From a virus: a stretch of DNA of 64,000 bases. Positions within the stretch are counted from its first letter, which is position 1; every line of letters begins with the position of its first letter. This document shows, piece after piece, positions 1-64,000 of this stretch. Made by a program: the position numbers and the translations under genes. The stretch covers positions 1 through 64,000 of IMG/VR virus record IMGVR_UViG_3300035698_010466; one strand, written 5' to 3'. Under the pieces are notes generated by a model. That model was not told the origin of the DNA and did not search any database. It worked only from the letters and a program-made list of their open reading frames with translations.

Positions 1-2
1 AT

Positions 3-695
3 GAGTTAACTCAAGATATCAACAAACTTATTCTTAACAGAATATTCCGTAATGGAGCACAAAATGCTAGTAACGCTAACAGTGTAGATTCATTGAATCT
101 ATGTGGTTATTATGTTATGTCAGGATCAGGTACTTCTGCTATTAATTTAGGTCCTGGAAATACAAGTAATGTTGATATATCATTAACTACTTCAAGTACT
201 CTTGTTGGACAAGGTGGTGAAACACAAGGTTCTATCCAACGTAGAATTCTTACTAAAATTTTAGCTGCATCTAACTTGATCGCAGTTCGTGGCCGTAGAG
301 GTCCTGCTACTTTCGCTGTAACATCTGGTGAAATTGCAACTGCTTTACAAGATATCGCAGGATGGGTGGCTTATCCACTTGCAAATACTGTTAACCAAGC
401 TGGTGGTTCTTTATATCCAGTTGGTTCTATTGCAGGTGTAACTGTTTATGTTGATCCTAATATGGCTTGGACTGACTATCGTGTTGCTATTGGCCGTAAA
501 GGTGATGGTAATTCTCCAGGTTTAGTATTCATGCCTTATTTAATGGCAGAATCTGTTGAGACAATTGCGGAAGGAACTATGGCTCCTAAGATCGCAGTTA
601 AATCTCGATTTACGCTAGTCGACGCGGGATTTCATCCCGAAACTATGTACTATACTTTAGGCTTCTCATTAGGTACAGGAGTAAGCTTAATATAG
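3..695 (+). CDS. major capsid protein, C-terminal part (T4 gp23-like); starts before the window
   Basis: Frame is open from position 3 (ELTQDINKLILNRIF) and contains RGRRGPATF, GVTVYVDP, GLVFMPY and PKIAVKSRF, all gp23-family motifs. Confidence 0.9.
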   Translation, partial: ELTQDINKLILNRIFRNGAQNASNANSVDSLNLCGYYVMSGSGTSAINLGPGNTSNVDISLTTSSTLVGQGGETQGSIQRRILTKILAASNLIAVRGRRGPATFAVTSGEIATALQDIAGWVAYPLANTVNQAGGSLYPVGSIAGVTVYVDPNMAWTDYRVAIGRKGDGNSPGLVFMPYLMAESVETIAEGTMAPKIAVKSRFTLVDAGFHPETMYYTLGFSLGTGVSLI

Positions 696-716
696 AATAA
701 AATTTATTATAAAATT

Positions 717-746
717 AAAGGGTATCCAAATTGGGTACCTTTTTTT
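717..746 (+). terminator. intrinsic terminator after the capsid gene
   Basis: AAGGGTATCCAAATTGGGTACC hairpin followed by a T-run. Confidence 0.8.
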
Positions 747-797
747 AGTTTAAAACAATTTCTTTTCCGAATATATAATATAAATAATAAGTAAGGC

Positions 798-2528
798 ATG
801 AAGAAATTAACAGAAATAAAAAAATTATATTTAGAAGGTTATCATATATCAGCAATGAATTATTTAAAAAATGAAATATATTTAGAAGAAATTTCTAAAA
901 TTTTAAATAAGTCTTTACCTTTAACAAAAATTGATAAAAATATGTATAAATATATGTTTATATATGATATTTATAAAATACCCATATGTAAATATTGTAA
1001 TATAAATAATTCTATATTTGTAAATAATAATACAGGATTTATAAATAGATGCGGATGCACAGAATGTATTAAACAACATAGATCTGACGCAATTAAAAAA
1101 GGTTGGAATAAAAAAGATAAAAATAAAATAGTTAAAAAAACACAAGAAACTAATATTAAAAGGTTCGGTGCTGTTTCAAATTTATCAAAAAATACTACTG
1201 CTAGAGATTATGCAATGAATAAATTGTATGATAAGTATAAAGTATATCATCCATCAAAAAGTAAAGAAATAATGAAAAAAAAGATGGATACTTTTAATGA
1301 TCGTTATGGTGGATTAGACATAGTTAATAATCCGAAAACAAAAAAAACAATTTATGAAAAATATAATGTTGAATATGCCGGAAGTAGTATAGAACTTTCT
1401 AAAAGGGGTGGATTTACACAATCTAATAAAAAATTTAAAGAATTAATCAAAAAAAGTGACATTATAGATATATCTGATATAACATACATGTATAATGATA
1501 ATAAATATTGGTTAAAATGTAAATGTAATAAATGTAACACTTATATTGATAATATACATAGGGTAACTTTAAATAGGGCTATAATTACAAAATCTACTAT
1601 TTGTGTTAAATGTAATCCTGATATTACTAAATATAGATCAAATAGTGAAAGGGAAATAACTGAATTTTTAAGAACTATAACAGATGCAGATATTTTAAAT
1701 AATAATCGTAAATTATTTAATACTGAAGTAGATATTATTATACCTAAATTAAAAATAGGTATTGAATTTAATGGATTATATTGGCATAGTGAATTTAGAA
1801 AAGGTCAAAATTATCATATAAATAAACATAATATTTTAAATAACAAAAACTATACTTTAATAATGATATGGGAAGATGACTGGAATAATAAAATTAAAAA
1901 GGAAATTATAAAATCTAGACTAACATATTTATTAAATAAAATTAAAACAAAAATATATGCTAGAAATACTTATATAAAAGAAATTAGTTATAAAGATGCA
2001 TCTAAATTTTTAAATGAAAATCATTTATATGGTTATACAAATTCTTCAATAAAATTAGGAATTTATCAACACGATAAATTACTTAGTGTTGCTACATTCG
2101 GAAGACCTCGTACATTTATTAGCGGTAAGAACAATAATTATTCTTATGAATTATATAGATTTGCAGTATTAAAAAATACTATAATAGTAGGTGGATTTAG
2201 TAAATTACTTACTTACTTCGATAAACATTATATGAAAAAAAACGAAACTATATTATCATATGTAGATAGAGATTGGACAAACAATAAAGAAAATACATAT
2301 AGTATTAGCAAATTTGAATTTGAAAAATTTACAACACCGGGTTATTGGTGGGTTATAAATGGATTACGACATAATAGATTTAATTTTACAAGATCAAAAA
2401 TTAAAGATATTAATGTCAATGAAACGGTTAATGAATATATGGAAAATAAAGGTGCATATAAAGTAGAAAGTAGCGGTAATTTAAAATTTGTATATACAAA
2501 GGGAATGTTATCGAATAAGAATATATAA
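798..2528 (+). CDS. free-standing homing endonuclease (Hef-like, PD-(D/E)XK/DUF559-type)
   Basis: CxxC pairs, EVDIIIP..IGIEFNGLYWH..IWEDDW nuclease motif, K/N-rich low-GC ORF. Confidence 0.75.
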   Translation: MKKLTEIKKLYLEGYHISAMNYLKNEIYLEEISKILNKSLPLTKIDKNMYKYMFIYDIYKIPICKYCNINNSIFVNNNTGFINRCGCTECIKQHRSDAIKKGWNKKDKNKIVKKTQETNIKRFGAVSNLSKNTTARDYAMNKLYDKYKVYHPSKSKEIMKKKMDTFNDRYGGLDIVNNPKTKKTIYEKYNVEYAGSSIELSKRGGFTQSNKKFKELIKKSDIIDISDITYMYNDNKYWLKCKCNKCNTYIDNIHRVTLNRAIITKSTICVKCNPDITKYRSNSEREITEFLRTITDADILNNNRKLFNTEVDIIIPKLKIGIEFNGLYWHSEFRKGQNYHINKHNILNNKNYTLIMIWEDDWNNKIKKEIIKSRLTYLLNKIKTKIYARNTYIKEISYKDASKFLNENHLYGYTNSSIKLGIYQHDKLLSVATFGRPRTFISGKNNNYSYELYRFAVLKNTIIVGGFSKLLTYFDKHYMKKNETILSYVDRDWTNNKENTYSISKFEFEKFTTPGYWWVINGLRHNRFNFTRSKIKDINVNETVNEYMENKGAYKVESSGNLKFVYTKGMLSNKNI

Positions 2529-2545
2529 TAAAATAAAAATACATA

Positions 2546-3457
2546 ATGAATTTATTATCATACGAAAGTTATAAATTACTAAATGAATCTGTTAACTCAT
2601 TTGATGAAGATTTAGATAAGTTAGAGGAATCAATTGCATCAGTTATAACTAGTCCTATTAAATATTTAAAACTTAAGAAAAATGCTAAACAATATCAAAA
2701 GGCAGTAGTTCAAAAAGCTCTTGTAGCTGTTGATTACGAAAAGAAAAAAATAGCAGCAGGTACAGCTGACCCTAGGAAAAAGGAAGCCTTATTAGCCACA
2801 AAGAAAGCAAAGGATGATGCGGCTAATATTGCAGTTTCATCAAGTGCAGATAGAATGGAGGATTTAGCAACAACACCAGCTTTAAAGAATGTTAAATCTT
2901 ACGCTATGAATAAGGCAAAAATTGCAGCTGCTCAAACAATTATGAAAGTTGCTGATGCTGAAGAAACAAAACAACTTAAGCTTAAAATTAAAAATTTAGA
3001 TAAAAAGGCATCTGATGCTAAACAGGGATTAAATGATTATGAAAAAGATGCAAAGAAAACGGATAAGGTAAAGAAAGAAGAAACTCCTAAGGCTGATACT
3101 AAAAAGAAAGAAGAAACCCCTAAGGCTGATACTAAAAAGAAAGAAGAAACTCCTAAGGAAGATTCGATTGCAAAAATAGAAGCTGAGATCACAAGATTAA
3201 ATAAAAATACAGAAACCGAAAGAACTAAATTATCTAAATTTAAAAAAGATCTTGAAAAAGCAAAAACAGGTAGTTCATCAGATGAACAAATACAGACAAT
3301 AGAAAAAAGTATAGAAGATAGTATAGAAGATATTAATGGACTTAAGAAACTAGAATCTGATAATAAGAAAAAATTACAAGGACTACAAAAAGAATCAGTA
3401 TCTCATGTTGATGAATCTGTTGCTAATAAATTTAGAAGATTAAGAAATAATGCCTAA
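2546..3457 (+). CDS. K/E/A-rich coiled-coil protein, possibly an internal head protein
   Basis: ORF track; N-terminus MNLLSYESYKLLNE resembles a capsid-targeting sequence; internal KKEETPKADT repeats. Confidence 0.55.
   Translation: MNLLSYESYKLLNESVNSFDEDLDKLEESIASVITSPIKYLKLKKNAKQYQKAVVQKALVAVDYEKKKIAAGTADPRKKEALLATKKAKDDAANIAVSSSADRMEDLATTPALKNVKSYAMNKAKIAAAQTIMKVADAEETKQLKLKIKNLDKKASDAKQGLNDYEKDAKKTDKVKKEETPKADTKKKEETPKADTKKKEETPKEDSIAKIEAEITRLNKNTETERTKLSKFKKDLEKAKTGSSSDEQIQTIEKSIEDSIEDINGLKKLESDNKKKLQGLQKESVSHVDESVANKFRRLRNNA
3071..3159 (+). repeat. 33-nt coding tandem repeat (KKEETPKADTK, about 2.7 copies)
   Basis: AAGAAAGAAGAAAC(T/C)CCTAAGGCTGATACTAAA repeated. Confidence 0.85.
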
Positions 3458-3986
3458 GAAAAAGAAGCGTAAGGCTAGAAAAATTTATACAAATTTATAC
3501 AAAGTCCGAAAAATGAATTTTGGGTGGCATCATAGGAAACATGGAATTCTTTTAACGAATTTACCTCAATCCAAACGACAATTACTTATAGATAACGGAT
3601 ATATGAAATGGCTTGAGTCTGATACTCAGGCCTTTGAAATTATTTTTAAAGATGTTGATTTTGAAAATTGTGAAAAGAATCCTAATAAAATGTTATGGAA
3701 TCCTTATAGAGAATCTATGTCAACCATTAAAGAATTAACAGCAGATTCAAATATTTTAGATTGGAATTGTGCAATATGTAAGGTTGATATCAAAGCCAGA
3801 GTCGGTTCAAAGAATATTGAAAATTTTGTATGTAAAATATGTTCTAATGCACATAATTCTACAAATAAATTTGTAGATCAGCGTATACTCAGTTCTTCTA
3901 TTGATTTTACGCAACATTGTAAGTATTTATTGAAAAAAGAACAACGAGAGTTTTTAAATTATGTTAAGAAATTATCTAAAGTTTAA
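3450..3986 (+). CDS. hypothetical protein with a CxxC...CxxC zinc finger
   Basis: ORF track; CAIC and CKIC. Confidence 0.6.
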   Translation: MPKKKKRKARKIYTNLYKVRKMNFGWHHRKHGILLTNLPQSKRQLLIDNGYMKWLESDTQAFEIIFKDVDFENCEKNPNKMLWNPYRESMSTIKELTADSNILDWNCAICKVDIKARVGSKNIENFVCKICSNAHNSTNKFVDQRILSSSIDFTQHCKYLLKKEQREFLNYVKKLSKV

Positions 3987-4772
3987 TGCTCGTTTTAATG
4001 TAATTTTAGTAAATACAGTTAAGTTGCTATAAGGAGATGCATTAAGAACTTCAATATGTTTACTTTTAAGTTCTTCTGATAATATTTTGAATCCAGGTAT
4101 AAATTGATCAGTGTAAATTCTATCAGAGGTTGCAGCTACTGGATATCCTTCGTGAAAATGACTTTTGTTTCCATTATTACCCATATCAAATCCTAATAAG
4201 ATAATTCTATTAGCTCCTAAATGATATGCAAGATTAATTGCTGCATAACCACTATTATTTCCATGAGCTAATGCATCAGGTTGATTTTCTAATCCAAATG
4301 TTTTACCCTTTCTTAAAATTTTGATATTGCCTGTATAATCTCTATGATCTCTGATTGTAATTTTTTCACAATCCAACTCATCAATATCTTTCTTATACCA
4401 CCCATAAAATCTAGAATCAGTCCAATATAAGTATTGTGCATTTGTGTATGAATATATTGCTTTATTAATTGCAATAACTTTTTTACCTGCTAATTGGTTA
4501 AAATCAAATCCTGATAATGAAGGGCCACCTCCAAGTAAAAATATAGTTTCACCTGACCATATTGGTTTAATTTTCGAGTATTGAACTTTCGGTCCATTTT
4601 TTGGTTTTCTTGACATAGTATATTTACCTGGATTTAATGTAGGAGCATTAGATGATCTAGTACGAATTTTGTTAATAGTTTTTTCACCATGCTGTACTTT
4701 AGATACACTATTTACCGTCTCAATTTTCGTTTGTGATTGTTGCTTATGAAGTTTTCTAATTATTCTTTTCAT
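3972..4772 (-). CDS. DUF115/Maf-like (sialyltransferase-fold) glycosyltransferase-like protein
   Basis: LLGGGPSL, IAINKA, NSGYAAINLAYHLGA.RIILLGFD; paralogue of the N-terminal domain at 55853. Confidence 0.7.
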   Translation of the reverse strand: MKRIIRKLHKQQSQTKIETVNSVSKVQHGEKTINKIRTRSSNAPTLNPGKYTMSRKPKNGPKVQYSKIKPIWSGETIFLLGGGPSLSGFDFNQLAGKKVIAINKAIYSYTNAQYLYWTDSRFYGWYKKDIDELDCEKITIRDHRDYTGNIKILRKGKTFGLENQPDALAHGNNSGYAAINLAYHLGANRIILLGFDMGNNGNKSHFHEGYPVAATSDRIYTDQFIPGFKILSEELKSKHIEVLNASPYSNLTVFTKITLKRALNFR

Positions 4773-4841
4773 ATAAGTATTTTTTTATTTATTCTTATTA
4801 AACTTCTTCTTATTTTTCAATATAAAAATAAACTTATTTTT

Positions 4842-5078
4842 ATGAGAAATATTCAAAATATTCTTCTTACTGAAAAATATAGACCTAAAAATTTAAATGA
4901 TTTAATTACACCAGCTCGAGTTGGTGAAAAGTTATCAAAGGGTGTATATCAACATTTATTGCTATATGGGAGTCCAGGCACTGGCAAATGCGTTTGTGGG
5001 GATACATTAATTAAAGTAAAAAATAAAAAAACTGGTGAAATTATAGAAACTAATATTAAAGATTTTCATAATTTATAA
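4842..5078 (+). CDS. clamp loader (gp44/RFC-like) N-extein plus 29-aa N-intein of a split intein
   Basis: EKYRP and LLLYGSPGTGK followed by intein block A CVCGDTLI, then a stop. Confidence 0.88.
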   Translation: MRNIQNILLTEKYRPKNLNDLITPARVGEKLSKGVYQHLLLYGSPGTGKCVCGDTLIKVKNKKTGEIIETNIKDFHNL

Positions 5079-5133
5079 TAATTTTACCCTGGACAACCAT
5101 ATTTAATTCATTTTATAAATATATAAAATAAAA

Positions 5134-6252
5134 ATGATTTATTATTATAAAAGTAAATATTTTGACAGTATGATTACACCTATTTGTAATATATGTGGTC
5201 ATGATCTTGTAATAAAATATGGGTATAAAAAAAATACTATTATTAAATGTTCTAATAGTAATTGTAATACCAATGTTAAAAATGTTAAGCGTATAATTTT
5301 ATATAAAGCTTTTTTACCAAAATATTTTGTCGAAGAATATAAAAAAACTTTAAATAACTTAAAATATAGTAGACCTAATTCAAAAGAATATTGGTTAAAA
5401 AAAGGTTATTCTGAAGAAGAAGCAAAAGAAAAAGTTAGCAAGATACAAAGACAAAATTCAAAAAAAGTTAAAAATAGATTTGTTCCATCACATAAAAATT
5501 TGTTAGCATTAGGATATTCATCGGATGAAATTAATAATATGCAATTATTGCCTAACTCAATAGAGTATTGGTTAAAGAAGGGCAACACTGAAAATGAAGC
5601 AAAAGAAAACATACGTATCTTTCAAACTAAAATGTCTAATAAATTTAAAGAAAAGCGAAAGTTACACCCTGAACAATATAAAGATATTTATTTAATGAAT
5701 ATTGAATATTGGTTAAAAAAAGGTTATTCAAAAAGGGAAGCAAAAGAAAAAGTTAAAGAACGACAAACAACATTTTCTTTAGATATATGTATAAAGAAAC
5801 ATGGTAAAGAAAGAGGTATTGAAATATTTAACGAACGTCAAAAAAAATGGCAAAACGCATTACGAAAAAATTTCGAGAAAGAAGGTGATGGTAGGTCTTT
5901 ACAAAGTAAATGGGCAAATAATTTAATTAAAAAAATATGTGAAGAATTCAATATAGAAATTCCTAAAAAAGAAAAATGGATAAATGGTGGAGATATCAGG
6001 TGTTCATATGATTTTACATATAAGAAAAAAATTATAGAATTTAATGGGGATTATTGGCATGGTAATCCTAATCTTTATAATGAAAATGATAAAATTATAA
6101 ATCAATTAGTAAAAGAACGATGGGAATATGATACTCGTAAAATAGATTTAGCTAAAAGTAGAGGATATGATGTATTAGTTATATGGGAATATGATTATAA
6201 TAATCATCCAAATTTAACATTTAAGAAATGTATAAAATTTTTAAAAAATTAA
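5134..6252 (+). CDS. homing endonuclease between the split-intein halves (DUF559/Vsr-like)
   Basis: EYWLKKGYS repeats; YDF..IIEFNGDYWHGNP..VIWEYD nuclease motif. Confidence 0.8.
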   Translation: MIYYYKSKYFDSMITPICNICGHDLVIKYGYKKNTIIKCSNSNCNTNVKNVKRIILYKAFLPKYFVEEYKKTLNNLKYSRPNSKEYWLKKGYSEEEAKEKVSKIQRQNSKKVKNRFVPSHKNLLALGYSSDEINNMQLLPNSIEYWLKKGNTENEAKENIRIFQTKMSNKFKEKRKLHPEQYKDIYLMNIEYWLKKGYSKREAKEKVKERQTTFSLDICIKKHGKERGIEIFNERQKKWQNALRKNFEKEGDGRSLQSKWANNLIKKICEEFNIEIPKKEKWINGGDIRCSYDFTYKKKIIEFNGDYWHGNPNLYNENDKIINQLVKERWEYDTRKIDLAKSRGYDVLVIWEYDYNNHPNLTFKKCIKFLKN

Positions 6253-6257
6253 AAATA

Positions 6258-7421
6258 ATGAAAAAATTTATAGAAAGTAAAAGCATTAGTAATTATCAAG
6301 TTTTAACAGATACTGGTTGGGTTGATATTGAAATGTCTCATAAAACAATAAAATATAATCTTTGGTTAATTGAAACTAAAGATAATATTATCTTAAAGGG
6401 AGCTGATAATCATATTGTATTTAATGAAAATTACGAGGAAGTTTTTATTAAAGATTTAAACCCTAATGATTATATACTTACTGATGTGGGAATTTCTAGT
6501 ATTAAAAATATAATAAAGCTTGATACTGAAGAAGAAATGTATGATTTAGAATTGTCTAATGATTCAAATCATAGGTACTATACAAATGGAATTCTTTCAC
6601 ATAATACAAGTGCAGCAAAAGCATTAGTTAATCATTTTGATTTGCCATCACTTTATATTAATGCATCAACAGATACTTCAGTTGATATTGTACGTAATAG
6701 AATTACAGATTTTTGCGCAAATCGTTCAGTAATGCATGAACCTGGAAAAATGAAAGTAATTATTCTTGATGAAATTGATGGAGTATCAGATCAATTTTTT
6801 AAAGCATTAAGGGCAACTATGGATCAATTTGCTAAAAATGCAAGATTTGTAGCAACATGCAATTACATTAATAAAGTACCTGTTCCAATTCAATCTAGAT
6901 TTGAATTAATTGATTTTGACTTCACGAAAGAAGAAGAAACTGAAATCATGAAAAAGTATATAATTCGAATTTTACAAATATGTAAAGAAGAAAATATAAA
7001 CATCGAAAAACATGCCGCAGTTGAATTAGTAAAAAGGAAATTTCCAGATTTAAGAAATATGCTTAATACAATACAAGGATTTAAATCACAAGCTAAAGAT
7101 ATCGTAACTGTTGAAGATATCAAAAAATTTAATTCAATTTATAAAGATATTTATGATCTTGCACTAGATAAAACAGACCCTGTGAAAAATTATAAATACA
7201 TGGTATCGAATTATTCTAATAAAATCGATGATGTATTATCAAGTTTAGGCGCAGAGTTCATTGAATATATTCAAGTAGAACGACCAAATTATATTTCATT
7301 TATACCACAAATAGTTGTAACCGTTGCAAAATATCAATCACAACGTTATGTTGTTATAGATCCAGTTATTTCTATGTTGGCGTGCATCTACTCTATCCAG
7401 GATATTGTCAATGGAAATTAG
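6258..7421 (+). CDS. 116-aa C-intein plus clamp loader (gp44/RFC-like) C-extein
   Basis: Block B-like ADNHI, MYDLEL...YYTNGILSHN/T splice junction, then INAS, ILDEID and SRF AAA+ motifs. Confidence 0.9.
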   Translation: MKKFIESKSISNYQVLTDTGWVDIEMSHKTIKYNLWLIETKDNIILKGADNHIVFNENYEEVFIKDLNPNDYILTDVGISSIKNIIKLDTEEEMYDLELSNDSNHRYYTNGILSHNTSAAKALVNHFDLPSLYINASTDTSVDIVRNRITDFCANRSVMHEPGKMKVIILDEIDGVSDQFFKALRATMDQFAKNARFVATCNYINKVPVPIQSRFELIDFDFTKEEETEIMKKYIIRILQICKEENINIEKHAAVELVKRKFPDLRNMLNTIQGFKSQAKDIVTVEDIKKFNSIYKDIYDLALDKTDPVKNYKYMVSNYSNKIDDVLSSLGAEFIEYIQVERPNYISFIPQIVVTVAKYQSQRYVVIDPVISMLACIYSIQDIVNGN

Positions 7422-7477
7422 TAGATAAGCTTTCAAAATATTGAAAAACTTGTTATTATTATATAAATATTATACAT

Positions 7478-8701
7478 ATGAAAAAGAATGGAAGACATAC
7501 ATTTGTAATTGATGGTAATTATTTTTTGTTTAGAACATTACATATATTACCTCATCATACAAAGGCTAAAGAACTTTTAGCAGATAATGAAGCATGCGAA
7601 GCTTATATAAGAAAACTATCAATTGATTTTGCATATCAAATTCGTTTATTTGAAGGTTTAATTGATAATGTAGTTTGGACTGTGGATTCACGATCATGGA
7701 GAAAGGATTTTTATCCAGAATCTGATTATAAAGGAAATCGTAAACAAGATAGTAATCTTAATTGGGATAATTTTGTAAGGATGACAGAAGAATTTATTTC
7801 AATTCTTAAAAAACATGGAGTAATAATTTCAAAAATTGATGGAGCAGAAGGTGATGATTTAATATATGCATGGAATACTGAATTGTTAGCAAATAATAAA
7901 TCTGTAATTATGCTTACTGGAGATAGGGACCTTGCGCAACTAGTTAATAAAAATGAAAATGGTAATCATACGATTATGTTTTCACCAGCCCATAAAAAAT
8001 TCTATGTTTATCAAGGATTTACTGAGTGGCTAAATACTGACTTAGTTATAGAAGAGACAAATGTTGATATCTTTAATGTATCAAAATCTCAAATTTCACC
8101 TGAAAATCAATCTAAGAAATTAATTTCTGACGTTATAAAAAAGAAAAAGGCAGAAGTTTTAGAAATTAATTCAGAAGAATTTCGTTTACAGAAAGTTCTG
8201 ATGGGTGACAGTGGTGATAATGTTGCACCAGCTTATTGGTACATATTGAACAAAAGAAGATATGGAATAAGTGAAAAGAAGGCTAATCTAATTATTTCGG
8301 AATTCAAAAAAATACATGGAGAAGTATCTCATATGTATTTTTATAATGATGATTATATTAAAGATTTTGCAAATATTTTAATTCGCGTAATGAATGTAAA
8401 ATATATGAGCAGAGAACAGATAATAGCAAATCTTAAATTAAATGTTAATTTAATGGTGTTATCAAAAAGATCAATACCTGCAGGTATTTTGGATGAAATG
8501 TTTTCGTCAGTTGAATCTAATCTTAATTTTAAAGGATTACAATTAAAAAATGTTTCAAATATTAAACAACTTTTAGAAGGAACTAAATATTATACTGGAG
8601 ATAGCTCTATTAATATAACATCTAAAATCTTTAAGAATGAAAAGGATGATAGTAATGATTTTTCATTTATTAAGAAAAATAAAAAAGAAAAATTATTTTA
8701 A
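7478..8701 (+). CDS. 5'-3' exonuclease / RNase H (T4 Rnh/FEN-like)
   Basis: VIDGN, WRKD..YKGNR, EGDD, TGDRDL, LMGDSGDNV. Confidence 0.85.
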   Translation: MKKNGRHTFVIDGNYFLFRTLHILPHHTKAKELLADNEACEAYIRKLSIDFAYQIRLFEGLIDNVVWTVDSRSWRKDFYPESDYKGNRKQDSNLNWDNFVRMTEEFISILKKHGVIISKIDGAEGDDLIYAWNTELLANNKSVIMLTGDRDLAQLVNKNENGNHTIMFSPAHKKFYVYQGFTEWLNTDLVIEETNVDIFNVSKSQISPENQSKKLISDVIKKKKAEVLEINSEEFRLQKVLMGDSGDNVAPAYWYILNKRRYGISEKKANLIISEFKKIHGEVSHMYFYNDDYIKDFANILIRVMNVKYMSREQIIANLKLNVNLMVLSKRSIPAGILDEMFSSVESNLNFKGLQLKNVSNIKQLLEGTKYYTGDSSINITSKIFKNEKDDSNDFSFIKKNKKEKLF

Positions 8702-8704
8702 AAT

Positions 8705-9121
8705 ATGTTAAAATTATTTGATTATATTAAGGTACTATTTGGAAAGGATGAGGATTGGGATAAAGTTTCCAATTATGATAAATCTAAGAACGCGTTCATG
8801 ACAACACGTTTTATGTGCATTAAGTTTCCTATTCAAGCAAATTTATTTAACCATCTTAAAATAGATCCAGTAGGACAGGCTGAGTCATGGCGGATGCTTA
8901 CTTCAAAATTTAACAGAGTTCCAGGTTTTATTTATACTAAAGTAAGGAAAACTCCAAAGAAGACTGAATGGAAACCAAATCCTGAAGCAGTTTCGGTTTA
9001 TATGAAACTTAATGAGATCGGTGAACGTGAATTTAATGAAGCATTAAAATTTGATTTAAAACAAGTAAAGAAAGCAATAGATATATTGGAAACCCAAATT
9101 AAAAACAATGTTGATAGATAG
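8705..9121 (+). CDS. hypothetical protein (possibly clamp loader small subunit, gp62-like)
   Basis: ORF track and replication-gene context only. Confidence 0.4.
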   Translation: MLKLFDYIKVLFGKDEDWDKVSNYDKSKNAFMTTRFMCIKFPIQANLFNHLKIDPVGQAESWRMLTSKFNRVPGFIYTKVRKTPKKTEWKPNPEAVSVYMKLNEIGEREFNEALKFDLKQVKKAIDILETQIKNNVDR

Positions 9122-9776
9122 TACATTCGAACTTAGCATACCTACACATATTAAATTTACACTTTATAAGTTTGATCATTTTGACAGTATGATCATTTCG
9201 TTAGTCAAAAAAGAATGTGTAAATATGGAGGACACTGTTGATAAAGATTTATTCACAATAAGTGCAAATGCATTTAGGCGAGCTTTGCAAAAAAATAAAA
9301 GATTGGCAGCAGAAATTTCAAAAATTGAGCCAATTGAATTAAATACTAATCCTGATTTTGCTTTAACTTCTGTATCATTTTTATGGATGATATTAAAAAA
9401 GTTACAAAATTTACAGTGGGTAACTTTTAAAATTTCATATGATAAAAAATTTACACGAATTATTAAATATAAAGAAAAACAAATTCATAATTTTCATTTT
9501 GATATAATTCGTGGATATTTTGATTTAAGCGAAATTTTTGATACTCCAAAATTAGATATCATTAATAAAGCTATTATTGATTATGATATAATGCCAAATA
9601 GTTATCTCAAACGAAAGGGCTATTTTTATATGAATGCTAGTAGCCTATATGAAATATTAGGCCAATTAGAAATTAATGGCCAACTAAATACTTTTGATTT
9701 ACTTGATCAACTTGATCCTAAATTAGAAGACGATGATCCCGTGTTATTAGTAAAAACTGATTATAGCATATATTAA
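9108..9776 (+). CDS. hypothetical protein
   Basis: ORF track; overlaps the upstream gene as in a coupled operon. Confidence 0.6.
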   Translation: MLIDSTFELSIPTHIKFTLYKFDHFDSMIISLVKKECVNMEDTVDKDLFTISANAFRRALQKNKRLAAEISKIEPIELNTNPDFALTSVSFLWMILKKLQNLQWVTFKISYDKKFTRIIKYKEKQIHNFHFDIIRGYFDLSEIFDTPKLDIINKAIIDYDIMPNSYLKRKGYFYMNASSLYEILGQLEINGQLNTFDLLDQLDPKLEDDDPVLLVKTDYSIY

Positions 9777-9800
9777 GAATATATATAAAAAATCTTAATT

Positions 9801-10235
9801 ATGACAAAAGCATTAAAACGCATATCTAGTTCAAAACGCCAAACTCTTAGTTATGTTGTTATTTTTCTTTGGGCATTTATGGGTATTCTTGGCATATATT
9901 TCGACGCCGACTTTAAAAGTTTAGCTACTTATTTTATATCACTTACTGGATTTATACTTGCGTATATTTTTGGAGAAAGTGTAAGAAAAAGTAGTAAGAC
10001 ATCATTGTTCTTATCAGGTAAAGTAAGTAGAAGAGAACTTATTATATACATAACCACATTTTTATGGGCAGTTGTAGGTGGACTGATTATCGTAAAAGAA
10101 GGTGACTTAATTGGAGTGAGTGCATATTTTGCTGCATTAACACCATTTGTAGGATCTTATATCATCAGTGAAACTTATAAAGAAGATAATCAAATTACTT
10201 TAGCCACAAGTGAAGAACAACAATTAAATTCATAA
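9801..10235 (+). CDS. four-TM membrane protein with an internal duplication (holin-like candidate)
   Basis: Two similar halves (SKRQ.L.Y..FLWA...YF.SLT.F / SRRE.I.Y..FLWA...YFAALT.F). Confidence 0.55.
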   Translation: MTKALKRISSSKRQTLSYVVIFLWAFMGILGIYFDADFKSLATYFISLTGFILAYIFGESVRKSSKTSLFLSGKVSRRELIIYITTFLWAVVGGLIIVKEGDLIGVSAYFAALTPFVGSYIISETYKEDNQITLATSEEQQLNS

Positions 10236-10237
10236 GA

Positions 10238-12205
10238 ATGTCTATTAACGGATCAATCACAACCGAGAATGGAGATGCTTTACTTATAAGTCTCCAAGAA
10301 CCTTATGATAATGTTATAGAGATCATAAGTTACTCTGATGAAATAACTGGAGAAAGTACAAGTGTCTATTATACCAAACAATTTAGGTGGGGAATAGATG
10401 GAGTTACATATTCTGACTGGATTAATCTAATAGATGAGAATCTAGAGGCTTTATTATTAGATCCAAATAATTCGGTTTGGATAGAATATAAGTATGAACA
10501 GGTGGGCGACGGCACTTTGGAATTTGTGTCAATATCATTAGAATTAGTTACAAGTGATGGTATCATATGTAAAGTACCACAAATTAATTGTTGCGACAGT
10601 AATTTAATGTCAGGATCCCAGAATTTAGTAATAAACACCTGTATAAATACATGGAATCCTTATGATATATCGAGAGCAGGTCAAATGTATGATCAACTTT
10701 CTGCGGTTACCTCAAATTTATTTGGATTTTGTGTTAAGTATTTTAAAACAGCATCTGATCAACGAAGTAAAGATGTTATTTTAAAAGAATATTCATTATT
10801 TGATGTTATAGCTTCAGAAGAAGTTAAAATTTTAGTTCCTGATAACGAATTACCTACGAGAGATATTCAGTTTAATCCAATAATGATGGACTTTCCAGTT
10901 CAATTTGAAATTCATATTGTTAAATCTGCATTTAGAAATGTATTTGGGGCTGATGCAAAACCACAGATGAGAGATTATCTTTACTTTGAACAATATATGA
11001 ATAGAATGTATGAAATCGATGCTGTTACTGAAGCAGATGATTTTTTATATAGTGGATCATATTGGAGAGTAAGTCTTGTACCTTATCAACAACGAACTGC
11101 AGTCGAGTATCCTGATAAAAATATCGAGGATGAAAAAGATGCTCTGGTAACAAATACAGAAGATTCATTTGAAGAAGAAAGAAATAATGAATTCGAAGAT
11201 GTAAGAAAGCCAAATCAGTATAATACAATAGGTACTCTTGTAAATGATTATGTTAGACGAGTTCTTGATAAACAATTACTTATTAAAGAAGAAAGTGTAT
11301 ATAATAATTGGGCTATAATTTCTAAATATCATTATAGACTTGATACAATGGATCGTTTTTCTGAAGCCGTCGAGTATAAATATGACGGAGGATGGAGTGA
11401 TTCAGAAATGAGAGCATTTACATTTTTAATCAGACCTCAATATAGTGATACTAACCCGATAGGTAGCAATGTATTAATCACATCAATAACAGATGAAAAT
11501 GACAATGTTATGTTAAACACTACAGAATTGCCTACATTATCAAATGCAATTATTGTAGGTGATTGGGTTAACGTCGCTGGTACTAATTCATATAATGGAT
11601 TACATAAAGTTGTTGGAATTTCCGGAGAATCATTGATTATAGACACAACTTATATAGATAATGTATTCGTAAGTACACCTAGATTTAATAAAGAAGAAAG
11701 TGTTAAATTTATTTCTTATGAGGATTCTGATACTACTAGTACACCTTCATATTTTACATTAACTTATACACCAAATTGGTTTATCATTACTATAAATGAA
11801 ACTCATCATAAATTTAAGTTATCTACACAAAGTATAACTTTAATTAAAGATGAGTGGTATGGAATTGTAATTAATCTTAACAATATTTCAAGACAATTGA
11901 GTTTATTCATATATGAAACAAGTACAACTACAGGTGCTATAAATTCTGATAGAACTTCAGTATTAAGTAAAGTTTATAATGAAACAAAAGATATTACACC
12001 AATCACGGTTACATCAGGGTATTCATGGCGATTATTAGGATCTACAACAGATTTAACAAACTTAAGAATTTGGAAAAAACCTATCGAAGAAGAGTTGCAA
12101 TCATTGATCTTGAGTCAATATGTCGTCCGTGATAGCCATAATATTCTCTTAGTAGATAATAGTTTGCCACAATTAATGCTCTCTAGAGTATCTAATCCAC
12201 GTTAG
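10238..12205 (+). CDS. virion structural protein with a neck gp14-like central domain
   Basis: FEIHIVKSAF...PQMRDYLYF...MYEI resembles gp14; acidic, beta-rich; lies in the head/neck module. Confidence 0.55.
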   Translation: MSINGSITTENGDALLISLQEPYDNVIEIISYSDEITGESTSVYYTKQFRWGIDGVTYSDWINLIDENLEALLLDPNNSVWIEYKYEQVGDGTLEFVSISLELVTSDGIICKVPQINCCDSNLMSGSQNLVINTCINTWNPYDISRAGQMYDQLSAVTSNLFGFCVKYFKTASDQRSKDVILKEYSLFDVIASEEVKILVPDNELPTRDIQFNPIMMDFPVQFEIHIVKSAFRNVFGADAKPQMRDYLYFEQYMNRMYEIDAVTEADDFLYSGSYWRVSLVPYQQRTAVEYPDKNIEDEKDALVTNTEDSFEEERNNEFEDVRKPNQYNTIGTLVNDYVRRVLDKQLLIKEESVYNNWAIISKYHYRLDTMDRFSEAVEYKYDGGWSDSEMRAFTFLIRPQYSDTNPIGSNVLITSITDENDNVMLNTTELPTLSNAIIVGDWVNVAGTNSYNGLHKVVGISGESLIIDTTYIDNVFVSTPRFNKEESVKFISYEDSDTTSTPSYFTLTYTPNWFIITINETHHKFKLSTQSITLIKDEWYGIVINLNNISRQLSLFIYETSTTTGAINSDRTSVLSKVYNETKDITPITVTSGYSWRLLGSTTDLTNLRIWKKPIEEELQSLILSQYVVRDSHNILLVDNSLPQLMLSRVSNPR

Positions 12206-12242
12206 ATTTAGAATATATAATATAAATAATATTGATTAATCG

Positions 12243-12848
12243 ATGGATAAAGATGTTAAAAAACATGCACGTGATAGTATTAGTGAATTATTAGGAGAAT
12301 TACCTGATGAAGTACCTGGATTAAATGATACTCCTCACTTACCTAAAGTTAGGGTAGAAAATACACAGGCTGTTGCAATGGCTAAAGCAAGTAATAAAGC
12401 TAAACGGGTTATGAGCACCCTTCTTAAATTTTATCTCAGTGAAAACATTATAGAAGAACACGAATATATTAAAGCTAAAGCTGAAATTGATGAATATGCT
12501 TTAAGTATGTTGATTCGACAAATGCATAATAGTGAAATTGCAATATCAGCTTTAATGACTGCTATTGATGAAGGTGAAATTTCAGGTAGAACTTTTGAAG
12601 TACTTAGTGATTTACAACGAACCTTATTAGATATTATTAAAAGCCAAACTATGTATATGATGGCAATTGAAGAAAATGCTAAGAAAATTTCAAGAGATCT
12701 TGATGTATATCATGGAAATGCAAATAATCAAAAAGCTAAATCAGCCGGACTTAAGCAAAGAGGAACTAAAGATCTAATGAGAGCTTTACAAGATACAATA
12801 GAAGAAGAAAATATACAAGATGTCGATAGCGATACAGATGAAGAATAA
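12243..12848 (+). CDS. terminase small subunit (gp16-like)
   Basis: GRTFEVLSDLQ and GTKDLM.AL motifs; located just upstream of TerL. Confidence 0.6.
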   Translation: MDKDVKKHARDSISELLGELPDEVPGLNDTPHLPKVRVENTQAVAMAKASNKAKRVMSTLLKFYLSENIIEEHEYIKAKAEIDEYALSMLIRQMHNSEIAISALMTAIDEGEISGRTFEVLSDLQRTLLDIIKSQTMYMMAIEENAKKISRDLDVYHGNANNQKAKSAGLKQRGTKDLMRALQDTIEEENIQDVDSDTDEE

Positions 12849-13083
12849 ATATGTTCTTACAAAAGAATTAGAACCTGAAAATGTTACAAAGTCAGGAATT
12901 ATAATTTCGGTTGAAAAATATAACCGAAAGGCTATAGTTTTAGCAGCAGGTGATGACGTAGAAGTAAATAAAGGTGACATCATATTAAAATTATTAGGTA
13001 AAGGAACAATGGTTACTTTAAACGATAATGAATTTGAATTACTCCACGAAAATCATATCCTTGCTGTTATAAAAGAAGAATAA
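12838..13083 (+). CDS. groES: co-chaperonin GroES-like
   Basis: TKSGIII mobile loop, VLAAG..V..GD, ILAVI C-terminus. Confidence 0.8.
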   Translation: MKNKYVLTKELEPENVTKSGIIISVEKYNRKAIVLAAGDDVEVNKGDIILKLLGKGTMVTLNDNEFELLHENHILAVIKEE

Positions 13084-13086
13084 AAT

Positions 13087-14904
13087 ATGGCACAAAAACC
13101 ACAAGCAGATAGTGCAGGTTTTGATTTTAAAGTAGAAAATGCTGAGAATTTTTTTACATGGACTTCTGAGAAAGTTGAACAGTTAATGATAGCTTTGGAT
13201 GAAGGGTATCGCCCCAAGCAGCATCCATTTTACGATAATAATATAAATCTTAAAAAAGGCAATATCGTCTTTACTTATACACCCGAAGAATTAAGAGAAA
13301 TTAAAAAATGTGCAAAGGATATTGTATATTTTGCTAATAATTATTGTACTGTAATGACCGATGATGGTTTACAGATGATAACACTTAGAGATTACCAAGA
13401 AGTTATGTTAAGACAAATGCAAAATGAACGTTTTAACATTGTCTTGTCAGCTAGACAAACAGGTAAGACAATTATTTCTTCTATATTTATTGCATGGTAC
13501 TCATTATTTAACTTTGATAGGAACACTTTAATTCTATCTAATAAAGGTGCAACAACTAGAGAAATTATCGATAAGGGTAAAACTATTCTTGAACATTTAC
13601 CATTCTTTTTAAAACCTGGTGTTATTCGATGGGATGTTTTTAATTCTAAATTTGATAATGGCTGTCGTATTATCGGGCAAACTACAACTAAAAAGGCAGC
13701 GATCGGTTTTACTATTCATTTATTATTTATGGATGAATTTGCTCATATACCTGAAAATTTTATTGAAATATTTTATGAAAACGTTTTTCCTACTGTTTCA
13801 GCATCACCAACATCTAAAGTAATTATCACAAGTACACCTAATGGATTTAATAAGTATTATGAAATTTATTCTGCGGCCGAGAAGGGCTTAAATGAGTATA
13901 AACCATTTAGAGTAGATTGGTGGGATGTACCAGGTCGTGATGATGCTTGGATGAGGAAAGAAGTTGCTAACTTAGGTTCAGAAGAAGCATTTAATAGACA
14001 ACATGGTAATCAGTTTCTTGAAGCATCGTCATTATTATTAGGTCCGGAAAGTTTGAAGAAATTAATGACTAATAAATTACAATTCGTTCATAGAGAAATA
14101 CCTGAATTTGATGATGAAGATATCAAATACAATGATTTTTTATGGCATCCTGAATTTGATTTGGATGAAATTGAAGAAGATTCTAATTATTGGTTATTTT
14201 CAATTGATTTAGCCGAAGGAAATGGTGGAGACAATTCAGCTATTAACATTTTTAAAATTGAAATGATGAATGAAAAAGATTGGTCTAAATTATCATCACC
14301 AGGTAGTTTTCTGGATTTTTTCAGATTAAGACAAGTCGGAAGGTTTAAATCAAATGAACATTCAATAGAAGAATTTGCAAAAGTTCTTTACGTTTTAGCA
14401 TTTGATTTATTTTATTCTGAAAATTTAAAAATGGTAATAGAATGGAATATGTTTGGTGGTGAACTTATACATAAGTTAGAAACTGCATTTCCACAAAGAA
14501 ATGAATATGATGAGGAAAATGTTGTTAAATTTAAACATAGATTAGATGCTAAAACAAAAAAATTCGGTATCAAAGTAAAAAAAGATAACAAACCAATATT
14601 TTGTCAAAACTTTAAAAAATATGTTTCACGAAATAAAATTATATTTACCGATGAAGATACTGTTGGAGAATCTACAAAATTCGGTAAATCTGCAAATGGT
14701 ACATACTCAGGAAAATTAGGACATGACGATTTAATTATGACATGTATAAATGCTTCGGAATTTTTTAATACAATTGATTTTTCTGAATTGGTCGAAGAAC
14801 TTTATGATACTATAGATGAAACATTACAATCAAAAATAGACACAATTTTAGAAAAGGATTCTAAAGGCGGTAATCTCCATTATGACATATATGATATCAT
14901 ATAA
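13087..14904 (+). CDS. terL: terminase large subunit (gp17-like)
   Basis: LRDYQ, SARQTGKT, LFMDEFAH, ITSTPNG, DLAEG, HDDL. Confidence 0.95.
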   Translation: MAQKPQADSAGFDFKVENAENFFTWTSEKVEQLMIALDEGYRPKQHPFYDNNINLKKGNIVFTYTPEELREIKKCAKDIVYFANNYCTVMTDDGLQMITLRDYQEVMLRQMQNERFNIVLSARQTGKTIISSIFIAWYSLFNFDRNTLILSNKGATTREIIDKGKTILEHLPFFLKPGVIRWDVFNSKFDNGCRIIGQTTTKKAAIGFTIHLLFMDEFAHIPENFIEIFYENVFPTVSASPTSKVIITSTPNGFNKYYEIYSAAEKGLNEYKPFRVDWWDVPGRDDAWMRKEVANLGSEEAFNRQHGNQFLEASSLLLGPESLKKLMTNKLQFVHREIPEFDDEDIKYNDFLWHPEFDLDEIEEDSNYWLFSIDLAEGNGGDNSAINIFKIEMMNEKDWSKLSSPGSFLDFFRLRQVGRFKSNEHSIEEFAKVLYVLAFDLFYSENLKMVIEWNMFGGELIHKLETAFPQRNEYDEENVVKFKHRLDAKTKKFGIKVKKDNKPIFCQNFKKYVSRNKIIFTDEDTVGESTKFGKSANGTYSGKLGHDDLIMTCINASEFFNTIDFSELVEELYDTIDETLQSKIDTILEKDSKGGNLHYDIYDII

Positions 14905-14957
14905 AAAATATCATTAGTTTGAATATATAAAAAAAGTAATAAAAAAAATAATATAAA

Positions 14958-17900
14958 ATGGCACTAGATCCTAAAATTACTTCTCTAAAATCAGCCGGGC
15001 TATATAGATTTGAATTCAATAAAAGCCAAGTGGTTAGTATTCCTTCAAATCAGACTAGATTAATTGTTGGTTTTTCAAAGAGAGGACCTTTTAATACACC
15101 TGTTTTTATACCAGATACTTCATTTTTTAAAGAAGTTTATGGTGATATCGATAGAAATTTAGAACGTAAAGATTCATATTTCCATAGAAGCTGTTTAGCT
15201 GCATTGGAAAGAGGACCAATACTTGCATTAAATCTTCTTAACTTAGATGAAGATGATGACGTAAAGTATATCAAACTTGGTGCATCTGCGACACCACTTG
15301 CACAATCAAATATAGGAGCAGAAGCTGAATATCAAGGATTTTTCAATCGTGATAAATTTTTCTATCCAGATACTGACTCATTTTTAAGTAATGTGAGTGC
15401 AAATAAAACAACATTAAGTTCAATAACTACAAATGATTTATTAGATTTTGTTAATATTGGTCAATCTCCTATTTCAATTATAGTGAAAAAAGCAGCAGAT
15501 GCAAATATATCAGCATTTAACGTTACTGTTGAAGAATGGTACGGTTCTGCAAATATTCCAGATTATTTAAACAAAGATTCACTTGTATCCGATTTTATGG
15601 TAGATATTTTTGTAATCGATGGAAATTTCGGTGGAGATTTTAGTGGTGGGGATTTATATCAACGATTTGATGCAGATCCTACTTACCAAAGTTATTTTGA
15701 TGATACATTAGGTCTTAAAAGAAAGAAATATACTACTGATTCTACTGACACAATGATGTCAGAATTCTTTAATTTACCAGAAGTTAGTTTAATTGCAACT
15801 TATACTGCATCATTACTTCCTAATTTTACAGATTTAATTGGAAACAATTTATTTGTTGAAAAAGTAATTAATGCTGATAGCGCAACAACTGGATTATTCT
15901 GCGCTGTAAATGAAGATTTATTCAGTGGAGATTTCTTAATTGATGGTGTTGCTGGTGGAATTGATTTAATTGGACATAATCTTGAATATACTCAATCAGC
16001 ATCTACTCAAAATTCTGTTAACTTTTTATCATATAGTGGTACTATAGTAGCAGATTTAGAATATGCTGAAACATTTGCCACTGCAGAAACTGCAGATATA
16101 GCAACAGGAACAACAGTTTCTGTAACTACTGTAACAAGTGGAGATATTCAAATTCAATTAACAGCTACAGTTGGAGATGATTTATATGATGCATTTGCAA
16201 GTATGACTGCTCATACTTCTACTGTAGTAGGTTCTTATATTTTAGATACTGCTGGAAAATATGTTCCTGTAACGAGTGTTAATGCAGTAGCCGGAACAGT
16301 AACAATTTTAGTTTCTGCAACTGGGACTTCGACTGCATATTTCCCAACAACAGTTGCCTCAAGTTATACATATATTAATCCTGTAAATTTACCATTCTTT
16401 GTACATAAAACTCCAGCAGGAGCATTAGTTGATGGTACAATAATAGCATCACCGGGTAGTAGTTTAGCTACTGCATATACTGCTGGAACAATCACAGATG
16501 GAGATGAAGCATATTATGTATATAATAGTATTACTGAAACAAGATCATGGTTAGTATTTAACACAGTTAATTATGATTCTATACACACAACAGATTTAGG
16601 TGTTGAAATAAGCGACCCTGCATATTATTTAATATCTGTTGAGGTAGTACCATATACAACACATGATTTTACAGCGGTACAATTACAAACTGCATTCAGT
16701 ATTGCTAATCCTTTGGGAGCATTTCAAGATACTGATGCTGTTAATGTTGCTGCAAATACATTAGATATACAAACACTTAAAGGTAGTAATAATGTAACTT
16801 ATGATATAATTTATAGCACAGCAACAAAGTCAAACCAAGTTTTAATTGCAACAACTGAACCTGGTATTTCTGATATTGTTGTTGGTAACTATCTATTAAA
16901 TTCTGAAGGTTCAGCCTCTGCACCATCAAGATTAACAAGAATTAATTCTATCATAGGTGGACAAACTACATCAGATTATGCTGCGATACCAGCAGGTACT
17001 ACTGCATTACTAGTAACATGCCAATCTGCAATATCAGTTGGATTACTTGGAGCAATATACAAAGTTGAATTATATTACTCAATCGATTCATGGATTGATT
17101 ACTTGAATATATTTACACTTGATGGATTTAGTTTAGATAAAGATAAGCATATTCCAGATGGAACTAATGATAGACAAAATGAAATTTTAACAGGTACTCT
17201 TAGCGGTACTAATTTATTTAAATCTTTAACTGATAGAGATGTTATAAATTTCCGTTATCTTGTAGATACATTTGGAAATGGAATTGAAAGTGGATGTAAA
17301 TCTATTTTTACAACATTATGTCAAACGAGGAAAAATGCATTTGCAATTTTAAATGCACCATCTGCTAAAGATTTTAAATTTAATTCAGATCCTTCATTCT
17401 TGGATTTAACTAGTTCTCTTTCATCTAGATATATCTCACAAGGTGGAAATCTTTCATTGAATCCAACAATTAGATTCTCGTTACCTTCTGACACACAAGG
17501 TGGAAGTTGGGGTGGATTTTATTACCCATACATTACAGTTAGAGATTTAGGTAAAAATATTAATGTACCTCCAGCTGCATACGTTTCAAATAATTTCATA
17601 TCAAAATATGAGAATGCTTTACCATGGTCATTAGTTGCCGGAGTTCGTAGAGGTGTTGTAGGTGGAACTGGAGTTGTCGGATTAGAAATTAATTTAGATA
17701 AAGAAGATAGAGATTATTTAGAGCCATTTGGATTTAATCCAATTGTGTTCCAAAGTGGAACTGGTCCTACAATCTTTGCAAATAGAACTGCTCAACAAGT
17801 TCCAAAATCTGCATTAAGTTCAATTAATGTAAGAGAGGTTGTAATTTATATACAAGATGGAATTGAAGCAATTCTTAAAAACTATATATTTGAATTTAAT

Positions 17901-18143
17901 ACAGCTCAAACACGATTAGAAATCAAAACTCTTGCTGATAATTTCTTATCAACAGTACAAAATGACGACGGAGTATATAAATTCAGAAATATAATGGACG
18001 AATCAAACAATACACCTGAAGTAATCGATATGAATACTGGAATTTTAGATACTTATATTGAACCAGTAAGAGGGCTTGAAATATTGGTTCAAAGAACCAC
18101 AATTCTTAAAACTGGTGCAATAAGTTCAGGTAACTTTCAGTAA
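14958..18143 (+). CDS. contractile tail sheath protein (gp18-like)
   Basis: RGPFNTP, VPPAAYV, W...AG.RRG, INVR, FEFN...TR, DESNNTPEVID. Confidence 0.92.
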   Translation: MALDPKITSLKSAGLYRFEFNKSQVVSIPSNQTRLIVGFSKRGPFNTPVFIPDTSFFKEVYGDIDRNLERKDSYFHRSCLAALERGPILALNLLNLDEDDDVKYIKLGASATPLAQSNIGAEAEYQGFFNRDKFFYPDTDSFLSNVSANKTTLSSITTNDLLDFVNIGQSPISIIVKKAADANISAFNVTVEEWYGSANIPDYLNKDSLVSDFMVDIFVIDGNFGGDFSGGDLYQRFDADPTYQSYFDDTLGLKRKKYTTDSTDTMMSEFFNLPEVSLIATYTASLLPNFTDLIGNNLFVEKVINADSATTGLFCAVNEDLFSGDFLIDGVAGGIDLIGHNLEYTQSASTQNSVNFLSYSGTIVADLEYAETFATAETADIATGTTVSVTTVTSGDIQIQLTATVGDDLYDAFASMTAHTSTVVGSYILDTAGKYVPVTSVNAVAGTVTILVSATGTSTAYFPTTVASSYTYINPVNLPFFVHKTPAGALVDGTIIASPGSSLATAYTAGTITDGDEAYYVYNSITETRSWLVFNTVNYDSIHTTDLGVEISDPAYYLISVEVVPYTTHDFTAVQLQTAFSIANPLGAFQDTDAVNVAANTLDIQTLKGSNNVTYDIIYSTATKSNQVLIATTEPGISDIVVGNYLLNSEGSASAPSRLTRINSIIGGQTTSDYAAIPAGTTALLVTCQSAISVGLLGAIYKVELYYSIDSWIDYLNIFTLDGFSLDKDKHIPDGTNDRQNEILTGTLSGTNLFKSLTDRDVINFRYLVDTFGNGIESGCKSIFTTLCQTRKNAFAILNAPSAKDFKFNSDPSFLDLTSSLSSRYISQGGNLSLNPTIRFSLPSDTQGGSWGGFYYPYITVRDLGKNINVPPAAYVSNNFISKYENALPWSLVAGVRRGVVGGTGVVGLEINLDKEDRDYLEPFGFNPIVFQSGTGPTIFANRTAQQVPKSALSSINVREVVIYIQDGIEAILKNYIFEFNTAQTRLEIKTLADNFLSTVQNDDGVYKFRNIMDESNNTPEVIDMNTGILDTYIEPVRGLEILVQRTTILKTGAISSGNFQ

Positions 18144-18183
18144 AAATAAGTATTGATAGATAAATAAAAAAATAATAATAACT

Positions 18184-18738
18184 ATGCCACATTCACATTA
18201 CACACAAGCAAGGGCAAGTAATCAGAAATATGAAGTTGTACATCCTAACTTATTTGATGTTACTGTATTTACTCCATTAGGCGATGATACCGGATTAATA
18301 TTACAACATGTTAAAACTATTGGGGGTTTAGATGGAATTAATCCATCTGTAGATCCTGTACAACAAAAGTTTAAATTCGCAGATCGTTCTTATGCAGGGA
18401 TGCCATCACAAACGTTTGTTGATTTAACAATAGCATTTACATTAAACCTTAATGATGCAAATGAAAACTTTATATATAACACATTTCGTAATTGGTATAA
18501 TTTATGCTATGATCCTTTAACTGGGGAAATGGGACTGAAGAAAGATTATGTTGGAAGTATGATTGTTGTACAGTACAACAGAATAGGTAATATCTTCAGA
18601 AAAATTACATTTAAAGATATATTCCCTATGGCTCAACTAACATTTTCTGATGAATTAAGTTACGAAACTGCAGACCCTGCTGAAGTTGGAATAACACTTC
18701 GATGCGATCATTGGGTAGAAGAAAATGTAGGAGTTTAA
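18184..18738 (+). CDS. tail tube protein (gp19-like)
   Basis: Follows the sheath gene; PNLF.V, F.NWY, KKDY...VVQY.R.G, DIFP. Confidence 0.85.
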   Translation: MPHSHYTQARASNQKYEVVHPNLFDVTVFTPLGDDTGLILQHVKTIGGLDGINPSVDPVQQKFKFADRSYAGMPSQTFVDLTIAFTLNLNDANENFIYNTFRNWYNLCYDPLTGEMGLKKDYVGSMIVVQYNRIGNIFRKITFKDIFPMAQLTFSDELSYETADPAEVGITLRCDHWVEENVGV

Positions 18739-18769
18739 TTCAGTAGAAGTTAATTTCATAACAAAAAAT

Positions 18770-18798
18770 AAAAAACTGGTCTTGTGCCAGTTTTTTTA
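18770..18798 (+). terminator. intrinsic terminator after the tail tube gene
   Basis: AAAAACTGG-TCTTGTG-CCAGTTTTTTT. Confidence 0.8.
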
Positions 18799-18840
18799 TG
18801 ACATCATGTTAATATATAATATATAATATAGAATAAAACT

Positions 18841-19287
18841 ATGATAATATTTAAAGTAAAGAACAAGACAAACGGAAAAATTTATGTAGGACAATCAATT
18901 AATGATATCCCTCATAGCCTTGGTGCTGGGAAGTATATTAAAAGAGCATTAAAAGATTTTGGATTAGATGTCTTTGAAAAGGAAGTTTTAGAAGAATTTA
19001 ATACTGATGAATCTTTAGAAACAATAATGAATAGATTAGAATTTTGGATTAAGAAGTATAAAGCTGATAATCCTAAGTTTGGATATAATGAAACTATTCA
19101 AGAAATGATTCCACAACGAAAGCGATTAACTAAAAAACTACAAGTATTGCTATCACCCGATGATGAGGAAAACCTTAACACAATTATAATTCAAAAATCA
19201 ATGGAATCAGGTAAGAAACCAATATCAGTATCAAAATATATTAGGCAGCTTATTATAAATCATATAGTAGAAGAATTATCTAATTAA
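18841..19287 (+). CDS. GIY-YIG-like domain with a C-terminal ribbon-helix-helix-like domain
   Basis: IIFKV.NKTNGKIYVGQS...GYN; C-terminal KKLQVLLS...SVSKYIRQLI. Confidence 0.6.
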   Translation: MIIFKVKNKTNGKIYVGQSINDIPHSLGAGKYIKRALKDFGLDVFEKEVLEEFNTDESLETIMNRLEFWIKKYKADNPKFGYNETIQEMIPQRKRLTKKLQVLLSPDDEENLNTIIIQKSMESGKKPISVSKYIRQLIINHIVEELSN

Positions 19288-19299
19288 AAAAGAAATAGA

Positions 19300-20262
19300 A
19301 TGAATAATCACGAAGAAAACATTAAAAGAGAATTCGAAAAATCAGAAGGAATAGAACCTATAAAATCATTAGGTTCTGTCGATGTGTCTAAAAGTAAATT
19401 ATCACCAGACGATCCTGAAATAAAAAGAATACAAGCTATTACAGGATATACAAAATTAGTTCTTGCTAATTTGCCATCACGTGGAAGATTTTATAGAGAT
19501 GAATTTGAAATTCACATGAGAGCGGCTAGAGTCGGAGAAGTTCGTGATTTTTCTACAATGGAAGATGATGATCTTAAAGATGTTGATGATAAACTTAATG
19601 ATATTCTTGTAAGCTGTACAAAAATAATGTATGGTAAAAACCAAGGATCATATAAAGATATTCTTGAGGAAGATAGACTTTATGTTATATTGTCTATTCG
19701 AGAACTTACCTTTAAAAATGGAGAAGCTAAATTAATGATGCCGGTTGGACAGAAAAAATGTTCGACGAATTCATGTAAATCTCAAACTGAAGTAGAACTA
19801 AGAACTAATAATTTACAATTTCACCAACCTGATGAATTAGTTGAAAAATATTATGATAATGAAGTAAAATGTTATAAAATATCAACGAAAACTTATGGTG
19901 AATTATATTTAGCGCCTCCAACAATTGGTGTAATGAGAAGGATTACTGAGTGGATTCGTGAAAAGGAAACTGAAAATATTTCATGGGATAAATCAGCATT
20001 AAGTGTTCTTCCATATATCCAAAGAGAATGGAGATCATTCGGTGATAATGAAATATTTGCAGCTGTTACTGAATTCCAAGGATGGGATACTACTAAGTAT
20101 TCAATAATTTATCGTTTAATTGAAAAAATGAAAATCGGAGTAAAACCAGAATTCATTTATAAGTGTCAGTCATGTGAAGCGGAGGTCATAGTGCCATTAA
20201 CGTTTCCCGGCGGTATCCGATCTTTTTTCATTATACCAGATATCTCTTCAGAACTTTTATAA
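19300..20262 (+). CDS. baseplate hub / tail assembly protein (gp26-like)
   Basis: LPSRG.FY, DRLYVILSIR, CxxxxC and CxxC; lies upstream of the tape measure gene. Confidence 0.7.
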   Translation: MNNHEENIKREFEKSEGIEPIKSLGSVDVSKSKLSPDDPEIKRIQAITGYTKLVLANLPSRGRFYRDEFEIHMRAARVGEVRDFSTMEDDDLKDVDDKLNDILVSCTKIMYGKNQGSYKDILEEDRLYVILSIRELTFKNGEAKLMMPVGQKKCSTNSCKSQTEVELRTNNLQFHQPDELVEKYYDNEVKCYKISTKTYGELYLAPPTIGVMRRITEWIREKETENISWDKSALSVLPYIQREWRSFGDNEIFAAVTEFQGWDTTKYSIIYRLIEKMKIGVKPEFIYKCQSCEAEVIVPLTFPGGIRSFFIIPDISSELL

Positions 20263-20278
20263 GATAAGAATTCTTTTA

Positions 20279-20506
20279 ATGGAAAAATTACATATCCAGC
20301 CAAGTGAGTTGGATATGTTACCGTATTTTGAATATGAAATAACATTAGAAATGTATAATGATATTGTAAAAAAACGCCAGAATGAAGAAAATAAACAATC
20401 TTCACTAGCCGAAGATAAGTATAATGTCAATAGTATGCAAAATAAATATAAACTGAGTTCATATAAACAACCGTCACTCCCTAAGATAAATCTACCCAGA
20501 GTTTAA
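20279..20506 (+). CDS. baseplate hub assembly protein (gp51-like); may be reached by frameshift from the upstream ORF
   Basis: SLQNFYK..LLME..IQPSELDMLPYFEYE pattern, which extends upstream of the ATG. Confidence 0.55.
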   Translation: MEKLHIQPSELDMLPYFEYEITLEMYNDIVKKRQNEENKQSSLAEDKYNVNSMQNKYKLSSYKQPSLPKINLPRV

Positions 20507-20519
20507 TATATAACATATA

Positions 20520-22971
20520 ATGGCTCAAGTACAACTTAAAGATTTAATGGATCCGCTATTAAAGATAGCGGCTGCGACAGAAAAAACATCAAAGAATGTA
20601 GATGCTATAGTAGCCGTCGCAACAGGCGGTGCTAATGGCAGAACATTAGAAAAGGTTTTAATTTCTGAATTAAAAATACAAACAGAGTACTTAAAGGCAA
20701 TTGCAATTGGTGTAAATTCTTCAAACCAATTAAAACTAACATCTCCTAAAAAAGTTAAAGAAGGTAGTGATGATCGTAAATCTGCTGCTGAAGTATTAAT
20801 AACATTAGGTGTAGGTGCTGCAAAATTAGCAAAGGCAATGATGTTATGGGCATTTGTTCCTAAGAAGGTTGTAAGGAAATTTCCACTTTTTATTAAAAAT
20901 CTTTTTAATGTATTAAGTAAAATTAAAGTTAAAAAGGTAAGAGAAGGCGCTAAAGTATTAGAACTTTTATCCGGTGCTATATTAAAATTTTCAACGGCAT
21001 TAGCTTTATCTGCAATTTTATTAATTCCTGGTATGATTGCAATTCCATTTTTAATATTTTCAATAGCCTTACTTGGTACAACTTTTGCAATGTTAGGAAA
21101 ATTCTCAAAACGTATACGTAAAGGTGCTAAAGCAGTGGACAGAATTGGGGATGCTCTTAAATCATTTGCGATAGGAGTAGCATTATTTGCTTTAACTACA
21201 ATGTTTATTTTAATGAAACCTGTAATATTACTTGGAATGGTTGCGACATTAGTTTTAATAGGTGGAGCATTTGCATCGTTAGGAATATTCAAAAAATCTA
21301 TAATAAAAGGTGTTGTCGCAGTAGCATTAATGGGGATATCTTTAATTGTATTCAGTATAGGATATCTTTTATTCGCAGCTGCAACAAAGGATATAACATG
21401 GAAAGATATTGGAATTCAAGCTGGTGTGTTAGGTGGCGTAGGTGCAGTAATGATTGGGGTAGGTCTTGGTGTTGCCGCAACTGCAGGCACTGCATTATTA
21501 GGACCGTTATTATTTGCTAGCAGCAGGATTATCTTTAATTGTATTAGCAAAAGGGTTAAAGGCAATGAAAGATCTGAATTTTACAAAAGAAGATTCTGAA
21601 AATCTTGTTATTGCTTTAACTGGTGTTAAAACTGCATTTTTAGGTGGTGATAAATCTGATGAAGGATTCTTTTCGAAAATTGGTGGTATGATTGGTGGAG
21701 CAGTAGATACAGTTGCAATGGGTGCAGCTGCGTTAGGATTTGCTGCAGCCGGTGGGGCTTTATTAGTATTAGTACCAGGTTTGAGAGCATTCCAAAGTTT
21801 AAAATGGACTAATGATAATTCGTTAGAATTAACTACAATGTTAAGTGGTATAACATCAGCATTTGCACAAGCTGGTGGAGAACCATCAACTCCTACTGGA
21901 TTATTTGGTAAAGTATTTGGTAATGCATTTAGTCCTAATGCAGTTGAAAGAGGTATACATGCGGTAATGGATGCAGGAGAAGCATTAACAGGAATAACAC
22001 AAGGGCTTCAAGCATTCCAAAAATTAGTTAATGCAAATGTTAAATTTGGTACACCTGGTGAAAATGGTCAATTTAAAAAAGGTACATTAGGATATGCAGT
22101 AACTAATACCGTTGGCTTTATTCGTACTGCCTTTGCTGCAGTTGGAGGAGAAGGAACAGTTGCTGCTGGTGGATTTTTTAATTCATTATTTTCAATTAAG
22201 AAAAATAAAGTACAAGAAGGTATAGATTCTGTTGAATCTGTTGGTGAAACTCTTAATGGTATTGCTAATGGACTTATAGGATTCCAATCACTTATTAAAT
22301 CAAAAGTAAAATTTGGTATACCTGATGCAGATGGAAAATATAAAAAGGATACATTAGGATATGCAATAACACATGCTATTGGATTTGTTGGAACTGCATT
22401 TGCCGCAATAGGTAATAATACAAAGAAAAAGAGTGCATTATTTGGGCTAATTAAATGGGATCAAAATCTTGTAAAAAAAGGTATACAAAATGTTAAAGGA
22501 GCAGGCGAAGAACTTGTAAATATCGTTACTGGACTTCAAAAACTTAATACATTAAAAGAACCAGAAATGGTTGCAAATGGTACAAAATTTGTATCTGATT
22601 TAGCTGAACTTGCTAAAGCTGGATTATTAATTAAAACTGGAAATGGTTTACAAAAAATTGCAAATGCTGTAAATTCAATCGATTCACAAAAAGCTGATTC
22701 ATTTGCTAATTTATTTAAAACTGCTAATGAATTATCATCTAATACAGCTGCTATAAGCCAATTAGTTGAAGCGGTTAATGAAATTAAAGCAACATTAGGT
22801 GGAGATACTATTTCTGAATCTTCATCTTCTACTACTACAACTAAATCAGCATCTAATAAAGATCTTAAAGAAACTTTAGTTGCAATTAATTCTACTATGT
22901 ATAAAATGAATAATACATTATCACAACTACCTGCTTCTATACAATCAATAAAAATTATAGTTCCAGAATAA
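20520..22971 (+). CDS. tape-measure-like protein, frameshifted near 21519
   Basis: Ala/Gly/Leu-rich helical ORFs 20520-21599 and 21514-22971 join if one base near 21519 is removed. Confidence 0.7.
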
Positions 22972-23029
22972 TAACATTAAACTAAGTATAGATTCTTCCA
23001 TATAAAAATAAACAATTAATTTAAGAATT

Positions 23030-23824
23030 ATGGATAAGAATATTATTTGGTTTGACTTAGAAACAACTGGAGTCCAAACCTCAACAGATCGTGTTATTGA
23101 AATTTGTATGATCAAAACAGATTTTGAAGGTAATGAAATTGATAAGTATCATTCATTAGTTAATCCCGAAGGAGCTGTATCAAGACCCGAAGCAATTGAA
23201 AAACATGGTATCACAGCAGAAATGTTAAAAGATCAACCTACATTTTCAATGATCGCAAAAGAAGTAAATGACTTTATTGGAGATTGTGATTTAGGTGGAT
23301 ATAATGTACTTTATTTTGATATCCCAATGATATCTGAAGAATTTATGAGATCAGGTATTGTGTTTAAACATCGAACCAAAGCTGTTATAGATCCTTATGT
23401 TATTTACACTAAATTTGAAAGAAGAGATTTAACTTCAACTTACGAAAGATTTACCGGCAAAACTTTAGAAAACGCACATAGAGCAGAATCTGATGTTAGG
23501 GCAACAATGGAAATATTTCAAGCTCAACGTAAGATATATGATATCCCAAATAATGCAAAAGAACTTGATGATCAAGTCAATGAAAATCGAAAAACTCAAG
23601 TAGATTTAGGTGGTAAGTTTAAATTTACTGAAACCGATGGCAAGAAAGATATTATTTTCAATTTTGGAAAATGGAATGGTCAAACTTTCCGTACAGTATA
23701 TGAAAAGGATAAACGTTATATTCAATGGATGATCGATAAAGGAGATTTCCATAAGGAAACTAAAATTATTGCAAGTAAACTTTTAACAAAATTTGAAACT
23801 GAAGCTGGACAACCTCCATTTTAA
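23030..23824 (+). CDS. DEDDh 3'-5' exonuclease (DnaQ-like)
   Basis: FDLETTG, GYN..FD, AHRAESDV; C-terminal FGKWNG. Confidence 0.9.
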   Translation: MDKNIIWFDLETTGVQTSTDRVIEICMIKTDFEGNEIDKYHSLVNPEGAVSRPEAIEKHGITAEMLKDQPTFSMIAKEVNDFIGDCDLGGYNVLYFDIPMISEEFMRSGIVFKHRTKAVIDPYVIYTKFERRDLTSTYERFTGKTLENAHRAESDVRATMEIFQAQRKIYDIPNNAKELDDQVNENRKTQVDLGGKFKFTETDGKKDIIFNFGKWNGQTFRTVYEKDKRYIQWMIDKGDFHKETKIIASKLLTKFETEAGQPPF

Positions 23825-23836
23825 AAAATTAATACT

Positions 23837-24061
23837 ATGATTTTAGTAAGAATTCAAAATGACAAAAAACCTAATGTAGTTTTTGAAGGAAACACGGAAG
23901 AATTAATTGAAAAAATTAAAGAATTAGATTTATGCGATTGGCATGATACTTATTTCTATAAACGTGGTGAATTCAAAAACTTAGGTTTGTGGACTGATAT
24001 TCATGATTATTATTCAATTTATACCACAAACGAAAGTATGGAACGCTCTTTAAAAATTTAA
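23837..24061 (+). CDS. hypothetical protein
   Basis: ORF track. Confidence 0.55.
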   Translation: MILVRIQNDKKPNVVFEGNTEELIEKIKELDLCDWHDTYFYKRGEFKNLGLWTDIHDYYSIYTTNESMERSLKI

Positions 24062-24270
24062 AAAAAAATTCTAAAAAATTTCCTATTTTTCTGAAACAAT
24101 TTACGATATCTTCTATATAAAATTTAACTGTTAAAAGAAAGAAAAGTATTTAATAGCTAAATTGGGTATACAAAGGTATTTAAGTATTTAAAGGGTACTC
24201 TATGTATTCTATGTTACATACTCTATCTATAAATAAATTTAAAAATAATTAAATATAATCTATAAAATAT

Positions 24271-24301
24271 TTTTTATTCCCAATAAAATTGATTATATTT
24301 A
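24271..24301 (+). promoter_or_regulatory. putative early (host sigma) promoter, Bacteroidota-like
   Basis: TTTTTATTCCCAATAAAATTGATTATATTTA; near-identical copies at 28476, 28593, 28711 and 35686; TATATTTA resembles the -7 TAnnTTTG box. Confidence 0.65.
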
Positions 24302-24327
24302 TATTATAAATTAATAATCAGAAAAAT

Positions 24328-24792
24328 ATGTCAAATAATTTAAAACAAAACATTAGCCCTCGTAAAGCACTTTTCCTTTTACGAGGGCTACCGTAATTAG
24401 GTTGCGGGAAAAGCACTGTCGGTAAAAGTTTATCAGGTGGGACTGGTTCAGATTATTTTGAAGCTGATATGTACCATTACGATAAAGATGGAAAGTATGA
24501 CTGGAAACCGGAAAATGTTAAACGCGCTCATGACTGGTGTAAATCTGAGACAGAATATGCAATGGAGTTTGGTCATAGGTCAATGCATGGTAAATTCCCT
24601 TTACATACTGTAGTTGTTTCAAATACTTTCACACAAGAATGGGAAATGGAAGATTACTATAAATTAGCAGAGAAACACGGTTATATCGTATTTTCATTAA
24701 TTGTTGAGAACCGTCATGGTGGTGAAAACATTCATAACGTACCACAAGCAGTATTAGATAAAATGAAAGGTAGATTTAACATTAAATTATAA
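24328..24792 (+). CDS. AAA_33/polynucleotide-kinase-like P-loop kinase interrupted by in-frame TAA TTA in Walker A (candidate bypass)
   Basis: LFLLRGLP*L GCGKST...FEADMY...AHDWC...VVVSNTF...HNVP; removing 24394-24399 restores GLPGCGKS. Confidence 0.8.
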
Positions 24793-24795
24793 TAT

Positions 24796-26033
24796 ATGAA
24801 GAATACAATTTTTATACCAAAGAAATGTAAAGTAGGATTAATCCTAGGAGTGATACGTATACCGGAAAACTCGGATATGTAATTTATAACGATGGAAAGA
24901 AATGGCGCAAGGAAGCATCATGGAGTTCATGGAAGTATAATTATATTGATGATGGCGAATATGAAAAACAAAAGAATAAGCAATATAATGATAAGATTGA
25001 TGAAATCTTAAAAGCTGAACCGTATGAAAGATATAGTAATAAGAAGAGACCTGCTAAGGATGGCAAATGCGAAGTTTATTTAGGATATCTTAAAAATTGG
25101 GTAAGATTTGATCCTATTAATACAAGAGAAGAAGCTGAAGCATTATTACCTTATGATGTATTCGAACCGCAAATTAGACAGAGTTCAAATGATCATGGTA
25201 TGAAAGTATTAGAATTTGAAAATACTGCACTTGATGGATTTGCTTTAAATAAAAAAGCTGGTGGTGGTAGTTCCGGATGGAATTCTCGCCAGACTTACTG
25301 TAGAGTATACGATCCAAGAGGATTTGAATTTGAAATTTCGATTCCTAATCTTCTTTATATCTTAGAGAATACTAATTCAATAAAAGGTAAAGGATTGGAA
25401 GGTAAATTCATATATGGATGGGAAGGTAAAGATCTTATTCTTATACCTGAAAGCGCACCTGAATATGAGGAGATGATGAAATACACAGAACTTCAAGATG
25501 GTAAGGTTTTTAAACGTGACATGGTACCAGGTGGTGTATATCTTGATAAGGATGGGAACCGAGTAACTTATATGGGCGATGCATATTCTCTTGACTATTA
25601 TAATAGAGTTAGTTCTAAAAAGAAAATTTGGTTTTGTAAAAACGGTATTAGCAGGTTTTTAAACAAGAGTGATGTAAAATCAATTAAAAAGGATTTAAAA
25701 GAATTCAATGATGATTTTGCTAATTTGATGGATAAATTAGAAAACGTAAAATCATATGTTAAAGGTAAGCCTGAATATATTTTATCAACAATTACAGAAA
25801 TTGATTTACTTCGTTCTTTTGATAAAGGAGATAATTATTATGGCATATATAACTACTATATTAAAAAGGATGGTAAATTTAAGCCTATTATAATTAAGCG
25901 TAATTGGAATAATTCAAGAACAACTTATTCACTATTATGTAGTAAATCTTATGATAATAACGCAGGACAATATGATACATTAAACAAATTATTAAAAACA
26001 AATGAACTATGGGAACTAAAAACGACAAAGTAA
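24796..26033 (+). CDS. conserved phage hypothetical protein, 1-nt frameshift near 24839
   Basis: MKNTIFIPKKCKVG joins an open frame NPRSDTYTGKLGYV... that runs into ORF 25200. Confidence 0.65.
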
Positions 26034-26416
26034 TTTTAACTCTTAAAAAAGAAGTTGAAGAAAAGAAAAAACTTTTAAAAACAAACAAGAAGTTTGCGCC
26101 TGTTACAAACTGTAACCTTGATATTGATGGCAATAGAATGAATATTCATGTTGCAGATAAAGATAAACTATTGTTAGCGATCGCTAAATTAGCTTCTTTA
26201 CAATCATCATTGGCTACAGTATTACCGAATGAGATTTTAACTATAGGTGGATTTTCTGTTGGGCAATGGATTAAAGATCTTACTGCAAGATTCAATTATT
26301 TAAATGTTTCATTAGAAAATGAAAAATTGAAAAAACTTGAAGCAAGATTACATAACCTTCTTTCAAATGATACGAAAGTTGAACTTGAAATTGAAGATCT
26401 GAAGTCACAGATTTAA
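26009..26416 (+). CDS. hypothetical protein
   Basis: ORF track. Confidence 0.6.
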   Translation: MGTKNDKVILTLKKEVEEKKKLLKTNKKFAPVTNCNLDIDGNRMNIHVADKDKLLLAIAKLASLQSSLATVLPNEILTIGGFSVGQWIKDLTARFNYLNVSLENEKLKKLEARLHNLLSNDTKVELEIEDLKSQI

Positions 26417-26417
26417 C

Positions 26418-26648
26418 ATGAAATATTGTAAAAAAGAGATAGTAAAAGGCTGCTATCATCAATGTACATTTTTTGGAACAGATATGGATGGGATGCAATG
26501 TGTCCATCCATATTTTGATGACAAGGGTCCATATGATAATATGATCATTACACAAGATAATAGCAGAGATGGAAATATCCCAGAAGAATGTCCGTTACGT
26601 AAATTCATTAAAACTGAAGTTATATTAGATGTTAGATTAAAACCATAA
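26418..26648 (+). CDS. small Cys-rich hypothetical protein
   Basis: CxxC.F...C...IPEECPL. Confidence 0.6.
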   Translation: MKYCKKEIVKGCYHQCTFFGTDMDGMQCVHPYFDDKGPYDNMIITQDNSRDGNIPEECPLRKFIKTEVILDVRLKP

Positions 26649-26662
26649 TATATAAAATAATC

Positions 26663-27067
26663 GGGGCAGTCAAGGAATCGATTGGCAGGAGATAATATTA
26701 AGATGCAAGTAGTGTTAAATGGAAACACTTAAATAACCTATTGAACAAACAATTGACAATATTTTTACAAACGCTCAAGTTGCGTTAGCAGCTTAGCAAA
26801 TTAGCGGTAACTGCTTAGAAACAGAAAGTTACAAAATTGAGTTGGGGAAAAAGGGTTTATAGTACCCTCTTAATTCCATCAGAAACCCTGATCCTTATAC
26901 ACGGAGACAGACCAACGGGTAATTCCAGAGGAGTGCTGTAATGGAATTTGCTGAGATCAATAACTCAGTTCAAAAATAATTGGAATGTTCGGTATTCCGA
27001 ACTAAACTTGTAAACGAATCTAATATATCAAATGAGCAAGACGCGGGTTCAACTCCCGCCTGCTCCC
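26663..27067 (+). ncRNA. ssrA: tmRNA; tag (A)DNIFTNAQVALAA*
   Basis: 5' GGGGCAG pairs with CTGCTCC including G3.U70; T-arm GCGGGTTCAACTCCCGC; tag ORF 26755-26796 ends LAA. Confidence 0.9.
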
Positions 27068-27117
27068 TCATAATATTTCTGCTCTTATTTATGAATATAT
27101 AAAATAAATTATATTTA

Positions 27118-28014
27118 ATGAAAAGAGCTGATAAAAGGAAGTATCATTACATATATAAAACAACATGTACAATTACAAAAAAGTTTTATATTGGATTGCA
27201 TTCCACTGATAATCTTGATGATGGTTATAAAGGATCAGGTCGACAGCTTTGGAACTCAATTAATCAGCATGGCAAAGAAAATCATATAACTGAAATTTTA
27301 GAATATTTACCTGATAGAAAAAGTCTATCTAATAGAGAACGTGAAATTGTTAATAAAAATCTTTTACGAGATAATATGTGTATGAATTTAACTTTAGGCG
27401 GTGGAGACATAAATGCACCATATCATGTAACAATTAAAGATAAAGATGGAAATACATTTAGAACACCAGTTAATGACCCAAGATATTTATCTGGAGAATT
27501 AGTTGTATTAGCAAACGGAAAAGTTACTGTTAAAGATAAAAATGGAAAAACTTTTAGAACTAGTCTTAGTGACCCAAGATATTTATCTGGAGAACTAGTT
27601 CCAGTTGCTAAAGGATTTGTTAATGTTAAAGATAAAAATGGGAATGGATATAGGGTATTAATCAGTGACCCAAGATATTTATCTGGAGAATTAGTAGGTG
27701 TCACTAAAAATAAAGTAACAGTTAAAGATAAAGATGGAAATATATACAGTGTATCAGTTAATGATTCAAGATATTTATCTGGAGAATTAATTCCTATATG
27801 GGTTGGTAAAAGTCATTCTTTAAGAACTAAGAATAAAATAAGTAAAACTAAAAAAGGTACACAAACAGGTTCAGCAAATTCTCAATTTGGCACATGTTGG
27901 ATTTATAACATAAAATTAGATGAAACTATTAAAATAAAAAAAACAAAATTATCTGATTATCTTAATAATGGTTGGATAAGAGGTAGAATAAAAAATAAAA
28001 AATATTATATATGA
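27118..28014 (+). CDS. GIY-YIG (Seg-like) homing endonuclease with four 32-aa repeats
   Basis: YIYKTT...FYIGLHST...Y.GSG; VKDK.G...DPRYLSGEL x4 (27427-27810); NSQFGTCWI. Confidence 0.8.
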   Translation: MKRADKRKYHYIYKTTCTITKKFYIGLHSTDNLDDGYKGSGRQLWNSINQHGKENHITEILEYLPDRKSLSNREREIVNKNLLRDNMCMNLTLGGGDINAPYHVTIKDKDGNTFRTPVNDPRYLSGELVVLANGKVTVKDKNGKTFRTSLSDPRYLSGELVPVAKGFVNVKDKNGNGYRVLISDPRYLSGELVGVTKNKVTVKDKDGNIYSVSVNDSRYLSGELIPIWVGKSHSLRTKNKISKTKKGTQTGSANSQFGTCWIYNIKLDETIKIKKTKLSDYLNNGWIRGRIKNKKYYI

Positions 28015-28190
28015 AACATTTTAATAAATCAATATCAGCTATAATAGCTGGTGAAAAATGTCCTTTACCAATTGGTATTATACCTGATCAAATGGGTATT
28101 AATTTATGTTCAGTTGAAAGCATATCATGGGATGAACTTAATGACGGGCAAATAGATAAGCTGACAATTAATTTTATTCCACTAAAATAA
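28011..28190 (+). CDS. small hypothetical protein (59 aa)
   Basis: Hand-translated MKHFNKSIS...INFIPLK*, overlapping the upstream stop. Confidence 0.5.
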   Translation: MKHFNKSISAIIAGEKCPLPIGIIPDQMGINLCSVESISWDELNDGQIDKLTINFIPLK

Positions 28191-28262
28191 ATTTAAAAAA
28201 TATTATATTTTATGTGAAACAAACACATCATCTGTATATATAAATAACAAATAATAATATTA

Positions 28263-28367
28263 ATGCAACGAAGTTTACAAACATATTGGACGAGTATACA
28301 TACTGAGATTAAGGAATCACAGATGGTAGATCCGTTTGCACTTGGCTGTAATTTAGGGAGAACTTGA
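28263..28367 (+). CDS. 34-aa small ORF with its own promoter and terminator
   Basis: MQRSLQTYWTSIH...GRT*; AAAC-N17-ATATAAATA upstream and a terminator downstream. Confidence 0.4.
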   Translation: MQRSLQTYWTSIHTEIKESQMVDPFALGCNLGRT

Positions 28368-28389
28368 TAATTTTTAACACGAATATACA

Positions 28390-28420
28390 AGGCCTCCTAG
28401 TTATTCTGGGAGGCTTTTTT
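28390..28420 (+). terminator. intrinsic terminator
   Basis: GGCCTCCTAG-TTATT-CTGGGAGGCT followed by a T-run. Confidence 0.8.
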
Positions 28421-28444
28421 AGTTTAACTGCTTCGAAAAAAAAA

Positions 28445-28750
28445 TGAGGGTTTAGAGAAAAAGTTTCATAAATATTTTTTATTCCCAATAAAATTGATTA
28501 TATTTAATTATAATTAAAAACGGTAAAATTAAACACTGTTATAAACGTTCTTTAAAAAAATGAGGGAAATAAGAAAAAAGTTTCATAAAAATTTTTTATT
28601 CCCAATTTAATTGATTATATTTAATTATAATTAAAAACGGTAAAATTAAACACCGTAACAAACGTTCTTTAAAAAAAATGAGGGAATTAAGAAAAAAGTT
28701 TCATAAAAATTTTTTATTCCCAATTTAATTGATTATATTTATATTGTAAT
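28445..28750 (+). repeat. three tandem ~117-bp promoter units upstream of the tRNA array
   Basis: Units start at 28445, 28561 and 28679 (TGAGGG...AAAGTTTCATAAA...ATTCCCAAT...TTGATTATATTTA). Confidence 0.9.
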
Positions 28751-28864
28751 TAATTCAAACTATTACAAATGTGAAATTAAAGTTTCAAGAAAAAAGTTTC
28801 GAGAAAATTTCAAATCGCAAAAACTTTATTACATTCGTACTGAAATTGATTACTTTTATAATAC

Positions 28865-28876
28865 CGCTCTTTGACA
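28865..28876 (+). promoter_or_regulatory. boxA-like antitermination site (further copies at 28546-28557 and 28663-28674)
   Basis: CGCTCTTTGACA and CGTTCTTTAAAA compared with the rrn boxA TGCTCTTTAACA. Confidence 0.6.
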
Positions 28877-28884
28877 TATTGGAT

Positions 28885-28978
28885 GATATCAAATAAACAC
28901 CTCCTCGTGGTGATATTGGATACGATTGAAAATAATTCGACTAATTATCTTATGACGATAAATCTAACTAAGTTTATT
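28885..28978 (+). ncRNA. HDV-like self-cleaving ribozyme
   Basis: P1 GATATC/GATATT (G1.U), P2 AATAAAC/GTTTATT, P3 ACC/GGT, L3 TCCTCGT, GG for P1.1, J4/2 AACTAA. Confidence 0.7.
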
Positions 28979-29095
28979 ATTTCCGGAAGGAATGAGGCAA
29001 TATAGAATTAGCCGTTTGTTAAGGCTAGGAGCATACCATAACTCAAGCATTTAAGTCATTAACTGATGCAAATATTGTAACGGAACTGCAGTTCC

Positions 29096-29155
29096 AATCT
29101 GGCCAGGGTGAAAGCGCGACTATCGCAAGCATAAGGTTCGACTCCTTACAGATTA
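29096..29155 (+). other. degenerate tRNA-like element
   Basis: AATCTG/CAGATT stem and T-arm TAAGGTTCGACTCCTTA; no proper anticodon loop. Confidence 0.35.
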
Positions 29156-29167
29156 TTTTAATTATAT

Positions 29168-29239
29168 TGATCCATGGTGTAATCGGTAACACATAACACT
29201 TTGAATGTTAAGTACCAGGTTCAAATCCTGGTGGACCAA
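29168..29239 (+). tRNA. tRNA-Gln(TTG)
   Basis: TAACA-CTTTGAA-TGTTA; cloverleaf. Confidence 0.85.
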
Positions 29240-29318
29240 CTGAGTATCTAGATTTTTGTTTGCAAGCCCTTATTGTTACAATCGGCCGATACTAATGATA
29301 AGGAATCGAAAATACTTT

Positions 29319-29389
29319 CGCGATATAGTATAGTGGTAGTACATTGGCGTTCGAAGCTGGTGGCTCAGGTTCGATTCCTGATATCGCAA
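29319..29389 (+). tRNA. atypical tRNA, anticodon TCG (Arg?) or pseudo-tRNA
   Basis: Good D and T arms; weak G.U-rich anticodon stem; C1/A72 mismatch. Confidence 0.45.
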
Positions 29390-29406
29390 CTATTGTAACT
29401 AAACAT

Positions 29407-29480
29407 GGCCCTTTCGTCTAATAGGCTAGGACACATCTCTTTCAAGGATGAAACGCACGGATCGTAACCGGCAGGGGTCA
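29407..29480 (+). tRNA. tRNA-Glu(TTC)
   Basis: CATCT-CTTTCAA-GGATG; T-loop ATCGTAA. Confidence 0.85.
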
Positions 29481-29545
29481 CTAAATTAATCTGATGCCGT
29501 ATAAAATATCGGTAGTATCTGAGGCTAGGATTAATTTTTAAACAT

Positions 29546-29618
29546 GGATTAGTAGCTCAAATGGTAGAGCGCCGGTGTGAAGTACCGGAGGTAGGTGGAT
29601 CGTTACCACCCTATTCCA
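29546..29618 (+). tRNA. tRNA-Phe(GAA)
   Basis: CCGGT-GTGAAGT-ACCGG. Confidence 0.8.
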
Positions 29619-29844
29619 CTGCATTGATTACCGGCTACAATCATCGGTCCTTTACCCTAAATTGTTAGGGAAATAACCAAAATGGGCAAACCGGGAAGCT
29701 TTCGTAAACGTATCCAAACCCTCAGTAGGGGATACCGAAAAGAAATAAATTGTATAAGAAGCGAAAAATGGTCAACTCGAGATAAGGCCAGAGTATTGTA
29801 TGAAAAAATATCCGTAAGGAGAATAACGAAGGGGTTTTTATAAT

Positions 29845-29926
29845 GGGTACGGAAAGTCATTTCGGATATGACAATCGGTCTGTAACACCGATCCTTTGGG
29901 GCGTGGTTCGAGTCCACCCGGATCCA
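29845..29926 (+). tRNA. tRNA-Tyr(GTA)
   Basis: ATCGGT-CTGTAAC-ACCGAT; variable arm present. Confidence 0.8.
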
Positions 29927-30114
29927 CTAAAATCATGGAGTATCGAAGATAACGTAGAAGCGGTAGGATTAATTTGCAAGAAGGCCTACAACGTTTGCAA
30001 ACTCAAATTGATTTTAACTTTTAAATGATTTTAAAAAATCTGTGCTAATAATAACATGTAAAAAATTAGAACAGTTTCCTCGGGCAAGGTCTATGGAAAT
30101 ATTTAAAAGTCAAT

Positions 30115-30188
30115 ACTCTCGAAGCTCAAGTGAAAGTAGCTACGCTCTTTTAAAGCGAAGGTTGCAGGTTTGATCCCTGCGGGGAGTA
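30115..30188 (+). tRNA. tRNA-Lys(TTT)
   Basis: CGCT-CTTTTAA-AGCG. Confidence 0.75.
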
Positions 30189-30195
30189 CAAAAAA

Positions 30196-30281
30196 TTGGA
30201 AGTGATGAAATTGGCAAACATACTTCCCCAAGAGGGAAGTGGAAATATATTTCCGTAGTGGTTCGAGTCCACTCTTCCAAT
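30196..30281 (+). tRNA. tRNA-Leu (anticodon CAA or AAG, loop atypical)
   Basis: Long variable arm; CTTCC-CCAAGAG-GGAAG. Confidence 0.7.
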
Positions 30282-30490
30282 CAAATAAAATTAGTAAAGA
30301 AATCTAAATCTTGGATGGATACATCAATGTAGATTGGCAAGGATATTAATTTTATCAATAAGTAGCCGAAAGGTGTAGATAAACTAATGCATGATACGAG
30401 TACAGGGAACCAGCCCAATGACTCTACTTATGAACTTATCGCTAATAGGTTTCCACCTTGGGAAGCGTTAAATATTCCTAAACGGACCAC

Positions 30491-30560
30491 GTCTGCGTAG
30501 TGTAATGGCTAGCATATCTGACTGTCTATCAGAAGGAGGGGTTCGAATCCCACGTCGACG
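30491..30560 (+). tRNA. tRNA-Asp(GTC)
   Basis: TCTGA-CTGTCTA-TCAGA; G73. Confidence 0.75.
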
Positions 30561-30640
30561 GCTAAGTTAATAGTAAACGCACCTAACGATTCTGAAAAGA
30601 ACCGCGGACAAAATTCTTAGGTCTATTAACATTTTTAAAT

Positions 30641-30715
30641 ACCTTTGTAGGCCTCTTGGTGAGGAACTAGGCTGTCAACCTAGTAAGACAAACGGATCGT
30701 AACCGTTCAGGGGTG
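30641..30715 (+). tRNA. tRNA-Asp(GTC), second divergent copy
   Basis: CTAGG-CTGTCAA-CCTAG; G73. Confidence 0.8.
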
Positions 30716-30720
30716 CAAAT

Positions 30721-30805
30721 GTTTCTATAGTTTAATATTCGGAGTTAACCCTCCAGAAAAACACGGACTAGTACGAGCTTTAGGTTTGAAATCCTAATAG
30801 AGACA
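30721..30805 (+). other. tRNA-like RNA with a hairpin inserted in the D-loop and a degenerate anticodon arm
   Basis: GTTTCTA/TAGAGAC acceptor; GGAG-TTAACC-CTCC inside the D-loop. Confidence 0.45.
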
Positions 30806-30812
30806 CAAATAC

Positions 30813-30957
30813 CATTCTATAGTGTAAGACTAGGAACAAGTATTTAAGATAAGTATTCGACAAAGATCTATCGAAAAAAGGCTTAAAGAAAATTCTGTAC
30901 TAGAACACAACCCTCATGGGGAGGGTAGATACAGTATCAAATCTGTTAGAATGACCA
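30813..30957 (+). other. tRNA-Pro(TGG)-like RNA with a 79-nt structured D-loop
   Basis: CATTCTA/TAGAATG plus ACCA end; D-stem GTGT/ACAC; ACCCT-CATGGGG-AGGGT. Confidence 0.55.
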
Positions 30958-30958
30958 T

Positions 30959-31034
30959 CGGGTGGTAGAGGAGTCAGGTTTATCTCGGTATCTTTGGACG
31001 ATACAGCACGCAGGTTCAAATCCTGCTCACCCGA
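30959..31034 (+). tRNA. tRNA-Pro(TGG)
   Basis: GTATC-TTTGGAC-GATAC; C1-G72, A73. Confidence 0.85.
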
Positions 31035-31141
31035 CGACGGAGTTTTAATATTTTATTTTCTTCAAGTAAAGAAATTTTAAGTAGTCCTAGACAAAAGAAA
31101 TTTTAAATAAAATGATATGACTGATGGAGAGACATCAATAT

Positions 31142-31217
31142 CTGGTGGTAGAGGAGTCAGGTTTATCTCGGTATCTTTGGACGATACAGCACGCAGGTTC
31201 GAATCCTGCCTATCAGA
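31142..31217 (+). tRNA. tRNA-Pro(TGG), near-identical second copy
   Basis: Same body as the copy at 30959. Confidence 0.85.
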
Positions 31218-31582
31218 CAATTATATTAAGTTGAAAATCTAACATTGTATTATGTTATACTAAATACCTTGGTACAACATATTAAGAATTGGTATTTTAT
31301 TACAATTTCAAAACCTATGAATACGTTAGATTGATTGATGATACTATAAAAGATTCCCCAATATACCAATGGTTTCAACAGTTGCGGGGTGCGAGAAGTG
31401 TCGATACGGATTTATAACCTGTATAAATAACCTGACAGTCAACTTGGACTATTATTGTTTCATAGAGGTATGGCTTAATATAATTTTTTAAAATTATCAC
31501 AGTGGGCTGTTAATTAAAATGTTTAAAAAATATATAGATGAATTTAATCCTTTACCAGGTATTAAATACTCAATAAATTAAT

Positions 31583-31670
31583 TCTAAGGTTGCCGTAGTT
31601 GGTCGAACGGTCCAGACTGTTAATCTGGTGAGTGTAAACTCCATCGTAGGTTCGAATCCTCCCCTTAGAG
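31583..31670 (+). tRNA. tRNA-Asn(GTT) with a long variable arm
   Basis: CCAGA-CTGTTAA-TCTGG; variable arm GAGT-GTAA-ACTC. Confidence 0.75.
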
Positions 31671-31706
31671 CGCAAATAGAAATCTTTAAAGATTTCAAAA
31701 ATATAT

Positions 31707-31782
31707 TGCGGGATGGTAGCAGATGGTTTAGCTCACCGGGCTCATAACCCGGAGGTCGGGGGTTCAAGTCCCTCTCCCGCAA
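31707..31782 (+). tRNA. tRNA-Met(CAT), initiator-type
   Basis: CCGGG-CTCATAA-CCCGG with three G-C pairs. Confidence 0.85.
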
Positions 31783-32018
31783 CTTTAAACATTTCTGACA
31801 CATTAATGAATTTATATGTTGTGCGTATTGTTAAATCAGACAAGCTATAATGCTGTTTAGGGATAGTTTTATAGTATACATACTAATTTTCTGGTCTCCC
31901 TAAGATTAGAAAATGTTAACGTGGTTTTATAATATACTTGGAAAGTTAAAGAGCGGACATAGATCCGTAAACTTTAACGATATAGGGTTCGAGTCCCTTG
32001 TGGAACACTATTTAATAC

Positions 32019-32092
32019 GGGTCTTTAGCTTAGTAGGTTAAAGCAGTTGACTCATAATCAAAAGATCGCAGGTTCGATTCCTGCAAGGCCCA
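32019..32092 (+). tRNA. tRNA(CAT), probably Ile2
   Basis: GGGTCTT acceptor typical of Ile2; TTGA-CTCATAA-TCAA. Confidence 0.8.
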
Positions 32093-32273
32093 CTTAATTC
32101 TTACATAAGGTACATTAGCAGTACTGAAAGAACTCTTAACTCTCACAGGATCGCAACCTTTAATGAGAGCTTTAAATGGCTTAAGAGATAATGTTGGAGT
32201 CCCTGCTCTATCATGCATGGTAACAGGTTATAGGGAACAAACTATAGGTAAAAACTCGACAGAAGAATTATAT

Positions 32274-32358
32274 GGAAGGCATCCGGAAGGCATGAGGAGC
32301 TGCTCTTGAAAAGCAGTAATGGGTAAGACCATCGGGGGTTCGAATCCGCCGTCTTCCT
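32274..32358 (+). tRNA. tRNA-Ser(TGA)
   Basis: CTGCT-CTTGAAA-AGCAG; variable arm. Confidence 0.85.
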
Positions 32359-32534
32359 CAAACATTTTTAAAGTTATAAGCTAGTAAGGTCTGGGCGAAT
32401 GGACACCAGGTTACCCCAATAGACAGATTTTAAAAATGGGAATATTATCTTACATTCAGCTCTAATATTCTAAGTACATCAGAGGTTCAATTGGGAACAC
32501 TTAAATGTTGAATTCAAAACTCACTCTGATAAAC

Positions 32535-32608
32535 GCGAGTAACGCATAAATGGTGGTGCACCTGCCTTCCAAGCAGGAACAGAGTCGGTTCGATTCCGAC
32601 TATTCGCT
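32535..32608 (+). tRNA. tRNA-Gly(TCC)
   Basis: CCTGC-CTTCCAA-GCAGG. Confidence 0.85.
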
Positions 32609-32618
32609 CAAATTCATA

Positions 32619-32759
32619 AGGTTTCTTACAGCAACTAACTACTTTAAATCTGCTGCCTTAAATGGCTTACGTGGTTCGAACCCCGTTGCTCCCACTATTA
32701 AATTATCACATGGGAGTATGATGGAACTGGAAAACATGGCGGATGTAAAATAGAAACCT
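32619..32759 (+). ncRNA. TACAGCAA-family RNA containing a circularly permuted tRNA-Leu-like domain
   Basis: tRNA 3' half (32642-32694) precedes the 5' half (32712-32744), closed by AGGTTTCT/AGAAACCT. Confidence 0.65.
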
Positions 32760-32772
32760 GGAATTTATTTAA

Positions 32773-32831
32773 AGGATGCTTACAGCAAATTAAACCAAAT
32801 CAAACTTGAAAATTGAAAAACCATGCATCCT
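32773..32831 (+). ncRNA. TACAGCAA-family RNA with an anticodon-like stem-loop (CTTGAAA)
   Basis: AGGATGC/GCATCCT closing stem followed by TACAGCAA. Confidence 0.55.
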
Positions 32832-32850
32832 GAATTTTTACTTACTACAT

Positions 32851-32923
32851 GGGGAATTGGTGAAATTGGCTATCACAAGACTCTTGCAAAGTCTAGTTTC
32901 CGAATCGTACTCGGAATTCTCCA
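32851..32923 (+). tRNA. tRNA-Ala(TGC)
   Basis: AGACT-CTTGCAA-AGTCT; G3.U70. Confidence 0.85.
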
Positions 32924-32971
32924 CTATTATCGGTTCAATTTATTGTGACTCCATGAATATATAAAATAAAA

Positions 32972-33754
32972 ATGGATATAAAGTATATTTGTAAAGAATG
33001 CAATATTGAATTTAAAACATTTCAAGATAAAGCTAATCATGTTAGATGGAAACATAAAGATAATTCAAATTATTTAATAAAGGCAAGTGAATCTGCTAAA
33101 AAAGCTTGGACTAAAAAATTAGGGAAATGGGTAGATGAAACTACTGAATGTTACATATGTAAAACTATATTTGATATTAGATATAGAGAAGGAAAGAAAA
33201 AAAATAAATATTTTTGTTCAAGATCATGCGCAAATAGTAGAATTATTACTAAAAAAACTAGAGATAAAATATCTAAATCGTTAATCGGTAAACCTTCTCC
33301 ACGTATTCATTTGAACATTAAAAAAGTTTGTGGTCAATGTAATTGTGAATTTGAAGTACGTGCTACAAGAAGAAATCAAAAGTTTTGTTCTATAGAATGT
33401 TCGAATAAATTTAGAAAAAAAACTAGGTCAGAATTTGCAAATTATAAATCTGAATGTAGATTTAATTTTAATTTAGCTGATTACCCTGATGAATTTGATT
33501 TTACTTTAATAGAAAATTTTGGTTGGTATAAAGCTGCAAATAGAGGAAATAATTTAAACGGTATTAGCAGAGATCATATGATAAGTGTTAAATATGGATA
33601 TGAACATAATATCGATTCAAAATTTATTAGTCATCCTGCAAATTGTAAATTAATGAGGCATAATGATAATGTAAGTAAATATACAAAATGTTCTATTTCT
33701 CTAACAGAATTATTAAATAAAATAGAATATTGGAATAAAACATATAAAAAATAA
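32972..33754 (+). CDS. zinc-finger/HNH-type homing endonuclease within the tRNA array
   Basis: C2H2 finger, FCSRSC/FCSIEC, SRDH...HPANC...N.SK. Confidence 0.7.
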   Translation: MDIKYICKECNIEFKTFQDKANHVRWKHKDNSNYLIKASESAKKAWTKKLGKWVDETTECYICKTIFDIRYREGKKKNKYFCSRSCANSRIITKKTRDKISKSLIGKPSPRIHLNIKKVCGQCNCEFEVRATRRNQKFCSIECSNKFRKKTRSEFANYKSECRFNFNLADYPDEFDFTLIENFGWYKAANRGNNLNGISRDHMISVKYGYEHNIDSKFISHPANCKLMRHNDNVSKYTKCSISLTELLNKIEYWNKTYKK

Positions 33755-33773
33755 TAAAAGATTATTTTTAATT

Positions 33774-33849
33774 GCGATAATAGCTCAGTTGGTAGAGCAT
33801 TAGGTTGCCAATCTAAAGGTCGTGGGTTCGAATCCCATTTATCGCTCCA
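33774..33849 (+). tRNA. tRNA-Gly(GCC)
   Basis: TTAGG-TTGCCAA-TCTAA; encoded CCA. Confidence 0.88.
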
Positions 33850-33852
33850 AAC

Positions 33853-33926
33853 GCTTCCATAGTTTAGAAGGCAGAAAACCCCGGATTTGTAACCCGGAAA
33901 ACTCAGTTCGATCCTGAGTGGGAGCT
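33853..33926 (+). tRNA. tRNA-Thr(TGT)
   Basis: CCGGA-TTTGTAA-CCCGG. Confidence 0.8.
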
Positions 33927-33949
33927 CTCAAATAAATCAAAAATAGTAT

Positions 33950-34459
33950 ATGATAGGTACAATTACAATAATTCAATCTTTAATAATAGTATCATATATT
34001 ACTTTTCTTTTAATAAAATTTAAAGGACCTTTATCGTCGATATCACAATCATGGTATGCATTAAAGCCTTATAATTTAAGTTACTTATTTTATATTTTTA
34101 TGATATCATTAGGTTTATGTATGGATTTTAGACATGATCCTTTTTATTATATGTCAGGAATGGGTTTATTTTTAGTCGCAGGAGCGGCTGCATTTAGATC
34201 AAAATATAAAGGAACAAATATTCTACATTATACAGGAGTGTTATTAGCTACTGTTTTTGCTTTTTGGGGGCAATATTATAAAGTAGGTATATTACCACAG
34301 AGTATTAGTATACTCTCACTGGTCGCTCTGATATTTATCTTTTTTAGAAAGGATTATTTATGGTGGATAGAAATAGCAATATTCATATCAATAATGATAG
34401 GATTTGCAATACAAGATATGCGGGGTGGACTGGAGATGGTTACCAGCTCGGGCTCATAA
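33950..34459 (+). CDS. multi-pass membrane protein
   Basis: Several hydrophobic segments; SISQSWY motif; 3' end overlaps a tRNA. Confidence 0.65.
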   Translation: MIGTITIIQSLIIVSYITFLLIKFKGPLSSISQSWYALKPYNLSYLFYIFMISLGLCMDFRHDPFYYMSGMGLFLVAGAAAFRSKYKGTNILHYTGVLLATVFAFWGQYYKVGILPQSISILSLVALIFIFFRKDYLWWIEIAIFISIMIGFAIQDMRGGLEMVTSSGS

Positions 34460-34497
34460 CCCGAACGACGAAGGTTCGATTCCTTCCCCCGCACCCA
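34419..34497 (+). tRNA. tRNA-Met(CAT), initiator-type second copy
   Basis: TCGGG-CTCATAA-CCCGA. Confidence 0.8.
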
Positions 34498-34538
34498 TAA
34501 CGCGGTTAGAGTTTCGCGTTTAAACAAAAACTCAAAAT

Positions 34539-34611
34539 TGACAGATAGCCCAAATGGTAGAGGGTCCGGCTGTTAACCGGAAAGATATAGGTTCGAACCC
34601 TATTCTGTCAG
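34539..34611 (+). tRNA. tRNA-Asn(GTT)
   Basis: TCCGG-CTGTTAA-CCGGA; G73. Confidence 0.85.
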
Positions 34612-34618
34612 CAAATAT

Positions 34619-34693
34619 GCTCGTGTGGTCAAAATGGTAAAGGCGCTGGTTTTAGACACCAGAGATTTGAGGGTTCGACTCCCTCCATGAGTA
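34619..34693 (+). tRNA. tRNA-Leu(TAG) with a short variable loop
   Basis: CTGGT-TTTAGAC-ACCAG. Confidence 0.75.
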
Positions 34694-34782
34694 CAAAGAA
34701 AGTAAGGTTAAAGATGATAGTCTGTAATAAAGCCGACGACTATACGAGATGCATCTCGTTTCCGGTTATCTTTCTTTCTTTA

Positions 34783-34852
34783 GATGATATAACTCAATGG
34801 GTAGAGTAGGGCTTAGCGGCCTTAGTTACAGGTTCGAATCCTGTTATCATCG
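34783..34852 (+). other. tRNA-like RNA with a 6-nt anticodon loop (identity undetermined)
   Basis: GATGATA/TATCATC acceptor, normal D and T arms, AGGGC-TTAGCG-GCCTT. Confidence 0.5.
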
Positions 34853-34872
34853 CAACAATAATATTCTGCATA

Positions 34873-34932
34873 AGGATGCCTACAGCAAACTAAACTAAAC
34901 CAAACTTTTAATTTGAAAACACTGTGTATCCT
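34873..34932 (+). ncRNA. TACAGCAA-family RNA with an anticodon-like stem-loop (CTTTTAA)
   Basis: AGGATGC/GTATCCT closing stem, TACAGCAA, CAAA-CTTTTAA-TTTG. Confidence 0.55.
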
Positions 34933-34938
34933 GTATAT

Positions 34939-35018
34939 GATCCTGTGGTGAAAATGGTAGACACGTTAGGTTTAAGCCCTAATGCTTATGCGTGCCGGTT
35001 CGAATCCGGCCAGGATTA
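34939..35018 (+). tRNA. tRNA-Leu(TAA)
   Basis: TTAGG-TTTAAGC-CCTAA. Confidence 0.85.
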
Positions 35019-35064
35019 CACGGTGGTTTTTCGAGGGTTCCACTTCAAATAAACCTGAGACCAT

Positions 35065-35139
35065 GCTCCTTTAGCTTAGTAGGTTTAAAGCGTGATTCTT
35101 ACAAAATTGAGACCGGTGGTTCGAATCCACCAGGGAGTA
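35065..35139 (+). tRNA. tRNA-Val(TAC)
   Basis: TGATT-CTTACAA-AATTG. Confidence 0.8.
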
Positions 35140-35145
35140 CAATAT

Positions 35146-35218
35146 ACACGTATAGTTCAATCGGATAGAACATATGACTACGAATCATAAGATGAGGGTT
35201 CGATTCCTTCTATGTGTA
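35146..35218 (+). tRNA. tRNA-Arg(ACG)
   Basis: TATGA-CTACGAA-TCATA. Confidence 0.85.
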
Positions 35219-35232
35219 CAATAATTACAAAT

Positions 35233-35316
35233 GCCCCTGTATCTCATCGGTCTTCTAAACCGAGTCGTTAAATGAGTAATTGGAGTGACGTGTGGGTTCG
35301 ATTCCCTCCAGGGGTT
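35233..35316 (+). tRNA. D-armless tRNA-Arg(TCT)-like RNA with an extended variable arm
   Basis: GCCCCTG/CAGGGGT, TCGGT-CTTCTAA-ACCGA, only 7 nt in place of the D-arm. Confidence 0.6.
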
Positions 35317-35407
35317 CTAAAATTCAGTTTTCTGACACCTAGGGTTAGTGAATAATTTAAAGCAGAACATAAGTGGTACACAAGTCCACGACTGAATTTT
35401 TTGACAT

Positions 35408-35478
35408 ACGTCTGTATCTTAATGGTAAAGTACTGGTCTCCAAAACCAGCAATGGGGGTTCGACTCCTCCCAGGCGTG
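35408..35478 (+). tRNA. tRNA-Trp(CCA)
   Basis: CTGGT-CTCCAAA-ACCAG. Confidence 0.85.
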
Positions 35479-35488
35479 CACATAACAT

Positions 35489-35563
35489 CGATACGTGGCC
35501 AAGTAGGTGAAGGCACCTGGCTGATAACCAGGAGATGCGCAGGTTCAATTCCTGCCGTATCGA
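35489..35563 (+). tRNA. tRNA-Ile(GAT)
   Basis: CCTGG-CTGATAA-CCAGG. Confidence 0.85.
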
Positions 35564-35568
35564 CATAA

Positions 35569-35653
35569 GGAAGGCTGACAGAAAGGTATTGTATTAGTTT
35601 GCTAAACTAAAGTCTGTGTCAAACCAGTGGGGGTTCGAATCCGCCGCCTTCCT
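35569..35653 (+). tRNA. tRNA-Ser(GCT)
   Basis: TTAGT-TTGCTAA-ACTAA; variable arm. Confidence 0.8.
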
Positions 35654-35739
35654 CAAAAAATATTTTAAAAATAATCACCCAAAAATTTTTATTTCCCAAT
35701 AAAATTGATTATATTTAATTATAATTAAAAACGGAAATA

Positions 35740-35907
35740 ATGAAAGTAACAATAATGAAAATGAAACACACCTTATTAGTTGAAGACAAAAAAGGTAAAG
35801 AGTCTCAAATTCCATTATGGGCTTTGATTGATGAATGTGGTCATACTATGATACAAGTTTATAGTAAAGAAGAACCAATAGAATTACAAAAAGAATTAGA
35901 AAAATAG
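35740..35907 (+). CDS. small hypothetical protein (55 aa) behind an early-type promoter
   Basis: Hand-translated MKVTIMKMKHTLL...ELEK*; promoter copy at 35686. Confidence 0.5.
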   Translation: MKVTIMKMKHTLLVEDKKGKESQIPLWALIDECGHTMIQVYSKEEPIELQKELEK

Positions 35908-36146
35908 AAAATTATTGATTAAGTGTACTAAGGTTCTGATACCAAGCTGTAAACGCGCAAGGAGGATATACCGACATCGCTGGTATGAGAAAACATGCTA
36001 ATCAATATATAAAAATTAATCCCGTAAAAGCAATTAAGAATGTATGCATACAATCGGTATTTTTAAGTTGCAACTTGAAGGCACCCCGTCATTGATGGTA
36101 CTAATGTTCGACTCATTGGCAATGAATTAATTGTGAGGGATTATAT

Positions 36147-36220
36147 GGCGAGGTAGCTTAGTTGGTCAGAGCGTCGGAATCATAACCCGAAGGTCACCGG
36201 TTCGAAACCGGTCCTCGCTA
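36147..36220 (+). tRNA. tRNA-Met(CAT), elongator-type
   Basis: GGCGAGG acceptor; TCGG-AATCATAAC-CCGA. Confidence 0.8.
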
Positions 36221-36223
36221 CAT

Positions 36224-36421
36224 TAAAAGAATGTCCATCGCTCGTAAGAGAGGAAGTTCAGGACATCGCAGTTTAAGGCAGGAGATTCAACGCTTATCGG
36301 AATCGTTCGTACTGCCGAGGATGCAACTTCAAAACAGCTTAGAGGATGAACTGCTCATAAAGCAAGGTAGAAGGCAAAGATAAATGATGGACCACGACAG
36401 GATCCTGGCTATATTCTTTTA
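36224..36421 (+). ncRNA. rnpB: minimal RNase P RNA (~198 nt)
   Basis: P1 TAAAAGAAT/ATTCTTTTA, P2 GTCCATC/GATGGAC, GAGGAAGTTCAGG (CR-I), AGCAAG, AGATAAATG, ACAGGATCCTGGCTATA (CR-V). Confidence 0.75.
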
Positions 36422-36543
36422 AAAATTAAATTGAGTGGTAGTAGGACGGAATATTGTAGGTTGCTGGACACAAACCGCAATAAAGGTAAAGCTCTAAATT
36501 GTAAAATCCAGTAAGGGCGAATAAAGTAACTCAATTTTTATAT

Positions 36544-36618
36544 GGTGTTTGAAGCATTAAGGTGATGCGTCTGACTGTGACTCAGAAGAACTTGGATCAA
36601 TACCAAGCTAATACCCCA
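36544..36618 (+). tRNA. tRNA-His(GTG)
   Basis: G-1, TCTGA-CTGTGAC-TCAGA, CCCA end. Confidence 0.8.
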
Positions 36619-36652
36619 ATTTAATAAGTATAAATATTTTAAATTAATTAAC

Positions 36653-37162
36653 ATGAGCAAGTATACAAAAACATTAGTCGTTGATAATAGTTATATTCCA
36701 CGAAGTATAATTCGTACAGAAAGAGCCTTTGTTATTTCATATAAAGGAAATGCTGATGTTATTGCAGAACATCCAGAATCATTTAAGTTAGTTAATCCTA
36801 ATTTAGATATTTTAAAGCCATCAATAATTAAAGTACACAGATTTATTAATTCTCCATTTTATAAAGTTCCTTTAACAAGAGTGAATGTTTTTAGACGTGA
36901 TAATTTTGAATGTGTATATTGTGGAAAGGGTGATCATAAAAAAGAATTAACTCTTGACCACGTAATTCCTAAATCAAAGGGTGGTCCAGATTCTTGGGAT
37001 AATTTAGTAACTGCATGCAAATCATGTAATATCGAAAAATCTGATTTAACTTTAGAAGAATGGGGTAAGGAAATTCCTAAACCACATAGACCACATTATT
37101 TAATGTTAATAAAAAAATTAGATTATGTTCCAGAAGAATGGAAAAAATACTTATTATTCTAA
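36653..37162 (+). CDS. HNH endonuclease (McrA-like)
   Basis: RDNFECVYCG...LTLDHVIPKSKGG..SWDNLVTACKSCN..K. Confidence 0.9.
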   Translation: MSKYTKTLVVDNSYIPRSIIRTERAFVISYKGNADVIAEHPESFKLVNPNLDILKPSIIKVHRFINSPFYKVPLTRVNVFRRDNFECVYCGKGDHKKELTLDHVIPKSKGGPDSWDNLVTACKSCNIEKSDLTLEEWGKEIPKPHRPHYLMLIKKLDYVPEEWKKYLLF

Positions 37163-37191
37163 ACAAAGCCTGATTAATTTCAGGTTTTTAT

Positions 37192-37272
37192 GAAGGTGTA
37201 CCTAAGCGGCCAAAGGGGATGGATTGCAAATTCATTGCGAAAGCTTCGTCAGTTCGAATCTGACTACCTTCT
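37192..37272 (+). tRNA. tRNA-Cys(GCA) with an extended variable arm
   Basis: ATGGA-TTGCAAA-TTCAT; U73; GC-GAAA-GC variable arm. Confidence 0.8.
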
Positions 37273-37363
37273 CTCTTTCAGAAATCATATACTTAGTTTA
37301 TATTTTAATTAAACTAATGTTAATATATGCTATATAAAAATATAGATAATTTAAAAATCCAAT

Positions 37364-47539: not shown

Positions 47540-48155
47540 AACTTACAAAGAATTAGCAATTGAGTTTCAAAAAACTCGCTCAGTAAAGGCTTATAACGAA
47601 CTTTATCGTAAAATAAAACCAGGGTTATCAAGATATGTATATAACATTGTCAAAGATCAATCCATTGCAGATGACATAGTTTCTTCAACATTAACTACAA
47701 TTTATTTAAAAATTGATCAGTATAATGAAGAATACCAAATTACTACATGGGCTTATAAAATTGCATATAATGAATGCATAGGATGGATTAGGCACCGTAA
47801 CAAAAAAGTAAGTTTAAATGTATTTACTGATGCAGGTGTTGACCCATCAGTAAAAGTTTCAATAGGAGCTCTTGATGAAAATTTTATTAAAACTGATGAA
47901 GATTTTATTGAAGAGGATAATATCATTGATGAACAAACACGACTAACAAAGGAAGCTATTTATGCATTACCTCCGATGTATAAGAAATATGTAGTTGAAA
48001 GATTTATACACAATAAATCATATCTTGATATTTTAGATGTAATGAAAACACATGAAAGAAATATAAATTTACAAACTGTAAAGAATAGAATATTTCGTGG
48101 CAGAAACATTATTAAAAACCAATTAGAAAAAATGAGAGTTTTTAATGAAGTTTAA
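47526..48155 (+). CDS. ECF-type sigma-70 family factor
   Basis: ADDIV...KIDQY...TTWAYKIAYN (region 2); LP..YK...TVKNRIFRGR (region 4). Confidence 0.85.
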   Translation: MRKSKTYKELAIEFQKTRSVKAYNELYRKIKPGLSRYVYNIVKDQSIADDIVSSTLTTIYLKIDQYNEEYQITTWAYKIAYNECIGWIRHRNKKVSLNVFTDAGVDPSVKVSIGALDENFIKTDEDFIEEDNIIDEQTRLTKEAIYALPPMYKKYVVERFIHNKSYLDILDVMKTHERNINLQTVKNRIFRGRNIIKNQLEKMRVFNEV

Positions 48156-48170
48156 AAATAATATAATGTT

Positions 48171-48614
48171 ATGTATATAAATGACTTAATACATGAAGCA
48201 AAAATATGGTATAAAGTAAGAAAGATTGCCAAAGAAAATTTAGAAATTTTAGATGAAAATGGATTTAGGGTTGATTGGGTAGGCCGTATTTATACAATTA
48301 TTAATTTACCTGAAGAAGTTATTACTCAGCCTGTTTCAGAAAATGCATACGTTCTTATGACTATGCAAAAATTCAATCAACTATTTTTAGATTTAGGAAT
48401 AGGCAGTGATGTTTTTCCAACATTAAAAAAACTACCAAATCGATTTGCTTATCTTTTATATTTGTCACCGGATAGAGAATTTTTTAAATTTTGGAAAATG
48501 ACTAAATTTTTATTCAGCATAGTCGGATTAGCAATATTACTTCGAATAATCGGTGGTTTGTTTGTTAAGTATTGGGATTATCTTTCTGGATTAATAAGTA
48601 GCATAAATTTATAA
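48171..48614 (+). CDS. hypothetical protein with a C-terminal TM segment
   Basis: ORF track. Confidence 0.6.
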   Translation: MYINDLIHEAKIWYKVRKIAKENLEILDENGFRVDWVGRIYTIINLPEEVITQPVSENAYVLMTMQKFNQLFLDLGIGSDVFPTLKKLPNRFAYLLYLSPDREFFKFWKMTKFLFSIVGLAILLRIIGGLFVKYWDYLSGLISSINL

Positions 48615-48615
48615 T

Positions 48616-49344
48616 ATGTCAATAGTAACTCAAACAATTAATAATAAGCGATATTACTTAATAAGAGATGCGAAACTTCCATCTGTAACATCTATTATTG
48701 GTTCTATGACCGATGATTCATGGTTAGAGAAATGGGAGAAGCGTATAGGTAAAGAAGAAGCTAATCGTATTACAATATTTTCAGCTAATCGTGGTACTAT
48801 CATGCATCAAATGTGTGAGTACTTTTTAGGGTCTATCTTAGAAACTCAAAGAGATCGTTTAATAGAAACACAAACAAGAATAATTAAATTTGTTGAAAAA
48901 GAAGGTTTTACTGACGAGGAATTAAATGTAGGCAGAAAATTATTTTATACATTTTATAATAATGGATTATTCGATAAGATAAAAGATGTAATTAGTTTAG
49001 AGGAGGCGTTGTACTCACATGTATGCGGCGGTTATGCAGGTAGGGTAGATACTATTTATAGAAATAAAAAACTAATGCTACTCATCTTAGATTTTAAGAC
49101 TAGTCGTAAGCTTAAAAAGAAGGAATGGATAAAAAATTATTACATACAAACTGCCGCATATTTTTTAGCTTATTGGGAAATGACAGGCATAAGACCTGAT
49201 GGCGGTGAAGTTTGGATTGCAGTAGAAGATAATGTACCACAAGTCTTTGAAATTTCTTGGGAAGAGATCAAAGAATATGGTAAAGAATTTTTAATGATGG
49301 TTAAAGATTATCATAAACAATATCCCTTACCTAAGAATATATAA
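48616..49344 (+). CDS. PD-(D/E)XK exonuclease
   Basis: PSVTSI, RGT.MH, AGRVD, LDFKTS, Q..AY. Confidence 0.85.
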   Translation: MSIVTQTINNKRYYLIRDAKLPSVTSIIGSMTDDSWLEKWEKRIGKEEANRITIFSANRGTIMHQMCEYFLGSILETQRDRLIETQTRIIKFVEKEGFTDEELNVGRKLFYTFYNNGLFDKIKDVISLEEALYSHVCGGYAGRVDTIYRNKKLMLLILDFKTSRKLKKKEWIKNYYIQTAAYFLAYWEMTGIRPDGGEVWIAVEDNVPQVFEISWEEIKEYGKEFLMMVKDYHKQYPLPKNI

Positions 49345-49359
49345 AAAAATAATTACCCA

Positions 49360-49650
49360 ATGACCATAAAAAAATTCGCTGAGTTTATTTCTGAAGAATC
49401 TAAATATATTAGAGATAAGAAAGTTAAACACATAGAAGATATCGAAATTAAAGATGGATCTGATAAAAAATTAGAAAAAGAGGTTGATGATTATATGATT
49501 AAAAAAGGCGAGGCATGTCCTCGTTGTGGTGAAGAACCTGATGATTGTGTTTGTAAAGATAAGGATCCGTGGTCAACTCAAAATTATCACAGAGTTCCTA
49601 AAGGAAAGGTGAAAGAGAATAAACCTAAACAAAAATTCAAATCTGATTAA
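49360..49650 (+). CDS. small protein with a CxxC...CxC motif, possible internal head protein
   Basis: N-terminus MTIKKFAEFISE; CPRCG...CVC. Confidence 0.55.
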   Translation: MTIKKFAEFISEESKYIRDKKVKHIEDIEIKDGSDKKLEKEVDDYMIKKGEACPRCGEEPDDCVCKDKDPWSTQNYHRVPKGKVKENKPKQKFKSD

Positions 49651-49652
49651 TT

Positions 49653-49943
49653 ATGAACAATTTTAATAAATTTTTTAAAGATAATGGTATGATTATAATA
49701 ATAGTCATATTATTATTGTTTTATATTAAATCATGTAATATACATTCTGATGTAGAGAAAACGCAAACCCAAGTAAATAGTATTGAATATAAGATTGATT
49801 CATTAACACAAGTTACAATAGATGAAGATGAAATGGTTGATATCATTAAAGATACACCAGCTTGGAAAACTCTAAGACTTGAAGAAATATCTGATAAAGA
49901 ACATATTTCTATTAATGTCTTAGAAGAAAAAGAAAAGGAATAA
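49653..49943 (+). CDS. small membrane-anchored protein
   Basis: N-terminal TM segment followed by a coiled coil. Confidence 0.55.
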   Translation: MNNFNKFFKDNGMIIIIVILLLFYIKSCNIHSDVEKTQTQVNSIEYKIDSLTQVTIDEDEMVDIIKDTPAWKTLRLEEISDKEHISINVLEEKEKE

Positions 49944-51148
49944 TGTCTGTAACATATAACGTATCGGATCCATCTTGTTCAATGTCATCTTGTTCAAGAA
50001 TTATTGCACAAGTTAGTTGTATTGATATAATTATGCAAGGGACTACAAGCTGCATAGACATTCAATTATTTGATAGTGATGGAAATCCATTAGATTTAAC
50101 TACTATTGATAAAATAGAATTAAAAGTATTTAATGAACTTGAATGTGTTATTGGAAATTTTTGGTACCCTGAGATACCTTTAAATGAAAATGGATCTTTA
50201 TTAGGAATATTACAAGAAACTGCGACTGGTGGTACAATTGTTAATAAAGGCATCATAAGAGTATGTTTAGCATCAACTACAACTCACACATCACCTGGTG
50301 GTATTTTTGCTGAAATTTTATTGTACACTGAACTTGGAATAGACACGGGATCAACCGGTGGTGAAATGCAATATGATATTGTAGGAATTCCATGTTTTCA
50401 AATAGGAACAATTATTGAATCTAAAATTCTTAATAGTGAATCTGGATTATCAGAAGGTGTTGGTATAAGAGTATTTGGAGGTACGCAGGGAACACAGGGT
50501 ATTCAAGGAATAATTGGAAGCCAAGGTACACAGGGTATTCAGGGTATAATTGGAAATCAAGGTGTCCAGGGAATCCAAGGAACGTTTGGAATTCAAGGTA
50601 TAATTGGAATTCAAGGTGTCCAGGGAATTCAAGGGATGCTTGGAATTCAAGGAACTCAAGGAATTCAAGGAACTCAAGGAACTCAAGGAATTCAAGGTAT
50701 TTTAGGAGTTCAAGGTATTCAGGGTGTAGCAGGATTTGGTTTTGGTGAATATTTTACATTAAGTGCATTTACTATACCTTCTCATAAGGCTGATGTTTTA
50801 ACATTATATGATAAAGATTATAATCAATTTTCACATTATGACATAGACAATAATACTATAGTATGGTTTGAAGCAAGTATTGTAGCAATTGGTGGAACCG
50901 ATAACATTTATGCAACATGGCTATATAGAGGTAGTATACAAAGAGGAAGCACTTTAATTTCTCTTATATGGTCTTATGCTGGCGATCCGGTATTAGTTCA
51001 TGGCGGTAATCAATTTGATTTAGAATTAACAGTACGTCTTAATAATAGTTCTAATGGTGGATTGGATTTTTATGTGGACAGTGATAACATCACTGATATT
51101 GTTTATTGGGCAGGGGAATTAAAAATTATAAAAAGAACTTTTATATAA
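49943..51148 (+). CDS. virion/fibre protein with collagen-like G-X-Q repeats
   Basis: (GIQ/GTQ/GVQ)n at about 50477-50727. Confidence 0.7.
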   Translation: MSVTYNVSDPSCSMSSCSRIIAQVSCIDIIMQGTTSCIDIQLFDSDGNPLDLTTIDKIELKVFNELECVIGNFWYPEIPLNENGSLLGILQETATGGTIVNKGIIRVCLASTTTHTSPGGIFAEILLYTELGIDTGSTGGEMQYDIVGIPCFQIGTIIESKILNSESGLSEGVGIRVFGGTQGTQGIQGIIGSQGTQGIQGIIGNQGVQGIQGTFGIQGIIGIQGVQGIQGMLGIQGTQGIQGTQGTQGIQGILGVQGIQGVAGFGFGEYFTLSAFTIPSHKADVLTLYDKDYNQFSHYDIDNNTIVWFEASIVAIGGTDNIYATWLYRGSIQRGSTLISLIWSYAGDPVLVHGGNQFDLELTVRLNNSSNGGLDFYVDSDNITDIVYWAGELKIIKRTFI

Positions 51149-51151
51149 ATT

Positions 51152-51907
51152 ATGAAAAATAAAATAGTACATTATTCAATTATAATAATATTTGCTAGTT
51201 TATATTTTTTGGTTGCTACAATATCAATGATAAATTCTGTATCATTTTTCGATATTGCTCACGAAGGAATTATGAATTGGGCATTAGCAATAGGATTTGA
51301 ATTAGGTGCAGCTGCATCATTGGCGGCTATTATAATTTTACAAAAAACAAACCAAACGTTAGTTTGGGGTTTATTTTTAATTTTAACTTCATTTCAAATG
51401 ATGGCTAATTCATTTCATGCGTTCATAAATTTAGAAAATTATATGGCGTGGATTGAACTATTTGGATTACAAGATGAATCATTAATTTATAAAAAAAGAA
51501 TAGTATCAATAGTTAGTGGTGCAATTTTACCTTTAGTGGCACTAGGATTTATTAAATCATTAGTAGATTACATTAGACCGTCATCAAAAGAAGAACCACT
51601 AAAGCCAATACCTGAATACATACCTGACTACAATGAAACCGATGAAACCGTTGATTGGGATACAATAGAAGAATCAAAAGAAAACAAAGATAACAGTACA
51701 AATATAAGTTCCGAATCGGAAACAGTTATAGAGACTGAAGAATTACTTGATGATACATCAGAAAAGGTAGAATCATCGTTACAAACTAAATCTCCAGAAG
51801 AAACTGAACCTCAAATTATTGAGAAACCTTCAGTTGAAGAAACTAAAAAAAATAACGATAATTCTAATAAAAGGGTATATCAAAAGCAACATGTTTATAA
51901 ACCATAA
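51152..51907 (+). CDS. membrane protein with an acidic tail
   Basis: Four TM segments; ORF track. Confidence 0.6.
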   Translation: MKNKIVHYSIIIIFASLYFLVATISMINSVSFFDIAHEGIMNWALAIGFELGAAASLAAIIILQKTNQTLVWGLFLILTSFQMMANSFHAFINLENYMAWIELFGLQDESLIYKKRIVSIVSGAILPLVALGFIKSLVDYIRPSSKEEPLKPIPEYIPDYNETDETVDWDTIEESKENKDNSTNISSESETVIETEELLDDTSEKVESSLQTKSPEETEPQIIEKPSVEETKKNNDNSNKRVYQKQHVYKP

Positions 51908-51955
51908 ATAAACAATCTTCTCTAATTAATTTGTGGATTAAAATAAATGTATAAT

Positions 51956-52681
51956 ATGTCGGGTAAAACCAACGATGATGAGAAATTTCGTAAAAAAAGA
52001 GTTATTAAAAATCCAATTAAGTTTAAATTACAATTAAATGAAGAACAAAAATTAACCAAAGAGCAAATATTAAATAATACCATAACATTACTTGCTGGTA
52101 AAGCAGGAAGTGGAAAAACGTTATTGGCCTGCCAAATTGCATTAGATGGATTATTTAGAAACGAATATAGCAAAATCATAATAACACGTCCAACTGTATC
52201 AAAAGAAGATATCGGTTTTTTACCAGGGGATCTGCATGATAAAATGGATCCATGGGTACAACCAATTTATCAAAACATGTATCTTTTATATGATAAAGTT
52301 AAAATCGATAAATACATATCTGATGGAAAAATTGAAATAGTTCCAGTATCATTTATGCGTGGACGAACTTTTATAGATTCTTGTTTAATTGAAGGTGAAG
52401 TGATATTAACTAAAGATAATGGATATATGAAAGTTGAAGATATTTTAAGCGATATTATACTTGGAATATTTCATAATGTATTATCTTATAATGAAACTAC
52501 TAATATATTTGAATATAAATTATTAGATGCAATATCACCCGCTAACATAAATTCATACATAGAAATTGAATTAGAAAATGGTGATATTACAAAAGTTTCG
52601 TCTGACCATGAATTTTATACCAAACGAGGTTTAATTAAAGCAAAAAATTTATTAGATTCTGATGAAATACTTTCATTATAA
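51956..52681 (+). CDS. phoH: PhoH N-extein plus 99-aa N-intein
   Basis: GKAGSGKT, GFLPGD..KMDPW, MRGRTFIDS/CLIEG...SSDHEF, then a stop. Confidence 0.88.
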   Translation: MSGKTNDDEKFRKKRVIKNPIKFKLQLNEEQKLTKEQILNNTITLLAGKAGSGKTLLACQIALDGLFRNEYSKIIITRPTVSKEDIGFLPGDLHDKMDPWVQPIYQNMYLLYDKVKIDKYISDGKIEIVPVSFMRGRTFIDSCLIEGEVILTKDNGYMKVEDILSDIILGIFHNVLSYNETTNIFEYKLLDAISPANINSYIEIELENGDITKVSSDHEFYTKRGLIKAKNLLDSDEILSL

Positions 52682-52726
52682 GTGATGAAATACACATAAT
52701 AAGAATATATAAAATAAAACTATATA

Positions 52727-54077
52727 ATGAATAATTTTTATATATATGTGTATTTAAACCCATTTAAAAAAATTAAATATATTACATCAGCGCGTTCATT
52801 TGAATATGAACCAATTTATGTTGGTAAAGGAAAATAACCGAATTTTTGATCATATAACACCTAGTTATTTAAAAATTAATAATCATAGATATCATTTACT
52901 AAATAAAATAATTAATGAAGTTGGTTTAGATTATTATAAAGAAAATTTTATTATTAAGATTAAAGATAATTTAATCGAAGATAACGCGTTAAAATTAGAA
53001 TATGATATAATGTATGAATTAGGAACATTTTATGATATACACCCTTTAATTAAAAATGGCCCTTTATTAAATTTTATGTTATGTGGAGTTAAAAATCCTA
53101 TTTTATATGGTAATAAAAATCCAAAGTATAATAGATCTTATTTAGATGTCTGGAAAGAAAAATACCCATTAATAATTTACAATAACATGCTCGAAGATCA
53201 TAAAAAGATATTATCTAATGCTGGTAAAAAATATTGGAATACTTTAAATGAAGGTGATTATAAAAAAAGATGTGAAACCATTAAAAAAAATGTAAACGAA
53301 TATTGGAATAACTTAAGTGAAGATGAATATGAGAATGTCATAAGACAACGAACAAATAATTTTAAAAATTTTTATAAAAAATATAAAACATTTAAAAATT
53401 ATTATATTGAAAAATTTGGATTAGTAGAGGGGTTACAGAAAGAAGCTGAACGAAATATGAGTATTAGTATAGGTATACTTAATTTTTGGAAAAATGCATC
53501 TGATGATTTTAAAAATAAACATAAACTAAATTCTTATAAAGGTCTCAAGATTTTCTTTGATAATTATTATAGTGTTGATAATTATCAATTACAGAAATTA
53601 GGACATGCTGAATTTAAAAAATATAAAGTAAAACTTAGCAAAAAACAATCAAATTCACAAAAATTAAGATGGCAAAATATAACAGAATATGAAAAAACAA
53701 TAATGTCTAATAAGAAAAAACAACAATATAAAAATTTTATTAATACACTGTCTAACGAAGAATATTTGGAATATAAAAAAAGTATATCAGGCAAAAATAA
53801 TCCAATGTATGGCAAAGGTGATTTAGTAAAGGGTAATAAAAACGGTAGAGCTACACAATGGATTATTCATATGCCTACCGGTGAAAAATATTTTTGTGAT
53901 GGGAGTTTTAAAAGATTTTGTAAGGATATTTTACGAAAATATAAACCACAACCTCATAGAAAATATTTAATGGAAATATTAAATACAAATGAACCTATTA
54001 ATGGTTGGTATTTTAAAAAAATTAATAAAAATATTGATCAAAATATTGATAAAAAAAAATATATCATTTATGAATAG
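52727..54077 (+). CDS. GIY-YIG-like homing endonuclease with NUMOD3-like motifs between the intein halves; frameshift near 52835
   Basis: FYIYVYLNP...IYVGKGK* continues as NRIFDH in another frame; GKNNPMYGK. Confidence 0.65.
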
Positions 54078-54468
54078 TATTAAAATAAAAAAAATAACAA
54101 TTATCGATGATCCAGTGTTAAGATATTCAGTAAATGTACAGGATAATCATAATTATATATCAACTGGAAATTTATTATCAAAAAATTGTATAATTGTAGA
54201 TGAAGCACAAAATGTTACAAATGACCAAATGGAAATGATTGTTACAAGAGTAGGGCTAAGATCTAAAATGGTCATATGTGGAGATGATGGGCAAGTAGAT
54301 TTAAAAAATAGAAAAGATTCAGGTTTTAAATTTTTATATAAATGCTCTTCTAAGATTAAAAATTTAGAAGCAATTACTTTATTACAAAATCATAGAGATC
54401 CTATTGTAGATGATCTTATTGATGTTTATAATGAAGAATATGAAAAAAGAAATGGTAAAAATAAATAA
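54070..54468 (+). CDS. phoH: 39-aa C-intein plus PhoH C-extein
   Basis: IKKITII...YSVNVQDNHNY...LSKN/CIIVDEAQN...TR.G..SK..ICGD..Q.DL. Confidence 0.88.
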   Translation: MNSIKIKKITIIDDPVLRYSVNVQDNHNYISTGNLLSKNCIIVDEAQNVTNDQMEMIVTRVGLRSKMVICGDDGQVDLKNRKDSGFKFLYKCSSKIKNLEAITLLQNHRDPIVDDLIDVYNEEYEKRNGKNK

Positions 54469-54475
54469 AGAAATT

Positions 54476-55414
54476 ATGTGGCTTAAATTTGGTTCAAAAG
54501 GAAATGATGTAAAAACATTACAAAAATTTTTAGGTATAAGTATCGATGGAATATTTGGTAAAAAAACAGAAAATCATGTAATGCATTGGCAAAGAGATCA
54601 TATGTTAAAAGATGATGGAATTGTTGGTAATATTACATGGAAGTCTATGATGGTATCAGCAACAACAGATTTACAAGAAAATCAAAATCATAATTTTCTT
54701 ATTCATAAATATCATTTATCTGATGATGAATATCTTAAAGCAAATATTAAACCTTTGTGGATTTTTATACATCATACCGCCGGTTGGGATAATCCATATA
54801 CTACAATTAAAGATTGGGAAACTGATTCACGAGGTCCGGTTGGAGTTAAATATGTTATAGGTGGAAAATCTGTAAAGGGTGGTACACCAAAATATGATGG
54901 GGAAATTGTCGAAGCAATACCTGATGAAAACTGGGCTTGGCATTTAGGTATAGGTACTACTAATATGCATAAAAATTCAATAGGAATCGAATTATGTAAT
55001 TTTGGTTATTTAGAACTTGGTGGATATCATAAGTATGATAATAAAACACGAAAGAAAATATGGATTCCTAAAGATTCTAATAAGTATTATACATATGTAG
55101 GTACTATTGTTGTTAAAAGTGAAGTTGTTGAATTAGATAAACCTTTTAAAGGATATAAGTATTGGCATCGATATTCAGATAATCAAATTAAATCACTCAA
55201 AGAATTATTATTATGGTTAATTGATCATTATAATATAGACATCTCATTCAGTTTACCTCAAATGATAGTACAACATGGCGATGAAGCATTCGATTTTAAT
55301 AACGATGTACTTAAAGGGAGTGTTAAAGGCATCTTTTCTCATTCAAACGTGCGTCATGATAAGGTTGATATTTTTCCACAAAAGGAAATGAAAGATATGT
55401 TAATGAGTTTATAA
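54476..55414 (+). CDS. endolysin: peptidoglycan-binding domain plus N-acetylmuramoyl-L-alanine amidase
   Basis: LKFGSKG.DV..LQ..DGIFG; IHHTA, AWH.G, SIGIE, SH..VR.DK.D. Confidence 0.85.
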   Translation: MWLKFGSKGNDVKTLQKFLGISIDGIFGKKTENHVMHWQRDHMLKDDGIVGNITWKSMMVSATTDLQENQNHNFLIHKYHLSDDEYLKANIKPLWIFIHHTAGWDNPYTTIKDWETDSRGPVGVKYVIGGKSVKGGTPKYDGEIVEAIPDENWAWHLGIGTTNMHKNSIGIELCNFGYLELGGYHKYDNKTRKKIWIPKDSNKYYTYVGTIVVKSEVVELDKPFKGYKYWHRYSDNQIKSLKELLLWLIDHYNIDISFSLPQMIVQHGDEAFDFNNDVLKGSVKGIFSHSNVRHDKVDIFPQKEMKDMLMSL

Positions 55415-55487
55415 TGAATAAAATAATTAAATAATATGAAACTAATTAATGGTTTGATTATATAAAAATAAAATAAAAATTATAATT

Positions 55488-55763
55488 ATGACAAATAATC
55501 AAGTTCCAGATGAATTAAATGCTTCGCAAGCTATTAATGTATTAATACAAGCTGTTAGAATTGGTCAATCTAAAGGGGCATTTACTATAGAAGATGCTGA
55601 ATTGATTGGAAAGGCAATTAAATTATTTAATCCTCCAGCTGATGGGGATACTCAAACCGATCCTGCTATGAATGAAACTCCGGAAGCTCCATCATCTACT
55701 AAGCCAATAGTAAAAAAAACTGCTCTTAAACAAGTAAAGACACCTACTAAAAATAAGAAATAG
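55488..55763 (+). CDS. hypothetical protein
   Basis: ORF track. Confidence 0.6.
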   Translation: MTNNQVPDELNASQAINVLIQAVRIGQSKGAFTIEDAELIGKAIKLFNPPADGDTQTDPAMNETPEAPSSTKPIVKKTALKQVKTPTKNKK

Positions 55764-55852
55764 AATTAATTTTTGATATTATGAATTAGGAGAGGATATA
55801 TTAATATATTCTCTTTCCTATTTGTATGAATATATATATAAAATTAACTATA

Positions 55853-57346
55853 ATGACAAAGAAGCTGATTAGAAAATTGAATTTACGTACAGTTACTTCA
55901 TATGTTCCTAAAAATGCAAAGGTAAATATAAAAGTAAAACATATAAAAACAGCTAAACCTTCTACAGCTAAACCTTCTACAGAAAATGCAAAAATTAAAA
56001 CTGTCATGTATAATAAAACTTCTATAAATTTACCTAGACGAAGAAGTAATAGAGTATTTATTATTGGTGGTGGTCCTAGTGTATCAAATTTTGATATAAC
56101 TTCATTAGTAAATGAAGAAACTATTTGTATAAACAAATCAATTGACATTATACCTAATCCTACATATTTTATTACTATGGATTATAGTTTTTTTGGTAAA
56201 ATTAATTCTAGTATAAAATCAATTACAAGTAAAGCAAAATATAGTTACTTTATTCTTAATCGTGAACATTCTTTTATAAAAATTGAAAAAGGTATAGTTA
56301 GAGATACTAGAATTAACATGGTTTATAGAAATATACATAATTTTACGAATGTTATAGAATCATTTAGAAGCTCAAATGATGGAAAATTTGGATTAGACGT
56401 TAAGCATTTTTCTCATGGGTCTAATAGTGGATTTTGTGCTATACAGCTTGCATTGTTATTAGGCTATGAAGAGATATATCTTGTTGGTTTTGATTTAACA
56501 ACAGAAGGTCATAAAACTCATTATCATGATGCATATCAAGAACGTGAAGTACACTTTAAAAGGAAATTAGATAGTTATAAACAATCATTAGAAACTGCAA
56601 TTAATCACCTAGATAAAAAGAACTCCCGAATTTTTACATTAACAGATTCTCCAGTTATAATTAAGATTGTGCCTAAGATAAATATTGCCGATTTAAGTAA
56701 CACTAAACAAAGTATAATTAAATCTCAAAATAAACCTTCACAAATGTCTAAGTTAAATAATTTAATGATAGTTGCATATTATACATTAAATACTCCATAT
56801 GAACAAGAAGCAAATAAATTAAAAACATCTTTAGATAAATTAGGTTTACATTATGATATTGTAGGCGTCCAGAATTTAGGTAATTGGCAAGCGAATACTC
56901 GATTTAAAGCTAAATTTATGGAGGATATGCTAGTAAAACATAAGAATAAAAATTTATTATATGTTGACGCTGATGCTATATTTCATAGTGTACCAGTATT
57001 ATTTGAAAATTATGACTGTGATATTGGAGTTAGATGGCAAGACTTTAGATGGAGAAAAAATGAATGTCTAAGTGGTACGATTTATATGGCTAATAATCAA
57101 ACGACATTAGACTTATGTAAAAAATGGCAGAACATTAATGTTAGGGAAGGTAATAAAGCTAAAACATTTGAACAATGGAATCTTGGTAAAGTTATTGAAG
57201 AAATGCGGAATAAAGGTAAATTAAAAGATAAAAATTTACCACCAGAGTATACATTTATTTTTGATAGTATGAAAAAAATGTATCCCAATATTAAACCAAT
57301 TATTGAACATTTTCAAGCAAGTAGAAGGCTTCGCAATCAAGTGTAA
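55853..57346 (+). CDS. DUF115-like domain fused to a nucleotide-diphospho-sugar transferase (GT-A)
   Basis: GGGPS, NSGFCAIQLA..LG..EIYLVGFD; YVDADA, EQWNL, LPPEY, IEHFQASR. Confidence 0.7.
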   Translation: MTKKLIRKLNLRTVTSYVPKNAKVNIKVKHIKTAKPSTAKPSTENAKIKTVMYNKTSINLPRRRSNRVFIIGGGPSVSNFDITSLVNEETICINKSIDIIPNPTYFITMDYSFFGKINSSIKSITSKAKYSYFILNREHSFIKIEKGIVRDTRINMVYRNIHNFTNVIESFRSSNDGKFGLDVKHFSHGSNSGFCAIQLALLLGYEEIYLVGFDLTTEGHKTHYHDAYQEREVHFKRKLDSYKQSLETAINHLDKKNSRIFTLTDSPVIIKIVPKINIADLSNTKQSIIKSQNKPSQMSKLNNLMIVAYYTLNTPYEQEANKLKTSLDKLGLHYDIVGVQNLGNWQANTRFKAKFMEDMLVKHKNKNLLYVDADAIFHSVPVLFENYDCDIGVRWQDFRWRKNECLSGTIYMANNQTTLDLCKKWQNINVREGNKAKTFEQWNLGKVIEEMRNKGKLKDKNLPPEYTFIFDSMKKMYPNIKPIIEHFQASRRLRNQV

Positions 57347-57370
57347 ATATAACTAAAATAAGGTATAAAC

Positions 57371-58111
57371 GTGAAAGAAGCTATTAATTATAGAGTAACA
57401 ATACTTATTCCAACATATAATAGGGCAAATTTAATTAATAGAACTATTGAAAATTGTTTTGAACAAACATTCAAAAAGTTTAAGATTATAATTTATGATG
57501 ATGGGAGTACTGATGATACCGCTATTATTATTAAGAAATTACAAATTAAATATCCTAATAGAATTAAATACATTAAAGGTAAAATTAACAATGGAGTAGG
57601 ATTTTCTAGAAATATATTGCTTAAAAATTTAACTACGGAATATGGAGTTTGGCTTGATAGTGATGATATCATGGATTCCAATAGGCTTTATAAATGTATA
57701 AAATATATGAATAGGCATAAAGATGTGTCAATTGTATATTCATATATTAGTAGATTTACTGAAATTGATGGAATTTTTACAACTAAAGGATCTGAAATAA
57801 AACTTGACACATCTAAATTTGATAAGACAGATTATAATAGTTTAAAATCTAATACAACTTGTGCAACCGCATTCTTTAGAAATACTATAAAGAATGTAGA
57901 AATAGAACTATTAAGATATGGTAGTGAAGATGTCCTATGGCTATGGAAAATTTTAAATATGAATATTAAAGTTGGACAGATATCAGAATCTTTATATTTT
58001 TATAGAGTTCATAATGATAGACTAGGTATAGAAAAACGAACAAAAACTGAGAAAAAAAGGTTAGAAGATATTATCATTTTTGAAAAAATAAATGAATATA
58101 GAAATGGATAA
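57371..58111 (+). CDS. GT2 glycosyltransferase
   Basis: ILIPTYNR, DDGSTD, SRN, LDSDD, ED. Confidence 0.85.
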   Translation: MKEAINYRVTILIPTYNRANLINRTIENCFEQTFKKFKIIIYDDGSTDDTAIIIKKLQIKYPNRIKYIKGKINNGVGFSRNILLKNLTTEYGVWLDSDDIMDSNRLYKCIKYMNRHKDVSIVYSYISRFTEIDGIFTTKGSEIKLDTSKFDKTDYNSLKSNTTCATAFFRNTIKNVEIELLRYGSEDVLWLWKILNMNIKVGQISESLYFYRVHNDRLGIEKRTKTEKKRLEDIIIFEKINEYRNG

Positions 58112-58895
58112 GATTTATGCTAGATGGTATAAGCATACTCCGAATTGGGGAGATGCTTTAAATAAAGTAATGATAGAAAAAATCTCAGGTAAAACTGCTA
58201 CATGGATTAATACTAACGATGGTAACATTATTGAAAAATATATTGTGTTAGGCAGTATACTCCAATGGGCTGATGAACATACTATTATTTGGGGACCAGG
58301 ATTTATTGCTGATGATAGAAGGTTATCAAAGAAGCCTAAAAAGATTTGCGCAGTTCGTGGGCCTTTAACTAGAGATATTATATTAAAACAGGGATATGAT
58401 TGTCCTGAGGTTTATGGCGATCCTGCTTTACTTTATCCAAGATTTTATAATCCTAAAAATATTAAAAAGAAACATAAGATTGGAATAATTCCTCATTATA
58501 TTGATGCCGATTGTGCATGGATCAACAGATTAAAGAAACATGATATTAAGATCATAAATATATTAGATCCTATTAATAAAGTGGTTGATGAAATTTTAGA
58601 ATGCGAAAGAATAGCAACAAGTTCATTACATGGTATTATTGCTGCTGATGCGTATGGCATACCATCAACATGGATAAAATTATCAGATAAAGTATTAGGT
58701 GATGGTTTTAAATTTAGAGATTATTTTATGTCAGTAGGCAGAAAGGATAGAAATCCATTAGTCGTTAGTGAACATACATCATTAAAAAAGGTACATGCTC
58801 AGTTTTATGAATATACGATAGCTATTGATTTAGATAAATTATGGAAAGCATGTACCCTTTTAAAAAATAAGAATATGAAAAAACGACACAATTAA
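58104..58895 (+). CDS. polysaccharide pyruvyl transferase
   Basis: NWGD, GSIL, AVRGPLT, GDPALL, SSLHG. Confidence 0.85.
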   Translation: MDKIYARWYKHTPNWGDALNKVMIEKISGKTATWINTNDGNIIEKYIVLGSILQWADEHTIIWGPGFIADDRRLSKKPKKICAVRGPLTRDIILKQGYDCPEVYGDPALLYPRFYNPKNIKKKHKIGIIPHYIDADCAWINRLKKHDIKIINILDPINKVVDEILECERIATSSLHGIIAADAYGIPSTWIKLSDKVLGDGFKFRDYFMSVGRKDRNPLVVSEHTSLKKVHAQFYEYTIAIDLDKLWKACTLLKNKNMKKRHN

Positions 58896-60531
58896 TAAAA
58901 TAAGAATAAATTTTTCACATCATTATACCCGACATATTTTAAAAGCTTTAAAAACTACAGGCGGAGATATTGAACATGATCCTAATATTCCACCTGAATT
59001 TATATATGTTAATGATGAGCTTGTTGGATACATTGCATGGTGGGATTCTCTTAAATTTACATCCGCAAATCTTAAAGCAATGGGGGAAAATGATTTTAAA
59101 ATAATTTTTAAATTTCATTATAGTCCTAATGTTATGGATTATTCAATATATGGTAAATATGAAGATAGAATAGTTCCATGTGGATTATGGCGGACTTGGG
59201 AAACTGATGATCCTAATTATAAATGGGATAAGAATAATATAATGGAAAGACCAAGACCTATTGATGTTACTGCTCAAATGAGACATATTAATAATAATAA
59301 AAAATGGTACCCATGGTCGCATATTAGATTAAAACTTAAGAACCTTGCTAAAGCTATGAATGATAAGGGATTTAATACTTCATTTAAAATAATAGATAGA
59401 AAGGTTTATGAAAAAAAATTATTAGATACAAATACGGCATTCATCTGGAGTGCGACAGCATACTTAGGTTGGAAGATATGTGAATTTTTGGAACAAGGTG
59501 TCATAATGATAACTGAACCGCTAGGTAAAGATTATCCTTTATGTAATGGCGTTGTACTAGAGGATGATGTACATTGCGTATTTTGTAATGATCCTGACCA
59601 ATTTGAAAATGTTGCTAAACAATTATTAGCAGACCCAAATAGAATAAAGAGAATAAGAAAAAATATTTTAGATCTTTGGGAAGATAAACTAACACAATCA
59701 CATATTGGAAATTGGTATATGAATAAAATTATAGAAACTTATGAAGATCTTAAATTGGAGCCTGTTATAAATATTTCATGGTGGAATAAAAATGGTAAAA
59801 ATTGGGGAGATGCCCTTAATCCTATTTTAGCTCGATATATATCCGGTAAACAAATTAATTGGATTAAGACAGGTGATTCTAGTGATGTATCACGATTTTA
59901 TTGTATAGGAAGTATTTTACAATCAACTATGTCTAAGAATAGTGAAATATGGGGGACAGGATTAATGAGAGCTGAACATAAAATAAAAGTTAAACCTAAA
60001 AAGATACACGCAGTAAGAGGGCCTTTAACTAGAAAAAGTCTAATTGAACAAGGAATTGAATGTCCTGAAGTTTATGGAGATCCTGCCTTACTATATCCAC
60101 GATTTTATAATCCTGATATAGAAAAACAATATAAGTGGGGAATCATACCACATTATATAGATCAGAAAGTACCATGGTTAGATAGATTCAAAAATATGGA
60201 AAATGTTAAAATTATAAACATATTAGATCCTATCAATAAAGTAGTAGATGAAGTAAAGAGTTGTGAATTAATCATATCAAGCACCCTTCATGGAATCATA
60301 ATAGGTGATGCTTATGATATACCTTCTAAATGGATTTTACTTTCGAACAAAGTTGGTGGTGGTGGTTTTAAATTTAGAGATTATTTTGCATCTGTAAAAA
60401 GAACTGATGCCGAACCTATTATATGTAAACCTGATCTTAGATTAAAAGATATTGAACGCCAATTTGTTGATTATAAAATAGACATTGATTTAGATTTACT
60501 TTATAAGTCATGTCCATTTAAACGTAAATAA
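58875..60531 (+). CDS. glycosyltransferase-like domain fused to a polysaccharide pyruvyl transferase (true start probably 58875; 1-nt indel)
   Basis: Frame open upstream of 59080; C-terminal half is a paralogue of the 58104 gene. Confidence 0.7.
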
Positions 60532-60538
60532 ATTAATA

Positions 60539-61312
60539 ATGATAATAGATGATTACTTAAATATAAATGTTAATATTGAAGCTGCTTTATCTTTAATTAA
60601 AGATAAAATAGTAAACAAAATTCCTTTTGCTTTCACGAGATATGGTGATGGGGAAATTCGTATATTAAATAATAGAGGTAATATAGAATTTAAACATAGA
60701 ATAGCAAAAAGATATTCATACGCAAACGAAAATTGGTCTGCTGCTTATAAAGATGCTAGAAATATTTTAGTAGATACATTAAATCATTCAGATTTAATAG
60801 GTTTATTTGATAATAATGGTATACTTAAAGGTAAAATGAAAGTAAATAAACATGATTGGTCACTTAAGAAAACACATCTAAAAAGTTTAGGTATACATAA
60901 TGTAGATAATTTTATGATTTGTGATCATCAATTACCTAGAGGAAAATCTTTAGGAAATATTTATCAATTTAAAAAGATTTTAAATGGTAATAGTCTTTGT
61001 ATAATTTCCCCACATACAGATAAATTACAAAAAAATATTGGGACAATATTAGAAGCTGATGTAAGTTATATGAAGTGGCCTATGCCTTTAAATATTAAAA
61101 ATAGAATTCATTTATTTAAAGAATTAGATAATATAAAATCTGATGTAGTTATTTTTGGAGTAAGCCAAGGTGGGAAGGATATTGGAACATATCTCAAAAC
61201 TCATGGAAAGGTTTGCCTTGATTTTGGTGCAACATTAGATGGGTGGGCTGGCATCATTTCTAGGAAGTGGTTTAATTCCGATGGGGTTCAACATCATTGT
61301 GTAATAAAATAA
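60539..61312 (+). CDS. GT-D fold glycosyltransferase-like
   Basis: FTRYGDGE, LDFG. Confidence 0.65.
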   Translation: MIIDDYLNINVNIEAALSLIKDKIVNKIPFAFTRYGDGEIRILNNRGNIEFKHRIAKRYSYANENWSAAYKDARNILVDTLNHSDLIGLFDNNGILKGKMKVNKHDWSLKKTHLKSLGIHNVDNFMICDHQLPRGKSLGNIYQFKKILNGNSLCIISPHTDKLQKNIGTILEADVSYMKWPMPLNIKNRIHLFKELDNIKSDVVIFGVSQGGKDIGTYLKTHGKVCLDFGATLDGWAGIISRKWFNSDGVQHHCVIK

Positions 61313-61320
61313 TTTAAAAT

Positions 61321-62163
61321 ATGTTTTTTATATTAGGAAATCCTAGATCAGGTACAACATTACTTAGAGTAATATTACATTCTCATGAGAACATAATTGT
61401 TCCACCTGAATGTGGATTTTTAACCTGGCTTTATAAAGATTATTATGATTGGACTAAAAATGATAGTAGATTATATTCATTTATAGATGATTTGAAAGCT
61501 GCTAAAAAAATGGAAACTTGGTCATATGACTATAATTTATTTAAAGAAAATGCTTTGTTGCTGAATCCTAAAAACTACGCTGAATTAGCAACAATTGTAT
61601 ACGAATCATACGCTGAACATTTAGGTAAAAATAAAGTTACATTAATTGGTGATAAGAATAATTATTATATAGATGAACCTGAAATATTATATGAAATTTA
61701 TAACGATGCTAAGTTTATCCATTTAATTAGAGATGGTAGAGATGTTGCATGTTCATATAAAGAATTAAATTCAAGGAAAGTAGATGAAAATTATTACCCA
61801 AATCTTCCAAATGAAATAGCAGAAATTTCTAAAGATTGGAATAAAAATTTATCTACTATAAATAATTTTTTTACAAAGTCTGGTTGTAATTATATTGAAA
61901 TAAGATATACTGATTTAATATGTGATACTGAAAATACATTAAATGATATATGTAAATTTCTTGATATTGATTATGATGTTAAAATGTTAAATTATACTGA
62001 TGATAAAACAGAGCCATCAAATTTCGATAGTTGGAAAGGTAACATTAAGAAACCGATTTTTAACAATGTTGGTAGATTTAAAATGGAATTAACAAAGGAT
62101 GAAATTTCATTATTTGAATCTTTTTCATTGCAATATTTACAACAATATAATTTTATAAAATAA
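61321..62163 (+). CDS. sulfotransferase
   Basis: GNPRSGTTLL (PAPS loop), IRDGRDVA.S. Confidence 0.85.
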   Translation: MFFILGNPRSGTTLLRVILHSHENIIVPPECGFLTWLYKDYYDWTKNDSRLYSFIDDLKAAKKMETWSYDYNLFKENALLLNPKNYAELATIVYESYAEHLGKNKVTLIGDKNNYYIDEPEILYEIYNDAKFIHLIRDGRDVACSYKELNSRKVDENYYPNLPNEIAEISKDWNKNLSTINNFFTKSGCNYIEIRYTDLICDTENTLNDICKFLDIDYDVKMLNYTDDKTEPSNFDSWKGNIKKPIFNNVGRFKMELTKDEISLFESFSLQYLQQYNFIK

Positions 62164-62173
62164 AACAATAATA

Positions 62174-62758
62174 ATGAACATTAACAACGAGATAAAAACC
62201 GATAATCAATTTAATTTTTCTGGTTTTTATAAGCAGATAGTTGAAGAAAATCCAAAATTTAAACGGTTTATAGAAATTGGGGTATATAAAGGGCATTCTA
62301 TTACATACTTAGGACAACTTTTGCTCAATAGATCAGACGCTGAATTATACGCAGTTGATTTATGGGATGATAGTTATATTTGGAATGATGATTTTAGTAA
62401 ATTACCAAATAATTATAAAAAATATAAACAAGAAATAAAACCTTATTTATTTGAGATTTATAAAGCACATTTAAAACTTAAAGGGTTGGATAAATTCATA
62501 CAAACAATTAAAGGATTTTCCGATAAAGTTGCTGTATATTTTACTGATGAATATTTTGATTTTGTATTTATCGATGCTGATCATACTTATGATCAGGTAA
62601 AAAAGGATATACTTGCATGGTTACCAAAAGTTAAATCTGGTGGGATTATTGCAGGTCATGATTATGGAAATAAAGGAACTGGCGTTAAACGCGCGGTAGA
62701 TGAAATATTTACAAAAACTGAACATTTTAAAAATGTATGGTATAAAAAAATAAAATAA
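62174..62758 (+). CDS. class I SAM methyltransferase (Methyltransf_24-like)
   Basis: IEIGVYKG.S, VFIDADHTY, GGIIAGHDY. Confidence 0.85.
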   Translation: MNINNEIKTDNQFNFSGFYKQIVEENPKFKRFIEIGVYKGHSITYLGQLLLNRSDAELYAVDLWDDSYIWNDDFSKLPNNYKKYKQEIKPYLFEIYKAHLKLKGLDKFIQTIKGFSDKVAVYFTDEYFDFVFIDADHTYDQVKKDILAWLPKVKSGGIIAGHDYGNKGTGVKRAVDEIFTKTEHFKNVWYKKIK

Positions 62759-62760
62759 AT

Positions 62761-63390
62761 ATGGCTAACGGAATTTATAAAATAACAGAAGACTTTGAAA
62801 AGGCAATAGGTAAGTATACAGGTGCTCCTTATGTCGTAAGTGTAGATAATGCATCTAATGCAATTTTTTTATCTTTAATGTATGAAAATATTACCGGTAA
62901 AGAAATTACAATACCTGCTAGAACATACCCATCAGTACCATGTGAAATTATTCATGCAGGTGGGACTGTTAAATTTGATGAATTAAAAGAAACTCATATA
63001 ACTGGAGCATATCAAATAAAACCAACAAAGGTATGGGATTCGGCACTAAGATTTACTACGAATATGTATATTCATGATACTCATATGTGTCTTTCATTTA
63101 CAGGTCCGTATAAACATTTTAAATTATCTAAAGGTGGTGCAATATTAACAGATTCATTAGATGCATATAATTGGTTTAAACGAGCAAGATATAGTGGCAG
63201 AAAAGAATGTTCATATCATGATGATGATTTTGATATGTTGGGTTGGAATTTTTATATGATGCCGGAATTAGCAGCTAGAGGATTATTACTTATGAATCAA
63301 TTTTATAATAGTGATGGTTCTCCAAAACATAATGAAGATTTGACTTTAAAATATCCTGATTTATCAAAATTTAAAATATATAGTACTTAA
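62761..63390 (+). CDS. short DegT/DnrJ-family sugar aminotransferase
   Basis: FEKAI..Y.GAPY.V, DSA, SF...K....KGGAI, GWNFYM. Confidence 0.7.
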   Translation: MANGIYKITEDFEKAIGKYTGAPYVVSVDNASNAIFLSLMYENITGKEITIPARTYPSVPCEIIHAGGTVKFDELKETHITGAYQIKPTKVWDSALRFTTNMYIHDTHMCLSFTGPYKHFKLSKGGAILTDSLDAYNWFKRARYSGRKECSYHDDDFDMLGWNFYMMPELAARGLLLMNQFYNSDGSPKHNEDLTLKYPDLSKFKIYST

Positions 63391-63444
63391 AATTAACATT
63401 AAACAAATTAAATAATTTAAGTATAAATATAAATAAGAAATTAT

Positions 63445-63735
63445 ATGAATCAACAAAATATTGATTTAACTAAAACAACCGCAGTAACATGCGAAGAATG
63501 TGGGTCTGTTAAATTCAGACCATTTTTCTTTATAAGAAAATTAAGTAGGTTTGTATCTCCTGATGGAAAAGATACAGTTATTCCTATAGATTCATTAGAA
63601 TGTGCAAAATGTGGACATGTCAATAAAGAGTTCACACCTAACATTCCAGATATCTATGGCACATATGAATCTGGACAAAAGGTAGTTAAAGAAGAACCAA
63701 AAACTGAAAGTAAAATTACATTAGAAAACAAATAA
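63445..63735 (+). CDS. zinc-ribbon hypothetical protein
   Basis: CEECG...CAKCGH. Confidence 0.6.
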   Translation: MNQQNIDLTKTTAVTCEECGSVKFRPFFFIRKLSRFVSPDGKDTVIPIDSLECAKCGHVNKEFTPNIPDIYGTYESGQKVVKEEPKTESKITLENK

Positions 63736-63746
63736 ATTTATAAAAA

Positions 63747-64000
63747 ATGGTTAAAGTAGAAAAGAAAGAAATAGAAGCACCTAAAGTGGTGTATAAAAAA
63801 AGCGAAGTATTAAAGGAACATAAAGAAGTTTCTGAAGCTAATGATAAACTCATTAAAGTTTCACAAGAAACTGAATATGAAATTACTTTAAAGAACAAAA
63901 AGATTTTTGATAGACTTATTAAGTTTTTAGAAAAGGATGCTCCATGGGGACATACCACAGCAACAGGTTTGATTATGTTATTTAATAACATGGCAGAACA
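63747..64000 (+). CDS. hypothetical protein, truncated by the window end
   Basis: Open frame MVKVEKKEIEAPK... Confidence 0.5.
   Translation, partial: MVKVEKKEIEAPKVVYKKSEVLKEHKEVSEANDKLIKVSQETEYEITLKNKKIFDRLIKFLEKDAPWGHTTATGLIMLFNNMAE

Follow-up and report, generated by a model that had tools for sequence, protein, structure and literature searches.

In gene 60 of phage T4, ribosomes skip 50 nt of coding sequence in a programmed translational bypass, and the skipped segment is part of mobA, a homing-endonuclease element (Bonocora et al., 2011, as summarized in bioRxiv 10.1101/2022.08.31.505936; PMC5462505). Pairing of the mRNA as it exits the ribosome has been proposed as the forward driver of this event (bioRxiv 10.1101/2024.12.09.627546). 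Shorter hops have been engineered in E. coli, where matched codons flanking a stop codon allow 9 nt to be read as one amino acid (Weiss et al., 1987; O'Connor et al., 1989; as summarized in PMC5009743); of natural in-frame stop hopping, the same 2016 review states that 'no occurences are known' (PMC5009743). In the mitochondria of Magnusiomyces capitatus, GC-rich inserts of 27-55 nt termed byps carry structure inside the gap (Lang et al., 2014; Nosek et al., 2015; as summarized in PMC5009743), and a candidate UUA-mediated bypass has been described in the gene for the terminase of Streptomyces phage Hau3 (PMC10732093).

Here we describe two P-loop kinase genes in a stretch of 64,000 nucleotides of phage DNA (the window; positions 1 to 64,000 of IMG/VR record IMGVR_UViG_3300035698_010466). 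Judging from the sequences, both genes probably carry a short coding gap that is skipped by ribosomes in a programmed stop-hop and that was left behind by a mobile cassette. As in gene 60, a stop codon directly follows the take-off codon, and in the proposed hop the peptidyl-tRNA would re-pair at a matched or near-matched landing triplet; as in gene 60/mobA, a mobile endonuclease cassette contains the insert and brings a replacement segment of the gene, and orphan (hit-and-run) copies without a nuclease exist. The kinase cassettes also differ from gene 60. The gap is 6-9 nt long, against 50 nt in T4 and 20 nt in the shortest clade, the cassettes have neither a take-off stem-loop nor a Shine-Dalgarno sequence inside the gap, and no KKYK-type nascent-peptide signal is evident in an upstream open reading frame (ORF) of only about 20 codons. 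Gene 60 has a weak 5' stem-loop that is not conserved, whereas the dominant signal here is a single strong 5' hairpin that abuts the take-off codon; and in place of a Gly tRNA, a topoisomerase gene and the MobA nuclease, we find Pro and Asp tRNAs, P-loop kinases and an unrelated nuclease with NUMOD3 repeats and a TnsA-like domain. No sequence homology between the kinase cassettes and the gene 60 cassette was found, and the topoisomerase genes of the window (37364-40581) are unsplit. The class, a programmed bypass carried by a homing-endonuclease cassette, is known from gene 60, but as the defining parts of the gene 60 cassette and any homology are absent, the kinase cassettes would constitute a variant of programmed bypass outside the gene 60/mobA homologous family.

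The other systems share fewer features with these genes. Like the synthetic stop-hops, the proposed hop is independent of frame, and matched codons flank the stop in seven cassettes of relatives (CCU-UAG-CCA, CCU-UGA-CCA, CCG-UAA-CCA) and in a metagenome locus, L213 (GAC-UAA-G-GAC); the synthetic hops are unstimulated, artificial and of low efficiency, whereas the hop proposed here would occur naturally, be conserved, have the help of a hairpin and tolerate G.U pairs on landing. The byps, as the review describes them, are likewise short mobile coding-sequence inserts skipped by ribosomes (as proposed here) and sometimes land imperfectly, with two-out-of-three pairing, but they depend on peculiarities of the mitochondrial ribosome and on an unused A-site codon, and they are not known to be linked to endonucleases. 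The Hau3 terminase shares a short gap in a phage gene, a proposed skipping and a slow-to-decode A-site codon, but it is triggered by a rare sense codon, which is linked to the supply of host tRNA and lends the bypass a regulatory logic, with no 5' hairpin-stop layout and no P-loop target. In the literature we found no published description of a hairpin-stop cassette in P-loop kinases.

Anatomy of two interrupted kinase genes

At site 1, the ATG at 24328 opens an ORF of 22 codons that ends in CTA CCG TAA (TAA at 24394-24396), after which the same frame continues TTA GGT TGC GGG AAA AGC and is open to 24792 (Table 1). The Walker A motif of this kinase is canonical (GLPGCGKS) only once 24394-24399 are removed, in which case the gene reads LLRGLPGCGKST, where intact homologues read LLRGLPGSGKST. 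The gene also carries an N-terminal extension of around 10 amino acids that intact homologues do not have. Homologues in Pseudomonas phages, which adjoin an RNA ligase gene, read M..LYLLRGLPGSGKST with neither interruption nor extension; TAATTA therefore amounts to six extra bases between the Pro and Gly codons of the Walker A motif. As the next in-frame start codon past the stop, at 24469, lies downstream of the P-loop, re-initiation cannot yield the kinase. The protein, when read through, matches Pfam AAA_33 (PF13671) at 29.2 bits (cut-off 27) and PHROG 2071 'ATPase' (E = 1e-37), and homologues are present in 616 phage records. At the nucleotide level, megablast of the region against phage records, from which near relatives were left out, gave no match.

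The stem at site 1 comprises 13 perfect base pairs around an 11-nt loop, with its last pair at the base before CCG, and is the longest and most GC-rich perfect inverted repeat of the genome (90,935 bp, 28.9% GC). It folds with approximately -20 kcal/mol (z-scores of -4.4 and -5.9), and none of 200 shuffled sequences was as stable.

Table 1. Positions of the features of the two interrupted kinase genes and of the tRNA genes discussed in the text.
Feature	Position	Strand	Remarks
Site 1, short N-terminal ORF, AAA_33/PNK-like kinase	24328..24396	+	22 codons, MSNNLKQNISPRKALFLLRGLP then stop
Site 1, hairpin 5' arm, TAGCCCTCGTAAA	24354..24366	+	within the codons of the N-terminal extension
Site 1, hairpin 3' arm, TTTACGAGGGCTA	24378..24390	+	codes L-R-G-L: strand beta1 and start of Walker A
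Site 1, take-off codon CCG (Pro)	24391..24393	+	
Site 1, coding gap, 6 nt	24394..24399	+	TAA 24394-24396 and landing triplet TTA 24397-24399
Site 1, kinase body	24400..24792	+	resumes at GGT (GCGKST...), 130 codons, TAA end
tRNA-Asp(GUC), two genes	30490-30562, 30641-30716	+	tRNA for the proposed site 2 hop
tRNA-Pro(UGG), two genes	30959-31035, 31142-31218	+	tRNA for the proposed site 1 hop
Site 2, short N-terminal ORF, thymidylate-kinase-like gene	41322..41384	+	20 codons, MTKINNGSLQSKFIVLEGPD then TAA
Site 2, hairpin	41340..41378	+	outer 9-bp stem 41340-41348 : 41370-41378, plus inner helix; its 3' end abuts GAC
Site 2, take-off codon GAC (Asp)	41379..41381	+	
Site 2, coding gap, 7 nt, TAAAGGC	41382..41388	+	TAA stop, then A as spacer and GGC as landing triplet
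Site 2, kinase body, NTGKNTQQ...	41389..41952	+	+1 frame relative to the N-terminal ORF

The second gene, at site 2, encodes a thymidylate-kinase-like protein (PHROG 761, E = 1.4e-7). Its marine metagenome homologues, with 70-78% identity, read MSKFIIIEGTDNTGKDTQQ, carry PF02223 and have the P-loop EGTDNTGKDT, from which it follows that the gap is the 7 nt TAAAGGC; the P-loop EGxDxxGK is canonical only once these are removed. The nine N-terminal residues, which code the 5' arm of the hairpin, form an extension as at site 1. Among the IMG/VR relatives of this kinase, neither interruption nor hairpin was seen in any of 37. When 48-nt windows are ranked across the whole genome, the hairpins of site 1 and site 2 (-20.5 and -20.3 kcal/mol) come first and second, above every tRNA and terminator-like hairpin. 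A role as terminator was considered and rejected, as in no cassette is the hairpin followed by a U-tract.

The assembly contains at least two other frame breaks, each of 1 nt and in homopolymer runs (24796-26033 and near 58880). Neither has to do with the cassettes, and they mean that this genome does contain some gene decay or sequencing error. The broken gene at 24796-26033 was considered as a third cassette and rejected, its homologues showing a single missing T in a T-run and no hairpin.

The initial annotation, made from the window sequence, had described the TAATTA gap, the restored GLPGCGKS, the 13-bp stem and the N-terminal extension of site 1, all of which hold; it had also pointed to the same layout in an unrelated kinase near 41340-41391, which is confirmed with GAC, TAA and a 7-nt gap, and to a duplication of the Pro(UGG) and Asp(GUC) tRNA genes, two of each being present. 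Kinase 1, taken there for a nucleotide kinase, is instead a polynucleotide-kinase-like AAA_33 ATPase, and the genome, at 91 kb, is not of the jumbo size implied there.

The interruption is conserved in relatives and its stem covaries

Eight of the 80 IMG/VR loci fetched with the body of kinase 1 (six of them distinct) are interrupted at the same place, and in each of these the N terminus is extended and (L)RG(V/L) is encoded by the 3' arm of a GC-rich hairpin. Loci fetched by the kinase body and by the neighboring endonuclease together gave a set of 29 distinct IMG/VR sequences interrupted at the same Walker A position, hereafter the cassettes. Exact removal of the gap restores G(V/L)PGxGK(S/T) in 29 of 29.

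For the analysis of covariation the register was anchored at the take-off codon, since a plain MAFFT alignment put the arms out of register and RNAalifold then recovered only five stem pairs. In this register, positions -2 to -8 from the take-off codon are paired in all 29 cassettes, and the stem extends to the first base of the take-off codon in 21, to position -1 in seven and to position -2 in one. Compensatory pair types occur at position -1 (CG 19, AU 6, UA 2, GC 1), position -3 (CG 26, GC 3), position -4 (CG 18, UA 10) and position -7 (CG 22, UA 7), which are third-codon positions of the conserved R-G-V/L codons. The 5' arm, which is not conserved, thus tracks synonymous changes in the coding 3' arm, which shows that the pairing itself is under selection. 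The minimum free energy of a 66-nt window has a median of -23.2 kcal/mol in the cassettes (range -30.8 to -18.1) and of -4.4 kcal/mol in 46 distinct intact homologues (range -10.6 to -0.3), with no overlap between the two groups. A search of Rfam returned no family for the cassette; RefA9 appeared as a sub-threshold chance match (24.8 bits against a gathering score of 49).

The thymidylate-kinase type of interruption is also found outside the window. In L003 (LR756500.1, a 462-kb uncultured phage in GenBank, and the same phage as loci L201 and L207), a 13-bp stem is followed by GAC TGA G TAC and then AAT ACA GGT AAA. In L213, GGGCCCCTCGA pairs with TCGAGGGGCCC, followed by GAC TAA G GAC, a matched landing, and then AAT GTT GGA AAA. 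The window reads GAC TAA A GGC, and the 7-nt gap after GAC is common to all three; the kinase bodies are 41-48% identical and the downstream frames are open in each. The stems of this type covary too, with GGA:TCC in the window against GGG:CCC in L003 and L213, and the third base of the Pro codon pairs U.G, A-U and C-G across the three lineages. A pattern scan for further 7-nt thymidylate-kinase cassettes in IMG/VR recovered only the L003 phage again and one chance match, and a scan of metagenomes gave one new true case, L213, among 15 matches. Another thymidylate-kinase homologue, P0030, has an odd N-terminus, MRGPTDNVGK, and may represent another cassette.

The cassette is mobile and linked to an endonuclease

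Interrupted and intact forms of kinase 1 are distributed patchily. On a tree of 56 distinct kinase bodies, the seven interrupted rows require seven changes, at least four of which are forced by well-supported branches; the interrupted L041, for example, is 86% identical to the intact L052. The right edge of the insert is visible in L104, which in comparison with the intact L089 carries 1.3 kb of additional DNA: the native first 12 codons are replaced by the insert, and homology returns exactly at the Gly codon after the landing triplet.

The insert encodes, in divergent orientation, a protein of 291-336 amino acids with a zinc finger, three to four NUMOD3 repeats and a TnsA-like/PD-(D/E)xK nuclease domain. 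This nuclease is present in five of six kinase-side loci, with 50-54% identity among the copies, and an interrupted kinase lies divergently upstream of it in 45 of the 80 loci that were fetched with the nuclease. Upstream of the more distant homologues of the endonuclease (L159 onward), no P-loop gene was found in this arrangement. The L104 insert and the nuclease linkage indicate that the substitute 5' gene end, from the extension through the hairpin to the stop and gap, is a component of a homing-endonuclease element whose target is P-loop coding sequence.

A tblastn search of the whole genome of the present phage found no NUMOD3/TnsA-like nuclease, returning only similarity to the NUMOD3 repeats at 69.8-70.2 kb. 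The site 1 cassette nevertheless aligns well with the nuclease-linked cassette of L145, and is therefore an orphan; no nuclease adjoins any of the three thymidylate-kinase cassettes within the DNA seen. Both cassettes of this phage are orphans, whose endonuclease gene has gone or never arrived. By analogy with mobA/gene 60, the gap may shield the element's own target site from the endonuclease while the host gene stays functional.

A proposed hairpin-assisted hop over the gap

Given that the same break is found in dozens of wild relatives, ribosomes most likely hop over the gap, and we infer that the hairpin is what drives them. In the mechanism that we propose, the ribosome would read the short N-terminal ORF, melting the hairpin on the way, and would pause once the stop codon stands in the A site, while the P site holds CCG with peptidyl-tRNA-Pro at site 1 and GAC with peptidyl-tRNA-Asp at site 2. 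At this pause the GC-rich 3' arm would lie inside the ribosome and the 5' arm outside it; the pairs nearer the loop, from about -12 outwards, would already have emerged, with the GC-rich 9 bp next to the take-off codon still inside. Re-zipping of the stem would then pull 6-9 nt of mRNA out at the exit side and break the codon-anticodon pairing, the stem also competing for the first take-off base, which most relatives' stems include. The peptidyl-tRNA would re-pair further downstream, at site 1 with UUA after a shift of 6 nt and at site 2 with GGC after a shift of 7 nt, and decoding would restart at the next codon to give the P-loops GLPGCGKS and EGPDNTGKNT. Such a hop would be a much simplified form of the exiting-mRNA-pairing model of gene 60. 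When the C-terminal residue is Pro, peptide release is slow, and tRNA-Pro shifts readily.

The take-off codon is Pro in all 29 cassettes (CCT in 22, CCG in five, CCA in two). The last triplet of the gap, where the tRNA would land, is CTA in 11, CCA in seven, CCG in seven, TTA in two, CCT in one and TCA in one; it is therefore YYN in 29 of 29, a Pro codon in 15 and a YYA variant needing G.U pairs in 14. This rule is the signature expected of a re-pairing peptidyl-tRNA-Pro, as the C-to-U variants that no longer code Pro can still pair with the anticodon UGG through G.U, and it supports the wobble landing on UUA that the initial annotation had put forward; for tRNA-Asp, the putative landing triplets are GAC, GGC and UAC. 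Those of the window are not matched codons: in the P site, two G.U pairs would be needed for UUA, and a central G.U pair for GGC. A hop at site 1 from CTA (Leu) to TTA (Leu) over 9 nt was also considered and rejected, because the conserved Pro would be lost and relatives with GTG or GTT at that position do not fit.

The two take-off tRNAs are encoded in the phage's own array of 30 tRNA genes, where, CAU tRNAs aside, only three anticodons are duplicated, Pro(UGG) and Asp(GUC) being two of them. Both copies of tRNA-Pro(UGG) have the anticodon loop UUUGGAC, with A37, and the first copy of tRNA-Asp(GUC) has CUGUCUA, with U37. Bacterial tRNA-Pro normally has G37 (m1G37), which restrains slippage; A37 and U37 in the take-off tRNAs are suggestive, as a post hoc observation. 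We think it quite unlikely that the phage supplies its own dedicated hop-prone tRNAs for both kinase hops; if it did, the efficiency of the hop, and hence the supply of kinase, would be set by phage tRNA expression.

The genes might instead be dead, with the Walker A motif destroyed by a selfish cassette or its decayed remnant, no full-length kinase made, and a hairpin that serves the element or nothing at all. This would suit the absence of the endonuclease from the window, the presence of other frame-broken genes in the same assembly and the accessory nature of the kinases, which a phage could lose. It is at odds with the state of the interrupted genes: in 29 of 29 the downstream frame is complete, at 116-130 codons, and the median of pairwise dN/dS between these genes is 0.24 at dS 0.6-1.2, although some of this divergence could have arisen before the cassette was acquired. 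In the N-terminal ORF, the ATG is never lost and the beta1 strand is always read in frame as far as the stop, and the landing triplets stay YYN though the neighboring synonymous sites are saturated. Nor would a dead gene account for a 5' arm that follows the synonymous changes of the coding 3' arm, or for the same 7-nt layout in three thymidylate-kinase lineages whose bodies are only 41-48% identical, and we consider this explanation rather unlikely.

Decoding of the gap, by read-through of the stop where it measures 6 or 9 nt and by a +1 or +2 frameshift at the stop where it measures 7 or 8 nt, would lengthen the P-loop by two or three residues. In the window the addition would be exactly two residues in either gene, through read-through at site 1 and through a +1 shift at site 2, and among the phage tRNA genes, which include odd ones, a suppressor could help, for instance the permuted tRNA-Leu-like element at 32619-32759. 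Across the cassettes, a stop codon stands directly 3' of the take-off codon in 29 of 29 (TGA in 16, TAA in 11, TAG in two) and the gap is 6 nt long in 24, 7 nt in three, 8 nt in one and 9 nt in one. With gaps in all three frames and all three stop codons in use, neither read-through nor one kind of frameshift can be the common mechanism, and a separate one would be needed for each gap length within a single family and for each stop. Decoding would furthermore place P, L, S or RP inside GxxxxGK, which is seen in no intact homologue (around 120 loci), and would leave unexplained why the triplet before the resume codon matches the take-off tRNA. It therefore appears improbable.

The P-loop would be restored equally well if the 6-9 nt were excised precisely ahead of translation, either at the RNA level or, transiently, in the DNA. 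A cleavage-and-ligation activity guided by the hairpin, as its recognition element, could be imagined, as relatives encode an RNA ligase and a PNK-type kinase and the relatives of kinase 1 adjoin RNA ligase. We know of no system, however, that excises 6-9 nt beside a stem, and such removal would explain neither the obligatory stop at the first position of the gap nor the match between landing triplet and take-off anticodon, that of L213 included; together with the lack of a match to any Rfam family, this makes it distinctly improbable. An assembly or sequencing artefact, for which the homopolymer-type frame breaks elsewhere in the assembly might speak, is extremely improbable, as dozens of metagenome assemblies, independent of one another, and the GenBank record LR756500.1 have such a 6- or 7-nt non-homopolymer insert beside a hairpin.

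A hop over the gap had been put forward in the initial annotation as a short, hairpin-aided wobble event that controls nucleotide kinases. The annotation had looked to homologues for a conserved, covarying hairpin, a stop and a variable short gap, which 29 distinct relatives indeed have, with gaps of 6-9 nt, and had raised decay of the downstream frame, of which the complete frames and low median dN/dS of those relatives give no sign. The hop itself is strongly supported by this comparative evidence, comprising the 29 relatives, the YYN rule, the covarying stem and the frames. The controlling role is unsupported, as the cassettes behave as the footprint of a mobile homing endonuclease, a link that the annotation had missed, and not as a regulatory device. 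The connection that it drew to the duplicated tRNA genes is speculative.

For decades, bypassing has rested on T4 gene 60 as the one well-studied natural case, along with the byps of yeast mitochondria, while short stop-hops were synthetic only. If the hop proposed here is correct, this family would provide many natural variants of a minimal bypass signal, made up of a hairpin, a take-off codon, a stop and a 6-9 nt gap, with two different tRNAs used for hops within one genome, and the re-pairing of mRNA at the ribosome exit would become directly testable with small reporters. Gene callers now label such kinases as truncated or as pseudogenes. Homing endonucleases would, moreover, have arrived at least twice at an insert that is skipped by the ribosome and protects their own target while sparing the host gene.

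Frame breaks outside the kinases

The gene directly 3' of kinase 1 (the AAA_33/PNK-like gene of site 1) is frame-broken and encodes a protein with homologues in phages of Bacillus, Clostridioides and Pseudomonas. From its ATG at 24796 it reads MKNTIFIPKKCKVG, while the -1 frame holds the remainder (NPRSDTYTGKLGYVIY..., 400 codons). The homologous sequences have MKSTIFIPKLCKVGFNxRSDTYTGKLGYVIY, and therefore one T of a TTT is missing in the window (GGA TT- AAT, ~24838-24840). As neither a hairpin nor a stop is involved, and the homologues differ by this single T, the gene was rejected as a further case of the kinase cassette, in which a hairpin and take-off codon are followed by a short gap that begins with a stop and ends in the landing triplet. 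The break stems from a mutation of recent origin or an error in sequencing, or else reflects a -1 shift.

A second break affects a 550-codon, pyruvyl-transferase-like frame (PF04230), the initial 200 nt of which contain no start codon. One frame away, an ATG precedes a run of six A (ATGAAAAAACGAC), and deletion of one A would bring MKNDTINK... into frame. This break is a homopolymer indel or the result of transcriptional slippage.

Features of the window, of the phage's full 90,935-bp genome (G000:C1) and of a relative's cassette locus (L104)
Feature	Coordinates	Remarks
Frame-broken gene	window 24796-26033	directly 3' of kinase 1
Type II topoisomerase genes	window 37364-40581	GyrB-like, 625 aa; GyrA-like, 447 aa
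PF04230 frame	window 58879-59080 (region of start problem)	550 codons, pyruvyl-transferase-like
Endonuclease-like gene, frame-broken	G000:C1:65586-66705	beyond window; two overlapping ORFs, 65586-66164 and 66124-66705
Endonuclease-like gene	G000:C1:69719-70630	beyond window; NUMOD3 repeats
Small lipoprotein-like ORF, 81 aa	L104:164-409	inside 1.3-kb insert; upstream host gene on one side, endonuclease gene on the other

Endonuclease-like genes and a possible further interrupted kinase allele

Both endonuclease-like genes found beyond the window fall outside the TnsA-like family that is linked to the kinase cassettes. A homologue of the site 2 thymidylate-kinase-like gene, P0030, has a gene call that begins MRGPTDNVGKDTQQ, with a P-loop one residue too long and strand beta1 absent; it may be a further interrupted thymidylate-kinase allele.

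tRNAs of the proposed hops, the gap and gene 60

Both copies of tRNA-Pro(UGG) (30959-31035 and 31142-31218), the tRNA proposed for the hop at site 1, carry A37 in the loop UUUGGAC; the usual base at this position of tRNA-Pro is G. Copy 1 of tRNA-Asp (30490-30562) has U37 in the loop CUGUCUA, and its acceptor stem contains mismatches.

The terminase and sheath genes of the window phage are T4-like, whereas a split of the type seen in gene 60, the T4 topoisomerase gene bypassed over 50 nt, is absent; the GyrB-like and GyrA-like genes are contiguous, with no interruption. In the cassettes of the relatives' loci L041-L200 the take-off CCU is able to pair with AGG, in which the landing triplet's third base is joined to the GG of the resume codon, giving a 3-bp mini stem-loop across the gap. 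The two C-G pairs of the take-off mini stem-loop are present in 7/7 sequences (RNAalifold), and at site 1 (24391-24402 region) a 7-bp helix of CCGUAAU with GUUGCGG spans the stop. The mini stem-loop may correspond in minimal form to the take-off stem-loop of gene 60; alternatively, it may arise incidentally from the landing rule.

Follow-up and report, generated by a model that had tools for sequence, protein, structure and literature searches.

Genetic context of the locus

The stretch of DNA analysed here (the window) covers the initial 64 kb of an IMG/VR virus record of 90,935 bp, whose completeness was estimated by CheckV at about 30%. It bears an array of 30 tRNA genes on one strand, preceded by a repeat-containing leader and by a putative HDV-like ribozyme. 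The features of this region are the following:

26663-27070: tmRNA, the nearest RNA gene upstream of 28885 (ARAGORN, Rfam)
28389-28417, plus strand: terminator-like hairpin (12-bp stem and T-run) closing the upstream unit
28437-28788, plus strand: three tandem repeats of 117/118 nt, with a degenerate fourth unit up to 28884
28549-28559 and 28666-28676: boxA-like GTTCTTTAAAAAA in two of the repeats (TCTTTAAAAAA), with a short hairpin before each
28866-28882, plus strand: boxA-type element GCTCTTTGACATATTGG, identical in 16 of 17 letters to the Bacteroidota rrn spacer motif GTTCTTTGACATATTGG
28885-28978, plus strand: HDV-like ribozyme element
28979-29167, plus strand: spacer of 189 nt, which would remain joined 3' of the ribozyme
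about 29096-29157, plus strand: T-arm/acceptor-like minihelix (AATCTG...TAAGGTTCGACTCCTTACAGATT) inside the spacer
29168-29240, plus strand: tRNA-Gln(UUG), first gene of the array (ARAGORN, Rfam)
29168-37273, plus strand: array of 30 same-strand tRNA genes (ARAGORN, Rfam)

Three terminator-like sites were found, compared with 0.5 expected in shuffled sequences. Because the hairpin at 28389-28417 terminates the upstream unit, the transcript of the tRNA array must start downstream of 28417. The order of terminator, boxA repeats, ribozyme and 30 tRNAs from 29168 onwards agrees with the sequence-only reading that preceded this work, in which the ribozyme had been placed at the head of the tRNA-array transcript; its remark that no tRNA precedes the ribozyme was corroborated by ARAGORN and Rfam, which found none upstream of 28885. 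The interior of the array contains an HNH endonuclease gene, and genes for subunits of a T4-type topoisomerase II are localised directly past the array.

When the whole window was scanned with Rfam at gathering thresholds, only tRNAs and the tmRNA were obtained, the ribozyme being absent. A blastn comparison of positions 28400-29400 with a phage GenBank collection gave as its sole match a 69-nt tRNA-Gln segment of the crAss-like phage cr106_1. The minihelix in the spacer was considered as a hidden tRNA and discarded, as neither ARAGORN nor Rfam calls one; its T-arm-like part aligns loosely to a tRNA-like stretch of L079, one of the related loci described below. A nearby ORF of 298 aa was likewise discarded as a synteny anchor, because its relatives are scattered inside many phage tRNA arrays.

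Architecture of the ribozyme element

Every element of the double pseudoknot that had been proposed from the letters was found between positions 28885 and 28978 of the plus strand, distributed as follows:

28884-28885, plus strand: predicted scissile bond, U28884 (position -1)/G28885 (G1), placed according to the HDV-like architecture
28885-28890, plus strand: 5' strand of P1, GATATC, pairing with 28912-28917 (6 bp)
28891, plus strand: J1/2, a single A
28892-28898, plus strand: 5' strand of P2, AATAAAC, forming 7 bp with 28972-28978
28899-28911, plus strand: P3 (ACC/GGT) around L3, A28899-C28901 pairing with G28909-T28911
28902-28908, plus strand: L3, TCCTCGT
28912-28919, plus strand: 3' strand of P1, GATATT, followed by the GG of P1.1
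28918-28919: GG of P1.1, with C28903 as partner of G28919 and C28904 as partner of G28918
28920-28967, plus strand: P4 region, 48 nt, AU-rich, with no stable closing helix
28968-28971, plus strand: J4/2, CTAA, with C28968 as the candidate catalytic base
28972-28978, plus strand: 3' strand of P2, GTTTATT
28926-28948, within the P4 region: alternatives for a shorter form, namely a hairpin (28926-28940), C28941 followed by TAA, and TTAT (28945-28948)

The wobble in P1 is G28885.T28917, that is, the G1.U pair. Position -1 was a pyrimidine in all 31 unique parsed members of the family (T in 27 and C in 4). The long P4 region that had also been described is present with its 48 nt, but a convincing helix was not detected in it: at its best (-2.1 kcal/mol, z 0.42) this segment folded into a pair of small local hairpins, and closing it by a helix from T28921-A28966 to T28927-A28961, with a bulge at C28923, would cost +0.1 to +1.6 kcal/mol.

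Occurrence of the core and covariation of P1 and P2

The 13-nt core ACCTCCTCGTGGT, which is GC-rich in an AT-rich record, has a single exact occurrence in the window and a single one in the whole 90,935 bp. With this core held fixed, 20,000 shuffles of the flanks of the window itself produced a perfect P1 beginning with G in 677 cases, and in 27 cases P1 accompanied by a P2 of 7 bp or more behind C-N-N-A. An exact 16-mer was present at 37 loci in viral contigs, complementary P1 strands flanking the core in six of them. The wider viral-contig pattern, consisting of ACCTCCTCGTGGT, 6-7 nt and GG, gave at least 115 loci. Among the core matches listed, window included, 53 of 116 had a perfect P1 of 6-7 bp from G (4.1 expected with shuffled flanks), and 42 of the 116 listed combined this P1 with a P2 of 5 bp or more behind C-N-N-A (1.1 expected). 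The matches in L557 and L558 were rejected as ribozymes, because they look like coding sequence.

The alignment used for covariation comprised eight sequences of three lineages: the window; L079 and L424; and L084, L099, L110, L028 and L030. The seven relatives also carry long P4 inserts, and the structure was counted with pseudoknot brackets. All 18 pairs of the nested double pseudoknot were standard pairs (100%) in the eight sequences, and six pairs, four of P1 and two of P2, had changed on both sides. The observed values were not equalled in any of 500 shuffles, and sliding the 3' partners by one to three columns lowered the pairing to 19.8-46.5%. No variation was seen among the eight sequences in the G1.U pair, in any of the three pairs of P3, in either pair of P1.1 or in the cytosine of J4/2, a junction that reads CTAA or CCAA. 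A C-G to U-A exchange in the P4 stem distinguishes L079 from L424.

Relationship with theta ribozymes and Rfam families

The HDV-like identity proposed for the element was sustained by the core letters, which are those of theta ribozymes, and by the covariation of P1 and P2 over three lineages. Theta ribozymes are described in Kienbeck et al. 2024 (PMC10879173) as minimal HDV-like ribozymes of gut Caudoviricetes, four of which cleaved in vitro in a Mg2+-dependent manner and were killed by a C-to-U change. In its supplement, CCTCCTCGTGG is present 675 times in file 5, and the ribozymes are segmented as P1, J, P2, ACC, T, CC, TCGT, GGT, P1', GG, L4, CTAA and P2'. Compared with this material, the window is letter-identical in the core (ACC-T-CC-TCGT-GGT, GG and CTAA) and shares the order of P1, P2, P3, P1.1 and J4/2, as well as a phage host and a setting rich in tRNA genes. 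The hosts of theta ribozymes are mostly Bacteroidota (PMC10879173), and the boxA of the window points to the same phylum. As for their source, the same article assigns more than 80% of theta ribozymes to gut phages, whereas the only run containing at least half of the sampled words was labelled a salt-lake metagenome, which may be the source sample. The public sequencing runs listed for the locus were six DNA runs, five of them with small shares of these words, and no RNA run was among them.

The differences concern P4 and the tRNA side. The theta motif requires a short L4, of 6 nt (GTAACG) in the examples of the supplement, compared with 48 nt in the window. A theta ribozyme is considered tRNA-associated in that article when its cleavage site is no more than 5 nt from a tRNA 3' end, and the ribozyme of the window has no tRNA upstream; the tRNA-associated theta copies are behind a tRNA, whereas the copy of the window is behind a boxA leader and ahead of the tRNAs. 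With no tRNA before it and a P4 of 48 nt, which is not minimal, the ribozyme of the window falls outside the definition of a theta ribozyme. The statement of the sequence-only reading that such ribozymes normally sit directly 3' of a tRNA was too strong, since, according to PMC10879173, a tRNA association holds for 58% of theta occurrences and is lacking in 526.

The best Rfam match was RF02682 (HDV-F-prausnitzii), which shares P1, P3, L3, GG and the CUAA junction with the window. It aligned to 28886-28951 with 22.5 bits, below its gathering threshold of 44; the E value was 0.056 in a 501-nt search and 0.0024 against the record, where this sub-threshold hit was its only one. The same model also gave sub-threshold hits in nine of 14 control genomes, and the other Rfam HDV families did not match the locus. 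Taken as sequence evidence, these comparisons indicate that 28885-28978 is a genuine member of the phage HDV-like lineage, its catalytic core being of the theta type and its P4 enlarged and poorly structured.

The boxA leader

Boxes of the type TCTTT[AG]A[AC]A[AT]A start on the plus strand at 28549, 28666 and 28868. The sequence GCTCTTTGACATATTGG, which we take to resemble the boxA consensus of bacteria and E. coli, differs by one letter from the 17-mer GTTCTTTGACATATTGG, which was found at more than 122 genome loci, nearly all of Bacteroidota. In 14 of the 16 Bacteroidota loci scanned with Rfam this one-letter variant was localised in the 16S-23S spacer, downstream of tRNA-Ile/Ala, with 72-198 nt separating it from the 23S rRNA, L289 and L307 being the two loci without rRNA hits. 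In rRNA operons the spacer boxA occupies this same place, which supports the boxA label given to the element earlier; the host of the phage, judged from this motif, is probably a member of Bacteroidota. The ribozyme had been reported to begin 9 nt after the last boxA. Its place behind that box stands, and the figure depends on where the boxA is taken to end, the cleavage site being 2 nt past the 17-mer or 8 nt past its ...GACA.

The 15-mer TCTTTGACATATTGG was present at more than 118 loci in viral contigs. Among the 101 unique viral loci in the matches listed, a same-strand tRNA started within 120 nt past the 15-mer in 23, the gap being 6-13 nt in 22, and a tRNA ended 6-17 nt before it in 11. 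This distribution shows that phages put a boxA, apparently that of the host rrn operons, ahead of their tRNA genes.

The 117-nt repeats are possibly tandem promoter/leader units. A sigma-70 scan of the leader gave results no better than shuffles, and -7 boxes of the Bacteroidota type (TAnnTTT[GA]) were weakly enriched near TCTTTGACATATTGG, with 16 of 101 loci upstream vs 9 of 101 downstream among the matches listed; with this weak enrichment and a scan at shuffle level, no promoter was placed. The leader resembles the leader and spacer of rrn operons in its boxA, different by one letter, and in that both precede a long untranslated transcript. In rRNA operons, RNase III removes the leader at the leader-trailer helix, whereas in the window the removal is predicted to be carried out by a self-cleaving RNA, 2 nt past the boxA.

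Arrangement of the ribozyme in related loci

The order in the window is boxA, 2 nt, ribozyme, 189 nt and tRNA-Gln(UUG). L079 and L424, which represent one independent lineage, share the order of boxA, ribozyme and tRNA: 3 nt separate boxA from the ribozyme and 7 nt the ribozyme from a tRNA (Rfam 45.6 and 51 bits), which is followed by tRNA-Gln(UUG). L079 has two tandem leader units; in the first one boxA runs directly into tRNA-like sequence, and in the second one the ribozyme is inserted between boxA and the tRNA-like sequence. Within viral contigs the boxA-ribozyme junction pattern was found in the contig of L079 only, and a looser pattern applied to metagenomes yielded one true case (L424) in 118 loci among the matches listed.

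In L099 and L110 the ribozyme ends 4 nt before tRNA-Gln(UUG). No boxA precedes the ribozyme in L099, L110, L028, L030 and L530, and none was found within 60 nt upstream in the lineage formed by L084, L099, L110, L028 and L030. At E values up to 0.1, the 150-230 nt preceding the ribozymes of the L099 group were without an Rfam match, and no relative obtained an HDV hit. The theta arrangement, that is, a tRNA ending 2-3 nt upstream of G1 according to ARAGORN, was observed in only three of 52 other ribozyme-like loci (L061, L073 and L146).

The ribozyme is followed by tRNAs in the window, in L079/L424 and in the L099 group, suggesting that the element is used on the 5' side of the tRNAs. The downstream tRNA-Gln genes of the three lineages are about 70% alike by column; a likeness of only this degree does not provide evidence of the ribozyme and tRNA-Gln travelling as one module.

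Folding of the window copy and possible decay

Adding up the duplex energies of P1 and P2 gave -5.3 kcal/mol, the weakest of the 24 members scored (range -7.2 to -15.7); L045, L057, L059, L073, L101, L113 and L117 were left out of this ranking, as their P4 exceeded 100 nt and their P2 was probably wrong. The P4 stems of the relatives have 6-10 bp. The nested-only minimum free energy (MFE) of the 94 nt was no better than that of shuffles (z 0.44), a value that is uninformative here because a nested calculation is blind to the pseudoknot. With the leader attached, the MFE structure paired the boxA region with the 5' strand of P1 in a weak competing hairpin, which was discarded as conserved regulation since it is present in the window and absent from L079.

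Given the unstable fold of P4, the weakest P1 plus P2 and this weak competing hairpin, the self-cleavage activity of the window copy may be regarded as plausible and fairly likely, but not assured. A decayed relic would also explain these features: it would be of HDV-like descent and without useful cleavage, its P1, P2 and P4 having been eroded in an AT-rich genome, and it would now serve as leader or spacer. Besides the low energies and the lack of a stable P4, this explanation is favoured by the degenerate look of the 189-nt downstream stretch, with its T-arm-like minihelix that is not called as a tRNA, and by the sporadic occurrence of the ribozyme, which was on the tRNA strand in two of the 76 loci around relatives of the 298-aa ORF. 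We nevertheless consider it rather unlikely, because the letters of the catalytic core are all intact and because P1 and P2 are fully paired by means of both-side changes relative to the nearest lineages, at a level that flank shuffling attained in only 27 of 20,000 trials.

Proposed function

The boxA of bacteria recruits the NusB/NusE anti-termination machinery, and RNase P cuts tRNA precursors at the 5' end of the tRNA. The reading that we prefer, to which we assign a probability of about 60%, is that a co-transcriptional cut at U28884/G28885 would remove the boxA leader or leaders and give the tRNA-array precursor one uniform 5'-OH end. Transcription of the array would start at one or several promoters inside the 117-nt repeats, and the rrn-type boxA on each leader, to judge from the identity of the motif, would load the NusB/NusE of the host for the long untranslated array. 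Once G28972-T28978 had been transcribed the double pseudoknot could fold, and C28968 would, by homology, catalyse the cut. The severed boxA leader would end in a 2',3'-cyclic phosphate and, as estimated from the layout, would measure about 20-25 nt if transcription began in the proximal unit, or as much as about 390 nt if it began in a distal one. The precursor of the array would have its 5'-OH capped by the folded ribozyme, with the same end whichever tandem promoter fired, and RNase P would later strip the ribozyme and the spacer at the first tRNA. The device would thus act as a natural leader-removing insulator and not as a maker of tRNA 3' ends.

The cut may instead serve the RNA that it sets free, in which case the product of interest would be one or more boxA RNAs with a cyclic-phosphate end, remaining on the RNA polymerase with NusB/NusE or competing with the rRNA operons of the host. 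Stated as a release device, the ribozyme would by a cut within about 100 nt of transcription free the tRNA precursor from its NusB/NusE-boxA tether, and the boxA RNA would ride the polymerase over the 8-kb array or act as a decoy for host Nus factors; both formulations seem unlikely to us. Three observations would suit such a role: in two independent lineages the cut falls 2-3 nt past the end of an intact boxA 17-mer; as many as three boxA-like boxes lie upstream of it; and theta ribozymes have likewise been suggested to set the 3' end of the RNA ahead of them (PMC10879173). The proposal is, however, purely inferential, the third lineage (L084/L099/L110/L028/L030) lacks a nearby boxA, and most phage boxA copies run directly into a tRNA with no ribozyme, a cut by RNase P being equivalent there.

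A shorter form, in which P4 would be the hairpin 28926-28940, the catalytic base C28941 and the 3' strand of P2 the TTAT at 28945-28948, with an end at about 28951, is the solution picked by the RF02682 model in its alignment to 28886-28951, and that model works without P2. The local hairpin belongs to the MFE structure of the P4 segment, and CTAA is also present at 28941-28944. This form is nonetheless quite improbable: its P2 would have just 4 bp (A28893-A28896 with T28945-T28948), leaving A28897 and C28898 unpaired beside P3, whereas the C28898-G28972 pair, joining this C to the G after J4/2, is kept in the eight aligned sequences, and both covarying pairs of P2 fit C28968 with 28972-28978 and not the Rfam solution.

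A chance resemblance without ribozyme ancestry, to which the sub-threshold Rfam score, the weak hits of the same model in control genomes and the unremarkable thermodynamic z values might have pointed, is effectively excluded as the origin of the element by a GC-rich 13-nt core found once in 90.9 kb of AT-rich DNA and identical to that of a validated family, by P1 and P2 pairing beyond shuffles and by clear covariation.

Relation to known systems and significance

The HDV-like ribozymes of R2-type retrotransposons and synthetic insulators such as RiboJ process the 5' ends of transcripts. The element of the window, as leader removal would have it, is similar to them in that a self-cleaving ribozyme at the 5' end of a functional RNA cuts away the variable sequence ahead of it, so that the product starts with a defined 5'-OH. 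R2 is a eukaryotic element and RiboJ is engineered, whereas that of the window is natural, belongs to a phage, and is localised before tRNAs and behind an anti-termination box. An HDV-like ribozyme behind a boxA or 5' of phage tRNA arrays was not described in the literature covered by our full-text search, which had most subscription journals outside its reach. In PMC10250234 a hammerhead ribozyme was employed purely as a tool, and the words upstream, leader and array are absent from the main text of PMC10879173. According to that same text, the sole job assigned to theta ribozymes is the trimming of tRNA 3' ends, about 40% of the copies being without a role. As far as the sequence comparisons indicate, the novelty is in the placement and in the form of P4, the catalytic core being already known.

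If the window copy were inactive, the finding would be no more than that of a decayed copy in a known family. Theta-core ribozymes with long P4 inserts exist, in any event, and the published motif would miss them. The junction of boxA and ribozyme could be a compact natural system for studying Nus-factor anti-termination after cutting of the RNA tether and, if the release reading were true, it would offer a natural experiment on the need for a covalent RNA link in processive boxA anti-termination. For the family as a whole, a theta core on the 5' side of tRNAs suggests a second role, namely the removal or the release of the leaders of tRNA-array transcripts.

Sequences between the terminator and the ribozyme

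The segment between the terminator-like hairpin and the HDV-like ribozyme located 5' of the tRNA array consisted of repeats, and an open reading frame was found just 5' of this repeat and ribozyme region:

27118-28014 (+), ORF of 298 aa
28437-28884, tandem AT-rich units of 117 nt, three and a half copies

Two of the 117-nt units contained a perfect 16-nt palindrome, TTTAATTATAATTAAA; both also carried ACGGT...ACCGT, which forms a small hairpin, and the sequence GTTCTTTAAAAAA, which resembles boxA. rRNA operons have tandem promoters with leaders, a possible parallel for this arrangement; the 117-nt units could be tandem promoters and leaders of the rRNA-operon type or else protein-binding repeats.

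No convincing domain was found in Pfam for the 298-aa ORF. Its relatives (loci L514-L589), with 33-73% identity across the best segment, occupied many different positions within the tRNA arrays of many phages, the contigs carrying the ribozymes L028 and L011 among them. The ORF behaves as would a mobile gene of the homing-endonuclease-like kind.

Positions 28867-28884 and 28904-28921 of the window form a direct repeat of 18 nt with 78% identity. Through this repeat the boxA tail, ATATTGGAT, is a copy of the 3' strand of P1 plus the GG that follows it, so that the leader can pair with the 5' strand of P1; when the window was compared with L079, a viral contig with the same boxA-ribozyme-tRNA order, this pairing was not kept.

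tRNA-like sequences

Besides the called genes, a tRNA-like element was found in the 189-nt spacer between the ribozyme and the first tRNA, and three tRNAs of the array required comment:

29096-29157, acceptor/T-arm-like minihelix, AATCTG ... TAAGGTTCGACTCCTTA CAGATT
30115-30188, tRNA missed by ARAGORN (Rfam, 33.7 bits)
34783-34853, tRNA with an undetermined two-letter anticodon by ARAGORN (Rfam tRNA, 54.6 bits)
36545-36615, tRNA missed by ARAGORN (Rfam, 43.9 bits)

The minihelix, which was called by neither ARAGORN nor Rfam, has its T-arm and a few other letters in common with an uncalled tRNA-like stretch lying directly 3' of the first boxA of L079, and is possibly a degenerate tRNA. Within the tRNA array of the L079 contig there was also a match to the permuted tmRNA family RF04321 (L394 694-795, minus strand; 55.2 bits, gathering score 47).

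boxA-type sequences in phages

Rfam holds a DUF2693 RNA model (RF02956), of which the initial 32 positions aligned to the boxA region of the window (28866-28902; 16.2 bits, E 0.88), and on this alignment the published motif seems to open with the same boxA-type sequence of Bacteroidota. Other phage contigs (L563, L572 and L578) likewise had tandem sets of three boxA-like boxes, spaced 60-250 nt, 5' of or inside tRNA arrays; tandem boxes of this kind therefore recur.

The Bacteroidota rrn spacer box, TCTTTGACATATTGG, was common across phage genomes (viral loci L154-L271; matches in genome records, L272 onward); among the matches listed, it usually lay 6-13 nt 5' of a tRNA gene, and in some loci the preceding tRNA ended merely 6-17 nt upstream of it. 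This wide distribution close to the 5' side of tRNA genes suggests that phage tRNA genes use an anti-termination of the rRNA type borrowed from their hosts.

What the first reader, a model, noticed from the sequence alone, without database searches (positions are those of the whole stretch)
32619..32759. Circularly permuted tRNA-Leu-like domain (3' half before 5' half), with possible UUA anticodon
Seen: CTTTAAA-TCTGC, variable arm GCC-TTAAAT-GGC, T-arm and TGCTCCC-A come first. After a 17-nt linker come GGGAGTA, a Leu-type D-arm and GCGGAT, all enclosed by AGGTTTCT/AGAAACCT. The halves are mutually complementary. As written, a rejoined loop would be (C/T)T-TTA-AA, i.e. ochre-reading; one extra A would make it Leu(TAA). 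Known: permuted tRNA genes occur in some algae and archaea, and YrlA-type Y RNAs have this permuted tRNA topology. Inference: it is either a permuted tRNA gene or a Y-RNA-like tRNA mimic.
Basis: partly seen in the sequence, partly recalled or inferred. Interest (0 to 1): 0.8.

Follow-up and report, generated by a model that had tools for sequence, protein, structure and literature searches.

The report
Phage Y-like RNA mimicking tRNA
The 141-nt stretch between two phage tRNA genes is not a tRNA gene but a small structured RNA: a rearranged tRNA look-alike without an anticodon, mounted on a conserved "handle" that in hundreds of other phages lies beside the gene of a Ro60-shaped RNA-binding protein, which makes it a probable, apparently undescribed relative of the Ro60/Y-RNA particle.

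Summary
Window 32619-32759 (+) holds the tRNA parts in the order anticodon-stem 3' strand, variable arm, T arm, acceptor 3' strand, 17-nt loop, acceptor 5' strand, D arm, anticodon-stem 5' strand, all closed by an 8-bp end stem. It is a member of a large family. A covariance model built without any window sequence finds it as the best hit in the 64 kb (54.6 bits, E 4e-9). The family shares a handle: a 6-7 bp covarying end stem, N-UACAGCAA, and a 3' UG. Two short paralogues lie at 32773-32833 and 34873-34934. Helices covary strongly in an independent test set (99% paired against 65% shuffled). The handle lies next to genes for a DUF2828+vWA protein, on the same strand. An AlphaFold model of that protein matches only Ro60/TROVE structures at full length. 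This copy is a poor tRNA: its T stem is bulged, it has no anticodon loop, and ARAGORN rejects every rejoined version. The best reading is a YrlA-like tRNA mimic, not a permuted tRNA gene. Weak points are that no partner gene lies in the 91-kb fragment and that no RNA data exist. This scan had already found the family on the adjacent stretch and in at least 106 other genomes. I found no paper or Rfam family describing it.

The parts
32619..32626 (+). Handle, 5' strand of the end stem (AGGUUUC plus U)
   Evidence: Pairs with 32752-32759 (8 bp; present in the MFE). The equivalent 6 pairs covary across the family, with 14-31 double changes per pair among 51 sequences, and 4 of 5 pairs covary in the independent set.
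32627..32634 (+). Handle motif UACAGCAA, predicted single-stranded
   Evidence: Occurs exactly at only two other places with the same context in the window, B and C. It is the commonest non-A/T 8-mer in the 700-nt flanks of 80 DUF2828 genes that were picked by protein alone (28 loci).
32635..32647 (+).
   Evidence: In the predicted fold, UUUA pairs with UAAA of 32746-32750, so no 7-nt loop is formed.
32648..32653 (+). Anticodon-stem 3' strand (AUCUGC)
   Evidence: Pairs with 32739-32744 (6 bp, one G-U). Present in both the MFE and the centroid structure.
32654..32668 (+). Long variable arm (GCC-UUAAAU-GGC hairpin); U32668 is at the position of nt 48
   Evidence: Hairpin present in the MFE. A class-II-like feature read directly from the sequence.
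32669..32686 (+). T arm: 5-bp stem with bulged U32672, loop UUCGAAC
   Evidence: The family model aligns it as the T arm, with the U as an insertion. The T stem covaries in the family. The MFE of this copy alone does not form it.
32687..32694 (+). Acceptor 3' strand (UGCUCCC) plus discriminator A; no CCA follows
   Evidence: 7/7 pairs with 32712-32718. All 7 acceptor pairs covary in the independent set.
32695..32711 (+). 17-nt loop that closes the acceptor stem
   Evidence: In 63 relatives the unpaired stretch here, which includes the discriminator (18 nt in this copy), is 3 to 56 nt long.
32712..32718 (+). Acceptor 5' strand (GGGAGUA)
32719..32738 (+). U8-G9, a D arm (AUG/CAU stem; loop with A14, A15, G18G19, A21) and nt 26
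   Evidence: Aligned as the D arm by the family model. The D stem covaries in the family. The tertiary-contact nucleotides were read from the sequence.
32739..32744 (+). Anticodon-stem 5' strand (GCGGAU)
   Evidence: Pairs with 32648-32653.
32745..32751 (+). A-rich 3' linker
   Evidence: An A-rich linker before the 3' stem strand is common in the family.
32752..32761 (+). Handle, 3' strand of the end stem (A plus GAAACCU) followed by GG; the U of CCU and the first G form the family's 'UG'
   Evidence: In 52 of 79 unique elements that were found without requiring it, 'TG' follows the stem.
32773..32833 (+). Paralogue B: the same handle carrying only a short hairpin with the 7-nt loop CUUGAAA (resembles a Ser-UGA anticodon loop)
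   Evidence: R2 model 33.4 bits. Rfam RF01414 gives 36 bits, below its gathering score of 41.5. The loop was read from the sequence.
34873..34934 (+). Paralogue C: the same handle (CUACAGCAA) carrying a hairpin with the loop CUUUUAA (resembles a Lys-UUU anticodon loop)
   Evidence: R2 model 30.6 bits. Sequence.

Best explanation
Element A (32619-32761, + strand) is a small non-coding RNA of the Y-RNA type, not a tRNA gene.

**Shown**
- It belongs to a large phage RNA family built from two modules.
- Module 1 is a handle: the 5' and 3' ends pair in a 6-8 bp stem, directly followed on the 5' side by N-UACAGCAA and on the 3' side by UG.
- Module 2 is exchangeable cargo. In A the cargo is a class-II-like tRNA body opened in the anticodon loop. 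Its acceptor stem is closed by a loop, so it has neither an anticodon nor a free CCA end.
- In other phages the handle RNAs lie directly beside, and on the same strand as, the gene of a DUF2828+vWA protein. The predicted fold of that protein is the Ro60 (TROVE+vWA) ring.

**Inferred**
- A is cut out of the terminator-free tRNA-array transcript.
- The Ro60-like ring binds the handle.
- The tRNA-shaped cargo brings a tRNA-recognising factor to the ring, or diverts one: a host tRNA nuclease or other defence protein, a modification or processing enzyme, or a repair enzyme. The model for this is Y RNA tethering Ro60 to PNPase.
- A, B and C together would then display a tRNA body and two anticodon-loop look-alikes on one platform.
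For: **Family membership**
- Model R2, built from 50 relatives and no window sequence, aligns A over its full length at 54.6 bits, E 3.7e-9, the best hit in the window. B and C follow.

**Structure**
- RNAalifold on 51 members finds the end stem, T stem, acceptor stem and D stem, with compensatory changes in 19 of 21 pairs.
- On 17 matches from loci chosen only by the protein, 99.1% of cells pair, against 65.5% in shuffles and 37-51% when partners are slid. There are 111 double-change cells against 30.6 in shuffles.

**tRNA likeness**
- ARAGORN of 63 relatives a tRNA once the halves are rejoined.
- A keeps U8, A14, A15/U48, G18G19, A21 and UUCGA.

**Association with the protein**
- A ~485-aa DUF2828+DUF7788 protein is encoded in 39 of 119 RNA-selected loci.
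- Conversely, 32 of 80 protein-selected loci carry a strict handle on the gene's strand, against 2 on the other strand and 0 after shuffling.
- UACAGCAA is the top non-A/T 8-mer in the flanks of these genes.

**Fold of the protein**
- The AF2 model has pLDDT 79.9 and pTM 0.71.
- Its 12 best distinct PDB entries (down to rank 13 of the collapsed list) are all Ro60/TROVE: E 4e-8 to 3e-6, about 500-570 aligned columns, TM mostly 0.46-0.57 and 0.36 for D. radiodurans Rsr.

**A close relative and cultured phages**
- In G001 (topoisomerase II 76% identical) the order is HAD_SAK_2 RNA-repair domain gene, DUF2828 gene, two handle RNAs, terminator. G001 also has B/C-type RNAs in its tRNA array.
- Cultured phages have the same pairing: Felixounavirus humlepung (69 bits) and Cronobacter phage S13 (65 and 56 bits).

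**Precedent**
- YrlA has the same V-T-acceptor hairpin-D order and lacks a free CCA end (PMC4201824; abstract of bioRxiv 10.1101/312249).

**Transcription context**
- There is no + strand terminator between 28417 and 37400.
Against: - No DUF2828, TROVE, RtcB or Rnl gene lies in the 91 kb held. This is about 30% of the genome by CheckV's estimate.
- The HAD_SAK_2 orthologue of this phage (56% identical) is followed by an unrelated 190-aa ORF where relative G001 has DUF2828. This phage may therefore lack the partner.
- Binding of the handle by the protein has never been shown. It rests on gene neighbourhood alone.
- No RNA run holds the stretch, so expression and RNA ends are unknown.
- This copy is the least tRNA-like of its kind. 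Its T stem is bulged, its D arm is weak, and the MFE does not form the T and D arms.
- No close orthologue of A was found, so its own anticodon-stem helix has no comparative support.
- The pattern used to collect the training set required UACAGCAA and GGTTCGAAYCC, so the invariance of those two motifs there is by construction.
Confidence: 0.62

Rival explanations
1. Two-piece tRNA-like RNA. RNase P and a 3' trimming enzyme would excise the 17-nt acceptor loop and CCA would be added. The handle and anticodon stem would then hold together two RNA pieces with a free, perhaps chargeable, acceptor end. Leu- and Ser-type synthetases do not need the anticodon. The precedent is two-piece tmRNA made from permuted genes.
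For: - M. smegmatis YrlA can be cut by RNase P and receive CCA in vitro (PMC4201824, outline and section headings).
- A has a long loop of 17 nt, a 7-bp acceptor stem and an A73 discriminator.
- CCA follows the discriminator in 6 of 63 relatives, p = 5e-4 against 1/64.
- Earlier notes on this genome, which I did not check, report a small RNase P RNA and a CCA-adding enzyme.
Against: - A itself has CUA, not CCA, after the discriminator.
- 16 of 63 relatives cap the acceptor stem with only 3-5 nt, so an open end is not a family feature.
- Rfam's permuted tmRNA model scores 13.7 bits against a gathering score of 47.
- A standard tmRNA is already present at 26663-27070.
- There are no data on RNA ends.
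Confidence: 0.12
2. Decaying or orphan copy. A would be a family member that no longer works, either because its cargo has drifted or because the phage lacks the partner protein.
For: - Bulged T stem, weak D arm, rejection by ARAGORN.
- No partner gene in the 91 kb, and the HAD_SAK_2 neighbour differs from relative G001.
- The nearest relatives by topoisomerase II (L001-L016, 77-78% identity) show no A-type element in the 10 kb upstream of that gene.
Against: - The handle, the acceptor stem (7/7), the anticodon helix and all tertiary-contact nucleotides are intact.
- Three handle RNAs are kept in one array.
- 70% of the genome is unseen.
Confidence: 0.12
3. The handle is a processing or stability module that works without the Ro60-like protein, for example a clamp that defines ends and protects small RNAs cut from tRNA arrays. 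On this reading, the closeness to DUF2828 genes only reflects that both sit near tRNA clusters.
For: - In this window, and in relatives L017-L028, the handle RNAs lie inside tRNA arrays far from any DUF2828 gene.
- Many DUF2828 genes are themselves next to tRNA genes.
Against: - In protein-selected loci the handles are immediately adjacent to the gene, most often within a few hundred nt, and strand-specific: 32 loci against 2.
- In G001 two handle RNAs sit between the DUF2828 stop codon and the terminator, with no tRNA there.
Confidence: 0.08
4. True circularly permuted tRNA gene. The two halves would be rejoined at the anticodon loop to give a working tRNA that reads UAA, or Leu-UAA.
For: - The 3' half precedes the 5' half, and the two halves are complementary.
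- The 7 nt before the anticodon-stem 3' strand read C-U-UUA-A-A.
Against: - ARAGORN accepts none of five rejoined versions.
- There is no bulge-helix-bulge junction.
- No RNA ligase is found in the 91 kb.
- ORFs of the window are long and intact under table 11, and regular Leu tRNAs (UAA, UAG, AAG) are present.
- The same handle carries non-tRNA cargo in B, C and many relatives.
Confidence: 0.03
5. Chance resemblance, an assembly chimera, or the junction of two tandem tRNA genes.
For: Junctions of tandem tRNA genes do give weak hits to the family model, for example window 35092-35190 at 29 bits.
Against: - A scores 54.6 bits with a full-length alignment that includes handle and acceptor pairing.
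- z = -2.8.
- Contigs of other runs reproduce the 3' two-thirds of the element.
Confidence: 0.02

Closest known systems
YrlA-type Y RNAs with Ro60/Rsr (Salmonella, M. smegmatis, cluster C1 mycobacteriophages; Chen et al. 2014, PMC4201824; Rfam RF02553)
   Same: - The RNA ends pair in a stem next to a short conserved single-stranded motif.
- The interior is a tRNA mimic in the order V arm, T arm, closed acceptor hairpin, D arm, with no free CCA end.
- The gene lies near, and on the strand of, a ring-shaped TROVE+vWA-fold protein gene.
- A shorter partner RNA without the tRNA part accompanies it, as YrlB accompanies YrlA; here that role falls to B and C.
   Different: - The motif is UACAGCAA rather than GNCGAAN0-1G.
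- RF02553 gives no hit on A at E<=10.
- The protein matches Pfam DUF2828+DUF7788, not TROVE.
- The cargo is exchangeable and often keeps a complete anticodon hairpin.
- Many copies lie inside tRNA arrays.
Thermus phage phiLo Ro60 with Yrl1/Yrl2 (PMC12135203; PDB 9KOP, 9L5Y)
   Same: - A phage-encoded Ro60 ring with phage-encoded partner RNAs beside the gene.
- These structures are among the best matches of the DUF2828 model.
   Different: - phiLo Yrl RNAs were picked by the CGAA motif and a stem-bulge-stem shape.
- They carry no tRNA body and no UACAGCAA.
Bas63 gp130 (Felixounavirus; PhageMaP preprint, bioRxiv 10.1101/2024.10.10.617714)
   Same: - A Ro60-like protein encoded directly upstream of the phage tRNA genes.
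- It was shown to counter the 'ppl' defence. The authors guessed that some of the 'tRNA genes' might be Y RNAs.
- Felixounaviruses carry a DUF2828 gene followed by an A-type element.
   Different: - The preprint describes no RNA family, handle or structure.
- I did not verify by sequence that gp130 is the DUF2828 orthologue.
Class I RNAs of dictyostelid amoebae (Rfam RF01414; Kjellin et al. 2021, PMC7919456)
   Same: - A short stem joins the 5' and 3' ends.
- A conserved motif, CCUUACAGCAA, directly follows the 5' strand of that stem.
- The interior is variable, and the 3' end is C-UGU.
   Different: - Class I RNAs are eukaryotic, 42-65 nt, and have no tRNA body.
- The best phage score is 36 bits for B, and A reaches only 19.7 bits, against a gathering score of 41.5.
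- The known binder is an RRM protein (Rnp1A).
- Whether Dictyostelium has a DUF2828 protein was not testable here.
Circularly permuted tRNA genes (Cyanidioschyzon merolae and other algae, some archaea)
   Same: The 3' half is encoded before the 5' half, with a linker between the acceptor strands.
   Different: - Those genes mature through a bulge-helix-bulge junction, the splicing endonuclease and a ligase into a normal tRNA (general knowledge).
- Here there is no such junction and no ligase, and the rejoined sequence is not recognised as a tRNA.
Two-piece tmRNA from permuted ssrA genes (Rfam RF04321)
   Same: A bacterial-type tRNA-like domain encoded as T arm and acceptor 3' strand before acceptor 5' strand.
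   Different: - 13.7 bits against a gathering score of 47.
- No tag reading frame.
- The phage has an ordinary tmRNA.

Membership tests
Handle-RNA family of phages (end stem + N-UACAGCAA + 3' UG; not in Rfam 15) | Full-length match to a covariance model built from other members only | tested here: met
   R2 (50 relatives, no window sequence): 54.6 bits, E 3.7e-9, model positions 1-125, the best hit in the window.
Handle-RNA family of phages (end stem + N-UACAGCAA + 3' UG; not in Rfam 15) | End stem that covaries, the motif directly 3' of its 5' strand, and UG after its 3' strand | tested here: met
   A has AGGUUUC/GAAACCU where B has GGAUGC/GCAUCC, a compensatory difference. UACAGCAA is at 32627-32634, and CCU-GG follows the stem.
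Handle-RNA family of phages (end stem + N-UACAGCAA + 3' UG; not in Rfam 15) | A DUF2828/Ro60-fold protein gene in the same genome | tested here: inconclusive
   Absent from the 91-kb fragment, which is 30% of the genome by CheckV. Present in relative G001, with handle RNAs directly behind it.
YrlA (Rfam RF02553) | Score at or above the family's gathering score (69 bits) | tested here: not met
   No RF02553 match on 32300-33100 at E<=10. The model was working in these scans: it gave a partial 39-bit match in L265.
YrlA (Rfam RF02553) | GNCGAAN0-1G motif near the 5' end (the proposed Rsr contact) | tested here: not met
   The 5' region reads AGGUUUCUUACAGCAACUAAC. The only CGAA is in the T loop.
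YrlA (Rfam RF02553) | tRNA-like domain in the order V, T, closed acceptor stem-loop, D | tested here: met
   Description in PMC4201824.
YrlA (Rfam RF02553) | Within about 4 kb of a TROVE (Ro60) gene, on the same strand | tested here: not met
   No PF05731 match in the genome fragment.
tRNA (RF00005 / ARAGORN) | Recognised as a tRNA in native order | tested here: not met
   Not among the 30 ARAGORN or the 26 Rfam tRNA calls of the window.
Circularly permuted tRNA gene | The rejoined halves give a canonical cloverleaf with a 7-nt anticodon loop | tested here: not met
   ARAGORN finds nothing in five rejoined versions with CCA added, nor in the plain head-to-tail join.
Circularly permuted tRNA gene | Bulge-helix-bulge junction and a joining enzyme | tested here: not met
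   The ends form an 8-bp stem beside a large asymmetric internal loop, roughly 16 nt on the 5' side and 2 nt on the 3' side in the predicted fold, not a 3-4-3 bulge-helix-bulge. No RtcB, Rnl1 or Rnl2 family match in the 91 kb (the Rnl1 control rang in no control genome, so that search is weak).
Dictyostelium Class I RNA (Rfam RF01414) | Score at or above the gathering score (41.5 bits) | tested here: not met
   A scores 19.7 bits (handle only) and B 36.0 bits. No phage locus reached the threshold.
Dictyostelium Class I RNA (Rfam RF01414) | Short end stem, the 11-nt motif CCUUACAGCAA after its 5' strand, and a 3' CUGU | tested here: inconclusive
   10 of 11 motif letters are shared (CUUACAGCAA). 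The 3' end is CCUGG in A, CCUGA in B and CCUGU in C. This is a resemblance of architecture, not proof of common descent.
Two-piece (permuted) tmRNA (Rfam RF04321) | Score at or above the gathering score (47 bits) | tested here: not met
   13.7 bits, E 2.

The most novel reading that the evidence does not exclude
The stem+UACAGCAA handle would be the address label of a second, DUF2828-type branch of the Ro60 ring proteins. That branch is present in at least 710 sequenced phages, including Felix O1-type, KVP40-type, Listeria, Staphylococcus and 'Ro-like' mycobacteriophages. Phages would use it as a modular display platform: any tRNA part, whether a whole permuted body as in A or a bare anticodon arm as in B and C, can be plugged into the handle to trap or redirect host tRNA-directed defence or repair factors. 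The same label on the unexplained Class I RNAs of Dictyostelium would then mean that those RNAs are Y-like partners of a related eukaryotic ring protein.
Probability: 0.2. Interest if true: 0.9.

Novelty: new variant of a known kind. Interest (0 to 1): 0.7.

Why it matters
Ro60/Y-RNA particles are known from animals, some bacteria and a few phages, yet what the tRNA-shaped half of bacterial Y RNAs does is still open.

- **Scale and tractability.** If this reading holds, a much larger and more modular branch of the system exists in phages. That branch includes easily grown ones such as Felix O1-type coliphages and Cronobacter phage S13.
- **Clean separation of roles.** The protein-binding handle and the tRNA-mimic cargo are separate modules that vary naturally. 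This makes the question 'what does the tRNA mimic recruit?' directly testable.
- **A functional starting point.** One published screen already ties a Ro60-like Felix O1-type protein to escape from a bacterial defence.
- **Annotation.** These elements are unannotated or are mis-called as odd tRNAs. In phage S13, for example, 'tRNA-Ser' of 121 nt and 'tRNA-OTHER' of 113 nt overlap such an element.

Tried and rejected
- **RNA evidence.** No RNA holder is listed for 31800-35100, so expression and RNA ends could not be examined.
- **DNA contigs of two salt-lake runs.** They cover only parts of the element. Nothing covers 32608-32668.
- **Orthologues of A.** blastn against GenBank phages found only a tRNA-Gly match. 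An exact 21-mer of the T arm and acceptor region found nothing in IMG/VR. The 80 relatives fetched through topoisomerase II have B/C-type elements and one strong A-type element (L024 8444-8577, 83.8 bits), but no orthologue of A.
- **'Leu-type' origin.** Global alignment of the rejoined body to the 30 window tRNAs shows no close parent; the top scores are tied among Gln, Tyr, Asn and Leu.
- **Trans anticodon stem as a family feature.** By eye, L159 and L135 can be drawn like A, but their MFE folds do not use that helix. This is left unresolved.
- **Synteny argument for a partner gene off the contig end.** Abandoned, because the only gene shared with the DUF2828 neighbourhood of G001 (HAD_SAK_2) lies elsewhere in this genome and has a different neighbour.
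- **Dictyostelium link.** Neither the protein atlas nor the paper searches say whether Dictyostelium has a DUF2828 protein.
- **Literature searches.** Searches for the motif letters returned only primers. Burroughs & Aravind 2016 (PMC5062991) is not held.
- **Other tRNA mimics.** The newly reported skipping-rope, DUF2693-FD and salivarius-1 RNAs did not match in the Rfam scans, on the understanding, from memory and not checked here, that all three are Rfam families.
Full report
**Setting**

The window is the first 64 kb of a 90.9-kb IMG/VR virus record. CheckV rates the record 30% complete.

- It has 27% G+C, and almost all genes are on the + strand.
- It is T4-like: the topoisomerase II large and medium subunit genes lie at 37364-40584.
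- A tmRNA gene lies at 26663-27070.
- An array of about 30 tRNA genes, interspersed with homing-endonuclease genes, spans 29168-37273.
- No + strand terminator-like site lies between 28417 and 37400, and promoter-like sites occur at the chance level. Whatever lies in the array is therefore probably transcribed with the tRNAs and cut out.

The finding sits 10 nt after tRNA-Gly(UCC), which ends at 32609, and 12 nt before a second small element.

**The observation**

- An 8-bp end stem encloses the whole element.
- Inside it, the order is: anticodon-stem 3' strand, a long variable arm, a T arm with loop UUCGAAC, acceptor 3' strand, discriminator A, a 17-nt loop, acceptor 5' strand (7/7 pairs), U8-G9, a D arm with a 3-bp stem and G18G19, then the anticodon-stem 5' strand (6 pairs).
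- The nucleotides that make the tertiary contacts of a tRNA are all in place: U8, A14, A15 with U48, G18G19, A21 and U54-U55-C56.

The fold is better than chance. The MFE is -36.8 kcal/mol, z = -2.8, and no shuffle in 200 folds as well.

- The T stem needs U32672 bulged.
- The alleged anticodon loop CTTTAAA is not a loop. It pairs with GUAAAA on the other side, so the anticodon stem runs on as a roughly 10-bp helix towards the end stem.
- The body is class-II-like, but no tRNA of the window is its evident parent.

Directly after the 5' strand of the end stem comes U-UACAGCAA.

- The same arrangement recurs twice nearby: B at 32773-32833 and C at 34873-34934.
- Each consists of a 6-7 bp stem, N, UACAGCAA, an interior, the complementary strand and then UG.
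- The stem of B and C (GGAUGC/GCAUCC, or GUAUCC in C) differs from that of A (GGUUUC/GAAACC) by compensatory changes.
- B and C are only about 60 nt and carry no tRNA body. Each holds a short hairpin whose 7-nt loop resembles an anticodon loop: CUUGAAA in B and CUUUUAA in C.

A is therefore one of three RNAs that share a handle and differ in cargo.

**A large family**

- In 89 of the 126 matches, which were not selected for it, the 6 nt before the motif have a perfect complement 60-200 nt downstream. This gives 79 unique elements, and 52 of them are followed by TG.
- Most elements read: end stem, motif, linker, (anticodon hairpin), variable region, T arm, acceptor 3' strand, a loop of 3-56 nt, acceptor 5' strand, a textbook D arm (UAGCUCAGUGGUAGAGC and variants), an A-rich linker, end stem.
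- RNAalifold on 51 of them predicts the end stem, T stem, acceptor stem and D stem, with compensatory changes in 19 of 21 pairs.
- After the two halves are rejoined, ARAGORN of 63 a tRNA.

In the class-I-like members a complete cis anticodon hairpin is kept, so the 'cut' lies between nucleotides 26 and 27. L162 folds into a perfect permuted cloverleaf whose acceptor stem is capped by 3 nt. In A, the anticodon stem is made in trans and there is no anticodon.

**Is A a member?**

To avoid circularity, I built model R2 from 50 relatives without any window sequence. In the whole window its best hit is A: 54.6 bits, E 3.7e-9, aligned from the first to the last model position, with the bulged U treated as an insertion. 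B (33.4 bits) and C (30.6 bits) follow.

Weaker hits are junctions of neighbouring tRNA genes. This shows what a false positive looks like: no handle and no acceptor pairing.

**The partner protein**

*From the RNA side.* All-against-all comparison of ORFs in the RNA-selected loci gave one dominant cluster: a roughly 485-aa protein in 39 of 119 loci, many of them only a few kb long. It is usually adjacent to the RNA and on the same strand. It matches Pfam DUF2828 and DUF7788 (a vWA-like domain with a DxSGS MIDAS motif) and gives weak hits to vWA_Ro60.

*From the protein side.* I fetched 80 loci by the protein alone.
- A strict handle search found elements on the gene's strand in 32 loci, on the other strand in 2, and in none after shuffling. 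Most lie directly before the start codon or after the stop codon.
- R2 found 15 further A-type elements there, all on the gene's strand.
- On this independent set, 99.1% of cells form pairs against 65.5% in shuffles and 37-51% with slid partners. There are 111 double-change cells against 30.6.
- A blind count of 8-mers in the 700-nt flanks puts TACAGCAA first among words that are not pure A/T (28 loci), with the variant TTCAGCAA second (23 loci).

*Fold.* An AlphaFold2 model of the protein from relative G001 has pLDDT 79.9 and pTM 0.71. Its 12 best distinct PDB entries (down to rank 13 of the collapsed list) are all Ro60/TROVE structures aligned over about 500-570 columns. They include Xenopus and human Ro60, D. 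radiodurans Rsr and the Thermus phage phiLo Ro60. E-values run from 4e-8 to 3e-6, and TM-scores are mostly 0.46-0.57, with 0.36 for Rsr. Only isolated vWA domains follow.

**This phage and its relatives**

The 91 kb held have no DUF2828, TROVE, RtcB or RNA-ligase family match.

Relative G001 (topoisomerase II 76% identical, B/C-type RNAs in its array) has a DUF2828 gene preceded by a gene with the HAD domain of 'Swiss Army Knife' RNA-repair proteins. The gene is followed by two handle RNAs and a terminator.

This phage has the HAD orthologue (56% identity) at 73417-73998 of its record, but an unrelated 190-aa ORF follows it. Whether this phage encodes the ring protein therefore remains open. 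This is the main weakness of the functional reading for this particular copy.

**Cultured phages**

tblastn finds the protein in 710 GenBank phage records. These include Felixounavirus, KVP40-like Vibrio phages, Campylobacter, Listeria, Enterococcus and Staphylococcus phages, and mycobacteriophages where it is already annotated 'Ro-like RNA binding protein'.

- R2 finds an A-type element 1 kb behind the gene in Escherichia phage humlepung (69 bits).
- It finds two behind the gene of Cronobacter phage S13, a Straboviridae member (65 and 56 bits). The first overlaps features annotated as 'tRNA-Ser' of 121 nt and 'tRNA-OTHER' of 113 nt.
- The humlepung gene-plus-array segment is at least 96% identical in the 60 best of 260 matching records, and 90% or more in 219 of them, among them Felix O1 itself.

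**What is known**

- **YrlA.** Chen et al. 2014 describe YrlA RNAs beside Ro60 genes in bacteria and mycobacteriophages, with the same V-T-acceptor hairpin-D order but a GNCGAA motif. Rfam's YrlA model does not match A.
- **phiLo.** The phiLo Ro60 paper describes CGAA-type Yrl RNAs.
- **Jumbo phages.** Iyer et al. 2021 note TROVE proteins with a 'tRNA-like partner' in a few jumbo phages.
- **Bas63 gp130.** The PhageMaP preprint shows that Bas63 gp130 counters the 'ppl' defence. It is a Ro60-like protein directly upstream of the tRNA genes of a Felix O1-type phage. The authors guess that some tRNA genes there might be Y RNAs.
- **Gaps.** No paper in the library discusses DUF2828 function. No Rfam 15 family covers the handle RNAs.
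- **Class I RNAs.** The nearest Rfam model is that of the Dictyostelium Class I RNAs. These share the end stem, CUUACAGCAA and the 3' C-UGU. No phage element reaches that family's threshold, so this is a resemblance of design, not membership.

**Mechanism**

Shown:
- the family exists and its structure is supported by covariation;
- A is a member;
- handle RNAs and the protein gene are neighbours on the same strand;
- the protein has a predicted Ro60-like fold.

Inferred:
- the ring binds the handle;
- the tRNA-shaped cargo recruits or diverts a tRNA-recognising factor.

The anticodon-like loops across the family are diverse. UUU (Lys) and UGA (Ser) are the commonest (after setting aside T loops that the script counted as CGA). 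This fits a display or decoy role but does not prove one.

A processed, two-piece form cannot be excluded for A, because its acceptor loop is long and CCA follows the discriminator in 6 of 63 relatives. However, loops of 3-5 nt in 16 of 63 relatives argue that a closed acceptor stem is the rule.

**Verdict**

The same family was reported by this scan on the adjacent stretch of this genome and in at least 106 other genomes. My tests were run independently and agree with those notes.

Noticed in passing
window 28420-28740: Three tandem copies of a unit of about 125 nt (each with ...AAAAAAUGAGGG..AAGAAAAAAGUUUCAUAAA..UUUUUUAUUCCCAAU...) lie just upstream of the tRNA array, after a strong terminator at 28389-28417. 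They may be repeated promoters or regulatory units for the array.
   Followed up: no
window 34783-34853, 30115-30188 and 36545-36615: ARAGORN calls a tRNA with an abnormal 2-nt 'anticodon (ag)' at 34783-34853. Rfam's tRNA model hits two places that ARAGORN does not call: 30115-30188 (33.7 bits) and 36545-36615 (43.9 bits). The array holds several irregular tRNA-like genes.
   Followed up: no
L283 (G001:C1) 6117-6365 and L024 6271-6520: A handle RNA of about 245 nt (GGAUCG-N-UACAGCAA ... CGAUCC-UGU) whose cargo is not tRNA-like. In relative G001 it lies directly behind the DUF2828 gene. A divergent short element with UUCCGCAA in place of the motif precedes it (L283 about 6040-6110).
   Followed up: partly
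L024 8444-8577, L024 7170-7228, L036 7751-7865: A subclade of relatives uses the motif variant UACUGCAA. In the flanks of DUF2828 genes the variant UUCAGCAA is almost as common as UACAGCAA (23 against 28 of 80 loci). The conserved core is therefore shorter than 8 nt.
   Followed up: partly
L284 (Cronobacter phage S13, KC954775.1) 5857-6251: Features annotated 'tRNA-Ser' (121 nt) and 'tRNA-OTHER' (113 nt) behind the DUF2828 gene overlap the first of two A-type handle RNAs there. They are probably mis-annotations of permuted tRNA mimics.
   Followed up: partly
G000:C1:73417-73998 (outside the window; L282 1495-2076): This phage encodes a protein with the HAD domain of 'Swiss Army Knife' RNA-repair proteins (PF18143, 80.9 bits). 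In relative G001 its orthologue is the gene directly upstream of DUF2828.
   Followed up: partly
L261 7294-7438: A Polynucleobacter-1 RNA (RF01718, 83 bits) lies 1.9 kb downstream of a phage DUF2828 gene. It has no handle motif.
   Followed up: no
family-wide (loci L081-L199): CCA follows the discriminator in 6 of 63 closed acceptor hairpins (p = 5e-4). The D arms fall into several tRNA-type classes. Both points suggest that the cargo is repeatedly copied from real tRNA genes.
   Followed up: partly
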